64,000 nt of DNA from Thainema sp. (GTDB taxonomy: Bacteria; Cyanobacteriota; Cyanobacteriia; Phormidesmidales; Phormidesmidaceae). Shown here piece by piece: positions 1 to 64,000 of this stretch; position 1 is the first letter of the stretch; the number at the start of each line of letters is the position of its first letter. Location: positions 85,638 to 149,637 of the forward strand of contig JBQLZK010000009.1 in assembly GCA_052168235.1 (NCBI GenBank), given 5' to 3'. The notes below the pieces were generated by a model. The model did no database searches, was not told where the DNA came from, and saw only the letters and a list, made by a program, of their open reading frames with translations. The position numbers and the translations under genes were made by a program.

Positions 1-136
1 TAAACAGGCAGCTTCTTCCCACGCGTTTTTTCTTGAACGGTTACCGTGTCGATATTCGACAACCCGAATCGTTGAGTCGTCTGTAAGCCTCGACGTTCAA
101 CTTTGCGAGCCACTCGGTTTTGCTCTTATCAACGCA

Positions 137-245
137 ATGGCTCCATCAGCATTTTCAGAAAACGTTAAACGTTATCGAACATACCAAACGGCACACCTAA
201 AGCAATCAGGAAACCGTTCTCAACTGCACGATTGGCAGAACGGCT
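137..245. repeat. Imperfect direct repeat of 1914-1981 fused to a copy of 2100-2132
   Basis: ATGGCTCCATCA...CAAACGGCACACCTAAAGCAATCAGGA matches 1914-1981. Positions 213-245 match 2100-2132 (inside the VOC gene) at 31 of 33 nt. Confidence 0.8.
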
Positions 246-305
246 AGAAACCAAGAATGAAGCTAGCTTTGCAGATGTATCGCCCAAATAGGTTCTAGGA
301 TGAGG

Positions 306-443
306 TTAGCTTGCGGTCTGTATTTGTAGTAATGCCACGATCTCATCCCGACCATGCAGATAAATGAGGGCGTCGAGAATATCACCTAACTCATACTCAG
401 TCAGAGATTCAAGGATGTCGGGATGTAGGTTTTCCATTGCCAT
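306..443 (-). CDS. Small hypothetical protein (45 aa, MAMENLHPDILESL...)
   Basis: Hand-translated ATG-to-TAA ORF, co-oriented with the neighbouring minus-strand genes. Confidence 0.4.
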   Translation of the reverse strand: MAMENLHPDILESLTEYELGDILDALIYLHGRDEIVALLQIQTAS

Positions 444-505
444 AGTCCTGTGTATGTTCGCTATGTGGCAGATTGAGGGGGCTAGATGCCCCCAGTGACT
501 AGCGT

Positions 506-739
506 CTAATGCTCGTCAGTGCGAGTCTCGAAACGTTCTGTCCAAGTTGAGATCGCAACCGGGCGAATGATGCGCTTGAACATCTCAGGCCGTCGCCGAA
601 TGCGAACATATTCAGCCTGCCAATGTTTTAAATAGTCCGGATGGGCAGATTGAGGCATGATGCCGTGCGCACCATCACTTGCGCCTTCGTAGGCCATTGC
701 CGACAGGATTGGTTCAGGTTGATTGAGTTGTGCAATCAT
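506..739 (-). CDS. Hypothetical protein (77 aa)
   Basis: ORF track; part of a run of minus-strand genes. Confidence 0.5.
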   Translation of the reverse strand: MIAQLNQPEPILSAMAYEGASDGAHGIMPQSAHPDYLKHWQAEYVRIRRRPEMFKRIIRPVAISTWTERFETRTDEH

Positions 740-846
740 AGATGTGCTCCAACGTGAGTAATGAGGGCGATTGAGCTTTGGTCAGTGCGGTCGCCCTCGT
801 TTGCAGCTTTGGGGTATTGTTCAGCCTGCCCCAAGGCGAAGGCTTG

Positions 847-1263
847 TTAGGCCGCGATCGCGTCGCTATCCTCCAGTGCCGCTTCGTACAGCTCAATGAA
901 CTGTGGCTTCGTCAGCGACTTGCCATGACGGGTAGCTGGAATGTTAAAAGTCTTGCGAAGACGGGCCTTCTTCAAATCACGGATGTCCCACTTTGACCAA
1001 TCAATAGCCACGATCTCAGGCTTACGGTAAGGACGTTGAAACGGGACGACCGCGTCCTCAATGATTGGCCGATGATGCGCGTCCATCTGTGCGAGTTCCG
1101 CCTCGATATCAATGTCAAGATCCGGAACCATCGTTCCACTGTTGGCACTGCAAATGTGGCGATCACGCTCATACTGCCCAAAGCCCCTCACAAACACAGT
1201 TGCAAAAAACGCAAAACATGAAATGGTGAACGCTTCGATTGCGAACGTAAAAACGGATTGCAT
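847..1263 (-). CDS. Hypothetical protein with N-terminal hydrophobic segment
   Basis: ORF of 138 aa with an N-terminal TM-like stretch and a basic C-terminal domain. Confidence 0.6.
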   Translation of the reverse strand: MQSVFTFAIEAFTISCFAFFATVFVRGFGQYERDRHICSANSGTMVPDLDIDIEAELAQMDAHHRPIIEDAVVPFQRPYRKPEIVAIDWSKWDIRDLKKARLRKTFNIPATRHGKSLTKPQFIELYEAALEDSDAIAA

Positions 1264-1445
1264 TGTAAATACCTAGATAACAACATGCCCTTGAAACGGT
1301 GGGCAAAGAATCAGCAAACCTTGAAGTGACAACTCGCGCGTTGATTACAACGGGCGTGAAGCGTTCCCCAGATAGTTCCAACTCTCATTCGTCGGTAACG
1401 CTCTGTGCCCTTGGATCTGATATCTCATTTATCTGGTACTATTTT

Positions 1446-1502
1446 ACAGATATCTGTAAGGATATGTCAACAGATATCTGTAAAAAAACGACAGGTATCT
1501 GT
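1446..1502. promoter_or_regulatory. Three palindromic operators ACAGRTATCTGT between divergent genes
   Basis: ACAGATATCTGT at 1446-1457 and 1470-1481, and ACAGGTATCTGT at 1491-1502, just upstream of the XRE gene. Confidence 0.7.
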
Positions 1503-1534
1503 GGGTTTCCCCTATTAACATCAACGTTCTCGAT

Positions 1535-1747
1535 ATGAGAGTGAAAAGTAATCTTCCTGTATTAATGGCTCAGCATGAGCCGCCCCTAAACCAAGCTGAT
1601 GTTGCGAGGCAAGCTAAAGTCAGCCCCACCACCATCAATCAGCTCTATAACGACAAATTGCAGCGATTAGATAGAAAGCTGTGCAAGAGTCTATACGATG
1701 CATTCGGATGGACACCCGGTGATATTTGGATCGTCGTACCCGATTGA
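1535..1747 (+). CDS. XRE/Cro-C1 family HTH transcriptional regulator
   Basis: NQADVARQAKVSPTTINQLYN HTH motif and a C-terminal TPGDI motif; 70 aa. Confidence 0.85.
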   Translation: MRVKSNLPVLMAQHEPPLNQADVARQAKVSPTTINQLYNDKLQRLDRKLCKSLYDAFGWTPGDIWIVVPD

Positions 1748-1827
1748 TTCTTTCATCTGCGATCGCAACTGGATGCACAGAACAGCACACGTTTTATGTC
1801 CCCACTCACCATTCCGGCTGCGACTTC

Positions 1828-1869
1828 ATTCGTGTCACTTAAATGGACGACTAAATAAGTGACACGAAT
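1828..1869. repeat. 42-bp palindromic element, copy 1 (ATTCGTGT-N26-ACACGAAT)
   Basis: CTTCATTCGTGTCACTTA...TAAGTGACACGAATGAAG; same geometry as three other copies. Confidence 0.85.
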
Positions 1870-2030
1870 GAAGCCGCGAAAACCGGGACCTGCCACTGCT
1901 CATCTGCAACGGTATGGCTCCATCAACACTTTCAGGAAACGTTATCCAACGTCCCAAACGGGACACCTAAAACAACAAGGATTTTAGCTACACTGCGGGG
2001 ATAACAGTCACGAGTCCATTGAGGATTGGC

Positions 2031-2450
2031 ATGAGCATTCGCCCATTTCATCTAGCATTTCCGGTCAACGATTTAGCGGCGACTCGCCACTTCTATGAGA
2101 CCGTTCTCGGCTGCACGATTGGCAGAACGGCTGACACCTGGATTGACTTTAATCTATTTGGGCATCAGGTCACAGCCCATTTAAGCCCATCTCATGCGGC
2201 AACAATGCCGACCAATGATGTTGATGGCAAACCAGTTCCGGTACAGCATCGGGGCGTCATTTTAGAGATGCCACAATGACAGAGGTGGGCCAAGCAACTT
2301 CAACAGCACGGAATCGACTTCATTATTGAGCCTCATATTCGCTTTAAGGGAGAAGTCGGAGAACAAGCCACCATGTTTTTCTTGGATGTCAACGGACATG
2401 CACTGGAGTTCAAAGCCTTTCAACAGGATGAAGCTATCTTTGCGGTGACA
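2031..2450 (+). pseudogene. VOC/glyoxalase-family (extradiol dioxygenase-like) gene interrupted by an in-frame TGA at 2277-2279
   Basis: PFHLAFPVNDL...WIDFNLFGHQ before the stop. The same frame continues after it ([32 protein letters not shown]). The 3' end is approximate. Confidence 0.85.
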
Positions 2451-2486
2451 TCACATCAACATCACATCAATAGGTCATTGATAGCG

Positions 2487-2900
2487 CTAGGGTTGGCCAT
2501 ACATCACCCCGTCCTTAAATCCCTGATATTCAGAATTCAGCCGCTCGTATTCCAGCGCTTGCTGTTCTGCCGTCCATTTTGCCCGTTCTTGCTGGAGCAG
2601 TGCATCTACCTCAGATTGGGTTAGGGTTGGCTCCTGCTGCTTGGGTTTCAATGCCTGAATAAGCAGAAGCAGGGCTACGAAAAAGCAGGTTGCTGCGATC
2701 GCAGCTCTCACCGCATCCCAGTTGATGCCAGATTGAGGCACGGTAAACACTCCGACCTGTTCATGGGGCTCCTCCACCAGTTCTGCTTGAACTGGCTGTG
2801 ACTGTCGCACCAGCGGTTGCGCTGCAACAACTGGACTAGAGGTGGGTAACTGTCGCTGTTGGTCGTGGGGGAGATTGATGTTGATACTGATTGGGTTCAT
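2487..2900 (-). CDS. Hypothetical single-TM protein with coiled-coil tail
   Basis: Hydrophobic [19 protein letters not shown] segment; last gene of the FtsK operon. Confidence 0.65.
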
Positions 2901-2927
2901 AATAACCTCGTCTCTTGATTGGAGATG

Positions 2928-2959
2928 AGGCAGGGGGACTTTTGCGGGTTCCCCTGCCT
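2928..2959. terminator. GC-rich intergenic hairpin
   Basis: AGGCAGGGGGAC / GTTCCCCTGCCT stem. Confidence 0.5.
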
Positions 2960-2965
2960 GCTAAT

Positions 2966-3340
2966 TCAGTGATTGACAGCGGCCAGCCACATGCCAGCCA
3001 GAAGTGCCGGAATGAGCAAGAGAGCCGAATAGATGCTCATGCCAACTGCGATCGCACATCCGACCGGAATGATCGCAACCAGCAGTCCGTAGAACAACGT
3101 TCGACCGACGAACCGGAGCCGCTCGTCGAGTCGAACAATGGCCACGTATTCCCCCAAGTATCGGCTCATCGCTTCATCGCTGGCTTGGGCGAGGCAAAAG
3201 CCTTTGTAGTTCCGATCGAGCCGCTGTGAGTAGCTGGATTCAGCCACATCAAATTGAAGGTCGGCGAGGTGTTGGCCAATTGCGATCGCAAGAGTTGGAT
3301 CGAACTCATCCGGGATGTGCTCGATGTCTTCAGGCTTCAT
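2966..3340 (-). CDS. Hypothetical membrane protein (two C-terminal TM segments)
   Basis: Likely starts at MKPEDIE, overlapping the stop of the upstream gene; hydrophobic C-terminus. Confidence 0.6.
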   Translation of the reverse strand: MKPEDIEHIPDEFDPTLAIAIGQHLADLQFDVAESSYSQRLDRNYKGFCLAQASDEAMSRYLGEYVAIVRLDERLRFVGRTLFYGLLVAIIPVGCAIAVGMSIYSALLLIPALLAGMWLAAVNH

Positions 3341-3725
3341 CGGCCTCGTCCTCATGGGGTGTAATGTAGGCCGAGCGGATACTGCCCGCTTTGACTGCCA
3401 TGCCATTGAAGAGCGATGCCATCATGTAGTTCGTTCGCTTGACGAGTTGCTGACCGCGCTCCTTGAATCGCTTCTCCATGCCATGCTCAGCCGCATCAAA
3501 GGCCGCATCGACGAGTTCAGTTCCGCCTTGAACCAGTTGGGCCGGTTCAAACTGTTCAACATCGACGTTCACATTGGGATTTTCAGTTTGAACGGCGGGT
3601 GGACGATAGGGTTTGGATTGTGTTTTGCCGCGCGCCACCTTGTCGCTTGATGCAGTACTGACTGAACGAGCTAAGCCTATTTGTGTTTCTGTGGTTTGTT
3701 CGGAATTAGTAGGTTTGTTGGTCAT
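3330..3725 (-). CDS. Hypothetical protein (131 aa)
   Basis: ORF tightly packed within the operon. Confidence 0.6.
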   Translation of the reverse strand: MTNKPTNSEQTTETQIGLARSVSTASSDKVARGKTQSKPYRPPAVQTENPNVNVDVEQFEPAQLVQGGTELVDAAFDAAEHGMEKRFKERGQQLVKRTNYMMASLFNGMAVKAGSIRSAYITPHEDEADEA

Positions 3726-3737
3726 GACTGAAATCCC

Positions 3738-4250
3738 CTATGCAACAGTACTTTGAACATTAATCGTGTCCTGCTGAATGCGCCGTTGATTTTGGCGCAT
3801 GAGCATCTCTTCAATGCCAACATTGCAGTCTGCTTCTGAACCACCGGCTAGTGCAACAACCGCCCAAATTTCTGCATCAGTTTGGTGATTGATGAACTCA
3901 ATGATTTCGCTTTCAGGAATTTGATGTCTCCCTTTTGCATACTGCAAATGGCGATAAAGCGTGACGCAGTAAATAGTTTTCACTTCGGCTCGGGAGAGAG
4001 AAGCCCGATAGGCTCGCTCACCCCACAAGATTTTGGTGTCACGACTGATCTGATAGAGGGGTGCGCCCAACATATCTGCCACATCCTGTTTCGGAAATTG
4101 TGCGATCGCATCAACGATTTGAGGAACACGAGTGGTTGCTGGGCGTTTACGAATTGGCATGTCATGCAGTCTCCATAAGGGTTTTGCAAGATGGGGGTTA
4201 AAAGACCGTCGAGTTGCAGCATTTGCAAAACTTGTATGCATTAGCAGCAC
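3738..4250 (-). CDS. Hypothetical protein, possibly DNA-binding (start uncertain)
   Basis: KQDVADMLGAPLYQISRD resembles an HTH. The real start may be at MPIRK. Confidence 0.55.
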   Translation of the reverse strand: MLLMHTSFANAATRRSFNPHLAKPLWRLHDMPIRKRPATTRVPQIVDAIAQFPKQDVADMLGAPLYQISRDTKILWGERAYRASLSRAEVKTIYCVTLYRHLQYAKGRHQIPESEIIEFINHQTDAEIWAVVALAGGSEADCNVGIEEMLMRQNQRRIQQDTINVQSTVA

Positions 4251-4367
4251 GTCAACCCCCGGTGTTGCAAGTTAGAACAATTCTGATAAAGCCTGTATCA
4301 GTTACAGGAGCTGAATTGCAGCACTGAATTTGCAACCTGCGGGTTGCAAGTGCAACCTTTTACGCCA

Positions 4368-6221
4368 TCAACTGCTGTCGTCCCAATCTGAACTAGGGGG
4401 TCGATTTTCAGGATGGTCTTGCATGGTGATATCTAAGAACTCCTGCTGGGCGGCTGGCCAGCCTGCATCACCCTCAGCCACATTCCAAACGCGACTGATA
4501 ATGTAGGCATTAGATTTGCCTTTGCTGCGTAACTCGAAGATGCGATCGCGTTTCTGCTCACGGGTGAGTTTGGCGATTTTAGGAAAGCACCATTCCTTCA
4601 GGTCGCTGATGGAGGTGTCATAGGCTTGCAGTCGCACGGGCTCTTCTCCACCCCGACGGGCCAGCATGTCACCTTTACCGAGCAACCGTTCACAGCCTGC
4701 CTGCTGAATGACCAGCTCCGAGTCTTTATCCCGCTGGAGCAGTAAGCCGATGCGATGGCCGATTTTGGCGTCTACCTGACGGTGAATCGTCTTTCGATCA
4801 GGCGCTTGGGTGCAGAACAGGATCAGCCAGCCAAAGGTTGCCGCAACCGACATCACATCCGATAGGCGCTTGACCTGTGTCGGTTTGCCGTCGATGACCA
4901 TCGATTCTTTCCGCATATCGGGAAAGCCGATGTGGGACTCGTCAAGAATCCAGACTTTGTAATCGGCTTTGGTGACGCCTTCGAGGTGGTTAAAGTCCTC
5001 AATGTTGGACACACCTTGATAGGCGAATAGGCTACGACGGTTTTCGATATCCTGTTCGACCCATTGCAGTTGGAGTTCTGCATCATCTTCGGAGTGCCCG
5101 ACCAGGCGGTTAGCGGTCGATGGCCATTCCGCCAGGTAGGGGGAATTCTTGAGCGGGTTCAGTTCCGTACCTTTGCCGTCAAAGACGAGGAACTGAATGT
5201 GACGGTATGAGTAGTTTTTGGCGGCGAAGCCGATCATCTGCCGGATCAGGTTGGTCTTGCCAGCCACACGGGGCAGACCACCGATTAAAACAGCCTCCAT
5301 CTGTTTGCCGTCGAGATGGATGTAATGACGAATCTCTTTCAGGTCTACGCCCAGAAATAGCGATGGACGTTTGGGGACTGGGATATCGTCGATTTCATCT
5401 GCTAGCTTCCGCAGCTCCCGATCGGGACGTGCCAGCGACAGAGATAAAAAGCCATGCTCGTTATCTGACATGGGCAGTTTGGGCAGGTGTAGACTGGCCT
5501 GGACAATCGACGGGGTTCGGTCGATGGCTTCTGATAGCTTCTTCGGATCTCGCATCTCCAGAATGAACTGGATAAACGAAGGCCCCTTGAAGCAGGTCAC
5601 ATAATCGGCGTAATAGTTCGCCTTGTGCACCGCTTTGAGCGTGGCCTGCAAGAGTCCATGCACCGTTGGATCGTCTGGGGGATTAGGGATGCGAGGTTCT
5701 GAGGTATCATTTTCCCGCGACACGGCTTGAACAGGTAACGCTTCTGGCTGTGGCGCACTGAGCGCTTTCAGTTCTGCCACGTCAATGCCGAGAATCGCCG
5801 CAATTTCCTCGTCACCTTTCTCTTCAGCTCGCAGGTTTTCCACCACTTGCGCAATTTTCAGCATCTCGGAACTGGTCAGCAGTTGCCGCTGGAGTTCTTC
5901 CTGCTCCCGAACGGCTCGCAGCCGCAGTTCATGATTGAGTTGGCGTAATAGCTCCCGTTCTTCCTTCTCAGCCAGTTTGCTGGTGTGGAAAGCTTTGCTG
6001 AAACCTGCGATCGCAATCATGATGCCAGCCATCTTTGACCAAGAATCCGGTGCATAAATGGCTGCAATTTGAGCACGATTGGTGACAGCCCAATGCGGCA
6101 ACCGCTGACCAGCTGGTGTAACGACGGTTGGATCAAGCCGTCCCCATGAGGCAACCAGCAGGCCCGTGACTCCAGCGGCTTGATAAATCAAGATAGATTG
6201 TCGGTGGATTGAGAAGTCCAT
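4368..6221 (-). CDS. Membrane-anchored FtsK/SpoIIIE-family ATPase (DNA translocase/coupling-like)
   Basis: N-terminal hydrophobic segments and coiled coil; motifs IGGLPRVAGKT (atypical Walker A), FDGKGTEL, ILDESH (Walker B), TQAP and GCERLLGKGDML. Confidence 0.85.
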   Translation of the reverse strand: MDFSIHRQSILIYQAAGVTGLLVASWGRLDPTVVTPAGQRLPHWAVTNRAQIAAIYAPDSWSKMAGIMIAIAGFSKAFHTSKLAEKEERELLRQLNHELRLRAVREQEELQRQLLTSSEMLKIAQVVENLRAEEKGDEEIAAILGIDVAELKALSAPQPEALPVQAVSRENDTSEPRIPNPPDDPTVHGLLQATLKAVHKANYYADYVTCFKGPSFIQFILEMRDPKKLSEAIDRTPSIVQASLHLPKLPMSDNEHGFLSLSLARPDRELRKLADEIDDIPVPKRPSLFLGVDLKEIRHYIHLDGKQMEAVLIGGLPRVAGKTNLIRQMIGFAAKNYSYRHIQFLVFDGKGTELNPLKNSPYLAEWPSTANRLVGHSEDDAELQLQWVEQDIENRRSLFAYQGVSNIEDFNHLEGVTKADYKVWILDESHIGFPDMRKESMVIDGKPTQVKRLSDVMSVAATFGWLILFCTQAPDRKTIHRQVDAKIGHRIGLLLQRDKDSELVIQQAGCERLLGKGDMLARRGGEEPVRLQAYDTSISDLKEWCFPKIAKLTREQKRDRIFELRSKGKSNAYIISRVWNVAEGDAGWPAAQQEFLDITMQDHPENRPPSSDWDDSS

Positions 6222-6775
6222 TGGTTTAAGTACGCTTGCCAGGCAGCGTCATAGGCTTTTTCAGAATTGGACTGCTGCGATTCGACCGGAGTTTGCTGCT
6301 GAGCTTTGGGCTGTCGAGCATTGAAGAACACTCGAAACAGACCTGCACTGAGCACAAACCCAATCGCAACGATGAAGAATTTCCAGATGGGACTGCCTTG
6401 GTAGTAAAACAGGCCCAGAAGTAGATCCCAACTGGCCAAAAGCGTCGCAATAATGACGCCAAAGGCTGTTATCCCGACCAATGTGAATAAGTTGGGATGA
6501 CCCGCGATCGCAACATAGAAACAGGCCAAAAGACCAGCCCCGGCAAGGATTCCGTAGATAAAAGCGAAGTCAGGCAAGAGCCGAGCCAGGAACGTGAGAA
6601 ACATCCAACTGCCCACCAGCAAACCGAACATTGAACCCGCTCGGTTGATGGTGTGGAAGTTCCAAGTTGGGACTTCAGGATGAGGAGCGACTGCGATCGC
6701 AGATTCTTGCAGTGCTCGCAGCCGCTCTAGTTCAGGGTTGTGTTGCTGTGTGTACATAAGCAACTCCCTATGCAA
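6188..6775 (-). CDS. Hypothetical polytopic membrane protein (about 4 TM)
   Basis: Four long hydrophobic segments; overlaps both neighbours. Confidence 0.75.
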   Translation of the reverse strand: MHRELLMYTQQHNPELERLRALQESAIAVAPHPEVPTWNFHTINRAGSMFGLLVGSWMFLTFLARLLPDFAFIYGILAGAGLLACFYVAIAGHPNLFTLVGITAFGVIIATLLASWDLLLGLFYYQGSPIWKFFIVAIGFVLSAGLFRVFFNARQPKAQQQTPVESQQSNSEKAYDAAWQAYLNQWTSQSTDNLS

Positions 6776-7442
6776 CCAGATTCAGAATGCGCTGAAACGG
6801 GCCTGGAGCTTTGCCGCTGTTGGGCGTATAGTCATCGGCTCGGATGTAGCGTTTCAGAGCAATTTCTTCTTGTTTCTGTTGCTCCTTAGCTGCCGCTTTC
6901 TGCCGAGCATCGTCGAGCTTCATCTGAGTTTCCTTACCGATGCTAGTGCCCATCTGCTGGAGCTTTGAAGCTTGGAGCTGTCGAGCCTGTTGCGCCTTGA
7001 GTTGATACTTGGTCGTCAGGGTGTCGCGTTCCATCTGGCCTTGTTCTGCGATCGCACTTAAGCCCAACTGAGTGGCATGGGCCGTGGTTTGCAGTGATTG
7101 CATATATTGCCCGGTTTGCAACTGGGCACGACTGACCAAGTTATCGACGGCTTTAGCACCTTCAAGACCTTTGGCCAGCAGGTAAGTACGCAGCTCTTCA
7201 ATCGTGACTTTTGACTTGATAACGTCCTCGCTGGCCGATTTGTACTGCTTCGCTAAAACGACCTGCTGACGAAGATCTTTTGCTAGTTGTGATTGGGCAC
7301 GAACCTCAGACGGGGTGAGGCGACCAAGTTTATTAATATCAACGCGAAATTCATCATTGACGCGAGCTGCACCACCCGATGAGATGCCAGTCTGTCCGAC
7401 TCTCCAATTCATTTGCGGCGGGCTACCGGTTGCAAGTGCCAT
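6768..7442 (-). CDS. Hypothetical coiled-coil protein
   Basis: Q/K/A-rich helical protein of 224 aa; first gene of the operon. Confidence 0.7.
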   Translation of the reverse strand: MALATGSPPQMNWRVGQTGISSGGAARVNDEFRVDINKLGRLTPSEVRAQSQLAKDLRQQVVLAKQYKSASEDVIKSKVTIEELRTYLLAKGLEGAKAVDNLVSRAQLQTGQYMQSLQTTAHATQLGLSAIAEQGQMERDTLTTKYQLKAQQARQLQASKLQQMGTSIGKETQMKLDDARQKAAAKEQQKQEEIALKRYIRADDYTPNSGKAPGPFQRILNLVA

Positions 7443-7598
7443 ACATTCTTTTCCTCATGTAGCGATAGAAGCAAAATTTGCAAGTGCTGCAACATTTGCT
7501 CAAACGAATGCTAACATAACTGTCATTGATTAGTTACTAATTAGTCAAAATAGATTCAGGGTTGTTACTAAATCGTCAATCAGTCATACGATAGGAGC

Positions 7599-7805
7599 AT
7601 GATTTTTATGATCGATGATGCAGTGAGTAAAAGGTTCTATATCTCTTTGCCTGACGGAATTGCAGATGTGCTAACCCGTTGGGCTGAAAGCGAGGGCAAC
7701 AAACCCACATCCCTAGCGGCTTTTTTGGTTGAAAAAGCTGTAAGGGAAGCAATTGACAGCGGAAAAGTTCCACCTCCACATGAGATAGATAGATCCGATA
7801 AGTAA
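7599..7805 (+). CDS. Ribbon-helix-helix (CopG-like) regulator
   Basis: SKRFYISLPD...LTRWAESEG...SLAAFLVEKAV is typical of cyanobacterial RHH proteins; divergent from the FtsK operon. Confidence 0.85.
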   Translation: MIFMIDDAVSKRFYISLPDGIADVLTRWAESEGNKPTSLAAFLVEKAVREAIDSGKVPPPHEIDRSDK

Positions 7806-7818
7806 GGCGCGATCTCAG

Positions 7819-8422
7819 ATGAGTAATAGTGAAACAGTTAAAGCTCAACGTGCGATAGTTCGCATCGGCAACCTTAAGGTTGAAGGCTTCATGCTGCCCG
7901 ATGGCAGTTATCGCATGTCTCAAACCCAAGCCGCTGAATGTGTGCAGAAGCCCGAAATTAACGCCCGACGTTTTTTAGATTCAAAGGCTATCAAAGCCAT
8001 GCTGGGTAAAGGTTATACGCCCGACAGTATTGAAATTGAATCGGACTTAGATCGGCGTGGACAGAGCCGATTCAACGCGCTGCCATTGGAAGTGATTACA
8101 GCTTTCTGGGTCAATGAGTGTTTTAAGGGCAATCGTGTGGCATTGGCATTAGTCATGGCCTTAGCGACAGAAACACTGGAGCGCCGATTTGATTCAGCGT
8201 TTGGCGTGACGCGAGGAGGAGGATTACGATCAGCAGCTGGCTGAGCGAACAGAACAGATTGAGAAAGCCTTTGGTGATGCCTTTGCCGATGAAGCGGTGA
8301 GCGAACGGGATTATTTTCTGCGGCTGCTACAGGAGAACGGAATTGCCCCCTACGGCATTCCAGGTGAGGAGGAGCCCGTTAATCTAACTTGTTGTGCCCA
8401 AAGCAAATTCGATACAGATTGA
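7819..8422 (+). pseudogene. Mobile-element DNA-binding/antirepressor-like gene, frameshifted near 8212
   Basis: EGFMLPDGSYRMSQTQAA...ETLERRFDSAFGV. A shifted frame continues EEEDYDQQLAER...LLQENGIAPY to TGA at 8420-8422. Confidence 0.6.
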
Positions 8423-8699
8423 TTTGGGATACATATAGCAAGACCAAGTTTGTCCCAATGCCCGTCCAAGAGGTGAGTTAGATGTGAAAATCCTAAGAAA
8501 GTCAAAAACCCCAGCTGGTGGTAACAGCAAGGGTTTGTAGATGACTTTTATATTCGCTTTTTGAGATAGCTGGGAACCTAACCGATTGCTTTGGCGGACG
8601 TGACGTTAGGTGACCCATAGAGTCTTGCGTCTATCCTAGCATAGGGTCAAGCGGTAAAGTCAACATCGCGAGATCTTTTGTAGCAATTTCCGCGCAGCA

Positions 8700-8786
8700 C
8701 TCTCTATCTCTCCTTTAGACGGTGGTAGAGAGCTTTTTAATGCTTTCTATCTCCGATCCCTCTACAGAATCGAAGGAGATAGAGCC
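8700..8786 (+). promoter_or_regulatory. Structured leader: terminator-like hairpin plus SD-sequestering hairpin
   Basis: CTCTCTATC/GGTAGAGAG stem followed by TTTTT. TCTATCTCC (8746-8754) pairs with GGAGATAGA (8775-8783), which covers the RBS. Confidence 0.6.
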
Positions 8787-10346
8787 ATGAGCCAAGCAAC
8801 ATCTGGGCGTCAGGATACCCGACGTTCCCATCCAGAACCGTTACCCGCCGATGCCAACGGTAAGCGGCTGTGTGAATTATTCAACTACCCCTGGCAGTTC
8901 ATCACCGCCACCCTCGACTATCCCCACTACAAACCGAAGTGGGAAACCATCACCCGCTATCCCCTGCGCCCGCGTAACCTGTGGACACAGTGGCAAGACC
9001 CCAATCAGTTAATCGGTGTCCGATTTGGCCACACGACGACCTATGCTCTGATCGACATCGATGCCAAAAGCCAATACATCAATCCAACTGCGATCGCAGA
9101 TCTCCAGTACGCCCTGGAAACCATCGGCATCTGCCGCGTTATGATCCTGCGCTCTAGCTGGAGCGGCGGCCTGCACCTCTACCTACCCTTACCCGAAGCC
9201 GTCAACACCTTCTCCCTGGCCTGCACGCTCAAACACAGCCTCACCGCCCAAGGATTTGAACTCGCCCCCGGTCAACTCGAACTCTTCCCCAACGTCAAAG
9301 CCTGGGCCAACCACTACCGAGGCGAATTCACCCAGTACAACGGCCACCGCCTCCCCCTGCAACCCGATAGCGGCTCCACCCTGCTCGATGCTGAGCTTAA
9401 CCCCCAACCACACGGCACCGATCTCAGTTTGTTCTTCCAGCAGTGGGACATTAGCGCCGATGGCCAAGATCTCACCCTGCTCAACAGCGCCCTCAACCAG
9501 GGCCGCAACCATCAGCGCAAACGCAATCGCCACCATAATCCCCACAGCCACATCGTCGCCACCTGGCAAGCCGACCTCGAAGACGAAATCGCCCAAGGCT
9601 GGACGGACTATAGCCAAACCAACCACCTGCTCAAAACCATCGCCTGCTACGGCGTCGTTTTCCAGCAGCTCAGCGGCGATGACCTAATCGACTACATCCA
9701 GCACACCGCCACCCATAGCCCCGGCTACGACCAATGGTGCCGCCACCGCCACGAAATTCGAGCGCGAGCCAAAGCCTGGGCCAAAGCCGCCGAGAGCTAC
9801 TATTGGCCTCTTGGCAGTAACCCCAAACGCAACACCGAGCATTCCCAACTAGACGGCACCAACAACATCGTCAACTTTAACCAAGAGCGAGCCACCGACG
9901 CACAGAACCGAATTCGAGCCGCTGTGGAACAACTGAGAGCCGATAACCAGCTACCGGACGGAATTACTGCTAGAGCAACTGCGATCGCACCCGTTGCCAA
10001 TACGAGTCGCAAAACGCTCTATAAACCTCGCAATTTAGCCCTGTGGCATCCACAGCATGAGGAGGAGAACCAACAGGTACAGTCTTCAAATCCCGATACG
10101 AAGCAGCGATCGTGTGAACGACCAGACTCCACAAGCAATCCAGCCCATGATCCGACCCATCAGCCGAATTCCGCTCAACGGCTGAAACGACCACACCGCA
10201 AGAAAGTACACACCCTCAAGAAAAATATGAAAGGTAGCCTACTGCCAGCAGCACAATCTAGGTTTCCGGGAAATTTGCGCATCAATCAAAGCCAAGGGCT
10301 ACCAAAATTCCAGATACATCATCCACAAACAGATATCACAGACTGA
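8787..10346 (+). CDS. AEP-superfamily primase-like protein (putative plasmid replication protein), copy A
   Basis: ALIDID (motif I DxD), SSWSGGLHLY (motif II His), GQLELFPN, and a helical C-terminal region. Confidence 0.7.
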   Translation: MSQATSGRQDTRRSHPEPLPADANGKRLCELFNYPWQFITATLDYPHYKPKWETITRYPLRPRNLWTQWQDPNQLIGVRFGHTTTYALIDIDAKSQYINPTAIADLQYALETIGICRVMILRSSWSGGLHLYLPLPEAVNTFSLACTLKHSLTAQGFELAPGQLELFPNVKAWANHYRGEFTQYNGHRLPLQPDSGSTLLDAELNPQPHGTDLSLFFQQWDISADGQDLTLLNSALNQGRNHQRKRNRHHNPHSHIVATWQADLEDEIAQGWTDYSQTNHLLKTIACYGVVFQQLSGDDLIDYIQHTATHSPGYDQWCRHRHEIRARAKAWAKAAESYYWPLGSNPKRNTEHSQLDGTNNIVNFNQERATDAQNRIRAAVEQLRADNQLPDGITARATAIAPVANTSRKTLYKPRNLALWHPQHEEENQQVQSSNPDTKQRSCERPDSTSNPAHDPTHQPNSAQRLKRPHRKKVHTLKKNMKGSLLPAAQSRFPGNLRINQSQGLPKFQIHHPQTDITD

Positions 10347-11732
10347 AAAATTCACGAATTCCGGCCCAACCAACCGATATTCCGCTGAATTACGAACCTG
10401 ATCTAACAAAAAATCAGACACAAACGAGCTGTATTGCTTATCCTCTGGGGAATTACCATCATCGGCACATAATAAGCTTGGGGATAAGGCTTTCTCTTCT
10501 ACATCCAGCTTTTCTGCCTTGATCTGATCCGTTTGATGTTTTTCCAGATCCTCTGGATGCCATAGATCCCGATGTCGATATAAACTTCCTCCACCAATTC
10601 CATAGCTTGTTAAGATCTTGAATCGTTCTGTTGTTTGGCTCGGTAACTGATTCTTTTCTAAAAGATCTGCGATCGCAGCCTGAATTTTTTTACGAGTATC
10701 TTCAGATTTCTGTTGATTCCAACTCGTTCCTTTAGGCTGTTCCGACAAAGTTTTATACTTTCCTTTTGAATAGCCATAGTGAAAGTAGTGACTTGATTCA
10801 ATACATTTAGCCCACTCTTCTATCCGAGACTCTATCTCATGTTGATGCCTGCACCACTCTTTATACCCGGGCAAGGATGTAGCGATTTGAAGAATGTTTT
10901 CAATCAGTCTTTTTCCGTCTAGCGGTGGTTCATTCGTCAAAATATGATGAAAGATATACGATCTCATCGTAATCCGACCGAGCAGCCGATTAGTTTGACC
11001 AAACCCAGTCCAACCCGCTTCAACTTCTGTGTTTAAATCGTCTAGAAATTTCTGAGCTCGTCCAGAGAGTTGATAATAATACTGCCTCTGAACTTGCCTT
11101 AAAATTGCAGCAAGTTGCTTTTGATCAACTTTGTTTTGAGTTTGGCAGTACTGCCATTGGCGCACAAAAAGAGACTGACAGCTCCAAACTGGTTCAAAAT
11201 CACTGTTCAGCAAGTATGAGCCAATTTGAAGCGGTAATCGGTGAGCGTTAAATAGACTGAGTGTTCCATCCCCAGGGTAAGTCCGTCGGTTTGGAAAAAG
11301 CTCCAGTTGACCGGGTGACAGTTTAAAGCCCGAATGCTCTAACAAATATGAAACAGCATTCGCAAGTTGCCACGATTTAATCGTCTTTTGCAGTGGGAAG
11401 TAAAGGTGTAAGCCATTACTGTAGCTTGATGTGCAGGTGATATGCGTTGAGATGCCTAAAGGTTCAAGCGCCTCTAGGATTTTTGCGATCGCAAAGGGAT
11501 CAGTGTTTGGATGGTACTGGCTGCCAATATCAATATCGAGCAAAAAATAGTTTGTAGTCGAGCCAGGACGGACACCAAAGAGTTGTTTCCCCTGCTGAAT
11601 GAGGCGATCTGACAGAGGATATCGGGTTTCAGTGTGCCATTGGGGAGACTCTCCTGCTTCTGGATAGGGAGCATAGATAAAGTCATAACGATTCGGGAAG
11701 AGAGACAAAAACTCGTCGTCCCACTCCTGCAC
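10299..11732 (-). CDS. AEP-superfamily primase-like protein, copy B (paralog of 8787-10346)
   Basis: LLDID, SSYSNGLHLY, PGQLELFPN, HRLPLQ, GWT..QTNRLL and PGYKEWCRHQHEI all match copy A. Confidence 0.7.
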   Translation of the reverse strand: MQEWDDEFLSLFPNRYDFIYAPYPEAGESPQWHTETRYPLSDRLIQQGKQLFGVRPGSTTNYFLLDIDIGSQYHPNTDPFAIAKILEALEPLGISTHITCTSSYSNGLHLYFPLQKTIKSWQLANAVSYLLEHSGFKLSPGQLELFPNRRTYPGDGTLSLFNAHRLPLQIGSYLLNSDFEPVWSCQSLFVRQWQYCQTQNKVDQKQLAAILRQVQRQYYYQLSGRAQKFLDDLNTEVEAGWTGFGQTNRLLGRITMRSYIFHHILTNEPPLDGKRLIENILQIATSLPGYKEWCRHQHEIESRIEEWAKCIESSHYFHYGYSKGKYKTLSEQPKGTSWNQQKSEDTRKKIQAAIADLLEKNQLPSQTTERFKILTSYGIGGGSLYRHRDLWHPEDLEKHQTDQIKAEKLDVEEKALSPSLLCADDGNSPEDKQYSSFVSDFLLDQVRNSAEYRLVGPEFVNFSVCDICLWMMYLEFW

Positions 11733-12257
11733 ATACCTAAATCGGTCAGTGGCAACCGTGCTAACGATATGCCACCTCCGCTACAGCCACTGCAGCTGGG
11801 CACCAAAAACGAAGCTGACCCAATACTTTGGGTGCACTTAGCGCCTTTCGTTGGCGCTTGCGACAATTAGCTTGCCTAACCATTAGTACAGCCTGAAGCA
11901 TTGAGAACTTTTGACCAGCAGCAACGTCCCAGCATTGAAAACTTTGTTTCAGTGCTAGATGGACTTTGTAATCAATAATCACATTGCGAAGATAGTGACC
12001 AAAAATCTGACAAAAGCGCTGACTATTCAAATCACTGAGCAGCAGTTCACAATTCAAGTTTTGCATTGTCTTCTACCTCGATAAGATGCTGCGATCGCAA
12101 CTGTGTTGCTCACGGCAGGATAGAGAGCTTGCACCATATCGATAGAAGTGTCGTAATATGGACACAAAGCTCTAGGCATAAAGCTCTAGGTATAAAGTTC
12201 TGTGGGACACCTAATTCTTCGCCTGCCACAGCACTGGTTAGGTTCCCTATGAATGTG

Positions 12258-12299
12258 AGATTGAGTCCCTCGCTGTTATACAGTTGAGGGATTTAATTT
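12258..12299. other. Long hairpin upstream of primase copy B (terminator or priming-signal candidate)
   Basis: AGATTGAGTCCCTCGCTGT-TAT-ACAGTTGAGGGATTTAATTT. Confidence 0.45.
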
Positions 12300-12480
12300 A
12301 TGGCTACTGTTAGGTCATTTCTTACGCCTCAGCAAAAGCATAAAAGTAGTTATAGCAAGCGCTTTGATGACAAAATACGGCCATGACGCGCTCCTAAAGC
12401 AGCTTTTGTAATCAAAAATGGGTTGATCTGACGGCGCGGATCGTCAAACGACTCGAAATCTCGTCGGCATCAAAACAGAT

Positions 12481-13404
12481 CGTCCCAAGGGTCTAGATTT
12501 TTTGTCCCAGGGGGTCTAGATTTTTTGTCCTGTGGTTCTAGAAAACGGTGTAATCATTGCGGCTCTGTCATCAAACGCAATACTAAACTTCAGCACAAAG
12601 GCTGTATTCTTCTCCAGACAAGCATTTCGACTTCTGTATTAACCTCTAACGATAAGCAAAAGGACAAGGGCCGACATGAAGAGGCATCTGCTTGTAACTT
12701 GCCATTACGAGAATTGATATCAGTCACTAGATTCTGTATGTTCCAGGGTTTTAGAGCAATTGTGTAATCGCTTAGCTTTGTCCCAGGGCTTTAGAGGAAG
12801 CTGTAATCAACGCTATCTCTGTAATCAAGTCGTATGTCCTAAGGCTCTAGAATCACCTGTAATCAAACTCCGAAATCTGTAATCAGGTTCTGTATGTCCC
12901 AGGGTTTTAGAGCAATTTGTAATCACCACGTATAGATCAGTAGAAAGCACGTCCCGAGGGTTTAGAGCAATTTGTAATCAACTTTGGCTAATTTGAACTT
13001 CAGAACGAAGGGCACTATAGCAAGCCATATTGATTAGGACGTTGGGAAACTCTGAGAACGTTCGAGCGGTTCAGCGTTAGATTCTGCAAATGTCTCAACA
13101 AAAGAGCGACGCCGTAGTTACATCTCTTGATGCTCAACCAAGTTGTACTAGGTCCGTGTATAGGAACATTGTTTATTTTGTGTGAAATGCTTGCTGAGCA
13201 AGCATTTCACACAAAATAAACAATGGAGTTTTACCAAATCTCATATTACTACTAAGGTTCTACATGTCCCAACGGTCTAGAAGACTATGTAATCAAAGGT
13301 TCTGTAGCATAGGTTTATGTCCCGACGGTCTAGAGCGACTTGTAGTCAAGCTGTCGCCTGTAATCAGGTTATACGTCTTGGGGGGTCTAGAACACTTGTA
13401 ATCA
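12481..13404 (+). repeat. Iteron-like direct-repeat array (putative oriV); unit YGTCCCNNGGNYYTAGA-N6-TGTAATCA
   Basis: Full units start at 12526, 12739, 12779, 12835, 12895, 12950, 13265, 13318 and 13374. Half units at 12481 and 12503. Extra TGTAATCA at 12407, 12820, 12878 and 13359. Confidence 0.85.
13167..13225. repeat. Perfect 59-bp palindrome (29-bp arms, 1-nt centre)
   Basis: CATTGTTTATTTTGTGTGAAATGCTTGCT-G-AGCAAGCATTTCACACAAAATAAACAATG. Confidence 0.95.
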
Positions 13405-13419
13405 AAATTAGTGTCGCCG

Positions 13420-14847
13420 CTACATGAACTCGAATGCCCGTTGTAAGGCGGCTTCAGTTTCAGCAGTAATTTGGCGCTCTCCTTTTTCGATGAGCGAAAT
13501 CAGAGATTGGCTCAAACCGGTGAAGGAAGCGAGTTTGCGCTGCGACCAACCGCGCTGATTACGCTGTTTTTTGACATCAGCACTAGTCATTACAACTATG
13601 CTGGATTCACTCTCTGTATCCGTCTGCAAATCAGCATCAATCTGAGACGGTAGTGATAACGAAAACCAGTCATCCGGTGGACTAATCCATACTTTCGCCG
13701 TTAATAGCTGTTCAAAAAAACCTTTAGGGCGATTTGCCGTTTCTCGACCCAACCCATAGGGCCGAATATCGTTAGGGTAGGTTTCGGCATCAAATTGAAT
13801 TCCCCAACCCTGATCTCTCAGTACAAACAAATCCTCATCCCAAGCATTGGCAATTCTGGAGCGAATCTTTCGATTTGAGATCGCTTGGTTCAGTCTCTCG
13901 CTACTATAAGCCACTTCCATCAACGTTTTTACATCGTAGGGATAAAGCTGATTCTGCTGAGATTTAAACAGGAGCCAGATCATTAAGCGGGCAGCGCCCT
14001 CACGATGTTGCCAGATACTCATCACGCTCTCTAGCAGAGCCTTAGAGAGATTGCTGTATTGAGGCGAATCAGCTGATCCACCGTCCCCAGACTCGCTCAA
14101 AAAATGCTTTGCCCACGATCCAGGCTTGATAACAAAAGTCATTCCAGCAATATCCTTTGTATCATCCAGTAAGTTCTGCTGATAGTGATATCGCGTTTCA
14201 ATTAAATGCCAAAGTCGCCCTTCGGCAACCGTAAATCCTTTTTGCTTGGGCGTACTTTTCCAAGTAATAAACGTGGTAATTTTGCAGGGCTGCTCAACTA
14301 AGTCTTTGATGAGCTCTAGCTTCTGCTGTCGATTTAAGTCCGTGCGTTTGTAAAGCCCCAGATACTTCTCAAGCTGTCTGTCATCAACAACAATTTCATG
14401 CTCCCACGGATCTTCGACCCGAGCAGCATAAGCGGCATATACCAAGTGCATACAAGCGGCTCGGATATCAAACGTATCAATTACGGCCAAAGCCGCAGCA
14501 CTCGCCAATCCAACGGGATGATCGCTTTCGGCCTCATCTGTTACCCAAAAATGGATCGCGCCCTCTCCCGTGTCAAAATCACGCACATAGGACAGACGGC
14601 CATCCGGATCGGTCTGCCAAGGTAAATGCTTGCGGCGAGTTAGGATATTGCTTGCTTCCAGAAGCGGTAAGGAAGACGGGACAGGAGTCGTGCTGCTGTC
14701 AGAAAACAAATCTGGATGCGTCATGCGGCGCTCATCAACTAAGTTAGATGCCGCTTTTACTTTGCCCCGTTTTTTCTGAGGTCGCTCATCCCGATCTGAG
14801 CTATGAGTTGGATGATTAGCGTCCTGCTGAGATCTAGAAGAAGCCAT
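13420..14847 (-). CDS. Putative replication initiator-like protein with C-terminal XRE HTH
   Basis: C-terminal RNQRGWSQRKLASFTGLSQSLISLIEKG HTH. The gene ends 15 bp from the repeat array. The Rep function is inferred from context. Confidence 0.65.
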   Translation of the reverse strand: MASSRSQQDANHPTHSSDRDERPQKKRGKVKAASNLVDERRMTHPDLFSDSSTTPVPSSLPLLEASNILTRRKHLPWQTDPDGRLSYVRDFDTGEGAIHFWVTDEAESDHPVGLASAAALAVIDTFDIRAACMHLVYAAYAARVEDPWEHEIVVDDRQLEKYLGLYKRTDLNRQQKLELIKDLVEQPCKITTFITWKSTPKQKGFTVAEGRLWHLIETRYHYQQNLLDDTKDIAGMTFVIKPGSWAKHFLSESGDGGSADSPQYSNLSKALLESVMSIWQHREGAARLMIWLLFKSQQNQLYPYDVKTLMEVAYSSERLNQAISNRKIRSRIANAWDEDLFVLRDQGWGIQFDAETYPNDIRPYGLGRETANRPKGFFEQLLTAKVWISPPDDWFSLSLPSQIDADLQTDTESESSIVVMTSADVKKQRNQRGWSQRKLASFTGLSQSLISLIEKGERQITAETEAALQRAFEFM

Positions 14848-14986
14848 ATCGCGAATAGATGAGACGATTGCGGTAAAACGTGCGATCGCAAAAGTAGAAA
14901 TTGCCTAACTGAGCCAAGAAAGACTTAATCCTAACACCGCCTCTGATTTCGGCAACACGAGGCGACAATAAATTACACTACCCCAA

Positions 14987-16051
14987 CTAATTATCTGTCT
15001 CAGTGTCATCTTCTAGCTCTTCAGCTGCGGTGCTGAGTTCAGTCTCAAGCTGTTCAATCGTGGGTAAATTATTTTGAAAATTGGGTGGCAGTTGAGACTG
15101 TAGTTCATAGGTTGAAACGCCAATTGGCTGTTGGCTTCCTTGCAGCGCATATTCCACAGTTGTTTTATCCTTGGCTTTGCAGAGAATAATGCCAATCGTG
15201 GGATCATCTCGTTCACTACGCAGTAAATTGTCTACTGCCGCGACATAAAAGCTCATCTGTCCCGAATGCTGTGGCTCAAATTCACCCATTTTCAAATCGA
15301 TGACCACATAGCAATGAAGATGGACATGGTAGAACAGGAGATCAAGCCGATATTCTTTGCCGCTAACCACTAATGGATATTGACTCCCCAAAAAGGCAAA
15401 CCCTAGCCCTAGCTCCATCAAGAAATCGCGGATATGCTTAACCAGAGCATGTTCTAGCTCCCGCTCCTGAGCCGCCTCGGTGAGGGTCAAAAAATCAAAG
15501 TGATACGGATCCTTCACGAGCTGCTGAGCCAGGTCAGATTGAGGGGCAGGTAAAGCCCGCTCAAAATTCGTCACTGCTCCACCTTGCCGCTGGTACAGAT
15601 TACTCTCAATCTGCATTACCAAAATATTGCGACTCCACCCGTTAGTAATCGTTCGCTGTACGTACCAGAGTCGTTCATCCTGATCCTTCACCAGCTCCAA
15701 CAACCGAATATTGTGGCCCCACGGAATTTGGCCAACAAGCTGTTGGACAATTTGCTCATCAGGATACGCCTCGGCAAACGCGCGCATATTTTTGAGATTG
15801 GAGCGAGAAAACCCCTTCATGTCCGGGAATTCTTTTTTGAGATCTGCCGCTAGCCGATCAATTACCTTTGCACCCCAGCCTTCCGATTCTTGCTTGGCCA
15901 GAATATCCTGCCCAATTTGCCAATAGAGATAGATCAGCTCTTGGTTTACGGCCAACGCAGCTCTCACCTGCGCTGAACGAATACGCTGCTTTAAGCCATT
16001 GAGAAAATCGTTATAGTTGCGATCGGAAAAAAGAGAAGACTGTCGAGGCAT
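14987..16051 (-). CDS. yhcG: YhcG/DUF1016 PD-(D/E)xK nuclease-family protein
   Basis: VNQELIYLYWQIG, IPWGHN, KDPYHFDFL, RLDLLFYH..L.CYVVIDLK and PTIGIILCK motifs. Confidence 0.92.
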   Translation of the reverse strand: MPRQSSLFSDRNYNDFLNGLKQRIRSAQVRAALAVNQELIYLYWQIGQDILAKQESEGWGAKVIDRLAADLKKEFPDMKGFSRSNLKNMRAFAEAYPDEQIVQQLVGQIPWGHNIRLLELVKDQDERLWYVQRTITNGWSRNILVMQIESNLYQRQGGAVTNFERALPAPQSDLAQQLVKDPYHFDFLTLTEAAQERELEHALVKHIRDFLMELGLGFAFLGSQYPLVVSGKEYRLDLLFYHVHLHCYVVIDLKMGEFEPQHSGQMSFYVAAVDNLLRSERDDPTIGIILCKAKDKTTVEYALQGSQQPIGVSTYELQSQLPPNFQNNLPTIEQLETELSTAAEELEDDTETDN

Positions 16052-16270
16052 GGTTATTTGTAGTCGCCAATGATGTGAGACGAGGAAAATTTCTGATTAG
16101 TAAGGATTTAGTTTGGTTGCTTCTAGCTACATTATTCGAGCCGTCATCGTATATCCTAAGTTACTGACTGAGAAAACGAACGCCATTCGAGCGGTAAATT
16201 GGGTGCTTGAAGGAGCAGGGGAGCAAGGGAGAAGTGGAGCAGGATTTGCGCTTGAAGGCCAAAGGATTGC

Positions 16271-16298
16271 GAGTTACCCAAAACGTTTTGGGTAATTC
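16271..16298. promoter_or_regulatory. parS-like palindrome upstream of parA
   Basis: GAGTTACCCAAAACGTTTTGGGTAATTC; the core is identical to the copy inside parB. Confidence 0.75.
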
Positions 16299-16481
16299 AC
16301 GACAAAGACGAAAAGCTCAGTATATCAAGCCTTTCTTGAACTCAATGAAGATAGATCATGATAAAAATCCGATGCTCCTAGATATCAGTTATTAATCCTT
16401 CCAACACTGTCAGTTCTAACAACGACCAAAGCTCCTCCACGTCTAAAGCCTCTAAAGTCCTGTCACAAATCATGCTCTAAT

Positions 16482-16562
16482 TAGACCTCTTGCATGAATC
16501 GAAAAACACAACGTAATCATAGAGGTTTCAGCCTTCAAACTCTGGTTCGTGCAAGAGGTCTA
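16482..16562. mobile_element. MITE-like 81-bp element with 19-bp terminal inverted repeats
   Basis: TAGACCTCTTGCATGAATC ... GGTTCGTGCAAGAGGTCTA (17 of 19 match). Confidence 0.5.
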
Positions 16563-16594
16563 TTCCGTCCATTCCAAATATCCATTCCGAATCT

Positions 16595-17350
16595 ATGAGT
16601 AAAGTCATTACGCTATTTAATCAGTCAGGAGGGGTTGCCAAGACCACACTGACAATGAATCTGGGGTATCACCTCGCCAAGAAGCGACATCGAGTGCTAT
16701 TGGTTGACATGGATCCCCAAGCATCATTAACCACGTTTCTCGGACTCGATCCCGTCGAGCTATCGCAAACGATCTATGAATCGGTGGTGGGTGAGGAAAG
16801 CCTGCCGATTCATCATAAGATCCACGGTTGTGATGTGGTTCCATCCAACATTAACTTGAGTGCCGCTGAGCTAGAGCTGGTTTCTGCGCTGATGCGTGAA
16901 ATGCGGCTCAAGGATGCGCTAGCTCCAGTGCTGGATCAGTATGATTTTATTCTGATCGACTGTCCTCCGAGCCTTGGCATTTTGAGCGTGATTAGCTTGG
17001 CCGCAGCAACTCATGTGCTGGTACCAATTCAGACTCAGTTCAAGGCATTTCAAGGAACTGATTTGCTGCTGAGCACTATTGCCGGACTGCGATCGCGCGT
17101 TAACCGCTCACTTGCGATCGCAGGTTTTGTCCCCACGATGTACGACAGCCGCACCGCTCAAGAAAGCCGAACGCTGAAAGCCATTCAAGATCAGCTATCT
17201 GTCTTAGGGACTGTCTTTGATCCCATTCCAAAATCGATTGCTTTTGCGGATGCTTCAGAAGCTCGTCTGCCGTTGGCAGTTTATAACGCCAAGCATCCTG
17301 CCGTTCGCGTACTGAAGAAAATTGCCACTGGCATGGAGAAACTGACGTGA
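16595..17350 (+). CDS. parA: ParA/Soj partition ATPase
   Basis: NQSGGVAKTT deviant Walker A, VDMDPQASLT and IDCPPSLG motifs. Confidence 0.95.
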   Translation: MSKVITLFNQSGGVAKTTLTMNLGYHLAKKRHRVLLVDMDPQASLTTFLGLDPVELSQTIYESVVGEESLPIHHKIHGCDVVPSNINLSAAELELVSALMREMRLKDALAPVLDQYDFILIDCPPSLGILSVISLAAATHVLVPIQTQFKAFQGTDLLLSTIAGLRSRVNRSLAIAGFVPTMYDSRTAQESRTLKAIQDQLSVLGTVFDPIPKSIAFADASEARLPLAVYNAKHPAVRVLKKIATGMEKLT

Positions 17351-18291
17351 ATACCCGCAAAAAAGATCAGCCTTATACCAGTCAACTGAGAGGCGTCGCA
17401 GCACTCTTGGGAACGCAGCCAATCGACTCAGCCACAGAGGCCGCCGCCGAGTTTGTAGAGATTAGCCAAATCACACTGCCCAATTCTCAACCACGTCGAT
17501 ACTTCGATCCCCAAAAGCTACAAGAACTCTCAGCCTCTATTAAAGAACATGGTGTTTTAGAACCATTACTGACTCGTTCATTGAATGGTCAGTACGAACT
17601 AGTCGCTGGAGAGCGCCGTTACAGAGCCGCCAAGCTTGCTGGGCTAACACAAGTTCCGGTTGTCGTAAAACAGCTTACCGATCAGGAAGCGCTCCAGCTG
17701 GCCCTAATCGAAAACCTTCAGCGTGAGGATCTCAATCCGGTAGAAGAAACACAGGGCATTCTCGATCTGCTGGCCGTCCGCCTCGACACCACTGTAGAAG
17801 AAGTCATTTCACTGCTCCATCGGATGCAGAATGAAGCAAAAGGCAAAGTTACCCAAAACGTTTTGGGTAACTCACAAGGTCAAGCTATCCAAAACGTTTT
17901 CGACTCACTTGGCTTGATTGGTTGGGAATCCTTCGCGACCAGTCGCCTCCCCTTACTCAAACTGCCAACTGATGTGCTGGATGCACTGCAAGCAGGAAAA
18001 ATTGCTTACACCAAGGCAAGTGCGATCGCGCGGATCAAGGATGCCGATCAGCGGCACAAATTATTGACAGAAGCCATTAAGCAACAGTATTCACTATCCC
18101 AAATCAAAGCCCAAATTAAACACATTCAGGCACCAGCCAAACACATCACACCTTCAGCCGATTTGGGTCATCGTGTGGATCAAGTCTACAAAGCTGTAAA
18201 GCGCTCCAAGGTCTGGAATAACCCTCAAAAGCGAAAGCGACTTGAGAAACTACTGACGTCGATTGAAGATTTACTAGAATCTGGACAGTAA
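17347..18291 (+). CDS. parB: ParB/Spo0J partition protein
   Basis: QPRRYF, LVAGERRYRAA and LIENLQREDLNPVEE motifs; 4-bp overlap with parA. Confidence 0.95.
   Translation: MNTRKKDQPYTSQLRGVAALLGTQPIDSATEAAAEFVEISQITLPNSQPRRYFDPQKLQELSASIKEHGVLEPLLTRSLNGQYELVAGERRYRAAKLAGLTQVPVVVKQLTDQEALQLALIENLQREDLNPVEETQGILDLLAVRLDTTVEEVISLLHRMQNEAKGKVTQNVLGNSQGQAIQNVFDSLGLIGWESFATSRLPLLKLPTDVLDALQAGKIAYTKASAIARIKDADQRHKLLTEAIKQQYSLSQIKAQIKHIQAPAKHITPSADLGHRVDQVYKAVKRSKVWNNPQKRKRLEKLLTSIEDLLESGQ
17847..17872. promoter_or_regulatory. parS-like 26-bp perfect palindrome inside parB
   Basis: AGTTACCCAAAACGTTTTGGGTAACT. Confidence 0.75.
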
Positions 18292-18434
18292 TCCCGTTGC
18301 TCTTTCATAGAAATCCAAATCTGCTGTGTGAGCATCGGGGCAAGCGGCGGTAGATCTGCTATCCGTAGCCGTATTGAGACAATTAACATGCATCTGCGGT
18401 TAACAGCCTGTCAAACACAGGAAGATGACAAAAA

Positions 18435-19241
18435 ATGCACCTCACTACACTTCAAGGTCAACCCGTCAGTCGGCTCGGTTTAGCCAGCCAGTATATCGAA
18501 GAGGCCAATTGCGTTCCCACTGCTTTTGATGCCGGAATCAACTATTTCTTTTCCTACAGCACACCGACTGGTATCTTTCTCCAAGAACTGCGATCGCTAG
18601 TTGCAGGCCATCGTGAACAGCTAATCGTCGCAACGGGCAGCGAACATCGTGATACCAAGCCACTTCAGCATCGACTTGATGAAATCCGTCAGCAGTTAAA
18701 TACAGATATTGTGGACGTGTTCTTTCTAGAATATATTTCTCCCGATGAAGACATAAATCGAGTCAAAACTGCAATCGAGCAACTGTACACATGGCAACGA
18801 CAAGGATCAATTCGCTATGTTGGTATTACCACTCATAATCGGTCAATTGCCTTAAACTTTGTGCAGACGCAGCAATGTGATGTGCTGATGCACCGCTACA
18901 ATATGGCGCATCGACAAGTTGAAGCAACTGTTTTGCCTGTTGCTCAAGCTGCTGAAATTCCCGTCATTGCATTTACCTGCACTCGCTGGAGCACTCTTTT
19001 GCAAGGCCATCCAGATTGGCCAGACTCACCACCATCCGCATCCGATTGTTATCGCTATACGCTTCAACAACCGTCGGTTCACTGCGCGCTTACCAGCCCG
19101 AAATCGCTATCCCAGCTTCAAGAAAATCTCAGCGTTTTAACGGCTCCACCTCTACCTCCGGCTGAGGTCAAACGCTGGCAACAATACGGAGATCTGATCT
19201 ATGGCAGTGGACAAGACTCATTTGAAACACGCTGGCCATAG
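18435..19241 (+). CDS. Aldo/keto reductase family protein
   Basis: VSRLGL, DAGINYFF, G.IRYVGITTH and HRYNMAHR motifs. Confidence 0.85.
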   Translation: MHLTTLQGQPVSRLGLASQYIEEANCVPTAFDAGINYFFSYSTPTGIFLQELRSLVAGHREQLIVATGSEHRDTKPLQHRLDEIRQQLNTDIVDVFFLEYISPDEDINRVKTAIEQLYTWQRQGSIRYVGITTHNRSIALNFVQTQQCDVLMHRYNMAHRQVEATVLPVAQAAEIPVIAFTCTRWSTLLQGHPDWPDSPPSASDCYRYTLQQPSVHCALTSPKSLSQLQENLSVLTAPPLPPAEVKRWQQYGDLIYGSGQDSFETRWP

Positions 19242-19667
19242 TTAACAAGATTTCAATTTAAAAATCTAGATCTAAGTAGGTACGGGCTGAAACCTGCATC
19301 TGTGTAACTGAATGCAAACAAGAGGTAAACCGATTGATGGCTATAGCCTTCGAGTTGTTTGCAAATCTCAACATGGCGTAGTTTTTCTACCCCAACCTAC
19401 TTACTAGGCAGTAATTCATCTCGTAACAACCAAATCTTTTGGCGCACGTGCAAGAGCTACAGCAACACGGCTACATTTTGGGAGCACAAGAATTACCCAG
19501 AAAAAACGGTCTGCCAGCATTCAGTTCCAGGTCAATCCCGAGAAGATCAGCTGTCACGAATGAGCCATGCATATCACCTCGTGCACCTTTGTTTCTAGAC
19601 CAAAAAATATTGACCACTTGTCTTGAGGCTTTGAATTAACTGGTATATGGCAAAAGAAGATAAGTTC

Positions 19668-19709
19668 ATTCGTGTTAATTTGTAGGATTCTCGCAAAAGT
19701 AACACGAAT
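19668..19709. repeat. 42-bp palindromic element, copy 2
   Basis: ATTCGTGT-TAATTTGTAGGATTCTCGCAAAAGTA-ACACGAAT. Confidence 0.85.
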
Positions 19710-19749
19710 GAATACTATTCAGCTTCATCTTACTGTCGGCACTTTCACA

Positions 19750-20163
19750 TTAGTCGCGGATGTTGCCACGTAAGGATTTGAGCTGACTCCTTTTGGTTTT
19801 ACTATCAAGGCGTTTTTGCTTTGCGCGGCGAGAGGGTTTGGTGGGTTTGCGCTTTTTGGGGGTGACAGTCACGCTTTTGATCAGGTCTTTGAGTCGATTG
19901 AGGGCGTCTTCTTTATTTTGGTCTTGGGTGCGGTGCTGCTGAGCTTTGATGACAATGATGCCGTCTTTGGTGATGCGGCTGTCATTGAGAGTGAGCAGAC
20001 GTTCTTTGTAGAGAGGAGACAGGGAAGAGGCATTGATATCAAAACGCAAATGAATGGCGGTGGCCACCTTATTCACGTTTTGACCATCGGCACCTTGCGA
20101 TCGCACTGCGCTGATCTCAATTTCGTTGAGCGGGATGGCTGTATGTTTAGTAATTTGCAGCAC
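19750..20163 (-). CDS. arfB: Alternative ribosome-rescue factor ArfB/YaeJ, with GGQ changed to DGQ
   Basis: RSQGADGQNVNKV, QQHRTQDQNK, and the basic tail RKPTKPSRRAKQKRLDSK. Confidence 0.9.
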   Translation of the reverse strand: MLQITKHTAIPLNEIEISAVRSQGADGQNVNKVATAIHLRFDINASSLSPLYKERLLTLNDSRITKDGIIVIKAQQHRTQDQNKEDALNRLKDLIKSVTVTPKKRKPTKPSRRAKQKRLDSKTKRSQLKSLRGNIRD

Positions 20164-20299
20164 GATTTGGCAAGGGGTCGTTAACTAGATCGATCGTATC
20201 AGTTGAGGCCAGAACTGTCAGACTATAGGGATTGGTCTACTGCCGTTAAAAACTGGCAAAATGCTTGGGACTCTTGTATGTGTGGCATGATCTATTGGC

Positions 20300-20665
20300 T
20301 CATAGCGTTATCCCTTGATCAATGCCAGCTTGCAGATGAGGGCTAGCGGTTTCAACTTCAACCAAATCGATAGAGAAGCCAGACAGGGCCGTCAACCGAG
20401 CCACTGCTTTGATGTAGTCAGTGGAAGATAAGCCCCAAACGGCTAGGTCTAGATCTGAGTTTTCATGAAAAGATGCTTCGCTTAGCACAGAGCCAAATAA
20501 GACAATCTGCCTGACGCCAAATTCCTCCCGTAGGACTTGAGCCGCGTTTTGAGCTACAGCTAGCCCTTGCTCCCGACGTTGGCGGAGTTGATCGTGTTGT
20601 TGCTGCTGTCTGCAGCGGGCGGTATCGATGTAAACCTGCATTTTAGCGGCGGGGGGCAGTGCCAT
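20300..20665 (-). CDS. Minimal nucleotidyltransferase (MNT) antitoxin
   Basis: VLFGSVL...SDLDLAV and IDLV motifs. Confidence 0.85.
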   Translation of the reverse strand: MALPPAAKMQVYIDTARCRQQQQHDQLRQRREQGLAVAQNAAQVLREEFGVRQIVLFGSVLSEASFHENSDLDLAVWGLSSTDYIKAVARLTALSGFSIDLVEVETASPHLQAGIDQGITL

Positions 20666-20697
20666 AGTTGTTGATTGCTCTACTCCATTACTCCGTC

Positions 20698-20790
20698 TTA
20701 GTCTATAACGCTGCTTATATCTTGCAAGAGATCGAGATGATTAAGGCAAGCAAGGGCAATCAGGAGGCTGGAGTTAGATACCACAAGCAT
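20698..20790 (-). pseudogene. Truncated DUF3368-type PIN toxin
   Basis: MLVVSNSSLLIALACLNHLDLLQ then a stop after 30 aa, directly downstream of a UPF0175 gene. Confidence 0.65.
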
Positions 20791-20794
20791 CGGC

Positions 20795-21070
20795 CTAGTG
20801 TTCCATGAGCTGCTCAATCGCTTTGACTTCAGCGGTCAGTTCATTTAGAGTTTCACTGAAGTAAGAAATTTGGTGTTGAGCCAGAAGCTCGATAAAGCTA
20901 TGTTTTGAGATGCCGAGTAATTCTGCTGCTTTGCCAGCCGAAATCCGTTGCTGTCGAAAGAGATCCAGCGCGAGAAGCTCTATAAGATGCTGGGGAAGCT
21001 GCGATTTAGGGATGTTTAAGGCTTTCACAAAATCGCGAGGTGGATTGAGATTGATGGTTAGATTGCTCAT
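20795..21070 (-). CDS. UPF0175-family antitoxin
   Basis: LFRQQRISAGKAAELLGISKHSFIELL motif. Confidence 0.85.
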   Translation of the reverse strand: MSNLTINLNPPRDFVKALNIPKSQLPQHLIELLALDLFRQQRISAGKAAELLGISKHSFIELLAQHQISYFSETLNELTAEVKAIEQLMEH

Positions 21071-21183
21071 GGGTTTAGGATTTTACCGATACTCCCATCA
21101 TGCAGCCATCTAACCGAAAAGACTGACCTGCGATCGCAACTATAAGAAGCAGGTCAAAGTTTGCTATCTCTAGGAGAGTAGCC

Positions 21184-21435
21184 ATGATTCAAATCCAGCT
21201 CAACTTACCCGAAAGTGCCTTCTCCGCGCTGCGTAGCACTCCTGATGAATTCGGCCAAGAACTGCTAATCGCCGCTGTTGTGAAATGGTATGAAGTGGGC
21301 ATGATCTCTCAATCGAAAGCCGCTGAAATTGCAGGCATCAGCCGCCAAGACTTTCTCCAGGCATGCGATCGCTTTAAAGTTTCACCCGTCCAAACCACTC
21401 CAGAAGAACTGACTGAGGAGGTTAATCGCGGTTAG
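21184..21435 (+). CDS. UPF0175-family antitoxin
   Basis: KWYEVGMISQSKAAEIAGISRQDFL motif. Confidence 0.85.
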   Translation: MIQIQLNLPESAFSALRSTPDEFGQELLIAAVVKWYEVGMISQSKAAEIAGISRQDFLQACDRFKVSPVQTTPEELTEEVNRG

Positions 21436-21506
21436 ACGCTAGGTAGCTCAGTGCTTTGCTGCTCATGAGCTTAGCCTAGATGAACCTGCGTGAAGAAAAA
21501 ACAGTT

Positions 21507-21548
21507 ATTCGTGTTGTTTTAAAGAATTCTATTTTAGGTGACACGAAT
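21507..21548. repeat. 42-bp palindromic element, copy 3
   Basis: ATTCGTGT-TGTTTTAAAGAATTCTATTTTAGGTG-ACACGAAT. Confidence 0.85.
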
Positions 21549-21767
21549 AATGGGTGTATTTTTAGAGAAGGTGCGATCGCATTACGTCAAGCCAATTATC
21601 TTTCACCTAGAGTGGGAATAGGAAGATCTTGGTCGAGGTTCATCAGGTTGTGCGTGATCTAGCCGGAGCTGTACTTGCCGATGAACACGTTGGTCACCGT
21701 TTCATCATTGAACACGGCTTAATTCGAGCGATGGAAGTTTGTCCGCTGCCATCACCGACCTCGGTTC

Positions 21768-22673
21768 CTAACCACTTCTTCCAGTGATGCTATCTTCCAC
21801 ATAATGGTGGATTGTCTGAATAAACTCGCGCAGCACAGGCGATGGATTTTGAGAGCGCCATACAGCCAAAGTCTCAATCTCAAACGTCGGTTGTATATCC
21901 TTGTAGACTACCCCAGTCCGCTGTAGATTCTGCATTGAGGCGGGCACGAGTGCAACCCCGATTTTTCCAGCAACTAGACCTAATGCGGTTTGGAGCCACC
22001 GGGCTTGTTGCACGACTGTTGGGATAAACCCATTGTCCTGGCAAAGGTTCAGGACTTGATGATAAAACCCTTGTACTAGGTGAGACGGGGGTAGAATAAA
22101 TGGTTCTTGGCTGAGCACCTTGAGGGGAATTTTGGGGTGAGATCGGAGTGGATGCTCTTGATGGATGGCAACAATTAGTGGTTCTTTGAGGACAGAGAAA
22201 AAACTCAAATCGCCATTGCTGGGGATTGGGGCATTGAGGAAACTACAATCAATCGTGCGATCGCTCAGCCGTTGAATTTGCGTTTGAGAATCCAGTTCGC
22301 ATAAGCTCAACTGAACCTGGGGAAATCGAGTTTGAAAGGCGTTCAGGATAGTTGGCAGAACACTTTGAGTTACGGTGCTATTAAACCCAATCGCTAAGTG
22401 TCCGACTTCTCCTCGATTGGCTTGTTGAGCCATCAGAGTTGCCTGTTCAACTTGAGCCAAAACCAACTGCGCCTGCTTTAAGAAGGCTTGTCCTGCATGG
22501 GTCAACTGAAGGGGACGCTTATCCCGTTCAAGCAACTGCACGCCCAGTTCAGTTTCCAGCGCCCGAATTTGCTGGCTCAGAGGTGGCTGAGCCATGTGTA
22601 ACCGCTCAGCCGCTCGACTGAAATTTAACTCTTCTGCAACCGTGACGAAGTATCGCAGGTGCCGTAGTTCCAT
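21768..22673 (-). CDS. LysR-family transcriptional regulator
   Basis: MELRHLRYFVTVAEELNFSRAAERLHMAQPPLSQQI N-terminus. Confidence 0.95.
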   Translation of the reverse strand: MELRHLRYFVTVAEELNFSRAAERLHMAQPPLSQQIRALETELGVQLLERDKRPLQLTHAGQAFLKQAQLVLAQVEQATLMAQQANRGEVGHLAIGFNSTVTQSVLPTILNAFQTRFPQVQLSLCELDSQTQIQRLSDRTIDCSFLNAPIPSNGDLSFFSVLKEPLIVAIHQEHPLRSHPKIPLKVLSQEPFILPPSHLVQGFYHQVLNLCQDNGFIPTVVQQARWLQTALGLVAGKIGVALVPASMQNLQRTGVVYKDIQPTFEIETLAVWRSQNPSPVLREFIQTIHHYVEDSITGRSG

Positions 22674-22699
22674 TGTTGAAGCTCATCGCTGATTTCAAG

Positions 22700-22720
22700 A
22701 CTATATCTCAAAAGTATAGT
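22700..22720. promoter_or_regulatory. LysR T-N11-A box
   Basis: ACTATA-TCTCAAAAG-TATAGT dyad between the divergent lysR and trpB genes. Confidence 0.6.
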
Positions 22721-22808
22721 GGGCCGATCTAACCAATATTGGACATATCAAAACCCTGCTCTTATCGTTTCAGTAGGACTGTTTACCCGATTGAAGCAGC
22801 ACAGCATT

Positions 22809-24077
22809 ATGGTTATCTCATCATCGGTAGGGGCGATCTCCACCCCCCAATTACTAAGCCAGAAAGGATATTACGGCGAGTTTGGCGGACGCTTTACGCC
22901 TGAGATTTTGCATGAAACATTGGAGGCAGTCACCGCTGCCTATGAAGCTGCCAGACAGGATCAGGCGTTTTGGAATGAGTTTGTCGCCTTGTTATCTAAC
23001 TATTCTGGTCGTCCGACATCCCTCACCTATGCCGAAGGTTTAACGCGTTACCTAGGGGGTGCCAAAATTTTCATCAAGCGAGAAGACTTAAACCATACCG
23101 GTTCACACAAATTGAATAACGGGCTGGGGCAAATGCTGCTGGCTAAACGGATGGGCAAGACGCGAGTGATCGCAGAAACAGGCGCGGGTCAACATGGCGT
23201 CGCAACGGCCACGCTTGCCGCCAAGTTCGGACTCCGCTGCACCATTTACATGGGGGCGATCGATGTTGACCGGCAATATCCGAATGTGTTCTGGATGCGA
23301 AAGTTGGGGGCAGAGGTCGTCCCTGTTTCATCTGGAACTCAAACGCTCAAAGATGCGATGAATGAAGCGTTGCGGGATTGGTCTACTCACATGGACACCA
23401 CGCACTACGTCATCGGAACCGCCTGTGGGCCGCATCCGTTTCCAGAAATGGTCGCTTGGTTTCAATCGGTGATTGGACTGGAAGCGCGATCGCAAATTCT
23501 GCAACAGGCTGAAACCTTACCGACAGCCGTTTATGCCTGTGTCGGAGGAGGCTCCAATGCGATCGGGATTTTTAGTGGATTTCTGGATGATGCAGGGGTG
23601 CAGTTAGTGGGCGTAGAAGCAGGGGGATTGGGCATCCATACACCGCATCATGCCTCGCGCTTAGCAGCATCTGATGCATCTGTTGGAATTGCTCAGGGGT
23701 ACAAAACCTATTTTCTGCAAAACCAGGATGGACAAATGCAGGATACCCATTCTGTCGCAGCAGGGCTTGACTACATTGGTGTTTCACCTCTTCTGGCTCA
23801 CTTGACTCAAACGGATCGCATTAACGTTAAGGCCGCAACCGATGCAGAAGTGCTTGAAGCGTGTCAGTTGTGCATGAGTCAAGAAGGATTAATTCCTGCT
23901 CTGGAATCGGCTCATGCGTTTGTTCAAGCCTTCAAAGATGCACCCCACTACACGTCCAATGACTGCATTGTGATTAATCAATCCGGACGTGGTGATAAAG
24001 ATATTTTCACAATCGCCAATGCTTTTGGTGATACTGAGTGGAAATCATTTTTAAGCAATCAAGTATCCTCATTCTAA
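22809..24077 (+). CDS. trpB: Tryptophan synthase beta subunit
   Basis: KREDLNHTGSHK (PLP lysine), ETGAGQHG, CVGGGSNA, IPALESAHA and SGRGDKD motifs. Start placed at MVISS. Confidence 0.95.
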   Translation: MVISSSVGAISTPQLLSQKGYYGEFGGRFTPEILHETLEAVTAAYEAARQDQAFWNEFVALLSNYSGRPTSLTYAEGLTRYLGGAKIFIKREDLNHTGSHKLNNGLGQMLLAKRMGKTRVIAETGAGQHGVATATLAAKFGLRCTIYMGAIDVDRQYPNVFWMRKLGAEVVPVSSGTQTLKDAMNEALRDWSTHMDTTHYVIGTACGPHPFPEMVAWFQSVIGLEARSQILQQAETLPTAVYACVGGGSNAIGIFSGFLDDAGVQLVGVEAGGLGIHTPHHASRLAASDASVGIAQGYKTYFLQNQDGQMQDTHSVAAGLDYIGVSPLLAHLTQTDRINVKAATDAEVLEACQLCMSQEGLIPALESAHAFVQAFKDAPHYTSNDCIVINQSGRGDKDIFTIANAFGDTEWKSFLSNQVSSF

Positions 24078-24102
24078 TAGTAAAAATAAGGTATTAAAGA
24101 AG

Positions 24103-25077
<975 letters not shown>

Positions 25078-25108
25078 TCAATATCTTGAAGACTAAGTAC
25101 ATAAGAAC

Positions 25109-25660
25109 TCATTTACGCACCTCATAGCGCAATTCGACCATGCCGTTGCCAAGCTGCTGGACAGACATTAAACACAGATTTGGACTCAGCACCCGACGAG
25201 GAAATAGCGGCTTACCTTTGCCAAGCGTAACCGACCCAATTTGGATGATGAGTTCGTCTAAAAGACCAACATCGTAGAACTGACCTGCGAGATCTCCTCC
25301 CCCGACAATCCAGATATTCTTCTCTCCTGCGGCAATTTGCATTTCAGCATGAATATCGCGCACATCACCTTTGACAAAATGTAGGTTTGCACCTTCGATG
25401 AGCGGCAGTGTGCGACTGGAAAATATCCAAGCTGGCTGGGTGTAGGGCCACGGTGAGCCGACCTCGGCAACGACCTGTTCTGCGTTGCGGAGCATCCACT
25501 CATAAGTAGTAGACCCCATTGCCAACGCACCGACATTCGCAATGAATTCTGGATAGCTAGAGTGATTGAGATCGCCAAGTGGAAATAGCCAGTCTAGTGA
25601 GTCATCTTCGGTTGCAATAAATCCATCCAGACTGGTCGCTGTAAAGTACTGAGTTTTCAT
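25109..25660 (-). CDS. Dihydrofolate reductase-like (RibD C-terminal domain) protein
   Basis: ATSLDGFIA, MGSTTYEW, IWIVGGG and LGKGKPLF motifs; start at MKTQYF. Confidence 0.9.
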   Translation of the reverse strand: MKTQYFTATSLDGFIATEDDSLDWLFPLGDLNHSSYPEFIANVGALAMGSTTYEWMLRNAEQVVAEVGSPWPYTQPAWIFSSRTLPLIEGANLHFVKGDVRDIHAEMQIAAGEKNIWIVGGGDLAGQFYDVGLLDELIIQIGSVTLGKGKPLFPRRVLSPNLCLMSVQQLGNGMVELRYEVRK

Positions 25661-25825
25661 GACCTGCACCTCCTCAAAAGGCTCTTTACCCAATCGTTGT
25701 TTATGATGCCACCTGCTCAGTGATCCATTGCACCAGTTGCAACCTCCATCACCCAACTTGATACGGTCGGTGTGCAACGAGATTGTTGGATGGCTCCTCG
25801 CTGCCATTGCAGGGTTGAGTATTGC

Positions 25826-26464
25826 TCAGTCTGCCGCAGCAAAATGCGCCATCTGGTCTGCGTGTGCCTTCATAAATGAGGGGCGTGCCGTGGCGCGCGC
25901 AACATAGTCATGGCAAGCAGGATATACCGTCAACCCGTCGAATCGATCAACCAGGCGCAGCACATCCGCCATGAGAATATCGGCAATCGAGAAGGTTTCG
26001 ACCAACCATTCGCGTCCGGCCAAGACGTTTTCCATGTGCTGGAGCCGAGCCTCAAGGAAGCTCTCAAAAAACTGCCGCATGGGAGTTTCGTCGGTGTCAC
26101 CTGAGAACTGGAAGAAGGACCAGGGCTGACTGGCGGCTTCGACTGAAGCAAGAGCTGCGAATAGCCACTGCTTGACATCATTGCGATCGTGCGGCTCAGT
26201 AGGCATCAGCTTGCTGCTCAGTTCGCCCAGATGAAGCAGGATGGCACCACTCTCGAAAATAGAGAGGTCTCCATCGGTTAACCACGGCACCTGCCCGAAG
26301 GGTTGGTGCGAGAAATGATCGCTGCCGCGATCTCGAAATGGCACACTATTGACGCGATAGGGTAACCCAGCCTCTTCCAGTGCCCAACGCACGCGTAAGT
26401 CGCGCACATAGCCTCGCGGAGCTTCGGGAACCCAATCGAACGTGGTGAGAATCAGATCGGTCAT
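25826..26464 (-). CDS. Glutathione S-transferase family protein
   Basis: RVRWALEE, QPFGQVP and FESGAILL motifs. Confidence 0.92.
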   Translation of the reverse strand: MTDLILTTFDWVPEAPRGYVRDLRVRWALEEAGLPYRVNSVPFRDRGSDHFSHQPFGQVPWLTDGDLSIFESGAILLHLGELSSKLMPTEPHDRNDVKQWLFAALASVEAASQPWSFFQFSGDTDETPMRQFFESFLEARLQHMENVLAGREWLVETFSIADILMADVLRLVDRFDGLTVYPACHDYVARATARPSFMKAHADQMAHFAAAD

Positions 26465-26616
26465 TCAGTGAACCCTCACGCTTAAATAACGGTATGTTAT
26501 GTCGTTTGAAAGTCTTGCCCTTTGGACGTTACAGTTGAAGGAGTGCAGCAGGCCAGTCTTTTGTTCGTCTTCACGGATGGTGTTGAGTAACTAGCAATGG
26601 GTATTCATCCTGTCAT

Positions 26617-26994
26617 TCAAATGGTCTGTTGAGCCTGTCGTGAAGCCGCGATCGCATGAACAGCAGTCATCAGCACCAGCCAGAAGCCTGTATCGATATC
26701 CAGGACAATGCCGAAAATGGCAATTGCCAGCAGTCCCCAACCCACAAACGATGGTAGGGGTAGGGCTAATTGATGTTCGATCCAGTAGCACAGCAGGCCG
26801 AAAAGGATGAGCAAAAAACCTGGTGTCAACAACCAGTAGTAGCCCCAGATGCTTAAGGAGTCTGGGCTTGCAGCATCAACGACTCCGGCAGCAGCAATGT
26901 CCTGCCAGATGTTGCTGAAACCGAAAAATCCCGGCATCAGGAGCGCTAGCAGGGAGTGAAGCAGACCAATGCCCATCAAAGCGAAGCCGGTCAT
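26617..26994 (-). CDS. Hypothetical membrane protein
   Basis: Four hydrophobic segments (IGLLHSLL..., TGFWLVL); start uncertain. Confidence 0.6.
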   Translation of the reverse strand: MTGFALMGIGLLHSLLALLMPGFFGFSNIWQDIAAAGVVDAASPDSLSIWGYYWLLTPGFLLILFGLLCYWIEHQLALPLPSFVGWGLLAIAIFGIVLDIDTGFWLVLMTAVHAIAASRQAQQTI

Positions 26995-27017
26995 TTTTCT
27001 TATAGTGATTGTTTCCC

Positions 27018-27503
27018 TCAAGCTAGGGTGATGAGTAGCGCAACCAGGCTCAAAAGCCCGAAGACGGCTCTGGCGACGTGGGAATATTCCCAGCGATCGC
27101 GCAACTCCGTCCAAACGGGGGTGTCCGTTTCGCTGGAAGAGCGGGTGCCAAAGGTGAAAAAACCAGAGCTAAAGCGATCGAGGCTTTCCCCTTCGACCCA
27201 AAACTGATTCACCGGATGGGTGATTAGCCAGTACACCGCCTGCATACCGATGAGTCCGATCAGCGCCAGGAGCGTCAGCCAAAACTCGGCGCTACCGGCT
27301 GGCGTTAGCCATAGCAGGGTTGCCGTCAAGATAATGCTGACTGGCTCGCTGATGCCCCCATCGTAAAGCCGGGATAGTAGATAGTTTGGGTAGCATAGTA
27401 GGTTTCCTGATTGAGCCTCATTTTTCCGGGTAATTCCAGCGCGTGGGCTAGAGCCAGCGAGCTCAACCAGCAATGTCGTCGTAATTTGCAGTAGGTTAAA
27501 CAC
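27018..27503 (-). pseudogene. DUF1772/anthrone-oxygenase-like membrane protein with two compensating frameshifts
   Basis: The family-like segment LAHALELPGKMRL...IYYPGFT lies in another frame (ORF 27326-27586), while THPVNQFW and RDRWEYSHVAR are in this frame. Confidence 0.65.
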
Positions 27504-27660
27504 GATTGATTTCTCTCTACATCATCCATATGTTGGCTTCTGTGGCCAATCGGCAGGTAAATCCTCAACATCCTCCTGCCAACCATAGGACATATTCATG
27601 GAGTAGTCGTTTGAAAAAGGGGGGGATCGACAAGGGAACGAAAATTTTCAACCCAATTCT

Positions 27661-27852
27661 CTAGGTAGATGAGAATTTGTCTTGAATCAGCTTTTTGTAA
27701 AAAAGTTGATCTGATTCACCTCCCTGTTCAGCTAACGGTCTGGCCCGTTCTGGGGAGCGAGTTACCGCGACGACCTCATGTCCTTGAGCCAGCAACTGGG
27801 TCATCAGCGGACAACCGATCGCCCCTGTCGCTCCTGCAACAAAAATTTTCAT
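27661..27852 (-). pseudogene. Truncated NAD-dependent epimerase/dehydratase
   Basis: MKIFVAGATGAIG Rossmann start; family similarity ends after about 45 aa. Confidence 0.8.
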
Positions 27853-28016
27853 CTATTGAATCTTAAAGACAGTAAAACATTCACCCATAAGACGAGATAG
27901 CCTCATCGGTTGTGACAAGTCGCCAAAATTCGGGTGCTGTTTCCTTGGCCGGAAGGATAGGCAGCAACTACTTCATCCGTTACGCTGAGAGTGTTTTGGA
28001 GCTATCACGAATTTAG

Positions 28017-28493
28017 TTGCAATCGCACCGTGCTGATCTCGATTTTGGCAATGGCGAACGGGTCACGCTGCGTGACATCGGTGAATGGTCGCTGCCGCAG
28101 ACTGACCTGGTTGTCCTGAGTGCCTGTGAAACGGCTGTGAGTGAAGAACTGGGCAACGGGGAAGAGATCCTCGGCTTTGGCTACCAGATGCAGCGGATTG
28201 GCGTGGAAGCTGCGATCTCATCGCTGTGGCAAGTGAGCGATGGGGGAACGCAAGTGCTGATGAATACGCTGTATGCCTCATTGCAAGATGGTCACAGTAC
28301 CGCAGCAGCTTTACAACAAGCACAGATGGCGTTAATCGCAGGCGAATGTTACGGGGTAGAAAACTGCGATCTCAGTTTTCCAAGAGGTATTGCGGTAATT
28401 GGAATTGAGCCAAATCAGCCATCATCTGTCAGCACCAACCTGAGCCATCCCTACTACTGGGCACCGTTCATTCTGATTGGCAATGGCTTATAA
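28017..28493 (+). pseudogene. C-terminal fragment of a CHAT (caspase-like) domain
   Basis: LVVLSACETA, SLWQVSD and HPYYWAPFILIGN present; the catalytic His region is missing. Confidence 0.8.
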
Positions 28494-28534
28494 CATTAGT
28501 GTTGATGGCCCCCCCAAATCCTGACCAGATGTCT

Positions 28535-28576
28535 ATTCGTGTTGTTTCTGCCACATTTTACAGGAGTAACACGAAT
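28535..28576. repeat. 42-bp palindromic element, copy 4
   Basis: ATTCGTGT-TGTTTCTGCCACATTTTACAGGAGTA-ACACGAAT. Confidence 0.85.
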
Positions 28577-28628
28577 AAACTGATTTGCTAGGTGCATTAG
28601 AGCAGTGCGATCTCATCTTCAACTCCTG

Positions 28629-29492
28629 CTATCTCAAGCTTTCACAAGCAACTCTATCATCATCTCCATCGAGTCGATGTGGATCACCAGGAGAGGACTC
28701 CAGTACATCTTGAGCCTGTCTCCAACTGGAAAAATCGCCACAGTCGCAGTCACTGTTGATGCAGGCAGGCAAGTCTGCCGCAGCGGTCGGTGATGGTTCA
28801 GTCGCTGAAGGGGCAGAAGGTGAAACGGCTGGAGTGGACGAAGCGGTTACTGGGCGTTTTCCTTGGCGATAGTCCCAGGGCTTAATGAATGCTAAGTCAC
28901 CCCAGACTCCCTTGCCAGTTGATCGGGCTCGTTCTTCTGCCGCCAGTAACTCATCTGCATTGTTGCCACAGTTACTTAGATATTGGGTGTAGACCACGGC
29001 ATCGCCTGACTCCAGCATTTGCAGATTGATAAAATTGCCTTCTGCCGTATATACCTCAGCGACTGTGCGCCCATACGCATCCTGATCCACGACGTTGAGC
29101 TGTATTTGTCCCGATATCAAACTGGATAGTCGCTCAGTGGCATCTGCACCATGTGGTGCCTGAGCTGACTCTGGCGAATCGATACAGGCTAACCTCACGG
29201 TAATCGTCTCGCCATCGCGAAAAGCGTCGATCGTGTCGCCATCATAAATTTTTGACACTGTGTAAAGTGGTTCGGTATTTGTCTCTTCATCTACAGCAGT
29301 TGGTGCTTGAGATGATGGAGATGCTGTGTTCTGAGCTGTATCTGTAGAGATTGATGGACTAACTGGCCGGTTATCCGCAACATCTGCATTGTAACTGTTA
29401 ATGACAGCAAAAATGATCAACGCTAGCCCCATTCCAACGACAGCTAGGCTAGAGAGAATCAGCCATTTATAGTGATACCAGCGTTGAAACAT
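28629..29492 (-). CDS. Membrane-anchored thermonuclease (SNase) with Excalibur-like Ca-binding C-terminus
   Basis: YDGDT, VRLACIDSPE, DAYGRTVA and KPWDYR motifs; C-terminal DCDCGDF...HRLDGDDDRVACE. Confidence 0.9.
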   Translation of the reverse strand: MFQRWYHYKWLILSSLAVVGMGLALIIFAVINSYNADVADNRPVSPSISTDTAQNTASPSSQAPTAVDEETNTEPLYTVSKIYDGDTIDAFRDGETITVRLACIDSPESAQAPHGADATERLSSLISGQIQLNVVDQDAYGRTVAEVYTAEGNFINLQMLESGDAVVYTQYLSNCGNNADELLAAEERARSTGKGVWGDLAFIKPWDYRQGKRPVTASSTPAVSPSAPSATEPSPTAAADLPACINSDCDCGDFSSWRQAQDVLESSPGDPHRLDGDDDRVACESLR

Positions 29493-29534
29493 AAGTCGAT
29501 ATGAGTTTCGGTCGAAAGATTGCGCCTGTCTAGT

Positions 29535-29900
29535 TTACTGTTCAGCTTTACCTAGCAGCGCTTGTTCAAGTTCCCGTGCGCTGTGCCGATCGCCTAGCTC
29601 TAGAAAATCAAAGACATATTCATCCCGAACCGCTAGGTTAGCTTGATTTCGCAGTGACTCTGGCAGCGTCTCGGCAAAGTTAGTCTGGTTCAATAGCGTC
29701 TTTTCATAGGACTGGTTCTCGATCTGATGAATCAAAACGCTCTTTGTCCATCCATATTTGCGAGTCATGCGGATGTAGAACTCTCGCTCCAGATCATCCT
29801 TACACTTCTCGATAATGACCAGGTTATGGCTTCAACCAATTTCTCGCACGAGTGGTGCGAGTTTTTCAGAACGCTCATAGGTTTCATAGAAGAGTTTCAT
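29535..29900 (-). pseudogene. Fragment of a second YhcG/DUF1016 gene
   Basis: FYIRMTRKYGWTKSVLIHQIE...VRDEYVFDFL...RELEQAL; truncated on both sides. Confidence 0.75.
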
Positions 29901-30122
29901 CCGCATCTCGATTCATTGCTCCACCTCGCTCCATCTTAAATATCGGTATCGGCTGCTTCGGTAGCTTCTTATCAGATAGTTTGCCGAGTTCTGCGAGCGG
30001 CTTGAGCTAAACGACAGACGCATCAACTGCGATCGCATCTGCATCCGCTAGGGAGAGATGAAGAAGATGGGGTATTTGAGGTGCGATCGCAGATCTATTC
30101 GATAACTCGGTCGGCTCAAACA

Positions 30123-31232
30123 TTAAATCGATTCTCCTGCTACTACGACTGGCTCTACAAATGGAAGACTGAGCTGCTGATATTCAATCGGCTGAGTACT
30201 GGTCAGATTAGAAATGGTAATCCCTAATAGCCGCACCTTAGCTCCGGGCTGCACATTCTCTTGCAGCAACGCTTTCGCCGTTTGATAGATCCGGGTTGCG
30301 TCCCGAAATGGAGTCGGTTGGGTACAGCTGCGTGTCATCTGCTGATAATCGGCAGACTTCACCTTCAGCGTTAGCGTATAGCCATAGCGCTGATGCCTCA
30401 TTAACCGCTGCTCAACCTGATGCGCAATCTCATCCAGTTCCTGGCACATCTGCTCTATCTCACTCAAGTCTTCATAGAACGACTGCTCGGCTCCCACCGA
30501 CTTACGGATGCGATTGGGATTGACGGGTCGATGATCTTGCCCGCGTGCCACCTGATAATAGAATCGACCCACTTTGCCAAAGTGACGCACCAGAGACTCT
30601 TCCGGCCACTGCTTTAGATCGGCTCCCGTGTGAATACCCAACGCCTGCATCTTTTGCGCCGTCACCTGACCAATGCCATAGAACTGGCGGATGGGAAGTG
30701 CTTCCACAAAGGATGCCGATTGTTCAGGTGGAATGAGGGATAGCCCATCCGGTTTATCTAAATCTGAAGCAATCTTGGCCAAGAACTTGTTAATCGATAC
30801 TCCTGCTGATGCCGTGAGTCGAGTTTCGCGCAGAATATCCCGCTTAATCTGACGTGCGATCGCCATTGCCGACGCGCAGTCAATTTTATTCTGCGTCACA
30901 TCCAAGTAGGCTTCGTCTAGAGATAACGGCTCAATCAGATCGGTATAGCGATGAAAGACGGCCCGGATTTGCTGAGAGACTTGGCGATACACCTCAAAGC
31001 GAGGTTTGACAAAGATGAGATGGGGACAGCGCTGCACGGCAATTCGAGACGGCAAAGCGGAATGAATGCCGTAGCGACGTGCTTCATAGCTGGCGGCGGC
31101 TACGGCTCCCCGTTGCTCGGGTCGTCCACCCACCACAATCGGGCGATCTCGATAGGCCGGATGGTCGCGCTGCTCAATGGAGGTGTAGAACGCGTCCATA
31201 TCGACATGAATGATTTTGCGAATCGGTTCCAT
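30123..31232 (-). CDS. dinB: DNA polymerase IV (Y-family)
   Basis: IIHVDMDAFY, ASYEARRYG, SLDEAYLD and AKIASDLDKPDG motifs. Confidence 0.96.
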   Translation of the reverse strand: MEPIRKIIHVDMDAFYTSIEQRDHPAYRDRPIVVGGRPEQRGAVAAASYEARRYGIHSALPSRIAVQRCPHLIFVKPRFEVYRQVSQQIRAVFHRYTDLIEPLSLDEAYLDVTQNKIDCASAMAIARQIKRDILRETRLTASAGVSINKFLAKIASDLDKPDGLSLIPPEQSASFVEALPIRQFYGIGQVTAQKMQALGIHTGADLKQWPEESLVRHFGKVGRFYYQVARGQDHRPVNPNRIRKSVGAEQSFYEDLSEIEQMCQELDEIAHQVEQRLMRHQRYGYTLTLKVKSADYQQMTRSCTQPTPFRDATRIYQTAKALLQENVQPGAKVRLLGITISNLTSTQPIEYQQLSLPFVEPVVVAGESI

Positions 31233-31514
31233 TGCCCGATCTCAAAACAGTGTGGAGAGCCCTAGCATTTTGTTGTGCTAGAGCTCCACTATTTTAGTTG
31301 ATGCATACTGCATTTATCTACATAGTTGCCTGCTTAGCCCAGCTGATCAGCAGCTTTAGGCTCTGTTGCAATGAATAAGATCCGTCTCCAGACGCGTCGT
31401 TGACTCAAGTGGGCCGACTGCATGTGACGATAGAACGCTATTTGAACAGTTTCAAGCAGAAGTGGACTTTCAGCAAGTAAGGAGGAAAGTCTTACTGCTG
31501 TCATTTCTCTGGTT

Positions 31515-31552
31515 CAATAAGGTGAGAGTACAGTAATGCTCTCACCTTATTG
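31515..31552. terminator. Hairpin downstream of the giant surface-protein gene
   Basis: CAATAAGGTGAGAG / CTCTCACCTTATTG perfect 14-bp stem. Confidence 0.6.
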
Positions 31553-31607
31553 GATCTCATGGTTTAAGAGTCAGTTGGCCAAGCTTATCGGCGGATAGCT
31601 GTTGGCC

Positions 31608-34600
31608 TCAAACAACTACATCCCAAGCTAAATCAAATACAGTTGGTGAAATAGACCCTGTATTGGTGACACTGCCATTATCAATAGACCAAGTTGTAAT
31701 CTGTCCGCCAAACAGTATGCTGTGGTTACGCCACAGCAAATCATCCGTGTAGCCATCGCCATCAAAATCGCTGACACCTTCAATTCGCCAGTTCGCTCCC
31801 ATTGTTGGTAGTGTAGTCACCGTATTTTCGACGATCAAACCATCTGTCTCCCAAATCGTGTTTTGACCTGTTTGGCGGTTGCGCCAAACAATATCATCAA
31901 TGTTGCCATTCGCTTCAAAGTCTCCAACACCTTGGGCTTGCCAGTCAGTGTCAACTGTCCCAAAATCAAGATTTCCAGTTTTAGTCGCACCATCCATTGT
32001 CCAGACAATCGTGCTACCGTTACCCTGATGTTGCCAAAGGATGTCATCCACATAGCCAGAATGGTCAAAATCGCCGATACCCTGAATTGTCCAATCGGTA
32101 TTTGTAACGGTATCAAGCGTGGCATTACCAACCTTATTGAGACCATCCATGAACCAGATAACATTTTGGCCATTAACAGTATTACGCCAGAGGATATCGT
32201 CTCGATTACCATCTTTGTCGTAGTCACCAACACCTGCAGTAATCCAACTGGAACTTGAAACAGTGTCGCTCGTAGAACCACTACTCAGTCTATTCTGTCC
32301 ATCTGTGAACCAAATGCTGGTTAATCCACGACTGGCATTGCGCCAGACTAAGTCGGGCAGGTCATCCCCATTAAAATCGGTTTTGCTATCATCAGTTCCG
32401 TTGACTGTAATAACGATATCCTGAGCAGTTCCGTCATCTGTTGTCACAGTAAACGTCTCCGTGACAGCATTACCGTCAATCAAAACATTAGTATCCTCAT
32501 CAGCATTATTTAGCGTATAAAGCCAATTACCTTGAGCGTCGATGCTGAAGCTGCCATACATACCAACAGTATGAGTTTGAGCTGTAAAACCAACTGTGGA
32601 ATCTATATCGCTCGCACTGAGGCTACCTGTAACACTACTAGTTGATGCATCTTCAGTCACACTCCCTACTGCGTCACCTGTAATGACAGCCGGATCATTA
32701 ATATTCTCGATTGTTAGCTCAAAGGTATCAGAAGACGTTGCATCGGCCTGATCAGTGGCTGTAACGGTGATTGATAGGACACCAACATTCTCATTGAGAG
32801 GAGTACCACTGAAGTTGTTGCCATCAAAGCTTAGCCAAGACGGCAACGGTGTGCCGTCAGCGAGAGTTGCAACCAAAGTTAAAGGGTCGTTTACGTCAAT
32901 ATCGCTAAAGGTATCTGACGGAATCGTATAACTGAATATCTCATCTTCGATTGCCGTTTGATTACTTAGCTCATTCGCAACAGTCGGTGCATCATTGACA
33001 GGAGTAACCGAGAAACTGCGAAAAACACCTGTGATGTCGCCACCATTACTATCAGTTACGGTGTAAGTCAGAGTAACAGTCCCGTTGAAGTTTGCATTTG
33101 GTGAAAAGGTATAGGTGCCATCACCGTTATCAATAACGCTACCCTCATCAGAGGTTAGCCCAATGACCAATAGGACATCACCATCTGGATCGCTGAAACC
33201 TTCAAGCAGGGTGCTGAGCTGAATGATGAGATCGTTATCCTCTAATGTGTTAGACACTGTACCTGATGCCGTGCCTGTTGGAGAATCGTTAGTGTTTGCA
33301 ATAGTCAAGTTAAAGGTATCAGAAGTGGTTGCTCCTGACTGATCCGTCGCGATAACCGTAATCGATAAGACACCAACATCCGCGTTAAGAGGAGTACCAC
33401 TGAAACTGCTGCCGTCAAAGCTCAGCCAGGAGGGTAGCGGTGTACCGTCGGCTAGAGTAGCGCTGAACGTTAGCGAGTCACCCGCATCAACATCACTGAA
33501 TGCATTAACTGGAATGGTGTAGCTAAATACTTCATCCTCTATCGCTGTTTGATGACTGAATTCATTCGCAACAGCGGGCGCATCATTGACAGACGTAACC
33601 GAGAAAGTATGAGTAACTCCTGTGATGTCACCACCATTGTTATCAGTGACGGTATAGGTCAGAGTCACTCTGCCGTTATAGTCAGCATCAGGGGAGAACG
33701 TATAGGTGCCGTCATTGTTGTCCATCAGGGTGCCGACATCAGCGGTCAATCCACTCACGGATAAAGTGTCGCCATCTGCATCAGTAAAGCCCTCAAGTAG
33801 AGTGCTAAGTTGAATGATGAGATCGTTATCTTCTGCGGTATCGGGGACTATACTAGTCGCTACACCAGTTGGTGCGTCATTGACGTTTTCTACAACTAAA
33901 TCAAAAGTATTTGAAATCGTGTCACCTGATTGATCAATAGCTGTAATCGTAATTGAGAGGACACCAACATCCGCGTTAAGAGGTATACCAGTGAAGCTGT
34001 TACCGTCAAAACTCAGCCAAGTCGGTAGTGGTGCGCCGTCAGCGAGAGTTGCATCCAAAGTTAAAGAATCGTTTGAGTCAATATCGCTAAAGGTATCTGA
34101 CGGAATTGTGTAACTGAAAACTTCATCTTCGGTTGCGGTTTGATCACTTAGCTCATTCGCAACAGTCGGTGCATCATTGACAGAGGTTACCGAGAAACTA
34201 CGAGAAACACCTGTGATGTCGCCACCATTACTGTCAGTTACGGTATAAGTCAGCGTGACACTGCCGTTGAAGTCAGCATCTGGTGAGAAGGTAAAGGTGC
34301 CATCATTGTTATCGACCATCGTACCTGCATCAGATGTCAATCCACTAACTGATAGCGCATCACTTTCTGGATCACTGAAACCTTCAAGCAAGGTGCTGAG
34401 CTGAATGATGAGGTCAGTGTCTTCTGTGGTATCAGGCACGATACCTGTTGCTGTACCAGTTGGGGCATCATTGATGTTCTCAATAACCAAATCAAAGGTA
34501 TTAGAAGTGATTGCCCCTAATTGATCAGTGGCGATAACCGTGATTGATAGGACACCCACATCCTCGTTGAAAGGAGTACCCGTGAAGCGGCTGCCGTCAA

Positions 34601-37600
34601 AGCTTAGCCAAGTTGGGAGGGCTGAGCCATCAGCCAAAGTGGCTGTGAACGTGAGCGAGTCACCCACATCAGTATCACTGAATGCATTAGCTGGAATGGT
34701 GTAGCTAAATGCTTCATCTTCGATTGCCGTTTGATTACTTAGCTCATGCGCGACAGTCGGTGCATCGTTAGTGTTCTCGACCACTAAACTGAAAGTGTTA
34801 GAGGTTGCGGCACCCGATTGGTCAGTTGCAGTGACAGTGATTAACAGAGTTCCCACATCCTCATTGAGAGGCGTACCGCTGAAGCTATTGCCATTGAAAT
34901 TCAGCCAACTTGGGAGGGCTGAGCCATCAGCTAAAGTAGCGCTGTAGGTTATTAAGTCTCCTGCATCAACATCGCTGAATGCATCGTCTGGAATGGTGTA
35001 ACTGAATGCTCCATCTTCGGTTGCGGTTTGATCACTTAGCTCATTCGCAACATCTGGTGCATCGTTGGCAGGAGTAACCAAGAAACTGCGGGTCACGCCT
35101 GTGATGTCGCCACCATTGTTATCGGTGACGGTATAAGTCAGAGTAACGTTGCCATTGAAGTTTTCATCTGGTGAGAGGGTATAGGTGCCATCACCATTGT
35201 CGATCAGAGTACCCTCGTTGGAGGTTAGTCCAGTGACGGATAGAGCATCGCTGTCTGGATCGCTAAAGCCTTCAAGTAGGGTGCTGAGTTGGATGATAAG
35301 GTCAGTATCTTCTGCCGTGTTGGATACAATACCTGTTGCTGTTCCTGTTGGAGCACTATTATTGCTTGCGATCTCAATACTGTCGCTGGTAACTGTTTCC
35401 GCCGTACCACCTTGGTCAACATAGCTTATCTGCACCCGAATAAGCTGATTGGCCTGATCGTTGCTAGGAGTAAATGTGCTGTCAGTTGCTCCCGCAATAT
35501 CATTCCAGGTGAAACCATCAAACTGCTGCCACTGATAAGTATAGGTGCTGCTATCAGGTAAGCCGTCAGCATCTACTAGGTTAGATATGTCTGCTGTGAG
35601 TAAGCTGTCTTCTTCAGGAATACCATTAATTGCGATAGGTATATCGATCCCTAGATTGATTACATGAAGCCCAGTGTTGTAATCCACAACATAAGCGTAG
35701 TTACCAATTACACTTATACCCGTCGCATCTCCAGAGGTATTGTAACTGCTAACCAAGACGGGATTGCTTGGATCGCTGATATCTACAACTTGTAGACCAC
35801 TGTCAGCAGCAGCGACATAGGCGTAGTTACCAACGATATTTATATCGTGCGCATAGAACGTAGTATAGTACTCGCTCACAGTGGTGAGATTATAAGGGTC
35901 GCTAATATCAATGACTTGCAGACCGCTATCAGCAGAAGCGATATAAGCATAACCCCCAACAATTTCTAGTTCTTCTAGCCTGCTAGCAGAAATATCGTAT
36001 GTGCTGACGAGAAAAGGGTTATAGGGGTCACTAATATCAATGATTTGCAGACTACTATTAAAGTCATCTTCAACAGCAACATAAGCATAGTTGCCTATGA
36101 CATTGATATCGCGAATTCCGCCTGAAACATCATAAGTACTAAGACGAGACGGCTTATATGGATAGGAATCTTGGTCACTAATGTCTACAATTTGCAGACC
36201 GCCATTAAATCCATTATCACCGATATAAGCATAGTTGCCTATGACTTCTACTGCTGAAACATCGCTTGTATTGCCGTAGTTATCATAACTACCGATAAGA
36301 GTAGGGTTATTGGGGTTACTGATATCAACGACTTGCAGGCCATCATAGCGAGTAGCAATATAGGCATAGTCCCCAACAATGGTTATATCTTCCGCATAGT
36401 TCCCTATGGAGTTGTCACTGACCAAAATAGGAGTATTGGGATCGCTAATATAAATGGCCTGTAAACCTTGATAATCGTTGGATATGACATAGGCATAGTT
36501 CCCTGATACGCTTATGTCCCATGCAGATAACAGCGCATCGTAGGTGCTAGCAAGAGTCGGATTTTCAGGAAGCGCTTCACCCACTGGTGCATCATTAACT
36601 GGGGTAACGGCAAATTCACGGATCACTCCTGTAATGTCACCACCATTATTGTCAGTGACGGTATAGGTCAGAGTGGCACTGCCGTTGTAATTAGCATTAG
36701 GTGAAAAGATATAAGTCCCATCACCGTTGTCAACAATTGAGCCTGTATCCGTAATAAGATCAACCACATACAAACTATCTCCCTCAGCATCACTAAAACC
36801 TTCCGTTAGAGTGCTGAGCTGAATGATGAGGTCAGTGTCTTCCGCCGCATCGGGTATTGTCCCCGTTGCAGAACCTGAAGGCGGTGTATTGTTTACATCG
36901 GTAATCCTGACCTGATCACTAGCAACCGTTTCAGTTGTGTCACCCTGATCGGTGTAGCTCATTTGGACTCGGATATCTTTGTTGATCTGATCATCACCAG
37001 GAGTAAACGTGCTGTCAGTTGCTCCTACAATGTCGTTCCATGTGAAACCATCAAACTGCTGCCATTGGTAGGTATAGGTACCGCTATCAGGCAAGCCATC
37101 CGCGTCTACTAGATTGAAACTATCCGCAGTGAGCAGATTGTCTGTTTTAGGAACGCCACTAATCGAGATAGGATCAATGCTGATGCCCAAATCTATAATC
37201 TGAAGACCTTCAGTCTCGTCTGTAAGATAAGCGTAGTTACCTACTACACTGATACCTGTTACATTTCCAGAGGCATTGAAACTACCAATCAAGACGAGAT
37301 TATTTGGATCGCTGATGTCTAAAATTTGCAGACCGCTATCAGTGTCATTGACTGCAATATAGGCATAGTTGCCAACTATGTTTATGTCCCGTGCAAAACC
37401 AGATGTATTGTATTCACTTGCAAATATCGGATTGTATGGGTCGCTAATATTAATAACTTGCAGACCACCGTAAGAAGCAGCGACATAAGCATAATCTCCG
37501 GCAATTTTTAAATCTTCCGGTCTGCCAGAAATATCGTATGTGCTGACAAGAAAAGGATTATAGGGATCACTAATATCAATAATTTGCAGACTACTATTAA

Positions 37601-40154
37601 AGTCATCTTCAACAGCAACATAAACATATTTGTCTATGACATTAATATCGCGAATCCAGCCAGAAATGCTATAAGTGCTAAGAGGGTATTCGTAGTTGAT
37701 TTCTACAATTTGCAGCCCATCATTAAACCCACCACCGATATAAGCATAGTCTCCTACAACTTCAACTGCTGAGACACTGCTTATATTGCCGTAATCATCA
37801 TAGCTACTAACGAAAATAGGGTCGCCAGGGTTGCTGATATCAATAATTTGTAGACCGTCATAGCGAGTAGCGATATAGACATAATCACCAACTATGCTGA
37901 TGTCTTCGGCATAGTTTCCTATGTAATTGTCACTAACCAGGATAGGACTATTCGGATCGCTAATATCGATGACCTGCAAACCTTGAGCATCACTAAATAT
38001 TACATAGGCATAGTTCCCTAATACCCTCAAGTCCTCCGCATGAACTAGCGTATCGTAGGTGATAACGAGAGTCGGGCTACTAGGAGCTTTTTTACCTACC
38101 GGTGTATCATTGGCTGGAGTGACAAAGAAACTGCGGGTTACACCTCTAATCTCACCGCCATTACCATCGGTCACAGTGTATGTTAAGGTGGCGCTGCCGT
38201 TGTGGTCTGCATTAGGCGAGAAAGTATAGGTACCGTCTCTGTTATCAATAATTGTTCCTGCATCGGCAGTAAGACCACTGATAAAAAGATTATCTCCATC
38301 CGCATCGCTGAAGCCTTCGATGAGATCTTGATAATCGATGATCAGATCCGTATCTTCTACAGTATCCGGTACTGTTCCTGTAGCTGTCCCGAATGGGGCA
38401 TCATTGATATTGGTGATTATTACTCCCGCACTAGTAACTGTTTCAGTCGTACCACCCTGATCGGTGTAGCTCATCTGGACTCGTATTTCTTGCCCAACTT
38501 GGTCATCACCAGGAGTAAATGTGTTGTCAGTTGCTCCCGTAATATCGTTCCAAGTAAAGCCATCGAACTGCTGCCATTTATAGGTGTAAGTGCTGCTATC
38601 GGGTAGTCCATCTGCATCTGCCAGATTAGAAGTGTCTGCAGTAAGTAAATTATCTTCTTGAGGAGTCCCGCTAATGGCAATTGGGTTGCTACCTAGTTCT
38701 ATGATCTGAAGACCGTCAAAACCCTTTGCAATGTAGGCATAGTTGCCGACCACGCTCACCCCATATGCACCTGATGAACCTGAGTTAATAGTACCCGTAG
38801 AAACAGGATTACTTGGATCGCTGATATCAATAATTTGTAAGCTTCTGAAGCCATCTGCAACATAAGCATAGTTGCCAATGATTTTGACATCAAGAGCAAA
38901 CCCCAGAGTGTTGTAAGTTCCAATTAGAGCAAGGCTGTTTGGGTTGCTGATGTCGATAATCTGCAGACCGTCAGCACCATCTGCAACATAGGCATAGTTG
39001 TCGAATATAGTGACACTAGACGCGTAACCAGGTGTATCTTGTGCACTGAGCAAAACAGGACTATTAGGGTCACTAACGTCAATAATTTGTAGACCGTTGT
39101 AGCCGCTCACAATATAAGCATAGTTACCAACAATACTCACACCTTCAACTCGACTCGATATATCGCAGTTGCCAACAAGAGTAGGACTATTAGGGTCGCT
39201 AATATCAATAATTTGTAGACCGCTATTACCATCAGCAACATAGGCATAGTTGCCAACAATACTTACGTCATACATATGGTGTGAGCTACTATAGCTGCCT
39301 ATAGAAATAGGACTAGCAGGGTTGCTAACATCAATAATTTGTAGACCATTCGTAGCATCTGTAACGTACGCATAGTTACCGACAACACTGATGCCATTAG
39401 CATAGCCTGAAGTATTGTAGTTCCCTATTAGGATAGGATTTTCTGGGTTGCTGATATCAATGATCTGTAGGCCACTAGAACCATCAGCAGTATAGGCATA
39501 ATTGCCGATAACTACCACGTCTCGGGACTCGCCCGAAGTATTATAAGTGCTGGTCAAAGTAGGATTATTCGGAGCACCTTGATCGGCTGGAGGAGTGTTG
39601 AACATTCCTTGATAACTGCTGAGTACAGATGTGGTCCAAGGTGAAACCGAAATGCGGCCAGATGTTCGCCCTAGAAGCAAATTAAGTTGCCATGTTCCGC
39701 CATGTCTTAAGCTTCCTACAGCTTGGGAAGAGGCATATATGTTTGCCTGAGTTATGCAATACAGTTGGCCTAAAAACTCTTCACCAGCGTCACCAGCAGC
39801 AACATTACAGCCATATAGAAAAAGTGAAGATTGAGGAACACACCAGGTTTTGAGTTGTTGAGAATAGGTTTTTAGGGTATCAAGACTAAGCTGACTGTTA
39901 CCAAGGTAAAGACAGCCAGGTGAGCCATGAGAGACGAGATGGAGAGAAAAGCAATTTATGAGTTGGAGTTTTAGACTTTGCAAAATTTCAGTGATTTGAA
40001 TAATGCCGTCTCGCCCTGGGTCAAGAACGAAAATATCGAATTCAGGAGACGCGTTAGCAATCAGAAATTGGTGGTCGTTGACATGTGTGTCAATAATCAA
40101 AATTTGGCGAGATAGACTGTGACTGTCAAAAGACTGAAGGGATGGTTGTAGCAT
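31608..40154 (-). CDS. Giant repetitive surface/adhesin protein (DUF4347, LVIVD repeats, cadherin-like/Ig repeats, VCBS, FG-GAP-like C-terminus)
   Basis: LVSHGSPGCLYLG and YGCNVAAG (DUF4347); many YAYVADG..GLQIIDIS repeats; VNDAP/LPSWLSFDG repeats; DFNGD..PDLVWRN tail. Start placed at MLQPS (the ORF track starts at 40253). Confidence 0.88.
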   Translation of the reverse strand: MLQPSLQSFDSHSLSRQILIIDTHVNDHQFLIANASPEFDIFVLDPGRDGIIQITEILQSLKLQLINCFSLHLVSHGSPGCLYLGNSQLSLDTLKTYSQQLKTWCVPQSSLFLYGCNVAAGDAGEEFLGQLYCITQANIYASSQAVGSLRHGGTWQLNLLLGRTSGRISVSPWTTSVLSSYQGMFNTPPADQGAPNNPTLTSTYNTSGESRDVVVIGNYAYTADGSSGLQIIDISNPENPILIGNYNTSGYANGISVVGNYAYVTDATNGLQIIDVSNPASPISIGSYSSSHHMYDVSIVGNYAYVADGNSGLQIIDISDPNSPTLVGNCDISSRVEGVSIVGNYAYIVSGYNGLQIIDVSDPNSPVLLSAQDTPGYASSVTIFDNYAYVADGADGLQIIDISNPNSLALIGTYNTLGFALDVKIIGNYAYVADGFRSLQIIDISDPSNPVSTGTINSGSSGAYGVSVVGNYAYIAKGFDGLQIIELGSNPIAISGTPQEDNLLTADTSNLADADGLPDSSTYTYKWQQFDGFTWNDITGATDNTFTPGDDQVGQEIRVQMSYTDQGGTTETVTSAGVIITNINDAPFGTATGTVPDTVEDTDLIIDYQDLIEGFSDADGDNLFISGLTADAGTIIDNRDGTYTFSPNADHNGSATLTYTVTDGNGGEIRGVTRSFFVTPANDTPVGKKAPSSPTLVITYDTLVHAEDLRVLGNYAYVIFSDAQGLQVIDISDPNSPILVSDNYIGNYAEDISIVGDYVYIATRYDGLQIIDISNPGDPIFVSSYDDYGNISSVSAVEVVGDYAYIGGGFNDGLQIVEINYEYPLSTYSISGWIRDINVIDKYVYVAVEDDFNSSLQIIDISDPYNPFLVSTYDISGRPEDLKIAGDYAYVAASYGGLQVINISDPYNPIFASEYNTSGFARDINIVGNYAYIAVNDTDSGLQILDISDPNNLVLIGSFNASGNVTGISVVGNYAYLTDETEGLQIIDLGISIDPISISGVPKTDNLLTADSFNLVDADGLPDSGTYTYQWQQFDGFTWNDIVGATDSTFTPGDDQINKDIRVQMSYTDQGDTTETVASDQVRITDVNNTPPSGSATGTIPDAAEDTDLIIQLSTLTEGFSDAEGDSLYVVDLITDTGSIVDNGDGTYIFSPNANYNGSATLTYTVTDNNGGDITGVIREFAVTPVNDAPVGEALPENPTLASTYDALLSAWDISVSGNYAYVISNDYQGLQAIYISDPNTPILVSDNSIGNYAEDITIVGDYAYIATRYDGLQVVDISNPNNPTLIGSYDNYGNTSDVSAVEVIGNYAYIGDNGFNGGLQIVDISDQDSYPYKPSRLSTYDVSGGIRDINVIGNYAYVAVEDDFNSSLQIIDISDPYNPFLVSTYDISASRLEELEIVGGYAYIASADSGLQVIDISDPYNLTTVSEYYTTFYAHDINIVGNYAYVAAADSGLQVVDISDPSNPVLVSSYNTSGDATGISVIGNYAYVVDYNTGLHVINLGIDIPIAINGIPEEDSLLTADISNLVDADGLPDSSTYTYQWQQFDGFTWNDIAGATDSTFTPSNDQANQLIRVQISYVDQGGTAETVTSDSIEIASNNSAPTGTATGIVSNTAEDTDLIIQLSTLLEGFSDPDSDALSVTGLTSNEGTLIDNGDGTYTLSPDENFNGNVTLTYTVTDNNGGDITGVTRSFLVTPANDAPDVANELSDQTATEDGAFSYTIPDDAFSDVDAGDLITYSATLADGSALPSWLNFNGNSFSGTPLNEDVGTLLITVTATDQSGAATSNTFSLVVENTNDAPTVAHELSNQTAIEDEAFSYTIPANAFSDTDVGDSLTFTATLADGSALPTWLSFDGSRFTGTPFNEDVGVLSITVIATDQLGAITSNTFDLVIENINDAPTGTATGIVPDTTEDTDLIIQLSTLLEGFSDPESDALSVSGLTSDAGTMVDNNDGTFTFSPDADFNGSVTLTYTVTDSNGGDITGVSRSFSVTSVNDAPTVANELSDQTATEDEVFSYTIPSDTFSDIDSNDSLTLDATLADGAPLPTWLSFDGNSFTGIPLNADVGVLSITITAIDQSGDTISNTFDLVVENVNDAPTGVATSIVPDTAEDNDLIIQLSTLLEGFTDADGDTLSVSGLTADVGTLMDNNDGTYTFSPDADYNGRVTLTYTVTDNNGGDITGVTHTFSVTSVNDAPAVANEFSHQTAIEDEVFSYTIPVNAFSDVDAGDSLTFSATLADGTPLPSWLSFDGSSFSGTPLNADVGVLSITVIATDQSGATTSDTFNLTIANTNDSPTGTASGTVSNTLEDNDLIIQLSTLLEGFSDPDGDVLLVIGLTSDEGSVIDNGDGTYTFSPNANFNGTVTLTYTVTDSNGGDITGVFRSFSVTPVNDAPTVANELSNQTAIEDEIFSYTIPSDTFSDIDVNDPLTLVATLADGTPLPSWLSFDGNNFSGTPLNENVGVLSITVTATDQADATSSDTFELTIENINDPAVITGDAVGSVTEDASTSSVTGSLSASDIDSTVGFTAQTHTVGMYGSFSIDAQGNWLYTLNNADEDTNVLIDGNAVTETFTVTTDDGTAQDIVITVNGTDDSKTDFNGDDLPDLVWRNASRGLTSIWFTDGQNRLSSGSTSDTVSSSSWITAGVGDYDKDGNRDDILWRNTVNGQNVIWFMDGLNKVGNATLDTVTNTDWTIQGIGDFDHSGYVDDILWQHQGNGSTIVWTMDGATKTGNLDFGTVDTDWQAQGVGDFEANGNIDDIVWRNRQTGQNTIWETDGLIVENTVTTLPTMGANWRIEGVSDFDGDGYTDDLLWRNHSILFGGQITTWSIDNGSVTNTGSISPTVFDLAWDVVV

Positions 40155-40990
40155 GTAAATCTGACCTTTAGAAACTGTGTTGAGTGAGAGAAGCGCTTTT
40201 ATCAATAGATGTGCAGTTTGATGCCGTTTTATGATATAGGTCGCAAATAGCACATCTATCGAAAGCGCTTTTCGAAACGTTATACAGTTCTAAACTTCCC
40301 GTAACCAAGCAAAGAATTGATAGTCAATAGTAAATTTATTATCTGTTTTTTATGCCTATTCAATATGGTTCTTTATTGAATAAGCATGATTTATTAAGTA
40401 GATTTACGCATATAACAATACTTTCAATATAGAAAATTTTAACTGGCTCTTTTTTTAAGCTGTTATTTTTAGTTCTCATCGTTATTCAATAGCTCTGTTT
40501 TTGGTTAAGCTAATGTTTTAGCTTAAGCTAATGTTTTAGCTTTTTTAGACATTTTAATTTTGTAATATGAATTGTGATTATAGGTAATTTTAGAATGTGC
40601 GATCGCACTCCCATCTGCTCTTCTAAAGTTGCCCAATTTTCACACCTATAATACATGTTATGCCGAGTGTTTGGGGTGAGAGGGGTGAGTCTTAAGATGA
40701 GTTTTGTGTTGGTTAACTTGAGTCTTATTTTAAGAAGCTACTGATAAGCCTGAAGAAAACGTCATAGCTCATTGCTAATCAGGATGAAGGGTGCCCAGTA
40801 ATAGGGATGGTGGCCCAAAATCTCAGCTTCGCTATTTAAGGGTCTTATAGCAGAAGAGTTAAACTCAGCCTTTGGGGGACAAAGCAATGGGAGTTTGCTA
40901 AATTTTCGCCTTCTTTGCATTTCCTTCCTGTTTGGTGGGCATTCTGATTGAAAGAATATTGATAAAGAATATTGATAAGGTATACGGGAG

Positions 40991-43636
40991 ATGAGGGTGG
41001 ATTTCTCTCGACCGGGGCAAGCAGCAGAAATTTGGCAGAATCTTCAGATTGAAACGAACTGGGAGCATTATGGTCGCCCTTCAGGTCAGAGATTCTTAGG
41101 TAGCATTCGGATACCTAGGCAGAACTCAGAACAACCACCCGACTCAGAACAACTGCTTGATATTGCAGCTCAAAATCTAGGTCGCGTTAGCTCCTTAACA
41201 TTTAACCGCTTGTGTGAAAGGTTTAATGTTTATGATCCTCAGAGATATTGGATTCGGATTGTTACTCTGGCATTGTCTGAATATGCATACTACGGCGAAG
41301 GCGAGGCCGGTTTTTGGCAAGGAGTATGCGATCGCCTAAAGTTACAAAATACTCAGGGCACTCAAAATGCGTTACGAGAGGTAGTCCGACAAGGAAGCGA
41401 TTTGCTTGGGCTAAGAGTTATTAAAGACAAACGAAATGAAGGAGTTCGCTGCGTCTCCACTTTGTGTTTACAAAGTGGAATTCCTCAGCAGAATATCAGC
41501 CATTTTGCAGCATTATTAGAAGAGCTCGCTCGGCAATATGACTGGTGGGATATTGCCCATGCTGAACCAGAAGATCTATCCCAGTTGCTGTATGAATTTT
41601 GTCAGCAGAATCACCCCCAGTGGGGAAAGTTGCTCACGTTTCTTAAAAGCAGTTGTACGGATAGTGATGAGGAAGCTGAACCAGTCTCAGGAGAGCTTCT
41701 TCAGGGACTTGCGGTTGTTACCCAAGCTTTGGAAAGACAGGGATTAGAGCCAGCAGTTTTGCAAGATGCCCATCAACGAGAGCAGCGGCTACAAAATTTT
41801 TGCTTGCCCAATACGTTTTTTCTCCGCAGTTGGGATAACTTAATCCAAGTTCTGACACTACAGGAAGGGAGGTCAAGTTATCGACGAAAAATTATCAGTT
41901 TGCGGAAGAAGCCCCTCCTACTTATGCTGGATGTTGCTGATTCAATGGATATTCAGCTTGTTTTATCTGCTCAAATGCTTTGGCAGTCCGACTGGCGAAA
42001 CTGGCGGGGAACCTTTGCTCAGATCCAGGAGTACCCTTGGGAAACAACGTTACCGATAGATGGAGCCTTGGAGATTCCAGAACTGACATTGCCAATTTGC
42101 AATATAGCGCAGGATTGGGTCTGGCACTTACGATCGCATACTGGTGCATTGCTCGTTGAATGGCGTTGCCAAGGTGTTAATCAGGACTTTCCTGTTTTAA
42201 TCTTTGATGCTTGGACAGGCGATCGCTTAGTTCTTTCCCATGAATTGACGGGAAAAACTGAGATTATTTGCTTCTACGATAGAACAATTCAGTTAAGGAT
42301 GTCAGATGGGATTGAACTGATTGATAGCTTTGTGCCTTGCAGTATTTCAGGTTGGCGAGGACAGCAACTACAACTTATCAGCGAGAAAGCTCAACTCACA
42401 ATTGGCTCTGCTCAATCCACACAGGTAATTGATTGGGATAACTCTCAAACAAACTATCCCAAACTGAGGGGAATCAAACTAAAGCTTAAAGAAACGACTT
42501 ATCTAGAAATACCCTCGATATGGTATCCGCCCATCACGCTGCCCAAGACACTCAACATTCAAATCGAGGATATTGAGAGCCGCCAAATACTGACCGCATC
42601 AAATGAGCAACTGTCCTTGTTGGCTAGCTCAGATTGGCAGCAGATTCAATTATCACAGTGGATTACTCAGAGCAGCGTCTATGTTGTAAAACTGTGGTCT
42701 GGGAGTGAACACTGGTCTGAAAAGTTTGAATTGCAGTCCACTTTCACGCTAGATCAGTCTAACCCAATTCCTTCTATCCAAGTTTGCGATCGCACCGATT
42801 GCCCTATTGAAACTCCACGGCAAATCTCTTCAAGCAGTAAATTCTGGTTAGAAGAGTTAACATTACAAAATTTATGGCCCTTGGAAGAAGTAAGTTTCCT
42901 ACTATCGAACGGACAGGAAAATTATAATTTTGTCAGGCAAGCCAATATATCTGGCGTTTTGCCTCTTAATTTAGCAGCACTGCGCGATGTCTTATCTGAA
43001 TCAGATTGGTATTGTTTGAGCTATCAACGATTGGGGGAAGAACGCTGTGACTTGCTTAAAATATCTACCGCGCAGTCAGTAAACTGCACATGGACGCAAC
43101 AAGCAATTCATCTATCAGGATTACGTTCAGAGCAATCTTATACGTTATCTCTCTGGAATCTTTTACGTCCAGATCAACCATTACTTAGCTTCAATCTTGA
43201 GGAGAATCGAGAGTATTGCACAGCTCCTCTACAAGATTGGTTGTCCGGTACTTTTGGGATTTTCCATGTTGAGTTGGGAGACTCGACAGTCTCTCGTCAG
43301 AGCTTAGGATGGTGGTCGAACATTCAGGAAATCAAAAATTTTATATTGCCTGATGAGCTTTTTAATGATTACTGCCTCAATATTATTAACAATGAATGTC
43401 ATGAGGATTTCCGTAGATTTTGTGCGAACATCATTCCATCTATTGATCGCGATCAGATCAGAAGAGCGATCCAAGACTTAAGCTCAGAAAATCTTGACGG
43501 ATTTATACCAGGCGGAATTGATCGGGAAATATTGATAGTAAAAACACTGTTTTTTTTGCCCGAGACGGATTCAGAATATGTGCCTATAATTCAAAAAATA
43601 TTAACCTTTTTCCCATCATTAAAAGAAAGAGTCTAA
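40991..43636 (+). CDS. Large hypothetical protein (881 aa), first gene of a helicase defence-like operon
   Basis: N-terminal YAYY...FWQGVCDRL...QSGIP and a Trp-rich, beta-like C-terminal half; 7 bp from the next gene. Confidence 0.75.
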   Translation: MRVDFSRPGQAAEIWQNLQIETNWEHYGRPSGQRFLGSIRIPRQNSEQPPDSEQLLDIAAQNLGRVSSLTFNRLCERFNVYDPQRYWIRIVTLALSEYAYYGEGEAGFWQGVCDRLKLQNTQGTQNALREVVRQGSDLLGLRVIKDKRNEGVRCVSTLCLQSGIPQQNISHFAALLEELARQYDWWDIAHAEPEDLSQLLYEFCQQNHPQWGKLLTFLKSSCTDSDEEAEPVSGELLQGLAVVTQALERQGLEPAVLQDAHQREQRLQNFCLPNTFFLRSWDNLIQVLTLQEGRSSYRRKIISLRKKPLLLMLDVADSMDIQLVLSAQMLWQSDWRNWRGTFAQIQEYPWETTLPIDGALEIPELTLPICNIAQDWVWHLRSHTGALLVEWRCQGVNQDFPVLIFDAWTGDRLVLSHELTGKTEIICFYDRTIQLRMSDGIELIDSFVPCSISGWRGQQLQLISEKAQLTIGSAQSTQVIDWDNSQTNYPKLRGIKLKLKETTYLEIPSIWYPPITLPKTLNIQIEDIESRQILTASNEQLSLLASSDWQQIQLSQWITQSSVYVVKLWSGSEHWSEKFELQSTFTLDQSNPIPSIQVCDRTDCPIETPRQISSSSKFWLEELTLQNLWPLEEVSFLLSNGQENYNFVRQANISGVLPLNLAALRDVLSESDWYCLSYQRLGEERCDLLKISTAQSVNCTWTQQAIHLSGLRSEQSYTLSLWNLLRPDQPLLSFNLEENREYCTAPLQDWLSGTFGIFHVELGDSTVSRQSLGWWSNIQEIKNFILPDELFNDYCLNIINNECHEDFRRFCANIIPSIDRDQIRRAIQDLSSENLDGFIPGGIDREILIVKTLFFLPETDSEYVPIIQKILTFFPSLKERV

Positions 43637-43643
43637 TAAAGTA

Positions 43644-44564
43644 ATGTATACAGACCTGATCATTCAAATTCTCTACAATCACCGACAACCTCATGATCTA
43701 AGGCATCCAAAAGCGCTGAAAATTCGAACAATTAAAAATTTAGTTGAACATAGTTGCTCCCCCAACCATACTGTTACTTCTGAACAAATCAAAGAAGACT
43801 TGCAAGAGTTGCAAGCTCGGCGTGAGGTTTTAGCAGGTACAGGGAACCAATTTTGTATAGCTCCTCCAGTAATTTTGGTAGAGGATGAGAAGAATCTTGT
43901 AGGAGTTTTATTTAAGGGCGATCTCGCGTACCTAAAATTAGCTCATCAAGCCTTAGAAACGGGTCAACCGATTACCACAAATCCACTTCGCCCTAAAATT
44001 CATGGCTTTCACCGGATCAAAGAGCGCCTGAAAAATCATGGGATTCGCCTGTTGACAGTCACGGATAGTGTCGAGCATCTTCCTCAGCCCAAAAAGCCCG
44101 AACTCCATCTACTTTCTGGAGCAGAGTGGCATGAAGATCCATTTCAGTGCTGGTCAACATCAGGCTTGATTCAAGTCTATCGCCCAACATCTCAGTGGCA
44201 GAATCAAGGGGAACGATGGCAACACATCACCCAGACTGATGTCACGGGTAATTCTCTCCTCAAACTATCTACAGGGGAATATCTCTGGTTTGCAGCAGAT
44301 CAGTTTTATGAGTTATCGCCTGATGCCGCAAGTTTAGCCATGTTCTGGCTAGATAAACAAGCAAGCTTGCCATTGCTGGTTGAGTACGATGAGGTACCTG
44401 GTCGCTTGAACTTGCAAGGAACTATTCTGCCTAGTTCCTACGCTCAATGGCTTTGGCGACTTTCTAAGCCCGATCCCGATCAACCACGAACACGGCTATT
44501 TGAGCTAACTCAACGTGCGATCGTTCGCCAAGCCTTAACTCAATTGGGTTGTTCCCTTGTTTAG
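43644..44564 (+). CDS. Hypothetical protein (306 aa) in the helicase operon
   Basis: Tightly linked ORF; possible N-terminal winged helix. Confidence 0.75.
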   Translation: MYTDLIIQILYNHRQPHDLRHPKALKIRTIKNLVEHSCSPNHTVTSEQIKEDLQELQARREVLAGTGNQFCIAPPVILVEDEKNLVGVLFKGDLAYLKLAHQALETGQPITTNPLRPKIHGFHRIKERLKNHGIRLLTVTDSVEHLPQPKKPELHLLSGAEWHEDPFQCWSTSGLIQVYRPTSQWQNQGERWQHITQTDVTGNSLLKLSTGEYLWFAADQFYELSPDAASLAMFWLDKQASLPLLVEYDEVPGRLNLQGTILPSSYAQWLWRLSKPDPDQPRTRLFELTQRAIVRQALTQLGCSLV

Positions 44565-44594
44565 TTATTCTCTGCTTCTCCCTCTAGTACCATC

Positions 44595-47500
44595 ATGTCC
44601 TACTATCTTGATCCAATTGATGCCGCTAACCAGCCTCGTAAGAGTCTGATTCGTTATTTACTGACAGCCTACCCTTTGCGAGATCCACATCTGCGGTATG
44701 GATTTAAGCAATTGCTAGAGGAGCCAGGGGCGATCGCTCAAGATCCCTATCTGGAAGGAGCGCAACCCTATAAAACGGGAAAAACCATTGGCGAGTTGGT
44801 AGAGGAGGGGATATTACATCCGGAAATGTTGCGCCTGTTCAATCCTGAACGCTTGCCTGAACGCTTGTTATACAAACATCAGGAAGATGCCATTCGATCG
44901 GTAGTTCAGCAAAAGGAAAATATTGTTGTTGCTACGGGGACGGGTTCTGGAAAGACGGAATGCTTTTTGATCCCCATGATAGATCACCTATTAAAGCATC
45001 TAGAGGTAGGCGTTCAGGCGCTGATTCTATATCCGATGAATGCTCTGGTGAATGATCAGGTGAAGCGGCTACGTCAGTTACTCTGTCGGCAGGAAAACGA
45101 TCAGGAACTGATTCGGTTTGGATTTTATACCAGCCGCACGGAAACTGATCCAAAAGATGCCAGGGAAGCATTGAAGGCAGAGCTAGCCGCCAGCAATCGC
45201 CAGGAGTTGTGGCAACTGTTTACGGCGCAACAACGGCAGGGGCGTAACTTTAGCCGTTCTGAAGATTTAGTTGATGCGGCAGTTGAACAAGTGATGCGGG
45301 TACAAGCAATTTCACGACAAGAAATCTGGGACAACCCGCCACACATTCTTGTCACTAACTACTCCATGCTGGAGCATATGCTAATCCGTCCACGAGAGCG
45401 GGAATCTATTTTTGCCACTGCTCACTACTTTAAGCTTCTAGTCGTGGATGAAGCCCACTCCTACAGCGGCTCTACTGGAACAGAAGTCTCTATGCTGATC
45501 AAGCGATTTAAGTCGGCAATGGGAATAGAGAAAGCAGGGCAAATCCAAGGGATTGCCACCAGTGCAACTCTGGGTAATCGCAACGATCCTAACGTTGATA
45601 ATCAGGTGACTGACTTTGCTGGGGATCTATTCAGTGAACCCTTTCATCAAGTGATTTGGGGTAATCGAGTCAGTGATGATCGGTTAGGCAGCGCTTATGC
45701 ACTGCCAGAGGGAGTGGCAGAATCAGATATTTACGAATATTTTTACGATCTAGACTTACCATCTCTGAACGCTCCTCTAGTGCAATGGCAAGAGCAACTC
45801 AGCTATCTTGTTCCGCACTCGATTCTAGAAAATGCAGCGAGTAAAGCTCAGAATGCAGCGAGTGAAGCTCAGGATGTTATTCATTGCTTCCTATGGTTTG
45901 CTCTATACCAGCATCCAACAATTCACCGTTTGATTGAATGCCTCAGTCAAGCTCCTCAGCCCTGGCATGAGCTAGCGTCCCAGCTATGGACCTTGGATGA
46001 AGCGATTCCGCCTGAAGAAGATGAAAAGCTAGAGACTGCACTTTCCCACCTGGTGCAGTTAGGCACTCTGGCAAGACAAAGCCGGGATGAGTTGCCGTTA
46101 TTGCCTGTTAGATTACATCTGCTGTTTCGCAGTATTGAGGGGTTATACGCTTGCATCAACTCCCAATGCCCCGAAGCTTGCCATCATCCTGATTTCCCAG
46201 ATCGCCTTCATCGTTATGGAAAGTTATATCTCAGTAATAAGACAGATTGCGATTGCTGTGGTGCGCCCGTAATAGAGCTAGCCAGTTGCCGCAAATGTGG
46301 GCAGGCTTATGGATTAACCTATTTAGGAGAGGGTAACGAACTACAATCGTTACCTCGCTCTCTGGAAGCAGTTGAAAATAGTCAATCAATTTATGTCTTA
46401 ACAGCCGGGGCGTTAGATAGCATCACGAATGATGAGTGTGACGACATTGAAGTTGATGACGATACAGAGCAATCAACGGCAACGAATTTAGGCAGTTTCC
46501 TAATTCACAAAGGAAGTGGCATTAGCGGTTGGTTCGGTAAAAAATCAGGAAATCTCCCTGATCTTTCACCTACTGAATCTTTTTCTGACTGGACACTCCA
46601 CTGGCATCGTCCACCGAAAGCACAAAATCTCCAAGGAGGATACTTGAATCAGTGTCCTGCCTGTGGGGCAAGGCGATCGCGGTCTCCTGCAATTGGGCGC
46701 TTTGTGTCTTATACAGATGCGCCGCTAGAAGTCATGCTGGATAGCCTGTTTGAACTTTTGCCTGACCCTGAACAAACCTCAACCCGATATACAAAACGTA
46801 AACTCCTCACCTTCTCAGATGGTCGTCAGGACGCAGCGTTTTTCGCATCAGACTTTCAACGTACCCATACCGAAACCCTCTATCGGCAACTCGTCTGGAA
46901 AGCGTTTCAAGAAGTGAAAAATGAACAGGATATAGCATCTGTTGGGCGAGTCGAGACTAGACTAAAGGAAATGCTTTTTGAGGAATACTCAATTCCTCAT
47001 CCTGATCGTAATCCTAAAGTTCATCATCAAAGCTATATTCCTGATGATCCTCAGGAAGAGCACCCTCCCGATCATGAACAAGACTGTGAAGACCGTGCCA
47101 CAGCTAGAGCAAAAGAACTTTTACTCAGAGAGTTTGGCTTACCTTCTGCAAGAAGATTCTCGATTGAATCACTAGGGTTACTAGCCTGCCATATTGATTG
47201 GGCTGCAAAGCGGAGATATGATTTTGTATCTCAAATGGCAAGCCATTTTCAAATTAGTGAGACTGAAGCTCAAATTTTTCTGACTGGACTAACAGACATG
47301 ATTCGCTTGTCTGGCATTGTGGATGTTCAAGATCCATCAGACTACTTCCCTGAAGTTGGGGGAATAGGGGCACGCCCAAGTATCCTACAGAAAAAGCGTA
47401 TCAAGAAATATTTGAAGTTACAAAAAGAAAAGTCTGATTCTTCAGACTCTGTTTCTCTATGTTGGTACAAAATTGAAGTTGAGCAAGGTTCAACAACGTT

Positions 47501-49973
47501 CTCAAGAATAATTAAAAACTCAATTTATCGCTACTTTGAAACATTCTTTAGTCCAGCATCTTTAGAAGAGAATAAATCTGATTTACTTTGGCTATATGAC
47601 CATATCTTAAAACCTACTGTCTTCTCGAAGCATAGAGAAGGTTATCAACTAAATTGGAGACTTCTGAATATCTGTGAAACCCCAAAAGATTGGTATCAGT
47701 GCAATACCTGTCAGCAAATTTTCCATGTTCCTAGACTCTCAGAAGTAATAGGACAATCTGAATTAGGTGTTGATCATTGTTTGGCTCCTCAATGTAACGG
47801 AAGCTTACAGCCATTTGACCCCGAAACACTTGCCGATCATCACTATCGCCATCTGATTTGTGAGCGAAGTATTCTACCGCTGCGATCGCAGGAACATACA
47901 GCGCAGTTGGGCACAGAAGAATTAGCCAACCGAGAAAATCGATTTCGCCAGGGAAGAATTAATCTGCTCAGTTGTTCAACCACGCTGGAAATGGGGGTAG
48001 ACATTGGTGAGCTACAGGCGGTTGCGCTGCGTAACTTTCCACCCCATGTAAGTAACTATCAGCAACGAGCCGGACGAGCTGGACGACGAACAGACGGAGT
48101 TGCAGTCACACTAATGTATGGACAACGTCGTCCCCACGATCGCTACTACTTTAAGCAACCCATTCAACTAATCAATGGCAAAAATCAAGTTCCTAGACTT
48201 GATCCAAGCAATTTTGAGATTCAGAAACGCCACATTCGAGCCGAACTCCTCGCTGAATTTCTTCGCACTGAATATGGTAGAGGAGCCGAGAAGGTCATCA
48301 TGGCTGACTTTTTAGGATTGCCTTCTACCTTTAGTCCGATGTCTCAAGTTGCTGCTGAATCAATTTTTATGAAATTTACTGAGTGGCTACATGGGCAACA
48401 GGCAGTGACTTGTACTCAGCAATGGCTACGTCGATTCAACAGTCAACAACCCGTTGATTTTGTACTTCAGCAGTTTAAAGCAGATTTGCAGGGTTCCAAA
48501 GATGAACAGTTGAAAGATTGGAATGGATTGTCGGAGCTTTTACAAAATCTAAAACAAGCAGTGCGTGATGCAGAAGATGCCAATGATAGTAAGAAGCAAC
48601 AAGCGTTGGAATATAAACGAGATCGCATTCGAGAAGAACTAGAAAAAATCCAAAAGCGTCAACTCCATGAAGAACTGGCAAAAGCCAGCATACTTCCGAT
48701 CTATGGCTTCCCAATCGATGTGGTGCAATTGCTCACCATAGACAGTAAAAAAGACGGTAAACAATTTTTCCAGGGACAGGGGAAACATCGACTCCAGCGC
48801 GATCGCCGTCTTGCATTAGGAGAGTATGCCCCCGGACAAGAGGTCGTTGTTGATGATAGAGTTCACACCAGTGTTGGCGTACTGCGTCCCGATGACTTGC
48901 CAAATCGCTTCTACTGGGTTTGCCGGTCTTGTAACTTCTTCATGTCAGCCAGTACCGATACCGAACTGCTAAATCGCTTAGGGATTGCTGACGGCGATCC
49001 GAAATGCCCTGTTTGTCAAGCGAAACCTTCAGCTAGTGAACAAAAGCCGCGTTTATACAAAATTCCCAAGGCTTTTACAACGGATTGGGGAGAACGACCC
49101 AAAGTCACCCCCTACAGCAAGCCTATGCGTCAGCCGACCTCTCAGGTATTTTTAGCCCAGGAGGGTGATAATGCTGAGCCTCAATCCTCTGAGTTCTTCG
49201 AGTTAATCGTTAGCCAGGGCGGGCAGTTTTTCTTATCTAATCAGGGGCCTTTGGAAGAGGGGCGAGGGTTTAAGAATCGAGGATTTGCTATCTGTCAACG
49301 ATGTGGGCGTGACCTAAGTGAAGAAGCCCGTCGTAATCAGCGTAATCGTAGCCGTCAGCCCAAAAACTCGACTCAAAATTCTCGACAAATCAGTCATACC
49401 CATCCAATTACAGGAAGTATCTGCGAAGGGTGGTATGAACATACCCATCTGGGTCACGAATTTCGCAGCGATCTTTTAAAAATCCGTTTTGCCGCCGCCG
49501 CTAACCCACCCAATTTATTTGGATCAGTGATTCATTTAGATGGAGGACGAGAAATCCATTCTGATACAGATTCGGATGTTGAGCAAGCAAATACACCATC
49601 CAGTGGAGCAGCATTCTGGCGATCTTTGACCTATGCGCTCCTGGCTGCGGCTGCTCAAATTATTGACGTTCCTCGTTCTGAACTTGATGGACTATTTCGT
49701 CCTTTAGAAGAAAGCAACGCAGAAACGGCAGAAATTATCATTTACGACAATGTCCCTGGAGGAGCAGGTTATAGCAAGTGCATTGCTAATCACTTCTCAG
49801 AAATCTTGCAGCGAGCCTATCAATTAATTGAATCTTGTAGCTGTGGCAGCAGTTGCTACGACTGCTTGAGAACCTACACAAACCAAATCTTTCATCACGA
49901 ACTTGATCGGCAGTTAGTCTCAAAATTTCTCAGCCCCATCGTGGAGCGGCTAAAAACCGACAAATTGCCTTAA
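44595..49973 (+). CDS. SF2 DEAH-box helicase with Zn-ribbons and C-terminal DUF1998 (DruE/MrfA-like)
   Basis: ATGTGSGKT, YPMNAL, DEAH, SAT, TTLEMGVDIG and QRAGRAGRR motifs; several CxxC pairs; YDNVPGGAGY...CSCGSSCYDCL. Confidence 0.92.
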   Translation: MSYYLDPIDAANQPRKSLIRYLLTAYPLRDPHLRYGFKQLLEEPGAIAQDPYLEGAQPYKTGKTIGELVEEGILHPEMLRLFNPERLPERLLYKHQEDAIRSVVQQKENIVVATGTGSGKTECFLIPMIDHLLKHLEVGVQALILYPMNALVNDQVKRLRQLLCRQENDQELIRFGFYTSRTETDPKDAREALKAELAASNRQELWQLFTAQQRQGRNFSRSEDLVDAAVEQVMRVQAISRQEIWDNPPHILVTNYSMLEHMLIRPRERESIFATAHYFKLLVVDEAHSYSGSTGTEVSMLIKRFKSAMGIEKAGQIQGIATSATLGNRNDPNVDNQVTDFAGDLFSEPFHQVIWGNRVSDDRLGSAYALPEGVAESDIYEYFYDLDLPSLNAPLVQWQEQLSYLVPHSILENAASKAQNAASEAQDVIHCFLWFALYQHPTIHRLIECLSQAPQPWHELASQLWTLDEAIPPEEDEKLETALSHLVQLGTLARQSRDELPLLPVRLHLLFRSIEGLYACINSQCPEACHHPDFPDRLHRYGKLYLSNKTDCDCCGAPVIELASCRKCGQAYGLTYLGEGNELQSLPRSLEAVENSQSIYVLTAGALDSITNDECDDIEVDDDTEQSTATNLGSFLIHKGSGISGWFGKKSGNLPDLSPTESFSDWTLHWHRPPKAQNLQGGYLNQCPACGARRSRSPAIGRFVSYTDAPLEVMLDSLFELLPDPEQTSTRYTKRKLLTFSDGRQDAAFFASDFQRTHTETLYRQLVWKAFQEVKNEQDIASVGRVETRLKEMLFEEYSIPHPDRNPKVHHQSYIPDDPQEEHPPDHEQDCEDRATARAKELLLREFGLPSARRFSIESLGLLACHIDWAAKRRYDFVSQMASHFQISETEAQIFLTGLTDMIRLSGIVDVQDPSDYFPEVGGIGARPSILQKKRIKKYLKLQKEKSDSSDSVSLCWYKIEVEQGSTTFSRIIKNSIYRYFETFFSPASLEENKSDLLWLYDHILKPTVFSKHREGYQLNWRLLNICETPKDWYQCNTCQQIFHVPRLSEVIGQSELGVDHCLAPQCNGSLQPFDPETLADHHYRHLICERSILPLRSQEHTAQLGTEELANRENRFRQGRINLLSCSTTLEMGVDIGELQAVALRNFPPHVSNYQQRAGRAGRRTDGVAVTLMYGQRRPHDRYYFKQPIQLINGKNQVPRLDPSNFEIQKRHIRAELLAEFLRTEYGRGAEKVIMADFLGLPSTFSPMSQVAAESIFMKFTEWLHGQQAVTCTQQWLRRFNSQQPVDFVLQQFKADLQGSKDEQLKDWNGLSELLQNLKQAVRDAEDANDSKKQQALEYKRDRIREELEKIQKRQLHEELAKASILPIYGFPIDVVQLLTIDSKKDGKQFFQGQGKHRLQRDRRLALGEYAPGQEVVVDDRVHTSVGVLRPDDLPNRFYWVCRSCNFFMSASTDTELLNRLGIADGDPKCPVCQAKPSASEQKPRLYKIPKAFTTDWGERPKVTPYSKPMRQPTSQVFLAQEGDNAEPQSSEFFELIVSQGGQFFLSNQGPLEEGRGFKNRGFAICQRCGRDLSEEARRNQRNRSRQPKNSTQNSRQISHTHPITGSICEGWYEHTHLGHEFRSDLLKIRFAAAANPPNLFGSVIHLDGGREIHSDTDSDVEQANTPSSGAAFWRSLTYALLAAAAQIIDVPRSELDGLFRPLEESNAETAEIIIYDNVPGGAGYSKCIANHFSEILQRAYQLIESCSCGSSCYDCLRTYTNQIFHHELDRQLVSKFLSPIVERLKTDKLP

Positions 49974-50091
49974 TCCTTTGCACCAGATACAAATCGGGGG
50001 GCAAATGTTATTAGACGACAATGGAGAGCGAAAAAAGTGGGGGAGCGCTGAAATGGATTAGCTTAGCCCGTGCAGGCGATAGCATAGGACG

Positions 50092-50280
50092 ATGAACCCA
50101 ACCCCCAGTGCCTGCTGTCTATCAGCTCAAAGTTGTTCTCCTGGACATCAGCCCAATGATTTGGCGACGCTTGCTCGTGAGTGGCGACAGTACAACTACT
50201 AACCTGCACTACATTCTATAAATCGTCATGGGCTGGAGCGATGTCCACCTGAACCGATTCTCATTCACGGGAAGTCATAA
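50092..50280 (+). pseudogene. Plasmid pRiA4b ORF-3 family remnant
   Basis: VYQLKVVLLDISPMIWRRLLV...LHYIL*IVMGWSDVHLNRF, with an internal stop and a frameshift. Confidence 0.75.
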
Positions 50281-50462
50281 CTTTGGAGCCTCAATGGGTC
50301 AGGTGAGTTTGGCCACGCCGGAATTTGATGAGCTTCATTCGACTGAAGCAGTTGGTGAACTCGACTCGAACTCAATCCCATGACAGCCGCAATTTTGCGA
50401 ATCCACAAGCCATTAAAATGGGCGGCTGCGATCTCCCGTAACAAATACGGCACCCGCCTCAA
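50265..50462 (-). pseudogene. HTH fragment, probably a mobile-element remnant
   Basis: IRKIAAVMGLSSSRVHQLL. Confidence 0.4.
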
Positions 50463-50634
50463 CCGCGCTCTGAATCAATGGTCAATAATAGAAATTGTGC
50501 GAGATTGCTCATTTTTCAAACACTAGGGCTTGTCTAAAATGACAAAGACTAAGCTAGGCGATCTTGATCACCATGAATAAGTACCCAGTGCTCAGAAATA
50601 AATAAATAGTTATAGATAACTGGAGAAGCAACTG

Positions 50635-53600
50635 ATGGGACGGCAACACGGAATGACAGCACTGTTGATAGCGGTTGGACTGGGATGTCCGCCAGTGCTA
50701 GCTAACCTACTGACAGCTCGCGTTTTGGCACAAATAGCCCCTGGTTTGATTACGGGAGAACTGAATCAAAACAGCCAGGTTCTCAATGATGGCAGTTACT
50801 ACAACGCTTATACCTTTGAGGGGGTTACAGGAGAAACTGTCATTATTGAAATGAGTAGTCATGCGTTTGACACATATCTAATTTTGTTGGATTCCGGTGG
50901 CAACCTGATTGTAGAAAACGATGATGGCGGTGGCAGCACCAATTCTCGAATTGTGCTGACTCTGCCCTCGAATGGAGCCTATCGGATATATGCTAACTCT
51001 TATGATGCGGGAGCGACCGGGCAATACAGCCTCAGCTTACAATCTAGCTCTGGTAACCCACTTCAACCTGTTGCTGCCCAATTTTCTGCTCCGCCTGCGC
51101 CTCGATTCAACACTTTGTCCCCTAACTCAGCAGGTTCTCCTCAACAAGTGGAACAGGTCACATCGCAATCGATCACCGGACGTTTAGATGAAAATAGCCA
51201 AACTCTCAATGATGGCAGTTACTACAACATTCACACTTTTGAAGGAATAGTTGGGCAAGAAATCACGATTGATTTAATAAGTAGAGAGTTTGACGCTTAT
51301 CTAATTTTTTTAGAACCTGGCGGCAACGAGATTGCTAGAAATGATGATCACGGAATTATTCCAGGTAGTACAGCTTCTAGAATTATCACACGACTTCCAG
51401 AAACAGGTACATATCAAATAATCGCAAACTCTCATCGAGCTGGGGAGACAGGAAGTTATATTCTCAGTTGGCAATCATCTGAGTCAGCACCTTGTATTCC
51501 TGTTTTTCAAGAGCCAGAATCTAAATCCTTGAGCGATCTAAATAATTCAAAAAACACTTTAGAAGTAGCACAACTGACACCCGAACTAATTGAAGCAGAT
51601 AGGCTGGTTAATCTAGCAGCTTCTTTAGTTCGTGCCCGCTGTTATGAAGAAGCAATTCCTCTGGCTGAGGAAGCCTTAGCGCTATATCGAATTGCCTTTG
51701 GAAATACAGACCCATTCATTGCAGGCTATCTTCACGATCTGGCTCAGATGTATGTAGGTGCACGCCGTTATCGTGAGGCTGAAACCTACTTTTTGGAATC
51801 TATAGACATTTATTATGAACAACCAGAGCCTTTTGCAGATTATCGAACTACTTTTGATTTATTCAACCTGTCTGGGCTTACACAAGGAAGAAGAACACAT
51901 AATATTATGGATAGCTTAAATGAATTGAGCACCTTATATCGTGAACAGGGGCGCTATGACGAAGCCGAGAACATCCTTCAAATCATGGATAGCTCTACTT
52001 CTAGACCTGAAACGGATTCTTCTGCGCCGGTCTCTTATTTTCCTGAACTAACTTCTGATTCTTCCGAACTAGCCTCTTTATACCTATCTCAAGGCCGGTA
52101 TGATGAAGCAGAAACACTTTTACTACAATCCTTAATTGATAATCTTGAACGCTTTTACTCTGGGCCTTCAGGGGGCTATGAGATACTGCATGAAAATAAA
52201 AATGAGCTTAATACCTCCGATCTATTGTTATTGATAGATATGGATATTAGCACTCAGGCCATTGATCATCGTATTACGGCTAGTATTGGACAGATAGCAT
52301 ATCTTTATCACCTTCAAGGTCGGCGTGAAGAAGCAGAAAAGTTCTTTGAATATGCCGAAAAAGCTGCTGATTATTTTGTTGAAAACCCAGAGTTATATCT
52401 CCATACAACGCGTGAGTATACTGAAAAAGATGTATATAATGTATTTGCTGCCATCCTTAACAATTTAGGTATTTTTAGAAGTTCACAAGGTCGTTATGAA
52501 GATGCGGAATTTTTTTATGTCGCGTCCTTGAATTTGATATATGCAGCACAATTCAATACTTTTACAGAGAATATCTTAAGTACTCTGGAGGGTATAAGTC
52601 TTAGCAATCAATCCTTTGAATTTTCTATTAGTACTGCGCGAACCCTTGGGAATTTAGCAGATGTTTACTATTCTCGTGGTCGCAATCAAGAAGCCGAACA
52701 AATATATCAAAAGCTCCTGGACTTTTACCGCCGAGAGTTTGGCCCCAATCATCCAAATGTATCAGTTCAGTTCAGTAAACTTTCTATCACTGCTCAAAAA
52801 GTAGGAAACATTGAGCAATCAAGAAATCTCTTAGAACAGGCTCTTGCAGCGGAAGAATACAACCTTGGTTTAAATTTAGCTGTTTTGGCTGATGCCCAGC
52901 GCCAAGCTTATATTGCCACGATTGCTGACTCTACACGGCAATCACTCTCTCTCCATCTCCAATCGGCTCCTACCTCTCCAGATGCAGCAGAACTGGCACT
53001 GACCACAGTGTTGCGCCGTAAGGGACGAAGTTTAGATGCAGGAACCGATAGCTTGCAACGGTTGCGGCAAAACCTTACTCTCGATGACCAGGCCACCTTC
53101 AATCATCTCGCTAATGCCCGACGTGAATTGGCTACCCTTACCTTCAATCCACCGCCTGACTTGATACCAGAGCAATACCGTGCTCGCCTTGCCGAACTCG
53201 AAACTGAAGCCAACCAGCTAGAAGCTGCTCTAGCCCGTCGTAGTGCTGTCTTTCGAGCGGAAACAGGACCTGTTACCTTGGCTACTATACAAACTCAAAT
53301 TCCTGCAAATAGCGTGCTAGTGGAATACGTGCGCTATCAGCCCTTTAACGCCAATAACTTTAGTAATCCTTGGGGAGCCCCCCGCTATGCTGCCTACGTG
53401 CTGCTACCCTCTGGTGAAGTGCGCGGAGTAGATTTGGGAGATGCCGCCACCATTGACGGTCAGATCCAAAGATATCTAGAACTCCTGCGCTGTGGTGAGC
53501 GGCTGGCCACACCCTGCTATAAGCCTGAGGATCTGAAACCCGTGGCCCAGGACCTCTACAAAGTAGTCCTTGCGCCGCTTCAAACTCACTTGGAGGAGGT

Positions 53601-54516
53601 TACCCATCTTCTCATTTCCCCCGATAGCCAGCTCAACCTGCTACCCTTCGCGGCCTTGGTGGACGAGCAAAATCGCTACCTGATTGAGACCTACACCCTC
53701 ACTCACCTTACCAGCGGGCGCGACCTCCTACGGTTGCAACACCAAGCTCCCAGCCAGCAACCCCCAGTGGTATTGGCTGACCCAGACTTCGACACCGCTG
53801 ATGCCACAGGAGTAATGCAGGTAGCCTCGGCCAGTCGAGGCGGAGCACGTTCGGCAGATATGGCCAACCTGCGTTTTGGCCGTCTAGAGGGTAGCGCCCA
53901 AGAGGTGGCGGCGATTCAACCTTTATTGGGAAACGATGCGGTGGTTTTGACCGAGGCAAGAGCTACCGAAAACGCTCTGAAGCAAGTGCAGGGGCCGAAC
54001 ATCTTGCACCTGGCCACCCACGGGTTCTTTTTTGAGGATGAGTCGGTTTCGCTAACTGAGATTGGTAACCAGGCAGCCATCCAAGTCGAAAACCCGCTGT
54101 TGCGATCGGGGTTGGCCCTAGCGGGCTTTAACCAGCGAGAAAGTGACGGCGAAGATGGTGTTCTCACCGCCCTGGAGGTGGCGGGTTTGAACCTACGGGG
54201 CACTCGCCTAGTGGTGCTGAGCGCCTGCGAAACTGGGTTAGGGGATATTGCCAATGGAGAAGGGGTCTACGGCTTGCAGCGGGCATTTGTGATTGCGGGG
54301 GCCGAAAGCCAGATGATGAGCCTCTGGCAAGTTAGCGATCGCCGCACCGCCGATCTGATGCAGCAATACTACGAACGCCTGAGCCAGGGCGAAGGTCGCA
54401 GCGAATCCCTACGCCAGGTACAGCTTGCAGCCCTCGAAAATCCTACCTATAGCCATCCCTACTACTGGGCAGCCTTTTTCTTTTCAGGCCAGTGGACTTC
54501 TATGGATCACTTGTAA
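50635..54516 (+). CDS. Exported PPC(x2)-TPR-CHAT caspase-like protease
   Basis: Signal-like N-terminus; two FD.YLI....NDD PPC repeats; TPR repeats (QGRYDEAE); CHAT dyad LHLATHG and LSACETG; HPYYWAAF. Confidence 0.9.
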   Translation: MGRQHGMTALLIAVGLGCPPVLANLLTARVLAQIAPGLITGELNQNSQVLNDGSYYNAYTFEGVTGETVIIEMSSHAFDTYLILLDSGGNLIVENDDGGGSTNSRIVLTLPSNGAYRIYANSYDAGATGQYSLSLQSSSGNPLQPVAAQFSAPPAPRFNTLSPNSAGSPQQVEQVTSQSITGRLDENSQTLNDGSYYNIHTFEGIVGQEITIDLISREFDAYLIFLEPGGNEIARNDDHGIIPGSTASRIITRLPETGTYQIIANSHRAGETGSYILSWQSSESAPCIPVFQEPESKSLSDLNNSKNTLEVAQLTPELIEADRLVNLAASLVRARCYEEAIPLAEEALALYRIAFGNTDPFIAGYLHDLAQMYVGARRYREAETYFLESIDIYYEQPEPFADYRTTFDLFNLSGLTQGRRTHNIMDSLNELSTLYREQGRYDEAENILQIMDSSTSRPETDSSAPVSYFPELTSDSSELASLYLSQGRYDEAETLLLQSLIDNLERFYSGPSGGYEILHENKNELNTSDLLLLIDMDISTQAIDHRITASIGQIAYLYHLQGRREEAEKFFEYAEKAADYFVENPELYLHTTREYTEKDVYNVFAAILNNLGIFRSSQGRYEDAEFFYVASLNLIYAAQFNTFTENILSTLEGISLSNQSFEFSISTARTLGNLADVYYSRGRNQEAEQIYQKLLDFYRREFGPNHPNVSVQFSKLSITAQKVGNIEQSRNLLEQALAAEEYNLGLNLAVLADAQRQAYIATIADSTRQSLSLHLQSAPTSPDAAELALTTVLRRKGRSLDAGTDSLQRLRQNLTLDDQATFNHLANARRELATLTFNPPPDLIPEQYRARLAELETEANQLEAALARRSAVFRAETGPVTLATIQTQIPANSVLVEYVRYQPFNANNFSNPWGAPRYAAYVLLPSGEVRGVDLGDAATIDGQIQRYLELLRCGERLATPCYKPEDLKPVAQDLYKVVLAPLQTHLEEVTHLLISPDSQLNLLPFAALVDEQNRYLIETYTLTHLTSGRDLLRLQHQAPSQQPPVVLADPDFDTADATGVMQVASASRGGARSADMANLRFGRLEGSAQEVAAIQPLLGNDAVVLTEARATENALKQVQGPNILHLATHGFFFEDESVSLTEIGNQAAIQVENPLLRSGLALAGFNQRESDGEDGVLTALEVAGLNLRGTRLVVLSACETGLGDIANGEGVYGLQRAFVIAGAESQMMSLWQVSDRRTADLMQQYYERLSQGEGRSESLRQVQLAALENPTYSHPYYWAAFFFSGQWTSMDHL

Positions 54517-54722
54517 ATATCGAATAAATACCGAATAAGTGCCGAAGGCAAAGAACTATAACCTTATGAGTGCATGAACAAGGTTGGCTATGGTTATTCC
54601 AACAGGCTGAGCAAATGGTTAACGGTAGGAGGTCTAAAGCCTGGCAGTGAGTCAATAGCACTGTCCAAACAAGTTTTGTACACATCGAGTTGAGATGCTA
54701 CTTCTGAGATGTCGCAGAATTC

Positions 54723-56090
54723 ATGAATAACGTTTTTCGCTACTGGCAACTGGTGCGTCTTACCAGCGCTGGCCAGCTGCAACCCATGGAGATAGTCTCC
54801 GTCAAGAACTGGCTAAAAACCACCTATTCCGACCTGCTGATTGACTTAGAGGAGAATGATGGCAAGCTGCAGCAGGCGTTGCTGTCTACCTGGCAGGAAG
54901 GGGGGCAATCTGAAAATTTGGCCCAAATGAGCCTGCGCTGCTGGATTTCTCATCAGATTCGCAACAGCTGTGTGAGTCTGGCCAAGCGCTATGGAGAGCG
55001 CCATGGCTTTGGAGCACCAGATCTGTTTCCCTTGGTTCTGGATGACGATGGTCAATCGGCTCCTACCTACCATCCCCTCAGTTTGGAAATTTTAGCCACC
55101 TTCGATCCGACCAAGGCCAGTTTGAGTACCTGGTGCAGTCGGCTGACCAAAAGCTATCCGGCCCTTACCCGTCTGCTGCTCGAAAAAGGCATATACCTAG
55201 CCAGTGACTGGGCAATCCTAAACGATACAAAAGTGGATCAGGTGCAGCGCATTTTGCGGGAGTATCACCTCTGTAGCGAATTTGAAATCGATCAGGCAGC
55301 GGGGCTATTGGAGCGCTACCAGGCAGTGTATCAGCGCGATCGCATTCTCCAACGTCAGGCAGGCCAAACTGGACGTTGCCCGGAGCCCACCTCCGAGCAA
55401 CTCAGGCAGATGATACCGTCCCTCAGCCCCAAAACAGTCAAGGCCCAGCTAAAGCAGTTGGCCAGTCAGCTGCGTCAGTACCGCATCCATGTTCGCAGCG
55501 GCAATCCCAAAATTTACCAAACTCAGGATGACGGTGAACTGGAGCGTATTGCCGGAACCGCTAATTTCCCCCTATACGATGAAGACGACGCGGTCACCTT
55601 TCTACACCGCTACCGGGAGGTGCTAAATCGGTTACTGGGGCAGACCATTGCTCAGACCCTTACCGCCAACTTAAATCGCCTGAGCGAACGTACCCCGCCT
55701 CAGGATCAGGCCTATGTGCAGGGGCTTCACCTACGCCTGTGTGAAGGAGTAGCTATGGCCAAAATTGCCTCCCATATTGGCTTTAGCTCTCAAGTGCAGG
55801 TAACCAGGCTGCTCAATCTAAAAAGGCTACGATCGGATGTGCGCCATCTGTTGATTCCCAAGCTGACGGCAGCAGTGCGACAGGATGTAGCGGAGATGGG
55901 GATGGTTTCTGCCGAACGGCTTCAGGCTATCGACACCATCCTGGAAACATTACTGACCGAGCAGATAGATACCCTGATAGCCGATGCCGCAGCAGAGGCC
56001 CAATCCCCAAAACCTCGGTTGGTCAAGAGTCGTTTTACAGATCAAGTCTGCTCCGAAATCCATGCTTTCATGACAGGTCAAGCACCATGA
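54723..56090 (+). CDS. Sigma-70-like / HetZ-related DNA-binding protein
   Basis: FDPTKASLSTW (region-2-like), SDWAILN, and MAKIASHIGFSSQVQVTRLL (region-4-like HTH). Confidence 0.6.
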   Translation: MNNVFRYWQLVRLTSAGQLQPMEIVSVKNWLKTTYSDLLIDLEENDGKLQQALLSTWQEGGQSENLAQMSLRCWISHQIRNSCVSLAKRYGERHGFGAPDLFPLVLDDDGQSAPTYHPLSLEILATFDPTKASLSTWCSRLTKSYPALTRLLLEKGIYLASDWAILNDTKVDQVQRILREYHLCSEFEIDQAAGLLERYQAVYQRDRILQRQAGQTGRCPEPTSEQLRQMIPSLSPKTVKAQLKQLASQLRQYRIHVRSGNPKIYQTQDDGELERIAGTANFPLYDEDDAVTFLHRYREVLNRLLGQTIAQTLTANLNRLSERTPPQDQAYVQGLHLRLCEGVAMAKIASHIGFSSQVQVTRLLNLKRLRSDVRHLLIPKLTAAVRQDVAEMGMVSAERLQAIDTILETLLTEQIDTLIADAAAEAQSPKPRLVKSRFTDQVCSEIHAFMTGQAP

Positions 56091-57259
56091 ATACGCGAAT
56101 TGTCTCTTCCGCTACTTTTGTGAGTCTGCAACCCATGCATCATTTCACCGAACTGTCAGATTATGAGTTTAACCCTCTCCAGCCGACCACGGTGATATTG
56201 CCTGCCCCTGCTTTGGAGTGGGCAGTACGGATTTGCCAGCGAGTGACCCTAGGGCAACAGTGGGCTACCTTTTTACAGGCTGTAGCTCTACAGGGTGTAC
56301 AGCACTGGCTGGAATCTGGAGCCACGGGAATACGCTTCATCTATGACCATAGTGAACCACCAGGCTCGGGAGTTCAGGGGGAGGTCAATGGTTTTCGCCT
56401 CTGCATTGTGCCCCAAGGAACACTTAGTGAGGGACAGGTCACCATTCCTCAAACTACCCTTGACAGTACTCAGGGCTTTGCCCATCTCTACCTGCTAGCT
56501 GAAGTGCAAGAAGAGGCTAACCAGGTCACTATTCTCTGCGGTTTACGCCGCGATCGCCTGCTCGCCCAGCGAGAGACCCTTATTCCTAATGGCAACAGCA
56601 CCTACTCTGTGCCGGTAGCCTGTTTCGATACCTCCCCCGAGGAGATGTTGCTTTACCTCAACTGCCTCACCCCCACCCAGTTAGAGACTTCTGCTCAGGA
56701 AACTCCAGCCCAGTTCTCAACGATTCAGGAGAGTATCAATGTGGGACGCTGGCTGAGCGATCGCTTCAACACTCTGACCGACACCGTTACCAGTACCCTG
56801 ACCTGGGCGCTGCTACCGCCCCTGTCAGCATCTCACGCCATGATGTCGGCCCACACACCCGCCGAGGCTCTTGAGACGGTGCTACGCGAGTTAGAACCTG
56901 CCGGGATAGTCATCCCCGCGATGGCTAGGGGAGCTTATACGAATCTGCAAACAGCAGGGGTACCTCTACGTCTCTATGCTCTCACCTGGGCTCACCTGGA
57001 GGATTCTCAGCCGGAGTGGTGCCTATTTTTGGTGCTGGGGCCCGCACCCAATGAACAGATGCTGCCCGGCACTCGGTTGATGGTGCGCGATGCCGCCACA
57101 GTTCTGGCTGAAAGTACCCTTTCTCCTAGCCGCAGCACCAACCACCTCTACGCCCAGGTTTTCGGTGCTTGGGATGAATCCTTTACGGTCTCTGTCGAGC
57201 TGCCCAATGGAGCGACGCTGAGCTGGCCTCCCTTTATCTTTCAACCCGAAGCGGAATAA
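56087..57259 (+). CDS. DUF1822-family protein
   Basis: HLYLLAEVQEE, INVGRWL, HLYAQVFG.WDESF.V and terminal PPF motifs; 4-bp overlap with the upstream gene. Confidence 0.8.
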   Translation: MNTRIVSSATFVSLQPMHHFTELSDYEFNPLQPTTVILPAPALEWAVRICQRVTLGQQWATFLQAVALQGVQHWLESGATGIRFIYDHSEPPGSGVQGEVNGFRLCIVPQGTLSEGQVTIPQTTLDSTQGFAHLYLLAEVQEEANQVTILCGLRRDRLLAQRETLIPNGNSTYSVPVACFDTSPEEMLLYLNCLTPTQLETSAQETPAQFSTIQESINVGRWLSDRFNTLTDTVTSTLTWALLPPLSASHAMMSAHTPAEALETVLRELEPAGIVIPAMARGAYTNLQTAGVPLRLYALTWAHLEDSQPEWCLFLVLGPAPNEQMLPGTRLMVRDAATVLAESTLSPSRSTNHLYAQVFGAWDESFTVSVELPNGATLSWPPFIFQPEAE

Positions 57260-57262
57260 CTT

Positions 57263-59569
57263 ATGCCACACCGCCTCACTGTTCACAAAGTTGATCACAG
57301 TTGCCTGTTCGATCTCTCCTGGGGAGAGGGGCAACGACTAACGGCTAGTGTTACGTTTCCAGCAGGGTTGTTGTCTCTGTATCGAGCCTGGCAACGAGCT
57401 TATCTCGGTTACTACAAGCAAGCGCTACGGGGTCGAGTGGGGGCAACGGGCCAGTTGGCAGCAGCAGTGGATTGGCACAGCCAGTTGGTACAGGCAGAGG
57501 CGCGGTTGCTGTCAGAGTTTCACACTTGGCTCAAGCAGGGGGATCTGTACGACCTGCGCCAAGAGGTGCAGGTCGCGGCCCAGACCGAAGGTATGGTGGA
57601 ACTGTTTCTCACCTGTACGCCACTGGATCTGGCCCGATTGCCTTGGGAAACGTGGGAGTTTGGCCCGCCAGTACAGATTGTGCGATCGCCCGCTACTATT
57701 CGGGCAGCTACTAGACTTAGGCAGACTTGGCGGCGGGGTAAGACAAGGGTATTGGCTATTTTGGGCGATGAAACCGGGCTTAACTTTAGTGGCGAACGCC
57801 ATGCCCTTGATGCCCAGCGACGGCTGATAGAGATTAACTATGTGGGCTGGCAACCGGGAGAAGATCCCATCAGTCTAAAGCAGCGAGTCTGTGAAGCTAT
57901 TGCCGACCCTGAAGGCTGGGACGTGCTGTTTTTTGCAGGCCACAGCAATGAGGCGGCTTTGGTAGGGGGGCAGATTGCGATCGCGCCTAGTACCACCCTC
58001 ACGGTTAAAGATCTGGCTCCTTATCTGCAAGCTGCCCAAGGGCGGGGGCTTCAGTTTGCCTTGTTTAACTCGTGCAGTGGTATGGATATTGCCCAGGGGC
58101 TGATCAACCTTGGCCTCAGCCAGGTGGCGATTATGCGAGAACCCATCCACAACGAGGTAGCCCAAACGTTTTTGGTGCAGGTGTTGAAACGACTGGCTCA
58201 GCAGCAGAACGTGCAAGAGGCGCTGCACGGAACCTGTCAGTTTCTCAAAGCTGAGAAAAGCCTGACCTACCCCTCGGCTTATTTAGTACCGTCGCTATTT
58301 CGCCATCCGGCCTCGTTGCCTTACCGGATCGAGTCGATAGACTGGCAATCTCAGCTACGACGCTGGCGACCTACCCCACGTGAGGCATTGACAGTAGCTA
58401 CCCTGATCATAGTGAGTCTGATTCCGGCTTATGAATCCTGGGCACCCCAGGCCTGGCTGATGGATCAACGGGTTGGGGTACAGGCCAGATATCGAGAGCT
58501 AACCGGACAGGTGCCACAGTTACCAGCTACCCCCATCGTACTAGTGCAGGTAGATGGGGATAGCCTTATTCGAAAGGGGGCTACAATCTACAAACCCATT
58601 GACCGCTCCCTTCTGGCGGCAGTGGTAACCGAGCTAACCCAGCGGAGAGCAACTGTCATCGGTATTGACTACGTTCTCGATCTGGCGCAGCCTGACCACG
58701 ATACATCGCTGAATCAGGCCCTGCAACAATCTCTTACTCAAAACCAAAGCCAGTTGGTATTTGCCACTTTCCGCCAGCGGGGAATTTGGTTGAAGCCCTA
58801 TCCTGAGGTTATTAATCTCAACAACATTAAAACAGGTGATATCTGGGTACCCTGGTGGCGCATCCATCCCCGTCGCTCTAGTCCTGGTTGGCCAGCCCCC
58901 TTTAGCTATGAACTAGCCGTTGCTCACCGCCATCAGCAGGAACGAACGAACTTGACTAAGGCACCCAATCTACCCCATCGCGCCTACCTACATCCCCTTA
59001 CCCAATTTTCCTATCAATTTGGTCAGCAGTGGCTACAGCCACTACTGGATTTATCCATTCCTCCAGAGCAGGTATTTGTGGCGGTTCCAGCCTGGCAATT
59101 GTGGGAAGCCCCTAACCTACTACCAAATTTACAGGAGGCGATTGTGATAGTAGCTCCTGGTGGCTACCATGCAGCGGGACTTACTGCCGACGGGGAAGAT
59201 AATATGCCCGCCCCCCCTGCCTTTGCTTATTGGCGCAATCGCACATCCCTTCCTGCCGACGTGATTACCGGCGGCGAAGCCCACGCCTACATGCTTCACC
59301 ACCTGATTACTAATCACCTGGTAGTGCCCATCCCTGATGTTTGGCTGATTCTAGTGGCGGCTTTAGGGGGAAAAGCCCTGGCTCTATATCTGCAAGCGCG
59401 ATCCTACCGGCCTCGCTATGTCATACCAGTCTTGGGGGGGGGCACTATAGGCTACGGGTTAGCGTCCCTACAGTTCTACATCAGCGGGACAGTACTGGTG
59501 CCTTGGCTTTTACCATCGCTAACAATCTGGCTATATTATTTATCAACCCTAAGGGAAAATACGGAATGA
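57263..59569 (+). CDS. CHAT-TM-CHASE2 transmembrane protein
   Basis: LPWETW, FFAGHS and FNSCSG (His/Cys dyad); a TM segment; CHASE2-like DRSLLA..VIGIDY..GGEAHAY; three C-terminal TM segments. Confidence 0.85.
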   Translation: MPHRLTVHKVDHSCLFDLSWGEGQRLTASVTFPAGLLSLYRAWQRAYLGYYKQALRGRVGATGQLAAAVDWHSQLVQAEARLLSEFHTWLKQGDLYDLRQEVQVAAQTEGMVELFLTCTPLDLARLPWETWEFGPPVQIVRSPATIRAATRLRQTWRRGKTRVLAILGDETGLNFSGERHALDAQRRLIEINYVGWQPGEDPISLKQRVCEAIADPEGWDVLFFAGHSNEAALVGGQIAIAPSTTLTVKDLAPYLQAAQGRGLQFALFNSCSGMDIAQGLINLGLSQVAIMREPIHNEVAQTFLVQVLKRLAQQQNVQEALHGTCQFLKAEKSLTYPSAYLVPSLFRHPASLPYRIESIDWQSQLRRWRPTPREALTVATLIIVSLIPAYESWAPQAWLMDQRVGVQARYRELTGQVPQLPATPIVLVQVDGDSLIRKGATIYKPIDRSLLAAVVTELTQRRATVIGIDYVLDLAQPDHDTSLNQALQQSLTQNQSQLVFATFRQRGIWLKPYPEVINLNNIKTGDIWVPWWRIHPRRSSPGWPAPFSYELAVAHRHQQERTNLTKAPNLPHRAYLHPLTQFSYQFGQQWLQPLLDLSIPPEQVFVAVPAWQLWEAPNLLPNLQEAIVIVAPGGYHAAGLTADGEDNMPAPPAFAYWRNRTSLPADVITGGEAHAYMLHHLITNHLVVPIPDVWLILVAALGGKALALYLQARSYRPRYVIPVLGGGTIGYGLASLQFYISGTVLVPWLLPSLTIWLYYLSTLRENTE

Positions 59570-60309
59570 AATACATTCAATGGTTATCGTCTATTGGGCT
59601 CAGCCTAGCGATTGTGCCTGCTGCCGTTGGTCTAGGCAATCAAGCCACTGCCCAAACTGCTCCCATTCATCTCAGTCTGCGTCAAACCATGATTGACTTC
59701 TTTAGTCGAGACGATGCAGAAGATCGCAGCCGGGGCCAAGCTGGTACGTCGCGCGGCGAGGAGGAATCTTTATGTATTCTCACTCCTGGTCGCAACGAAA
59801 TTATCTGGCATCAACAGCCCTTTTTTGCCGTGCAGGGAGCGATAAACCGTATAGAGGTGCGGGAACCCTGGAAAGATCTAACCCAACCGGCTCCCCCTAT
59901 TCTGGGAGTTGACAGAACAATGCCTAACGCTGATGGATTTGTGCTTACTCACTTTGGTGACATGGCACTGCAACCCGGCACAGATTACGAGTGGCTGTTC
60001 TACGACACCCTAGATGATGACATTCTCTATCTGCTCCCCTTTTCGGTGATGGAAGCGGGAGAAGAACGCGACAAAATTGCCACCGACTTAGCCCAGCTAG
60101 AGGCCGAGTTGACCCAAGAGGGAGCCACCACCGAGGCCATCGCCCAGGCCCAGGCTGATTATTTCCTGGCACGAGATATGCCCGCTGATGCCCTCCAAAG
60201 CCTCTTTGCGATAGAGGAGCCCTCCGCTGACCTAGTTGCCCTCCGCACCGAAACCATTGAGACCATTTGCAGTTTTCGCTTGGGTCATAGAGACACCATC
60301 AGTGAATAG
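59566..60309 (+). CDS. DUF928-like exported protein
   Basis: Signal peptide; GTSRG, LCILTPG and LQPGTDYEW motifs; ATGA overlap with the upstream stop. Confidence 0.7.
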   Translation: MKYIQWLSSIGLSLAIVPAAVGLGNQATAQTAPIHLSLRQTMIDFFSRDDAEDRSRGQAGTSRGEEESLCILTPGRNEIIWHQQPFFAVQGAINRIEVREPWKDLTQPAPPILGVDRTMPNADGFVLTHFGDMALQPGTDYEWLFYDTLDDDILYLLPFSVMEAGEERDKIATDLAQLEAELTQEGATTEAIAQAQADYFLARDMPADALQSLFAIEEPSADLVALRTETIETICSFRLGHRDTISE

Positions 60310-60364
60310 GTGACCGTTTCCAGGAACTATTCCCGGTTAGTCCCTCATTCATCAGATTCTTTTT

Positions 60365-60901
60365 ATGACAAAGCAAATTAATCAGATTACCTTTGGTGCT
60401 GTTAAATGGCGATGGCCAATAGCAATGCTATCAGCTTTAACATCCCTCGTGGTTACGGTAGACAGTGCCATTGCAACAGACAGTGCCGATATTGTCCACA
60501 GCTGGCAACCTGATACACTGCGTAGCATCTCGCAACTCCATGTACGGATGTCTAAAGTATGTCGATTTGGGGCCAGTGCCGAACGCCTCCGAGAAGGCAT
60601 AGAAGGCTATTTACTTCGCAATGGCCTGCCGATCAACTCTAATCCGACCAATCAACCTGTGACCCCTTATGTGTTGATTCAGATAGGTTGTGGCTCAGAT
60701 ATGCAGGATACATCCCTCGATATGAGCTTGCATGTGATACAGAGCGTGCAGCTTAATAACCAAACCATTCGGGCTGAAACTTACACTGGTGGCTTGGGTT
60801 TCAGGGGTTGTACCAATGCGACCGAGTACACCCAACGTGAACCCGAATTGATTACCGAGATGTTGAACTTCTTCATTTCCGATTGGAACTCAGTGCGGTA
60901 A
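60365..60901 (+). CDS. Hypothetical exported protein
   Basis: Signal-peptide-like N-terminus; 178 aa. Confidence 0.65.
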   Translation: MTKQINQITFGAVKWRWPIAMLSALTSLVVTVDSAIATDSADIVHSWQPDTLRSISQLHVRMSKVCRFGASAERLREGIEGYLLRNGLPINSNPTNQPVTPYVLIQIGCGSDMQDTSLDMSLHVIQSVQLNNQTIRAETYTGGLGFRGCTNATEYTQREPELITEMLNFFISDWNSVR

Positions 60902-61198
60902 GCCCTTGCCCCAGTGCTTCAAGCCCACCACTGGTTAAATTTCTCCTAAATATCGCCTGGTTAAATTTGCTTACTAACATTGCGGAATTGGCTATCTGCA
61001 ATGCATTTCAAGGTGCAGGTACCTGGAGAGCAGAAACTAAGTTTTATAGATGCCCCATCTGCCCGCATGAATAAGTTCTGCCTCTCCAGAAACATACCTT
61101 TTCAACAGCGGTTACAGTCGCACCTTTGAATAAGCTCAGGCTACCTAGAACTAAGGATCGATAACCGCCAACAACGTCTTCTATAAAGGACAATTCCT

Positions 61199-61846
61199 AT
61201 GCAACACCAGCGAAGCCGCTCTCAGTTCAATGGCCTTTTTCTCACTCTGGGCTTGCCTGCTCTAGCTCTGGTCTCGCTATTGGGGGCTACCCCCAGCCTT
61301 GCCGCTATTCAAACTTCAAGCGAATTCGACATGGCAAACGAGCCGGTAAAGGTCGCTAACCTTTTTGACTTTCTGGACGCAGTAAATGAGGGCATACAAA
61401 CTATTCAAACTATTCAAGATGACATACAGGGTGAACAGGCACCTGCTACTCAGCCCATTTCATCAGAAGAACGGCCTTCAGGCACACAAATAAGACAGCA
61501 ACCTTCTTCCAATGCTGCGTCCCAACCTGTTGACGAGGATTTGTATCAGATGCTAAGTCGAAGAAGTGACGAGGCCCATGAGGAGTGGTACAGCAGAATT
61601 GACCCCATAATTTTGCATATGCCGGGTACACAATACCGTGCTTGGAAGAGAACTTTGTCAAACGAGGATAGGGAAGCGTTTGATACGATTACTCGACAAC
61701 GCAATTATGAAGCACGAGAGCAAATTAATCAGGCGGTGCCTATGGTAATTCAAGAAGCTCTCACTCAGCCTGATCAAGGAGACTACCCGTACGGAATGAG
61801 TGCAGACGAATATTATTGCTATATCGATCCCAGTTGTGGGCGTTAA
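61199..61846 (+). CDS. Hypothetical exported protein
   Basis: AAGGA RBS and signal peptide LALVSLLGATPSLA. Confidence 0.7.
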   Translation: MQHQRSRSQFNGLFLTLGLPALALVSLLGATPSLAAIQTSSEFDMANEPVKVANLFDFLDAVNEGIQTIQTIQDDIQGEQAPATQPISSEERPSGTQIRQQPSSNAASQPVDEDLYQMLSRRSDEAHEEWYSRIDPIILHMPGTQYRAWKRTLSNEDREAFDTITRQRNYEAREQINQAVPMVIQEALTQPDQGDYPYGMSADEYYCYIDPSCGR

Positions 61847-62425
61847 CCTTTCGAGGGTTAACCTAGATTTCTTAGCGTTCCACTGATGGTGCCCATCTTT
61901 TGTTTTCTACTACTGTGCAAAAGCTAACCGGACTGATAGCCATTTGCCTATATTCCTAGCGCCTTTGTGCTGAATACAGTGTTTGCAAAAAGTGTTGCAG
62001 CAAATTATGCACCTGATCACTTTATCGCAGATCTATTAGAAGCGATGGAAAACACATCGGATGACTACGAAGCCGAATTGCCCTTATCCATACAATCCCT
62101 GTAGGGAATTGTGACTATGATCCGATCCAATTGCTCTGTGATGCTCCATCCTGGCTATGAAGCATTGGAAAACGCTAACTTGTCAACGCGAGGCTACAAA
62201 CTCTCTACCGATAGCGGGTTAATGCGGTACACATCTGCTGCGGATAGGGTACTCACTCGTGATGCTGCTTTTATGATCTCAATTCGTAATGCTCCTAGAT
62301 CGACTTCTTGTGATGTGTTAGAGCAGATCACCTATGGGTTAATTGGCGTCTACGTCTACCTAGATCACGACATCGATCTTAATACGGGTTTACCGGTGCG
62401 CTAATTGCTTTAAGAGGTCACACCC

Positions 62426-63007
62426 ATGCAAAATTCCTTCCTGCATCGCCTTTGCCTCAAGCTTAGGCTACTCGGTCTAGCTCTGGTAGCGCTCAGCAGC
62501 GCTACCCCCAGCCTGGCCACTGACCAGTCTCTCAGTCCTTTACTGGCCCAATCATCTAATCACAGCCGCCCTGTCAACTTTGAAGCCAATCCTGAACTAT
62601 GCAGTGGCCAGGTTGTAAGCAATGGGCAAATTTGTATCATCGATTTGCCCGCCACCCAGCGTCCTGGCCAGCGGTTGGCGATGAAAAGCTCTCTCTTCAC
62701 CGATCCCAATATTTTCACGCGTATCTTGACCACAATTCGAGTTATCGAGATGGAGCCCAACCAAGATAATCTGGCCTACTCGGTCTTTGTGGATGATGCC
62801 ACTCTACCCGACCAGTTCAATCCTGATGGGTTTGACCGTCCGCTACTCTTTTTCAGCGTCCGCAATGATGGGGCAGTGGCTATCAATACCGACTACGGCG
62901 AGTACCCACCCGGCTTTGATCAAGAAGAAGAGGCCAACCGATTGCTGAATGTTCACTTTGAGGACATTCAGCAGTTGATTAACGCCCTGATGCAAACTCG
63001 CCCTTGA
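62426..63007 (+). CDS. Hypothetical exported protein
   Basis: GAGG RBS and signal peptide LALVALSSATPSLA. Confidence 0.7.
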   Translation: MQNSFLHRLCLKLRLLGLALVALSSATPSLATDQSLSPLLAQSSNHSRPVNFEANPELCSGQVVSNGQICIIDLPATQRPGQRLAMKSSLFTDPNIFTRILTTIRVIEMEPNQDNLAYSVFVDDATLPDQFNPDGFDRPLLFFSVRNDGAVAINTDYGEYPPGFDQEEEANRLLNVHFEDIQQLINALMQTRP

Positions 63008-63209
63008 CAAGGTGGCTTCAACGAAGCGATCCAAAGCCTGAGCAAGCCAAGTAAATCTCGCGGGGCGCTCAAATTCCTATCCCCGCCGCAAGCGGACGGG
63101 GCATTACGGAATTTGCCCTTCGGGGCGCACTCCCGCGTCACCACTAACGTGGCAAGCCACGGGGAATTGACTCACTAAGAGATTAAATCTGACATATTAA
63201 TTTAATCGG

Positions 63210-63815
63210 GTAAACCCCCAGCTCTGCTGGGGGACTCCCAGAGTTTGACAGTTCCAGGAGTCTAGGAAAGAGTCTCTTTAACGTAAGCCGTTGTGTGCTT
63301 ACGACAAGGAGACTCAATGAAAGATATCGGCAGTTTAAGTCATACAAAATGGGAGTGCAAATATCACGTGGTGTTTATTCCCAAGTATCGGCGCAAGGCA
63401 ATGTGCAAAGAGCTACGACAGTATTTGGGAGAGTTGTTCCACGAGCTGGCTCGTCAGAAGGAGTGTCGGCTCCAAGAAGGACATTTGTGTGCGGATCATG
63501 TGCATATGCTGATCTCGATTCCGCCCAAGTACTTCGTGTCTCAAGCGGTCGGGTTCATCAAAGGTAAGAGTGCGATTTCGATTGCGCGTACTTATGGTGG
63601 GAAGCGGAAGAACTTTGTCGGACAGCACTTTTGGGCACGAAGGTACTATGTTTCTACAGTGAGTCGGGAGGAATCTATCGCGCGCCAATACATTCGACAG
63701 CAAGAAGCGGAGGATCAACGGATTGAGCAATTGCGACTAACCGACGAGTGGTAATGACACTGCCGCTTTGAGCGGCTCCTTCTTCAAGCCTCCGGCAAAG
63801 CCGGAGGTTGTGACT
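63210..63815 (+). mobile_element. IS200/IS605-family insertion sequence (tnpA only); ends approximate
   Basis: Subterminal hairpins CCCCCAGC-TCT-GCTGGGGG (left) and CCTCCGGC-AAA-GCCGGAGG (right) flank a Y1 transposase. Confidence 0.85.
63317..63754 (+). CDS. tnpA: IS200-family Y1 HUH transposase
   Basis: CKYHVVFIPKYRRK, DHVHML (HUH), FWARRYYVSTV and YIRQQ motifs. Confidence 0.93.
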   Translation: MKDIGSLSHTKWECKYHVVFIPKYRRKAMCKELRQYLGELFHELARQKECRLQEGHLCADHVHMLISIPPKYFVSQAVGFIKGKSAISIARTYGGKRKNFVGQHFWARRYYVSTVSREESIARQYIRQQEAEDQRIEQLRLTDEW

Positions 63816-64000
63816 TGTCTTGAAATCGTAAAATATTCAAATCGCAAAAATCCGCAATTTCATACAATTAATAGTCGATTTCTTTGTTGATATAAACAGT
63901 TCCATAAATGTGGAATGGTGGAAATTCTGCTAGCGGCTTTCTAAAAGGGATTGTAAATTAGATTGTGTCAAAGGTCAGAGATGAGATCTAATGAACTATT

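Follow-up and report, generated by a model that had tools for sequence, protein, structure and literature searches.

The region from 10299 to 14847 of the window, the 64,000-nucleotide stretch of a Thainema sp. contig analysed here, contains a bipartite repeat array, an initiator-type gene and a primase-like gene, which together most likely form an unannotated type of plasmid replication origin. This reading is favoured because the array is real, the protein has the shape of an initiator and the three-part module recurs on many cyanobacterial plasmids. We consider it probable that the region is an origin and control region of the iteron type, and that its reader is an initiator with two winged-helix domains and an XRE domain (WH1-WH2-XRE) that works with interchangeable primase modules. 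An iteron origin had been proposed in an earlier note on this DNA, and both the comparison of structures and the survey of repeats beside homologs support the proposal. The module is widespread in cyanobacteria and not unique to the window. The contig was searched for a terminal overlap and has none; the assembly is a draft and the plasmid status is thus putative.

The array (12407-13404, minus strand) is composed of nine full units, two half units containing only box 2 and four lone copies of box 1, all in a single orientation. Read on the minus strand, the unit layout is TGATTACA-N6-TCTAGA/TCTAAA-N1-CC-N3-4-GGAC. Box 1, TGTAATCA, is present 15 times on both strands of the 64-kb window, where 2.25 ± 1.55 copies are expected, and none of 100 shuffled sequences reaches 15; on the plus strand, there are 11 copies within 12407-13404 and a twelfth at 11967. 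Box 2, GTCCYNNGGNYYTAGA, is matched 14 times with up to two mismatches (5.8 expected; one shuffle in 100 gets to 14). The nine matches with no or one mismatch are all on the plus strand between 12482 and 13334, and the remaining five, with two mismatches each, are found elsewhere.

Three clusters can be distinguished, all on the minus strand. Cluster I (12482-12573) contains the two half units (12482-12497 and 12505-12520), a full unit at 12527-12556 and a box 1 with one mismatch (TGTCATCA). Cluster II (12740-12980) has five full units, at 12740-12770 (spacer 7, TGTAATCG), 12780-12809, 12836-12865, 12896-12925 and 12951-12980, plus lone box 1 copies at 12820 and 12878. Cluster III (13266-13404) has three full units, at 13266-13295, 13319-13348 (TGTAGTCA) and 13375-13404, the last with one extra base in box 2, and a lone box 1 at 13359. 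The fourth lone copy is at 12407, and an outlying one (11967-11974, minus strand) is located between the array and the primase-like gene. Within clusters, the start-to-start spacing is 53-60 bp, with a single spacing of 40 bp, and the half units are 22-23 bp apart. The last box of cluster III ends at 13404, 15 bp from the stop codon (13420-13422) of a 475-amino-acid open reading frame; direct repeats in helical register therefore adjoin a gene, as in an iteron layout. The earlier note had given the same numbers of units and boxes, the single orientation and the 15-bp gap, all reproduced exactly in our table of boxes, and its half-unit spacing and its range for most intra-cluster spacings were re-measured alike.

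Between clusters II and III lies a perfect palindrome of 29+29 nt (13167-13225), the most A+T-rich stretch (34% G+C), which might serve in unwinding or form a hairpin. It was rejected as a conserved element of the origin: comparable hairpins occur in just 5 of 22 related arrays and have unrelated sequences. No conserved A+T-rich element was found, and the palindrome is specific to this locus. Matches to a DnaA-box consensus number 108 in the window against 116 expected, with none of note inside the array, and the scan for promoters and terminators gave no excess (one promoter-like site against 4.6 expected). A 101-residue open reading frame at 11761-12066 was also considered, and is probably no gene because homologs are absent from the related loci and from the genome.

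Units of 30 nt that recur regularly and in one orientation along a long non-coding stretch would also be expected of a transcribed repeat RNA array, i.e. a small-RNA or CRISPR-like locus, which had been rated the less likely alternative and which we now regard as highly improbable, having found no support for it. Six units, folded on both strands, gave z-scores of +0.4 to +1.4, worse than shuffled sequences, and an Rfam scan at E ≤ 1 returned no family at threshold, the sub-threshold hairpin matches being on the palindrome alone. Nor are the units separated by unique spacers of constant length. Across genera, box order and the 6-nt gap are kept, as in a DNA-site geometry, and the spacer letters vary.

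The candidate initiator gene, P0001 (13420-14847, minus strand), encodes 475 residues: a disordered N-terminus (1-44), a predicted double winged-helix core with a pi/RepE/RctB-like fold (47-397; nucleotides 13657-14709, minus strand, calculated from the residue numbers), a variable linker (398-416) and a C-terminal XRE-type helix-turn-helix (417-475; 13423-13599, minus strand). Its sole Pfam match is HTH_3 (PF01381), at residues 425-464 (E 2.8e-9; 37.3 bits, cut-off 23), and residues 415-475 match helix-turn-helix structures with Z up to 9.4 in a five-helix XRE fold. Searches of Pfam, NCBIfam, PHROGs and PDB sequences for kinship to Rep proteins likewise gave the helix-turn-helix as the only match. 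A profile of 96 family members detected XRE helix-turn-helix chains alone among PDB sequences and left the core unmatched, and no RctB chain appeared in the sequence searches.

The structure model, built with 96 sequences, is of high confidence, with a mean pLDDT of 88.9 and a pTM of 0.78; an earlier model from 25 close sequences was poor (pLDDT 59). When compared with 48,161 chains, the core ranks first with pi of R6K on iteron DNA (2nra_C; model residues 47-393, Z 11.4, rmsd 4.0, 228 of 252 residues aligned) and second with domains 2-3 of RctB (5ubf_A; model residues 59-397, Z 9.8, 247 of 277 residues aligned), scores to be read with the aligner's caveat that common arrangements can yield Z near 8-11. 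The other 48 rows listed in that search match the helix-turn-helix alone, and a shallower model has the identical two top matches. Another RctB entry, 5tbf_B, scores Z 10.4, and RepE54 and the Rep-iteron/DUE complexes match the core with Z 8.3-8.6, covering 204-218 of 211-228 residues. With Foldseek, the top three matches are RctB domains 2-3 (E 2.6e-3 to 1.3e-2, probability 1.00), none at E 1e-3 or better. As an independent line, language-model features of residues 40-400 have their nearest clusters among those carrying Rep3_N (score 0.95, 200 of 256 features).

The predicted structure thus shows the double winged-helix fold of iteron-binding initiators: outside the helix-turn-helix, the PDB matches listed are pi, RctB domains 2-3 and RepE54, all of this kind. 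The protein had been described as an unrecognised core followed by an XRE helix-turn-helix. The helix-turn-helix stands, as does the lack of a sequence match for the core, but by structure the core resembles initiators. The two DNA-binding domains initially supposed become three putative DNA-reading modules in the model, WH1, WH2 and the XRE helix-turn-helix.

With the Rep_3/pi/RepE group (R6K pi, F RepE, pPS10 RepA), P0001 shares the predicted tandem winged-helix fold, which covers some 90% of the pi and RepE chains, as well as direct repeats adjoining the gene, a periodicity of 22-23 bp (in the half units and beside distant homologs) and a plasmid context with partition genes. Sequence relationship is undetectable, however, with none of 77 family members matching the Rep_3 profile (PF01051) at E ≤ 1. 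The modelled core has about 100 residues more and a long beta-hairpin region at 190-242, and is followed by the added XRE helix-turn-helix. Most of the sites are bipartite 30-bp units at intervals of 53-60 bp, in place of back-to-back 19-22-mers; DnaA boxes do not exceed chance in the window, and the module has a dedicated primase gene.

RctB, the initiator of Vibrio cholerae chromosome 2, matches the core over 247 residues of its domains 2-3 (Z 9.8-10.4), and is likewise described as an initiator of several domains, which recognises both iterons and 39-mers (PMC3401445, PMC8565311). It differs from P0001 in having no sequence match and in its additional DNA-binding parts, its own domains 1 and 4; the ends of our model are the disordered N-terminus and the XRE helix-turn-helix. 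Nothing in the window is comparable to crtS or to the 39-mer logic, and the host is a cyanobacterium with a plasmid-type context. TrfA of RK2, a winged-helix initiator with an extra domain reported to be required for site-specific DNA binding (PMC8034659), is a precedent for a third DNA-binding domain in such proteins, although its extra domain is N-terminal and not an XRE helix-turn-helix, and TrfA is not among the structural matches listed for the P0001 model.

On the other side of the array, the partner gene (copy B; 10299-11732, minus strand, 477 residues) points away from the array. Its cyanobacterial family has no Pfam domain or NCBIfam match; the gene is 59% identical to the one at the same position in one related locus (L001), and its identity to 15 further partners is 45%-57%. 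Across 17 sequences of the family, D66-I67-D68 and S105..G107-L108-H109 do not vary; they may correspond to the catalytic DxD and sxH motifs of archaeo-eukaryotic-type primases. The earlier note had placed the array upstream of a primase copy B: the position is right, and the primase label leans on weak matches to phrog_21866 (E 0.018) and to the LigD polymerase domain (E 0.38). A convergent paralog, copy A (8787-10346, plus strand, 519 residues), is 36% identical to copy B, overlaps its 3' end by 48 bp and has PHROG primase matches at E 0.0064 and 0.036. Neither copy has a DUF3854/Toprim-like or helicase domain in Pfam, and no repeat array was seen upstream of copy A.

Conservation of the module was assessed at 37 loci with homologs 49%-57% identical to P0001. 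At 24 of these, at least three TGATTACA boxes, the number we required for an array, are clustered beside the gene; the other 13 have no such array, and five of them, on large contigs, have no repeats whatever. Composite TGATTACA-N6-NCTAGA units are found on the sense strand of the partner in 22 of 28 sequences and on the opposite strand in none of the 28. The array is always between the initiator-type gene and the primase-type gene, and all of the visible neighbouring genes (19 of 19) point away from it. In the genome that holds the window, two paralogs lie without arrays. Partners come from three unrelated families with the boxes unchanged; the gene that follows the array carries a CyRepA1 family annotation at two loci (L003 and L044) and a DUF3854 annotation at another (L043), and partners in other lineages are CyRepA1 or a DUF3987 primase-helicase. 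Given that the partner varies and the boxes do not, the constant protein is argued to read the boxes. At all 20 box-1 loci, the helix-turn-helix contains GWSQRKLA..SQGLIS, at a locus with the variant TATTACA it contains SQPKLS, and in Nostocales with box 2 only, SQAKLA..SQ[NK][FL]IS.

This arrangement could also be that of an operator array, with the protein a transcription factor acting on the primase-type gene, and sometimes on its own, and the origin elsewhere or set by the primase or helicase alone. We consider this unlikely. In all cases the array lies on the 5' side of the partner gene, its box orientation is tied to that gene and not to the initiator gene, and in the divergent loci it is upstream of both; XRE domains are typical of repressors. 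CyRepA1 with its upstream region is, moreover, reported to suffice for replication of pSYSA (PMC9978351). Nevertheless, 1 kb with at least 15 sites in three clusters is far more than an operator needs, promoter-like sites are not in excess, and the modelled core has the fold of iteron initiators and not of a known regulator family. Autoregulation is normal for iteron initiators, and regulation is therefore compatible with origin function.

Distant plasmid homologs (23%-31% identity) point to the origin rather than to an operator, having different direct repeats at the same position in six of seven loci. Two Nostoc plasmids and Geminocystis have three repeats of 22 bp, Tolypothrix two of 22 bp and Acaryochloris pREB1 six of 78 bp with unrelated sequence, and the Calothrix locus has yet another repeat in the same place. 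The 22-bp tandems (at L041, L042, L044 and L047) are in the classical iteron layout. Looking for repeats beside homologs thus yielded the same bipartite boxes with close homologs and other direct repeats with distant ones on plasmids. A conserved chromosomal branch of the P0001 family, found beside ferredoxin and COX2 genes in all 45 genomes sampled from one cyanobacterial family, has no repeats at the four loci with flanks examined. The fold alone therefore does not imply an origin, and these members could be plain regulators, which speaks for the operator. DnaA-independent chromosome replication has been reported for some cyanobacteria (PMC7198777); that the chromosomal branch takes part in it strikes us as quite improbable.

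The parA and parB genes (16595-18291, plus strand; AAA_31/CbiA and ParB_N/HTH_ParB in Pfam) are about 3 kb away, as the earlier note had it, and parAB or ParB-like genes also lie within a few kb at three related loci (L001, L002 and L045). Plasmid centromeres are typically direct-repeat arrays bound by a dedicated protein, and the array might therefore be a centromere-like or incompatibility (handcuffing) site, at which the protein pairs or positions plasmid copies and no replication starts. We judge this to be very unlikely. The parAB genes of the window form a standard ParA/ParB pair and have palindromes of their own upstream of parA, the gene that constantly adjoins the array is of primase type and does not encode a partition ATPase, and the fold matches of the model are initiators.

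For the origin reading, we infer as follows how the protein would bind, which domain would read which box, how the origin would fire and what the primase would do. On a plasmid-type replicon, the region 10299-14847 would be the origin of replication and would control copy number, and the 475-residue protein would be the origin-binding initiator, with a winged-helix pair resembling that of R6K pi, F RepE and RctB domains 2-3 and the extra XRE helix-turn-helix carried on a flexible linker. The winged-helix pair may read the 16-bp box 2 (TCTAGA-N-CC-N3-4-GGAC), the part that would survive as classical 22-bp tandem iterons beside distant homologs, and the XRE domain may read the 8-bp box 1 (TGATTACA), 6 bp away. 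This division would explain the coexistence of full units, units with box 2 only and lone box 1 sites. Oligomers on the three clusters would then open or remodel the DNA, allowing the neighbouring primase-type protein, its gene directed away from the array, to start synthesis. Surplus sites might repress the partner gene, and titration or handcuffing would limit copy number, as with iterons.

The IncQ plasmid RSF1010 resembles this scheme in outline: its origin uses the iteron binder RepC, the primase RepB' and the helicase RepA, i.e. a separate iteron-binding protein and a plasmid-encoded primase, with host-independent priming. Its oriV has ssi sites, and the window likewise has a large palindrome beside the repeats. 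Unlike in IncQ, no plasmid helicase gene adjoins the array, and the palindrome is not conserved in the related loci.

Among cyanobacterial plasmid replication systems, that of Synechocystis pSYSA, with CyRepA1 (others being CyRepA2 and CyRepX1/2), is linked to the module by the CyRepA1 and DUF3854 annotations of array-neighbouring genes; P0001 differs in having no DUF3854/Toprim-like or helicase domain in Pfam. Copy B and the CyRepA1 of L003 match in BLASTP at an E of 0.16. In pSYSA, ssr7036/asRNA1 transcripts are reported upstream of CyRepA1, a system not known to include a P0001-family protein (PMC9978351). An hhalign comparison with the 1121-residue open reading frame of pSYSX (27957-31322), which we took as CyRepX1 (Slr6031; Slr6031/Slr6090 being CyRepX) by its position beside the duplicated region alone (PMC10899382), showed no kinship: the probability is 2.6% with the initiator family and 0.4% with the partner family.

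These relations raise the broader idea, for which we would give slightly less than even chances, of an undescribed cyanobacteria-wide replicon class, with the region analysed here as its type example. It would combine a three-module initiator (WH1-WH2 plus XRE helix-turn-helix) with bipartite iterons in a portable origin-recognition cassette, joined to three or more unrelated families of primases or primase-helicases, CyRepA1 among them; in many plasmids, such 'Rep' proteins would be priming engines and not origin readers. Information on cyanobacterial plasmid replication proteins is limited, according to the 2024 study that named CyRepX (PMC10899382), and neither the P0001 family nor its repeats were described in the literature searched. 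If the origin reading is true, a gene annotated as 'helix-turn-helix transcriptional regulator' in many genomes is an origin-binding initiator, the origins of P0001-type replicons can be recognised by simple motifs, and the large primase-helicases adjoining them, CyRepA1 family included, work with a separate origin reader. Shuttle vectors for filamentous cyanobacteria would gain a minimal replicon that can be put to the test, plasmid incompatibility could be typed on this basis, and P0001 would exemplify an iteron initiator that has acquired a third DNA-binding domain and bipartite sites. Homologs are carried by at least 44 plasmid records, and on a Nostoc plasmid of 33.9 kb the pair of initiator-type and partner genes is the sole annotated replication candidate.

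The window contains 15 copies of the motif TGTAATCA where 2.25 would be expected, a total that none of 100 shuffles attains, and 11 of the copies lie on the forward strand between 12407 and 13404. Box 2, GTCCYNNGGNYYTAGA, has nine matches with at most one mismatch, all on the forward strand between 12482 and 13334; the remaining five matches in the window carry two mismatches each. Both the box counts and a box-by-box table place the repeats where the earlier note had them, and yield the nine full units (box 1, six nucleotides, box 2), two half units of box 2 alone and four lone copies of box 1 that it described. The half units are 22–23 bp apart. Three of the full units are irregular: box 1 is slightly off in two, one of which also has a 7-nt spacer, and the third has an extra base inside box 2. 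An additional, fifth lone box 1 is present at 11967, outside the range first described. The units fall into three clusters (12482–12573, 12740–12980 and 13266–13404), and 15 bp separate the end of the array from the stop codon of the 475-residue protein (13420–14847, reverse strand).

Between the second and third clusters lies a perfect 59-bp palindrome (13167–13225; 29-nt arms around a 1-nt centre), where the array region is richest in A+T (34% G+C). It is not conserved across related arrays, and Rfam returned only sub-threshold, miRNA-like hairpin matches for it; that the repeats are an RNA array is barely credible. DnaA boxes are no more frequent in the window than expected by chance, and no conserved unwinding element was found among the related arrays.

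The earlier note had described the core of the 475-residue protein as unrecognised, which holds for its sequence but not for its fold. Searches against Pfam, NCBIfam, PHROGs and PDB sequences matched the helix-turn-helix (HTH) alone, the sole Pfam match being HTH_3 at residues 425–464. A 96-member profile matched the HTH but not the core among PDB sequences, and 77 family members scanned singly at E≤1 gave nothing beyond the HTH. The family comprises 633 proteins at E≤1e-3 (8000 candidates scored), whose given source names are all cyanobacterial or a generic HTH label; in the representative library it forms 283 clusters at 50% identity, many with N-termini 100–350 residues longer. Structure prediction from 25 close relatives gave a poor first model (pLDDT 59), while a second, from 96 diverse members, was confident (mean pLDDT 88.9, pTM 0.78), its low-confidence parts being limited to residues 1–44, the linker 398–416 and a loop around residue 255. 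Exhaustive alignment of the second model to 48,161 representative chains gave as best match the pi protein of R6K bound to its iteron (2nra_C; Z 11.4, rmsd 4.0, 228 of 252 residues, model residues 47–393), followed by domains 2–3 of RctB (5ubf_A; Z 9.8, 247 of 277 residues). All 48 other matches listed in this alignment cover the XRE domain alone. Pi and RctB had also come out on top with the poor first model. The top three Foldseek matches are again RctB domains 2–3 (E 2.6e-3 to 1.3e-2), no match of the model reaching E 1e-3, and its list also contains many RepE54 entries and Rep-iteron/DUE complexes (Z 8.3–8.6, covering more than 90% of each chain). In language-model features of residues 40–400, the nearest clusters have Rep3_N in 36% and 11% of their members. 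The comparison with winged-helix Rep proteins proposed earlier thus finds pi, RctB domains 2–3 and RepE54, and on these matches the modelled core folds as a pair of winged-helix domains like those of iteron-binding initiators, to which no kinship shows in the sequence.

By tblastn, 44 plasmid records carry the protein; where a genus is named (ten in all), it is cyanobacterial. In the best three (L001, L002 and L003) the gene is followed by 660–820 bp of non-coding DNA and then a large gene, and this non-coding DNA carries the boxes of the window: TGATTACA (TATTACA in Gloeocapsa) and TCTAGAACCC..CCC. A scan of a genome collection added 35 loci; the truncated L038 was set aside and counts refer to the 37 close loci L001–L037. 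With three or more boxes no further than 2.2 kb from the gene counted as an array, 24 of the 37 have one, so that the repeats do accompany homologs, as had been suggested. The array is downstream of the gene in 16 of these and upstream, in a divergent arrangement of 3–23 boxes, in eight. In all 19 loci with flanking sequence it is bordered by the initiator-like gene on one side and, on the other, by a gene pointing away from it. Box orientation is constant relative to this second, partner gene and not to the initiator gene: of 28 sequences, 22 have the composite TGATTACA-N6-NCTAGA on the sense strand of the partner, and not one has it on the opposite strand.

Partners belong to three groups: a Pfam-less cyanobacterial family (copies A and B of the window, 15 further loci and L001), a CyRepA1/DUF3854 protein (L003) and a DUF3987/PriCT_1 protein of about 1150 residues (L002, L036). 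As the boxes stay the same from one partner family to another, they are more likely read by the protein that all these loci share. Copies A (8787–10346, forward) and B (10299–11732, reverse) are convergent paralogs, 36% identical, whose 3' ends overlap by 48 bp, and the array is upstream of copy B only. Their family has invariant DxD and S..GLH motifs; primase is a weak label for the partner in the window, suggested by these motifs, by matches to PHROG primases (E 0.006–0.036) and by a non-significant match to the LigD polymerase.

The TGATTACA array is missing by the same definition in 13 of the 37 close loci. One, L002, has variant boxes, and L004 and L013 have two boxes each, the L004 contig stopping 302 bp past the gene. 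Directly 3' of the homolog, L011 (2121–2167) and L029 (2856–2930 and 4088–4152) have short tandems of 3 × 15, 4 × 15 and 3 × 17 bp, without TGATTACA boxes, which may be alternative iterons. Other tandems are near the gene in L033 and L034. No other repeats were seen in L018, L025, L027, L031 and L032, all but L031 on contigs of 0.36–3.3 Mb; the thirteenth locus, L028, was left out of this search.

Seven more distant plasmid loci, with homologs 23–31% identical to the window protein, were also read. Between the gene and that of a PriCT-2 protein (about 1190 residues), two Nostoc plasmids carry a 22-bp tandem repeat in three perfect copies (CTCTAGAATCCCCGGAC...). A CyRepA1 gene in Geminocystis is preceded by three 22-bp tandems (TGACTAGAATGGGGGGATGAAC); Tolypothrix has two tandems of 22 bp. 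In Acaryochloris marina pREB1, six tandem 78-bp units, unrelated in sequence to the boxes of the window, directly follow the homolog, ahead of a 679-residue protein (L045:5022–5712); their 35-nt core (AGGATGAGACAA.TTTCTCCGTATCC...) is present in two additional copies. Calothrix has different repeats again, ahead of a DUF3854 gene, and the Pseudanabaena locus has none beside the homolog. From this survey, repeats adjoining homologs are the rule and drift with protein divergence; box 2, with the period of classical iterons, is the element that outlasts the rest. Lone box 1 goes with one HTH sequence, GWSQRKLA..SQGLIS in 20 of 20 box-1 loci, while the TATTACA variant goes with SQPKLS and the box-2-only Nostocales with SQAKLA..SQ[NK][FL]IS, a correlation confounded by relatedness; the box-1-type HTH is kept also in array-less loci.

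On the best-supported reading, the region would serve both as an iteron-type origin and as a control region. Box 2 would be read by the winged-helix pair and box 1 by the XRE domain, the flexible, poorly conserved linker (398–416) allowing full, half and lone sites all to be used. Priming would be supplied by the neighbouring primase-type protein, and the many sites upstream of the partner gene may also throttle partner expression and copy number. A pure operator array is an unlikely alternative. Counting against an origin here is pSYSA, which needs no more than CyRepA1 and the RNA region upstream of it to replicate (PMC9978351).

Judged from the model, the module would work like the pi, RepE and RctB iteron systems, with the same fold, although the protein fails the sequence test of Rep_3 membership. 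Unlike them, it has a fused XRE domain, bipartite 30-bp units, a fixed pairing with a primase gene and interchangeable partner families. The protein has no relationship to CyRepA or the presumed CyRepX1. The literature searched contained no description of the protein family, motif or module, which is of clear practical interest for cyanobacterial genetics.

The WH1-WH2-XRE family also has a conserved chromosomal branch. Among 401 sampled genomes of the phylum, 158 have a profile match at E≤1e-10, about 102 of them full-length by row count and the remainder HTH-only near E 1e-11; in one family all 45 sampled genomes have one, and wherever a listed genome is closed, the match is on the main chromosome. 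Proteins from 12 chromosomal loci (L049–L060) have 528–557 residues and 31–38% identity to the window protein over nearly the whole length. With the C32 locus of the window genome counted as well, the gene adjoins a ferredoxin gene (97-residue 2[4Fe-4S]) in eight of 13 loci and cytochrome oxidase subunit II (COX2) in five of 13; C32 adjoins neither. The four chromosomal loci examined were free of repeat arrays, as were the two distant paralogs of the window genome (C32:65965–67380 and C66:23433–24992); the fold alone therefore does not imply a plasmid origin.

Around the array, a YhcG/DUF1016 PD-(D/E)XK nuclease gene (14987–16051, reverse) separates the initiator-like gene from parA and parB (16595–18291). 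Upstream of parA, a 28-nt palindrome (16271–16298) and a 17-nt inverted repeat (16482–16562) may serve the pair as partition or operator sites; for the array itself, the role of centromere or handcuffing site is quite improbable. A 101-residue open reading frame between array and primase-like gene (11761–12066, reverse) has no homolog in 48 loci or the genome and so is probably not a gene. Upstream of copy A are a 68-residue RHH_5 (CopG-like) gene and a 141-residue open reading frame (7599–8244, forward). Further left, a 617-residue FtsK/SpoIIIE-family protein (4368–6221, reverse) suggests DNA-transfer functions. The contig, a putative plasmid, has no terminal overlap, and its HIP1 density is lower than that of the largest contigs of the genome. 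The stretch 31608–59569 encodes a 2881-residue LVIVD/cadherin-repeat protein, a 1792-residue DEAD plus MrfA-Zn helicase, a 1293-residue TPR-CHAT protein, DUF1822 and a CHASE2-CHAT protein; to its left are a DinB-type polymerase, an SNase and a trpB-trpA pair adjoining a LysR gene. Large plasmids or islands typically carry such accessory cargo.
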